From the NCBI GenBank assembly GCA_039714075.1, contig JBDLKA010000133.1, positions 1 to 8,177 of the forward strand: a stretch of DNA of 8,177 nucleotides, given 5' to 3'. The position numbers were made by a program, and so were the translations under genes. Positions 1-8,177 of the stretch are shown one piece after another; the first letter of the stretch is position 1; each line of letters opens with the position of its first letter. This DNA is from Candidatus Krumholzibacteriota bacterium. GTDB lineage: Bacteria; Krumholzibacteriota; Krumholzibacteriia; LZORAL124-64-63. The notes beneath the pieces are model-generated. The model was given only the letters and a program-made list of their open reading frames with translations. It did no database searches and had not been told where the DNA came from.

Positions 1-670
1 CACGACCCCCGAGGTCGTCAACGTGACGATCGACACCGCGGGCCAGGCTGCTATTGCCGACTTCGGTTGGATGGAAGAGGGCGGCGGCGAACTGGCCTCC
101 ATCAGCGGTGTCGTGTTCGACGACACCAACGGCGACGGTGTCCAGGACGAAGGCGAACTGGGCCTTTCCGGTATGCGGGTCGGCCTGCAGGGGGCCGCAA
201 TCCTCGAGGTGACCACCGATGCCGACGGCGCCTACGCGTTTGCGGACCTGGGCATGGGTGAGTATACCGTCAAGAGCTTTGGACCTCCCGGTTGGGTTGC
301 CACGACCCCCGAGGTCGTCAACGTGACGATCGACACCGCGGGCCAGGCTGCTATTGCCGACTTCGGTTGGATGGAAGAGGGCGGCGGCGAACTGGCCTCG
401 ATCGGCGGTGTCGTATTCGAGGACGTGAATAACAACGGTGTCCAGGACGAAGGTGAACTCGGTTTGGCTGGTCTCAGGGTCGGTCTCCAGGGCGCCGCGA
501 CCGCGGAAGCCACCACCGACGCGGACGGTGCCTATGCATTTGCCGACCTGGGCATGGGTGAGTACACCGTCAAGAGCTTTGGCCCCAACGCCTACATGGC
601 TACCACCCCGGAGGTCGTCAACGTGACGATCGATACCGCCGGCCAGGCCGAGACCGTGGACTTCGGCTGG
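1..670 (+). repeat. Intragenic tandem repeat, 300-bp (100-codon) period
   Basis: 1-99 is identical to 301-399. 100-300 vs 400-600 differs at about 49 of 201 positions by hand count. 601-670 is a further diverged copy of 1-70. Confidence 0.95.
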
Positions 671-697
671 CAGGCCTATACCGGGAATCATCCTTGA
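2..697 (+). CDS. SdrD B-like (Cna-B/SpaA-like) repeat-containing surface/secreted protein, 5'-partial C-terminal fragment
   Basis: The frame is open from position 2 (TTPEVVNVTI...), so the GTG at 23 is not the true start. It has tandem ~100-aa units with the SdrD-B signature ISGVVFDDTNGDGVQDEGELGLSG...TTDADGAYAF...GEYTV...DFG. Stop TGA at 695-697. Confidence 0.85.
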   Translation, partial: TTPEVVNVTIDTAGQAAIADFGWMEEGGGELASISGVVFDDTNGDGVQDEGELGLSGMRVGLQGAAILEVTTDADGAYAFADLGMGEYTVKSFGPPGWVATTPEVVNVTIDTAGQAAIADFGWMEEGGGELASIGGVVFEDVNNNGVQDEGELGLAGLRVGLQGAATAEATTDADGAYAFADLGMGEYTVKSFGPNAYMATTPEVVNVTIDTAGQAETVDFGWQAYTGNHP

Positions 698-755
698 CCC
701 TGGGTCCCTCTCTGCCGCGTACGCAGTCAGGGATGGATAATTCGTGATGAAAGCA

Positions 756-785
756 CCAAGCCCGGACCATCTGGTCCGGGCTTGG
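756..785. terminator. Perfect inverted repeat, probable terminator or transcript-stabilising hairpin after the SdrD-repeat gene
   Basis: ccaagcccggacca (756-769), tc, tggtccgggcttgg (772-785): 14-bp perfect arms about 60 nt after the stop. There is no clear U-tract. Confidence 0.55.
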
Positions 786-826
786 CTCATGCTGGGCAGC
801 CGCACGTTAAGTCAGCGGAATATTGA

Positions 827-854
827 GTGACAATTGGGTTGATGTTGCTATGGT
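827..854 (+). promoter_or_regulatory. Possible sigma70-type promoter for the beta-barrel gene
   Basis: gtgaca (827-832), 16-nt spacer, extended -10 TG-c-TATGGT (846-854). Motif match by eye only. Confidence 0.3.
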
Positions 855-900
855 CAAAGGGGGCTTGGAGTAACTGAGGTCGGTTTTCAGGGAGGAAATG

Positions 901-1491
901 ATGAAATCTTTTGCACGAAGTCGAATTTACGGAATCTCAATCGGTCTCTGCGCTGTTTTTCTGGTTTCCCTACTTCCGGCGGGTGTGGCTTTTGCCCAGA
1001 CCGTGGAACCCGCCAGTGCCCCGGCGGCGCCCCAAGGCCCGGACCGTAGCGGGTTCTCACTGCTGCTGACCTTGGGTCTCGGGCTGCAGAAAGTAGCCTC
1101 CAGCGATATGGAAACGGGTCTGGGGGGATTGAACCTGGGGATCGGTGGGTTCGTCTCTCCCGATCTTGCGGTCATGTTCAGGTTTTCCGGCACCAGCGTC
1201 ACGTATGATGAGTGGTATGGGAACATTGATTTCACATCAGGTGTGGGGGGACCCTGCGTGCAATACTGGGTCGACGATTCCATCAACCTGGAGGGTGGTC
1301 TGGGGCTCGGGTTTGCCGATAACGGTGAAGGGTGGGATGACCAGGGATTCGGTGTGATCCTCGGGTTTGGGTATTCCTTTTACCACAAGAAAAAAACCAG
1401 CTTCCAGATGGGTGTCGAGCTGGCTCCGGCGTTCATTGACGGGGAAACCATCCACAATATAAGTATCGCGTTCGGCTGGCAGCTTCTCTAG
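901..1491 (+). CDS. Small outer-membrane beta-barrel protein (OmpA-like/outer membrane protein beta-barrel superfamily)
   Basis: GGAGG RBS at 891-895 favours the ATG at 901 (alternative ATG 898). It has a Sec signal peptide (MKSFARSRIYGISIGLCAVFLVSLLPAGVAFA/Q) and a Pro/Ala linker. Gly/aromatic-rich alternating beta strands follow (LTLGLGLQ, GLNLGIGGF, LEGGLGLGF, VILGFGYSF), ending in ISIAFGWQLL. Confidence 0.75.
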   Translation: MKSFARSRIYGISIGLCAVFLVSLLPAGVAFAQTVEPASAPAAPQGPDRSGFSLLLTLGLGLQKVASSDMETGLGGLNLGIGGFVSPDLAVMFRFSGTSVTYDEWYGNIDFTSGVGGPCVQYWVDDSINLEGGLGLGFADNGEGWDDQGFGVILGFGYSFYHKKKTSFQMGVELAPAFIDGETIHNISIAFGWQLL

Positions 1492-1502
1492 GTACTTGCG
1501 TG

Positions 1503-1614
1503 GTTCGCCGGCCTTCATTGGCCTGACAAACAAGGGAACCGGGATGTCCTCAGGCCTTCGGCCCTGCGGATTACCCGGTTCCCTTGTTTGTCAGACCAAT
1601 GAAGGCCGGTGAAC
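1503..1614. repeat. Long inverted repeat (41-bp arms) filling the gap between convergent genes; bidirectional terminator or MITE/REP-like element
   Basis: Left arm 1503-1543 gttcgccggccttcattggcctgacaaacaagggaaccggg matches the reverse complement of 1574-1614 at 39 of 41 positions. The 30-nt spacer is itself partly self-complementary (tcc-t-cagg...cttcgg...cctg-c-gga). Confidence 0.9.
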
Positions 1615-3050
1615 TACTCCACCTGCATTACCAGGTAGCGCTGCATGCCACCACGCTCGATGTGGAACACCGCAGGGGCGCCGAACGCCAGCTCCTTGAC
1701 CTGGCTCTTCAGGCTCCGCAGCCCTTTGACCGGCTGTCCGTTCAGGGTGTAAATCACGTCGCCGGGCTGGAAATGATCGCCCAGCAGGTTGACGTCCGCG
1801 GCCAGGGAAGCCACGACCACACCTTCGCGCCGCCGCGTCTGGAAGGGCAGCATCCGGGACGAATCCTTGTCCAGGTCGATGGCCAGGACGCCGATCTTTT
1901 TGACCAGGTTCTTCTCGGCGGTGATCATCTCGTAGAAACGGTAGTCGGGATCGACCCTCTCGATGACCTCGACTTCCTTGGAGAATTTCTTGCCGCCGCG
2001 CATCACTTCCAGCGCCACCTTGCCGCCGATCTGCTTGTTGTAGAGGTTCACCTCGAACTGCCGTGAGTTCTCCATGGGCTTGCCGTCCAGGGTGAGGATG
2101 ATGTCGCCCACCTGCAGGCCGGCCGCGTCGGCGGGGCCCTGGGGATAGACGTCGCCCAGGATGACGCCCCACTGGGTCTCCAGTTCCAGGGGCCCGGCGA
2201 TCCAGGGGTTCAGCGTCTGGGCGTTGACCCCGATGATGCCGCGCTTGACCCGGCCGGTGGCGCGGATCTGGTTGAAAACGTTTTTGGCGATGTTGCTCGG
2301 GGAACTGAAGCTCAGGCCCTCGCTGCCGCCGCTCTGGGTGAAGATCAGGGTGTTGATGCCGATAACCTCGCCGCGGGCGTTGACCAGGGGGCCGCCGCTG
2401 TTGCCGGGATTGACGGCCACGTCGCTCTGGATGTAGATCATCGGGGTGTCGCGCTCGAGCTGGCGGGCCACCGTGCTGATCACGCCGAAGCTGACCGAGT
2501 TGTTCAGGCCCATCGGGCTGCCGAAGGCGAACACCAGCTGGCCCTGGAAGATCTCGTCCGAATCGCCGAGTTTCAGGAAGGGCAGGTCGGTCCTGTTGAT
2601 CTTCAGGACGGCCAGGTCGGTTTCCTTGTCCACGCCGATGATCTGGGCGCCCACGAGGTCGCCGCCCGTTTCCAGGATCGACGAACCCGCGTCCCTGCCC
2701 AGGGCGTGGGGCGACAGCCGCACCTGCACCCGCTTGGCGCCTTCGACCACGTGGTTGTTGGTCAGGATGTATCCCTTGGGGTCCAGAATGATGCCCGAGC
2801 CGGTCGCCTGCTGCTTGCCGAACAGGGTGGCGCCCTGGGGCGACGAACCCGTCAGGGAACCGAAGGAGGAGGTGTAGATCTGCACCACCGCGGGGCTGAC
2901 CGTCCGGGTCAGTTCACGGATCTCGTCGCTGAGCGAGGTGATGCTCCATTCCTGGTCGGCCTGGGCGGAGGCCGGAACGGCGCCGAGGCCGGCCGCCAGG
3001 CAAAGGACCAGTCCGGTCAGGAAAGTACGGTTGAAAATGGTCGAGAACAC
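1614..3050 (-). CDS. htrA: HtrA/DegP/DegQ-family periplasmic trypsin-like serine protease with two PDZ domains
   Basis: Catalytic triad motifs TNNHVV (His), ETDLAVLK (Asp) and NPGNSGGPL (Ser), plus GSGII and GSPMGL, followed by two PDZ-like domains (GLQVGDIIL; FQPGDVIYTLNG). The likely start is GTG at 3050, 5 nt after GGAGG (3060-3056). This gives a signal peptide ending VPASA/Q and 478 aa, rather than the 517 aa of the ORF track. Confidence 0.93.
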   Translation of the reverse strand: MFSTIFNRTFLTGLVLCLAAGLGAVPASAQADQEWSITSLSDEIRELTRTVSPAVVQIYTSSFGSLTGSSPQGATLFGKQQATGSGIILDPKGYILTNNHVVEGAKRVQVRLSPHALGRDAGSSILETGGDLVGAQIIGVDKETDLAVLKINRTDLPFLKLGDSDEIFQGQLVFAFGSPMGLNNSVSFGVISTVARQLERDTPMIYIQSDVAVNPGNSGGPLVNARGEVIGINTLIFTQSGGSEGLSFSSPSNIAKNVFNQIRATGRVKRGIIGVNAQTLNPWIAGPLELETQWGVILGDVYPQGPADAAGLQVGDIILTLDGKPMENSRQFEVNLYNKQIGGKVALEVMRGGKKFSKEVEVIERVDPDYRFYEMITAEKNLVKKIGVLAIDLDKDSSRMLPFQTRRREGVVVASLAADVNLLGDHFQPGDVIYTLNGQPVKGLRSLKSQVKELAFGAPAVFHIERGGMQRYLVMQVE

Positions 3051-3122
3051 GTTGACCTCCATGCGGGCCGGGCCCGGTTGGGATAGGGATTCCTTTTGTC
3101 GGGATTCCATTATTGCGAGCAT

Positions 3123-3151
3123 ATGGTAATGGGAAAGAAGGGTCCGGTCAA
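3123..3151 (-). promoter_or_regulatory. Possible sigma70-type promoter for the HtrA gene
   Basis: Minus strand TTGACC (3151-3146), 17 nt, TACCAT (3128-3123). It lies just downstream of the upstream gene's terminator. Confidence 0.4.
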
Positions 3152-3180
3152 CGCGTCCGGGTCCCATAGGCGGTTACGAC

Positions 3181-3211
3181 AAAAAAAGGCCCCGGAAAAA
3201 ATCCCGGGGCC
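3181..3211 (-). terminator. Rho-independent terminator of the FG-GAP/selenoprotein gene
   Basis: Minus strand GGCCCCGG-gatttttt-CCGGGGCC followed by TTTTTTT (A-tract 3181-3187 on +), about 25 nt after the stop at 3236. Confidence 0.9.
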
Positions 3212-3235
3212 GGTGAAGGTCGAACGGATCAAACC

Positions 3236-5848
3236 CTATTTCACGAGAACCATCCTGCCGGCTTCGCTGAAGCCGCCCGCGGTGGTCAGCCGGTAGAAAT
3301 AGGCGCCCGAGGCCACTCCGTGTCCCAGGTGGTCGGTGCCGTCCCAGGTGGCGGTGTGGGGTCCGGCGCCCAGGCCCCGGTCGACCAGGGTGCGCACGTG
3401 ACGGCCGTCGATGGTGAACACGTCCAGTCGGGCATGGCCGGCCCCGGCCAACGCGAACTCGATGGTGGTCGAGGGATTGAACGGGTTGGGGTGCGCCTGG
3501 CCCAGGGACGTGGTCCGGGCCGGGACCGCGTCGGGCACGGGGCTGACGGGTTGGCCCTGCACGATGGCCAGGGTCTGGTTCGTGAAGGTCGGTCCGGTCA
3601 GTTGGTGGGTGCCGTCGGGCCAGAAGATCTCGATCTGGTCCACGGTGGTCGAGGCGCCCAACCCGAAGTGAACATCCATGGCGTTGTTGCACAAATAGCC
3701 GGACCCCGAGGTGACCATCCGGGACTGCGAAACGCCGCCGGCGGTCAACACCACCCGGGTCCCGATGGCGCAGGTGTTGTTGCCCGGGGCGGTCAGGTGC
3801 AGTTTGATCCAGCGGTTGTCGTCGCCCAGCTTGTTGGTGAACAGGACGTTGGTCGCGCCTTCCCGCGAAATGAACAGGTCCAGGTCGCCGTCGTCGTCGA
3901 TGTCGCCGCAGGCCACCGCGTTGCCGGGGCCGTCGGCTTCGGCCGGTCCCACGGGAACGCGAAAGAAGTTGCCCGCGCCGTCACCCATGAGCATCAGGTC
4001 GGGCTGGTTGTTCCGGACGATGTACAGATCCAGGAAGGTGTCGTTGTCGAAATCGATCCAGGTGACCCCGCGTCCGTCGCCCCGGTCACCCAGGTTGGGG
4101 CCGATGATCTGGGTATAGCTGAGACTGGCGGCGCACCGGTACAGAAGATCGGCCATGCCTTCGTTGACCACGTAGAGATCGAAATCCCCGTCGTTGTCGT
4201 AGTCGCCCCAGGCGGAGCCCATGGCCTTGCCCAGGTGTTCACCGATTCCGCAGGAGTTGGTGATGTCCGAGAACCCGATGGTCGTGTTCTCCAGCATGCG
4301 GTTGGCGCTGAACTGGTTGGCGATGAACAGATCGGGGCGGCCGTCCAGGTTGCCGTCACCCCAGGCGGCGGCGCTGCCTTCGCCAAGGTCGGCGGCGTTG
4401 CCGGCCACGGCCGAGAAATAATAGGTTCCACCAACAACGGCAATGCCTTTCAACAGTTCGTTGGCTTCCCCCTTGTTGACGACGTAGAGATCCAGAATCC
4501 CGTCCAGATCGAAATCGATCCAGCTGGTACTGGAACCGCTGGCCACGTTGTCCATGCCGAAGGTGGACATGGCGGTGAATCCGCCGCTGCCGTCACCGGT
4601 CATCAGGATGTTCGTGTCGCCGTTGCGGGACAGCATGACGTCCAGGTTGCCGTCGCCGTCGATGTCCGCCCAGGCGGATCCGCGGCTGGGGCCGGCTTCG
4701 GCAATCGCACCGGAGGCGATGTCCGTGAATCCGGAGACGCCGTCGTTGCGCAGGACCTGATCGGCCGTGCCCTCGTTGACGACGTGAATATCCAGATCAC
4801 CGTCGTTGTCGACATCGACCATGCTGACCGCCTGGCCGGAATCGGCGTTGCCGATCGGACCGGCGGTCGAAAGATCGAAGGGACCTCCCGTATACGAACC
4901 GAGGAAGGTGATGACGCCGCCCTGGGCGACGGTCTGGGTCTCGGGATTGTTGGCGGGGGTGACCCAGTAGGGGACATCATCCCAGGTGATGGTGTAGGTG
5001 CCGGCGTCCCAGAGGTTCAGGGTCCGGTCGCCGTTGTGGGAAATATCCAGTCCCGGGCCGACCAGGGTCCAGGGCGCCTCGACGCCGTCGGGATCCGCAT
5101 CGACGATCACCTGGGCCGCGTAATCGGCCACCGCCAGGGTGGCCTGGAGGATTTCCTTGGTGGTCATGTCCTGGACCACGATGATGAGCCGCAAGTCGGG
5201 CTCGTTCCAGCTGGGGTCCATGGTGAAGGACCGGTCGATGGTGACGGTCTGGCCAGGTGTTGTCAGGGCGAACGGTTCATTGGCGAGCATGTCCACGACC
5301 ATGTTGGACTGCTCGTGCAGTCCTTCCTGGCAGACGAAGAACTTGACCTCGTTGTTGGAACCGCCGACGGCCAGGTCGACGTCGATCTGCAGGGACAATT
5401 CGATGTCGGTGCCGCCCACCAGCACGTAGCTGGCGGCCATGACCAGGGGGCTGGGCGTGCCGAGTTGGCTGATCACCGACGGGTTGTAATAGTAGAACAT
5501 GGAACCGCTGCCCAGGCCCCCGACATGGCTGTCGGTGCCGCCGACCCATACGGTTGGCGTACCGGTTACTCCGTACCAGTTGGCACGGGCCCTGCCCTCG
5601 GGGATTTCATATGGCGCCCCGAAGTAAAAGGTCATCCCCAGGAATTCACTGGTGCTGTAGACGGTTTCCAGGTCATCGATTCCGCGCACGGCGGAGGGAC
5701 AGTAGGGTCAGCCGTCCGCGGACCAGAGCTCACCGACGACGGTGCGGTCCGCTGCATAGACGAATCCGGATGCGCCGAGCAGGCCGGCGGCCAGGGCAAA
5801 AAGCAGGAGGCCTGTGAGCTTGGAAGAAAGCCGGTGGGCGGTCAGCAT
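3236..5848 (-). CDS. Predicted secreted selenoprotein: signal peptide, Omp28/thioredoxin-like domain with UxxC (Sec47), small beta-sandwich, 7 FG-GAP/VCBS repeats, ASPIC/UnbV domain and FlgD-Ig/T9SS-type-A-like C-terminal domain (870 aa with UGA read as Sec)
   Basis: AAGGAG RBS (5862-5857) and ATG at 5848 give MLTAHRLSSKLTGLLLFALAAGLLGASGFVYA/ADRTVVGELWSADG. An in-frame TGA (5710-5708) follows, then PYCPSAV, continuing into ORF 3236-5689. The Trx cis-Pro-type motif is YGVTGTPTVWVGG. There are seven DxDxDGxxD-like loops (DVDNDGDLD, DIDGDGNLD, DFDLDGILD, DGNLDGRPD, DYDNDGDFD, DFDNDTFLD, DIDDDGDLD). The ASPIC motif is AIGTRV...SGSGYL...VHFGLG and the C-terminus reads HPNPFNPSTTIEF...WDGTD...VASGAYFYRL...MVLVK. 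Confidence 0.85.
5681..5695 (-). promoter_or_regulatory. Candidate bacterial SECIS hairpin
   Basis: The mRNA reads UGA-cccuacuguccc-UCCGC-cgugc-GCGGA. This is a 5-bp stem starting 13 nt after UGA, with a 5-nt apical loop that has G at its second position and starts 17 nt after UGA. The geometry fits the general bacterial SECIS model, but short GC stems also arise by chance. Confidence 0.5.
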
Positions 5849-5966
5849 GGGTGGTGCTCCTTGCGGCAGTGTTTAGAGGATGCGAAATCTTATGAATATA
5901 ATACTACATTTTCACTGTGGAATCAGGGGAAAATACCAGAGTGTTCTCAGGGGACCTGAGGGCCCT

Positions 5967-6245
5967 TTATTGGACGGGAAGGACCAGCCCTGCCTCCATC
6001 AGCTGGGTTATGAACATCTGAAGATCCTCCGCCGCGGTGGGGGCCGCGACCTCATATTCATTCAATATATCGTCCAGGATTTCATCCAGGGCCTTGCGGC
6101 CGTCGATCCGGTTCCAGATGAAAGCCCCGATATCCTCGATGGAGTGGGTTTCGTTCCCTTCGGAGCTGACGATGACCAGGCCGCTGCCGATGGTGCGAAC
6201 CGGGCATTCCTCGTTGTGGGTCAGGATCGTCTTCATGTCCATCAT
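5967..6245 (-). CDS. PqqD-family protein (stand-alone RiPP recognition element-like domain)
   Basis: 92 aa with a typical PqqD pattern: three short strands (VRTIGSGLVIV...THSI), then GAFIWNRIDGRKALDEILDDILNEYEV...AAEDLQMFITQLMEAGLV. AGGAGGG RBS at 6261-6255. Confidence 0.88.
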   Translation of the reverse strand: MMDMKTILTHNEECPVRTIGSGLVIVSSEGNETHSIEDIGAFIWNRIDGRKALDEILDDILNEYEVAAPTAAEDLQMFITQLMEAGLVLPVQ

Positions 6246-6378
6246 GGCCGGATTCCCTCCTGAAATTGGCCGCGTCTGGTTTCAGAGATCAGAATCGGAC
6301 AAATCATCCATCCGCTTGAGATTTTTTGTCGGAGGGTTGTTTTGGCGCCGGGTTTGGTCGAGCCGGGTATTTGTCCAT

Positions 6379-7737
6379 TTATTTGCATATTTTACAGTAT
6401 TTTGCCTTGTATTTTCGCTTGATTTTCGCTATATTGGGTTTCAACCTCCCGATCATCACGTTTTGACTGTATTTCCTGCATTTTCCGGGAGGAAAATCCA
6501 TGAACGAATTCTGTTCCGACCAGCCGGCAATTGAGGTCCACTCCGCCTTGAAATCAGCCCTGCAGGCCCTGGAAAAGGCTAAACAATGCGCCGTTCTCTG
6601 GTTCGGCGAGATCCTCGATCGCAAACTCTTTCTGGAACTGGGGTACAGCTCCATCAACCAGTATGCCGCGGTGGAGCTCGGGTAAACGCTCTCGATCGAG
6701 GCACTTAAGCGGTCAAGTTGCAGCTTGGCGCCCACATAATCGCTATGGACGGCAGAGAGTTCATCAATAAGCCGTTCAAGCGGTTCAAAAAGCCCTTTCA
6801 CACGGCTGCTCTCATTCAGGAGTTCATCCATCTGTTTGGCTGACAGGATCATCTGCTTCATCACAAGCTGGCTCTGCTCTTTCACCCCTTCAATAAGTCG
6901 CTCATCTTCACTTAACGAGGTTGAGATACCTTCTGATTGCGAGCGTAAAGCACTCAGCTGATGGGCAAAACTTTGCAAGAGCGCGTCAATCTCATCTCCC
7001 GTATCACGCACCAGCTGGTGGGCCGCAGACTTGAAGAGGGGTATGAGATTTTCAACACTCTCCCGTAAAGCGACCATCTCATTCTGGAAGCTTCCCTCAT
7101 CTCCCCGGCTCTTTAATGCCTGCTTGATCTGGTTGAAATGATCCTGTTCGGAGACACGCAGCATATCGATGTGGCGATGGATGACGCTGTCGATGTCCGG
7201 CAGCTCTTGATGGGCAAATGTTTCAAATGCTTTGAGCGCCTCTTCCTGAGAAGCGACGATCGACTGAATCTGCTCCACAAAACGGTCCTGGTTGCCCTGA
7301 ATAACAGCCAGTGCCTCCTTCTCGTTTTTGAACACCGCTTTCATCACGCCTTGCATGGATTTCTCCTGCTCGCTGATGGTGTGCTGATTGCCTTCAAGCA
7401 CGGCGATATAGTTTTTCAGCTGGCCGACCTGCTTCATCAGGCGTTGCGTAAAGTCATTTTGCAGGCGTGCAGCTTCACGCTGTTTTGACTGATGCATAAT
7501 GTTCATAATGACAAAAAGCATTAAACCGGCGAAGAAAGGCAGAAGCGATTCACGAAAGACAAGAATGAAGTTTTCGGTTTCGGGATACAACAGAAGATGG
7601 ATCATCGCTCCAATGCCGCCAATACCGAGAAGAAGAGGCGCATAGTTGATCTTGTTAGGGTCTTTAAAGATCATCACCTGTCGGATAAACAACACGCCCA
7701 TCAAGATGAAAGTAACAATAAAGTCGAGATCAAGCAT
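6379..7737 (-). CDS. Membrane-anchored coiled-coil hypothetical protein; the genuine part is probably 7737 to ~6685, and the last ~100 codons are run-on across a junction
   Basis: AGGAG RBS at 7747-7743. Three N-terminal hydrophobic segments are followed by a long Q/E/L/K-rich helical region up to ...LDRLSASIESV (codon 351). The rest is antisense to the 6500-6685 gene and its promoter. The N-terminus resembles Campylobacterota (Sulfurimonas/Sulfuricurvum-like) hypothetical proteins, recalled from memory. Confidence 0.7.
   Translation of the reverse strand: MLDLDFIVTFILMGVLFIRQVMIFKDPNKINYAPLLLGIGGIGAMIHLLLYPETENFILVFRESLLPFFAGLMLFVIMNIMHQSKQREAARLQNDFTQRLMKQVGQLKNYIAVLEGNQHTISEQEKSMQGVMKAVFKNEKEALAVIQGNQDRFVEQIQSIVASQEEALKAFETFAHQELPDIDSVIHRHIDMLRVSEQDHFNQIKQALKSRGDEGSFQNEMVALRESVENLIPLFKSAAHQLVRDTGDEIDALLQSFAHQLSALRSQSEGISTSLSEDERLIEGVKEQSQLVMKQMILSAKQMDELLNESSRVKGLFEPLERLIDELSAVHSDYVGAKLQLDRLSASIESVYPSSTAAYWLMELYPSSRKSLRSRISPNQRTAHCLAFSRACRADFKAEWTSIAGWSEQNSFMDFPPGKCRKYSQNVMIGRLKPNIAKIKRKYKAKYCKICK
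6407..6435 (+). promoter_or_regulatory. Possible sigma70-type promoter for the gene starting at 6500
   Basis: TTGTAT (6407-6412), 17 nt, TATATT (6430-6435), inside an AT-rich divergent intergenic region. Confidence 0.4.
6500..6685 (+). pseudogene. N-terminal fragment of a probable DUF222/HNH-endonuclease-associated protein, cut off at the sequence junction
   Basis: GGAGG RBS at 6488-6492 and ATG at 6500. The 61 aa include AVLWFGEILDRKLFLELGYSSINQYAAVELG, which resembles from memory the R..Y..LGYSS..qYa...LG N-terminus of DUF222/HNH proteins. It stops (TAA 6683-6685) where the composition changes. Confidence 0.6.
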
Positions 7738-7786
7738 AAGATCTCCTGATATTTTTTAGAGCTATCCTGTATTCTACACAAAATTA

Positions 7787-8176
7787 TCAGGCGGAAGCAA
7801 CAATCTCCAGTAATTTATGCGGTTTTTCAATGACATGGTCGCCGTTTCCCTTCTCACTGAACCCCCATGTCACAAAGACACTTCTGATCCCCGCATTGAG
7901 AGCAGCCTCAATGTCTTTGGAGTTATCGCCGATCATCCAGGCAGCTTCAGTACCAGGCAACGCCTCTAGCACGATCTGGAACGCACGCGAATGCGGTTTT
8001 TCGTAGCCCATTTCTGCCGAATTGAAGACGCGCGCCACCCGTGACGCCAGCCCCAAGTGCTGCACAATATCGCCCAACTCCGGCACGTGATTGGAGAGGA
8101 TGACGTGCGTCCACCCCTGGGACGAAAGCACGTCCAGCGCGGGCAGCACGTCATCATACAATCGCCAGCGTTCGAG
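7787..8176 (-). CDS. HAD-superfamily hydrolase (subfamily IA, phosphoglycolate phosphatase-like), 5'-partial and possibly chimeric
   Basis: The frame is open to the window edge (LERWRLYDDV...). HAD motif II is ILSN, motif III is EKP and motif IV is WMIGDNSKDI, followed by AG...VTWGF. Motif I lies outside the window. Confidence 0.85.
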   Translation of the reverse strand, partial: LERWRLYDDVLPALDVLSSQGWTHVILSNHVPELGDIVQHLGLASRVARVFNSAEMGYEKPHSRAFQIVLEALPGTEAAWMIGDNSKDIEAALNAGIRSVFVTWGFSEKGNGDHVIEKPHKLLEIVASA

Positions 8177-8177
8177 G

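Follow-up and report, generated by a model that had tools for sequence, protein, structure and literature searches.

We found that positions 5848-3236 on the minus strand of a window of 8,177 nucleotides (the whole stretch of DNA analyzed, contig JBDLKA010000133.1 of a Candidatus Krumholzibacteriota bacterium) very probably form a single gene for one exported protein of 870 amino acids, predicted to be a selenoprotein with the redox motif U47-P-Y-C50. It contains an in-frame TGA, and we regard it as nearly certain that the UGA of codon 47 is decoded as selenocysteine (Sec) by SelB with Sec-tRNA(Sec), recruited by a hairpin that follows the codon.

All elements of the gene lie on the minus strand. 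A Shine-Dalgarno-like AAGGAG (5857..5862), read directly from the sequence, precedes by 8 nt the ATG (5848-5846) that opens a predicted Sec-type signal peptide (residues 1-32; 5753..5848). By inspection, the peptide runs from a basic stretch through a hydrophobic stretch to VYA/AD, followed by RTVVGELWSADG; cleavage is expected after VYA, and orthologues retain the SGFVYAAD segment. The TGA at 5708..5710 is codon 47, which conservation and Cys homologues mark as the opening position of the redox motif U-P-Y-C, and the TGT at 5699..5701 encodes Cys50, the predicted resolving cysteine of the UxxC (invariant column C18 of the alignment A2 described below). Past the TGA, the frame goes on as PYCPSAVRG into an 817-amino-acid open reading frame (ORF; 3236-5689) that, from its own GTG, begins with MRGIDDLE and has no signal peptide. 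The read-through frame comprises 870 codons with the single TGA at codon 47 and ends at the TAG 3238-3236, and just 3' of this stop codon there is an intrinsic-terminator-like hairpin of 10 pairs (8 of them G-C) followed by a T run (3188..3211). Chance alone would give 2.5 terminator-like sites in the region, where the scan detected 3, and the argument is the position after the stop codon, not the count. The initial annotation had described a strong ribosome-binding site, the ATG at 5848, a signal peptide, the TGA at 5710-5708, the PYCPSAVRG continuation and a GTG start that gives no signal peptide, and we saw all of these at the minus-strand coordinates it gave.

In other genomes, 37 distinct homologous sites have a TGA that aligns with this one; it is kept in 25/25 orthologues and at 12 paralogue sites. 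Cys (TGC or TGT) stands in the same alignment column in 7 homologous sites, 5 found first and 2 later. This agreement of 37 TGA sites and 7 Cys sites on one column is far beyond chance. A hand count of the first genome search, which covered 41 related genomes, gave exactly one in-frame TGA in 29 of the 38 matches; three "no stop" matches among the 38 span residues 196-246 only and were not fetched. All 20 fetched loci have the TGA within U-x-Y-C-P, and nine more paralogues also have U. Alignment A2 consists of 33 rows (28 with Sec and 5 with Cys; L054 was left out as a near-duplicate of L053, and L046 was dropped as having no recognizable homologue). Its U/C column is invariant, as are R35, a Glu at about residue 40-41, C50, P98, and G104. 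The frame, the motif, and the TGA are maintained from 83% down to approximately 25% identity, and the homologues have Cys, never Trp or Gly, at the U47 column.

We further searched the source genome for the Sec machinery and detected selA (448.1 bits), selB (327.8 bits; 354.7 bits with a neighboring same-frame stretch), selD (363.8 bits, itself with one TGA), and tRNA-Sec (68.5 bits; classified by ARAGORN as SeC with anticodon tca), all four above the curated cut-offs. Since selA also passes its cut-off in nearly every genome sampled from the phylum (148 of 151), its presence fails to separate genomes with the gene from genomes without it. The initial annotation had assigned the TGA to Sec47 on the first Cys of the motif and had named what would support this assignment: homologues aligning across the TGA with Cys, a conserved TGA in relatives, and selA, selB, selC, and selD in the source genome. 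Each of these is borne out by the TGC and TGT codons of the 7 sites, by the 25/25 orthologues together with the 29/38 matches of the first search, and by the machinery above. The Trp or unconserved residue that it had named as contrary evidence was found in none of the homologues, the column being always U or C.

A candidate bacterial SECIS hairpin, TCCGCCGTGCGCGGA, lies at 5681..5695, that is, at +16 to +30 from the T of the TGA, and consists of a 5-bp stem and a loop CGTGC containing G22 and U23. A perfect stem of at least 5 bp occurs at this position in 29/37 Sec sites, including 25/25 orthologues, as against 0/7 Cys sites and 20.6% of in-frame control positions, and is absent from 8/12 paralogue Sec sites. 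The observed covariation score was reached by 0/500 shuffles, and slid controls scored much lower. Indeed, the closing pair varies among UA, GC, AU, and CG, and the hairpin has compensatory changes at synonymous sites as well as frozen synonymous sites; its 3' arm is offset by one base between the genus of the window and other genera. Folding energy was also considered as SECIS evidence and was not exceptional: the 106-nt fold has a z of -0.33; over 34 sites, the folding z averages -0.10 where the codon is Sec and +0.49 where it is Cys; and the median share of in-gene control windows that match or surpass the site in stability is 0.38 (Sec) versus 0.75 (Cys). Because energy does not discriminate, our case builds on where the hairpin lies, on the conservation of synonymous sites, and on covariation. 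When applied to a 20-sequence mixed alignment (A1), RNAalifold returned no pairs and no consensus structure, and an Rfam search at E values up to 10 gave weak unrelated matches only, none of them at 5680-5710. The upper stem-loop of the E. coli SECIS is described as spanning nucleotides 15-31, its loop containing G23 and U24 (PMC8659212). Like that of E. coli fdhF, the candidate hairpin is within the coding region, at 16-30 here versus 15-31, and has G and U in its apical loop (G22/U23 versus G23/U24). Unlike it, the candidate has a shorter stem of 5 to 7 bp, no bulged U (cf. U17), no supported lower stem, and an energy not above background.

The N-terminal part of the protein was modeled and compared with known structures. 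The AF2 model built from alignment A2 (pLDDT 93.9) consists of a thioredoxin-fold domain (residues ~35-130; 5459..5746), which is also recognized by Foldseek and by profile matches, and of a beta-sandwich (residues ~135-241; 5126..5446; strands 103-209 of the A2 model) that forms the other half of an Omp28-like module. In this model the thioredoxin half has a beta-alpha-beta-alpha-beta-beta-alpha core in which helix 1 opens with U47-P-Y-C50 and a cis-Pro loop leads into strand 3; its thioredoxin-fold features are the Glu at about residue 40-41, U47-x-x-C50, and the cis-Pro loop T97-P98. The best Foldseek match of the module is HBP35 (5y1a; E = 2.5e-11; query-normalized TM 0.71), and the sandwich half also matches the Omp28 domain structure 2r2c. 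Profile matches include thioredoxin 1fo5 (E = 9e-9), 1NHO (E = 4e-8), and HBP35 (E = 5e-8), and the U column is aligned with the first Cys of the 1fo5 CPHC motif, as is the cis-Pro loop with its counterpart. The initial annotation had proposed an Omp28/thioredoxin-like domain with the TGA on the first Cys of CxxC and with YGVTGTPT as its GxP loop. Both parts of this proposal agree with the solved thioredoxins: YGVTGTPT is at residues 92-99, and its GTP is the invariant cis-Pro column. Furthermore, strand beta-1 of the fold, with its R and E invariant, is encoded upstream of the TGA, and the confidence of the domain model, 97-98 with full rows, is below 50 for an alignment whose rows are missing this part.

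These results bear on whether the TGA might instead be a true stop, with a 46-codon leader ORF followed by a separate cytoplasmic protein of 817 residues from the GTG at 5689. This is what every gene caller produces, 31/31 database orthologue clusters begin after the TGA, and the hairpin is energetically unremarkable. We nevertheless consider a true stop very improbable, given that the upstream stretch supplies strand beta-1 with its invariant R and E, that the domain loses its model confidence without it, that frame, motif, and TGA persist over the whole range of identity, and that homologues have Cys codons in place of the TGA; the downstream part by itself would have a secretion tail, yet neither a signal peptide nor more than half of an active site. 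Still less credible, indeed extremely improbable, is an origin of the TGA from TGC or TGT, one base away, by nonsense mutation, as a pseudogene lesion, or through a mistake in sequencing or assembly; the window does belong to an assembly that is fragmented into 260 contigs. Against such an origin, the TGA recurs in the 37 distinct sites of many genomes and genera, the remainder of the 870-codon frame is intact, and contigs of independent runs also have the TGA. Contigs bridging 5708-5710 come from the probable source run (one) and from two RNA libraries (one in each) and have no other letter there, which speaks against the TGC or TGT reads that the initial annotation had named as a sign of sequencing error; the RNA-library contigs are 80-92% alike and hence from relatives, and RNA libraries can contain DNA. 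Two RNA-library contigs that extend no more than 30 letters past the codon in one direction were not counted as bridging, and sequencing runs sharing 0.03-0.05 of sampled words were not taken as habitat evidence. A reading of the UGA as Trp, Gly, or Cys, by reassignment or near-cognate suppression and not by the Sec machinery, would have precedent in the reassigned UGA of some uncultured lineages. To judge from the window, TGA is not reassigned, because two other ORFs in it terminate with TGA. Besides, the single TGA of each homologous frame invariably falls on the redox Cys column, where homologues show Cys and never Trp or Gly, the genome has the full Sec machinery, and the downstream hairpin covaries, which makes this reading, too, highly unlikely.

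With UGA 47 read as Sec, the role of the module is the next matter. The thioredoxin fold, the UxxC, the upstream Glu, and the cis-Pro loop point to a thiol-disulfide oxidoreductase, and we lean towards an extracytoplasmic enzyme of this kind, whose active site, made up of U47-P-Y-C50 with the Glu and the cis-Pro loop, would cycle between selenol/thiol and selenenylsulfide. Alternatively, Sec may be inserted and the module may serve mainly as a ligand or metal binder or as a sensor, for haem or a chalcophilic metal. Selenol/thiol pairs bind soft metals well, and the fused propeller described below resembles a binding module. Its relative HBP35 is reported to bind hemin and to be needed when hemin is limiting (PMC2907840). 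However, the thioredoxin catalytic layout is fully kept here (an acidic residue 6 positions before U, UxxC at the helix start, and the cis-Pro loop), and HBP35 is reported to be redox active through the equivalent cysteines (PMC2907840); a role mainly in binding or sensing is thus unlikely in our judgment.

The C-terminal part of the predicted selenoprotein contains an FG-GAP/VCBS beta-propeller with DxDxDG-type acidic loop repeats (residues ~335-690; 3779..4846), identified by Pfam (FG-GAP_3; E = 2.9e-28; 6 stretches) and by structure, followed by an ASPIC/UnbV domain (residues 694-760; 3569..3769; PF07593; E = 3.2e-19; 69 bits versus a cut-off of 23.4). This order, FG-GAP propeller and then ASPIC/UnbV, is the CRTAC1/ASPIC-UnbV layout, and the Pfam matches are above their cut-offs. 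In the full-length model, residues ~335-760 match murine CRTAC1 (9etn_A) with an E value of 7.3e-24, a target-normalized TM of 0.72, and an rmsd of 3.3 over 512 columns. The CRTAC1-like, calcium-type propeller and the ASPIC domain most likely bind a partner or substrate.

The protein ends with a FlgD-Ig-like, type IX secretion-like tail (residues ~785-870; 3236..3496, including the TAG 3238-3236) suggested by profile matches: PF13860 FlgD_ig just exceeds its cut-off (27.4 versus 27 bits), TIGR04183 falls short of its own (19.2 versus 23 bits), and the tail matches the tail region of a PorU model (E = 6e-5). The genome encodes PorU (467.4 bits versus a cut-off of 420) and SprA (472.2 bits summed versus a cut-off of 200), and a PorV-like gene, at 96.6 bits under its cut-off of 250, adjoins that for PorU; approximately 45 other ORFs in the genome have similar tails. 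The signal peptide would direct the protein across the inner membrane, and the Ig-like tail would probably direct it to type IX secretion and to release or surface attachment. Export by the signal peptide and then by type IX secretion via the C-terminal tail is probable on the strength of these matches.

As the initial annotation had anticipated, gene callers truncate the gene: 31/31 database orthologue clusters are cut short at the N terminus, and the database records of this gene and of at least these 31 clusters are truncated "hypothetical" proteins without signal peptide and active site. The curated selenoprotein model (NF045500) misses the orthologues because their scores are far under its cut-off, and a subfamily model would mend numerous annotations in this little-known phylum. 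UGA decoding of this kind is textbook biology, and the result, although well supported, is no surprise. Its significance is that a multidomain and probably surface-exposed member is added to a group of selenoproteins whose prediction goes back to 2008, that this group is structurally linked to HBP35, its only characterized relative, which suggests concrete assays, and that selenium use in the phylum is predicted to extend to exported proteins. The Omp28-like domain is present in up to 9-11 copies per genome, mostly with Sec, in proteins of three size classes that are sometimes in tandem. Tentatively, Krumholzibacteriota may display a set of surface selenocysteine enzymes via type IX secretion, with the window protein as a substrate-targeted member whose propeller holds an extracellular partner. 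If true, this would be an extracellular selenoenzyme independent of the cytoplasmic thioredoxin-reductase system, recharged perhaps by sulfide or other reductants of anoxic sediment.

Among known families, the protein is, by sequence comparison, a divergent branch of this group from 2008. Its published case of Sec in an Omp28-related protein with a thioredoxin fold is GOS_C (Zhang & Gladyshev, PMC2398784), a family listed as UxxC in Table 1 of a review (PMC13188914). This kind of selenoprotein is already known, and what is new, as far as the literature searched shows, is the propeller fusion. The library of papers searched had nothing on a propeller-fused Omp28-like selenoprotein, on Sec in Krumholzibacteriota, or on selenoproteins with type IX secretion; the supplements of the BSepDB and GOS papers might list relatives. 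GOS_C corresponds to NCBIfam NF045500, "Omp28-related selenoprotein" (curated cut-off, 200 bits), which is the only NCBIfam model matching the N-terminal domain (E = 1.5e-11; residues 35-256). It scores 44.3 bits with the full protein and 49.3 bits with the domain alone, far under 200, and 60.6 bits with the best Krumholzibacteriota paralogue tested, a small full-length one, and it is matched by 32/33 relatives with a best E value of 1e-17. GOS_C and the protein have in common the thioredoxin-like fold and the UxxC in which Sec stands for the first Cys; both also have numerous homologues with Cys and a SECIS-like hairpin 3' of the UGA. The protein differs in having 870 residues, versus the 377 positions of the NF045500 model, and in adding an Ig-like domain, the CRTAC1-like propeller with ASPIC, and the secretion tail. 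The sources also differ, GOS_C coming from surface-ocean reads, whereas the related records here are labeled as Krumholzibacteriota metagenome-assembled genomes (MAGs).

The Omp28 relationship was examined with Pfam PF11551, which is matched by 27/33 aligned homologues (NF033782 by 18/33); the sequence of the window protein itself has no PF11551 match at an E value of 0.1 or 0.01. Kinship to the Omp28 superfamily holds, at the level of profiles, through intermediates, because 27 of the 33 aligned homologues match PF11551. In contrast to the Omp28 lipoproteins (PF11551/NF033782), the protein lacks a lipobox Cys and is predicted to use Sec.

HBP35 of Porphyromonas gingivalis (5Y1A) resembles the protein across the whole N-terminal module, thioredoxin fold and beta-sandwich alike. 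It, too, has an N-terminal signal, and its active-site pair Cys48/Cys51 matches U47/C50; its C-terminal domain serves type IX secretion, for which the window protein has the candidate tail. HBP35 has Cys instead of Sec and no propeller, and the sequence identity is 16%. This Cys homologue performs oxidoreductase chemistry in vitro; its insulin reduction is reported to require C48 and C51, its C-terminal domain to serve outer-membrane transport, and its hemin binding to accompany a need for the protein in growth under limiting hemin (PMC2907840). The best sequence-profile matches among solved structures are the MJ0307-type small thioredoxins 1FO5 and 1NHO, which, unlike the protein, are cytoplasmic, have 85 residues, use Cys, and contain no extra domains. 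A "Glutaredoxin, CPYC type" entry is also among the profile matches. CRTAC1 (9ETN), the counterpart of the propeller and ASPIC region, differs from the protein in having neither a thioredoxin module nor Sec.

We found that the minus-strand gene at 5848-3236 very likely encodes a selenoprotein, predicted to be exported, in which a thioredoxin-fold module is joined to a CRTAC1-like propeller. A Shine-Dalgarno-like AAGGAG (5862-5857, minus strand), read from the sequence, stands upstream of the ATG at 5848, from which the frame runs through MLTAHRLSSKLTGLLLFALAAGLLGASGFVYA and ADRTVVGELWSADG to the TGA at 5710-5708, continues with PYCPSAVRG, and ends at TAG 3238-3236. Read through, the frame comprises 870 codons, with the sole TGA at codon 47 and a Cys at codon 50; the account of the ATG, leader, TGA, and downstream frame in the initial annotation was exact at every coordinate. 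The ORF listing breaks the gene into a 46-aa ORF (5708-5848) and an 817-aa ORF (3236-5689), and the GTG start of the latter yields MRGIDDLE... without a signal peptide. An 879-aa ORF lies antisense to the gene (3320-5959, plus strand); most likely it is not a gene and arises in the mirror frame through high GC.

To investigate conservation of the TGA, we translated 41 related genomes in all six frames, allowing read-through of stops, and searched them with residues 1-260. Matches were obtained in 23 genomes, and among the 38 matches listed, 29 contained exactly one in-frame TGA and 9 contained none. The TGA lay within U-x-Y-C-P, right after the strand R-x-V-x-x-E, in all 20 fetched loci, and 15 additional loci had TGA at the same place (9 loci), TGC or TGT (5 loci), or no recognisable homologue (1 locus). 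A further scan, covering named genome records, contributed eight orthologues and a Bacteroidales MAG, all with TGA, as well as two Flavobacteriia records with Cys at the TGA position; the related records bear the titles of Candidatus Krumholzibacteriia or Krumholzibacteriota MAGs. Removal of duplicates left 37 Sec sites and 7 Cys sites, so that both kinds of homologue anticipated by the initial annotation, with Cys across the TGA or with the TGA kept, were recovered. In an alignment of 33 protein rows (28 Sec and 5 Cys; the near-duplicate L054 was omitted and locus L046 was not recovered), R35, E40, U/C47, C50, P98, and G104 were invariant.

The Sec machinery, for which a check of the source genome had been proposed, was all found in the assembly (92% complete, 260 contigs): selA (448.1 bits), selB (327.8 bits, or 354.7 when a neighbouring same-frame stretch was added), selD (363.8 bits), and a tRNA-Sec (68.5 bits), which ARAGORN called as SeC with anticodon tca. 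The selD gene (G000:C31:20863-21777, locus L001) has one in-frame TGA of its own, from which its product, selenophosphate synthetase, is probably a selenoprotein too. Of 151 genomes sampled from the phylum, 148 had selA above the cut-off. Since two other ORFs of the window terminate in TGA, this codon remains an ordinary stop there.

We also compared assembled contigs from sequencing runs over the codon. A contig from the probable source run covered 5631-6000 with zero differences, and contigs of two metatranscriptome libraries from different studies bridged the codon; the latter were 80-92% alike and hence come from relatives. No run had an alternative letter at 5708-5710 or any difference within 5678-5719, and third-position differences were many from 5720 upward. 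This agreement lends slight support to a Sec codon, because RNA libraries can contain DNA. We consider it very likely that the in-frame TGA at 5710-5708 is a genuine selenocysteine codon.

Downstream of the TGA, at +16 to +30 (5695-5681, minus strand), the transcript can fold into a hairpin whose 5-bp stem is capped by the loop CGUGC; in most other genera, the hairpin occupies +15 to +30 and combines a 6-bp stem with a GGUC loop. Perfect stems (≥5 bp, ≥3 G-C pairs) starting inside a small interval after the TGA were present in all 25 orthologues and, overall, in 29 of the 37 Sec sites; they were present at 0 of 7 Cys sites and at 4350 of 21065 (20.6%) in-frame control positions in the same genes. 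The remaining eight Sec sites all belonged to a 680-700-aa paralogue class and gave folds with shorter or bulged stems. Within the set of 25 orthologues, TCC was the Ser codon of the stem in 23 of 23, and the Ala-Val codons were fixed per clade (GCC-GTG in the genus of the window and GCG-GTC elsewhere); other four-fold sites of the domain mostly had entropies of 1.1-1.9 bits. For covariation, pairs were counted in 17 members of the GGUC-loop clade, excluding the genus of the window and locus L067 (one-base register shift), and 98% of cells were paired. The closing pair, which joins the third base of a Pro codon to that of a Gly codon, was UA in 12, GC in 2, AU in 1, CG in 1, and mismatched in 1, and pair 18-27 was CG in 16 and UA in 1. 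The covariation score of 0.188 was reached by 0 of 500 shuffles, and slid registers gave at most 0.066. The folding energy of the hairpin was ordinary for a GC-rich gene, RNAalifold found no structure in the mixed alignment, and an Rfam search gave no match at the site. According to passages of PMC8659212, the upper SECIS stem-loop of E. coli spans nucleotides 15-31, with G23 and U24 of the loop contacting SelB. The hairpin at +16 to +30 resembles that element in position and is devoid of a bulged U. We regard it as a candidate SECIS that is well supported but unproven.

The protein itself had no Pfam match in residues 1-300, and the sole NCBIfam match of the N-terminal module was NF045500 ("Omp28-related selenoprotein"), which scored 44.3 bits (cut-off, 200). 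Among the 33 aligned relatives, 27 matched Pfam Omp28, 9 matched DUF1223, and 32 matched NF045500, all far under its cut-off. An AlphaFold model from this alignment (pLDDT 93.9) showed a thioredoxin fold (37-129) followed by a beta-sandwich (135-241). Its best Foldseek match was HBP35 of Porphyromonas gingivalis (5y1a; E 2.5e-11, query-normalised TM 0.71), followed by the DUF1223 protein 2axo and, lower down, the Omp28 domain 2r2c. A profile search with the alignment retrieved thioredoxin 1fo5 (E 9e-9) and HBP35 (E 5e-8), and the U column was aligned onto the first Cys of a CPHC motif. E41, six residues ahead of U47, presumably corresponds in position to Asp26, a buried residue in E. coli thioredoxin. 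In a full-length model, for which every alignment row except that of the window was an N-terminally truncated database form, residues 1-131 had pLDDT below 50, versus 97-98 for the thioredoxin domain when rows included the region upstream of the TGA; the absent strand and active site thus matter to the fold. Passages of the HBP35 report (PMC2907840) describe thioredoxin activity requiring C48 and C51, hemin binding, and arrival at the surface through the C-terminal domain. By analogy with HBP35, and from the conserved catalytic layout, we infer that the selenoprotein may have a redox function.

For the remainder of the protein, Pfam identified six FG-GAP_3 stretches, UnbV_ASPIC (694-760), and FlgD_ig (796-857). 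The full-length model (mean pLDDT 74.9) exceeded 70 over most of 135-868, except for short dips and the linker 770-791, and matched murine CRTAC1 (9etn_A; E 7.3e-24, target-normalised TM 0.72). Against curated models for type IX secretion, the C-terminal tail was borderline. Genes for PorU and SprA occur in the genome, together with a PorV-like gene adjoining that for PorU, and about 45 other ORFs on many contigs have a tail matching the C-terminal part of the PorU model, which suggests a large set of type IX secretion cargo. The selenoprotein is probably surface displayed.

The domain was detected (E ≤1e-5) in 66 of 151 sampled genomes of the phylum, with up to 11 copies per genome; by family, it was present in 52 of 60 and 10 of 10 genomes of two families and in 0 of 33 of another. 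Among about 150 matches listed, 47 had no stop and the remainder had one TGA, and the open frames fell into three size classes (about 880 aa, as in the window, 680-700 aa, and 350-380 aa). In one relative (G024:C7:309896-315064), three paralogues of about 700 aa lie in tandem, head to tail, and each has a single TGA, located at the UxxC column; other genomes contain 9-11 copies of the domain. The source genome also encodes an Omp28-like paralogue of the Cys type, which has the motif CVPC and starts like a lipoprotein (G000:C12:16616-17281; locus L081 1184-2383, minus strand); thus, Sec and Cys forms coexist in one organism. In a collection of 5.8 billion proteins, 31 clusters of the same architecture (735-819 aa) had no name beyond "hypothetical protein" and covered only 55-82% of residues 1-300, which implies that all are N-terminally truncated. 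More distant full-length Cys relatives have Omp28, PKD, and secretion-tail domains in place of the propeller.

Elsewhere in the window, the gene directly downstream of the selenoprotein gene (1614-3167, minus strand) encodes a serine protease of the DegP/HtrA type that has two PDZ domains, and a strong terminator-like hairpin (3211-3188, minus strand) lies between the two genes, directly 3' of the selenoprotein stop codon. An open-ended ORF (2-697, plus strand) that ends in TGA is built from tandem units, nearly identical and each about 100 residues long, matching the SdrD B-like domain (E 7e-36), and probably represents the C terminus of a large surface protein. GC falls from about 0.60-0.67 to 0.45-0.52 to the right of about 6000 (5900-8177), where a 452-aa ORF (6379-7737, minus strand) had no convincing family. 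Residues 353-431 of this ORF share 71% identity with DNA that precedes the orthologue in a congener, and the GC junction is therefore probably not an assembly chimera.

In the literature searched, we found no description of a propeller fusion of such a selenoprotein. In Table 1 of a 2026 review (PMC13188914), NF045500 appears under the name "Hypothetical protein GOS_C" and its motif is given as UxxC, and sections of the 2008 GOS paper (PMC2398784) describe GOS_C as a protein without known function, with a Trx-like fold, UxxC, 74 Sec sequences, and 312 Cys homologues. The selenoprotein is a new, mis-annotated addition to this already known Omp28-related UxxC group.
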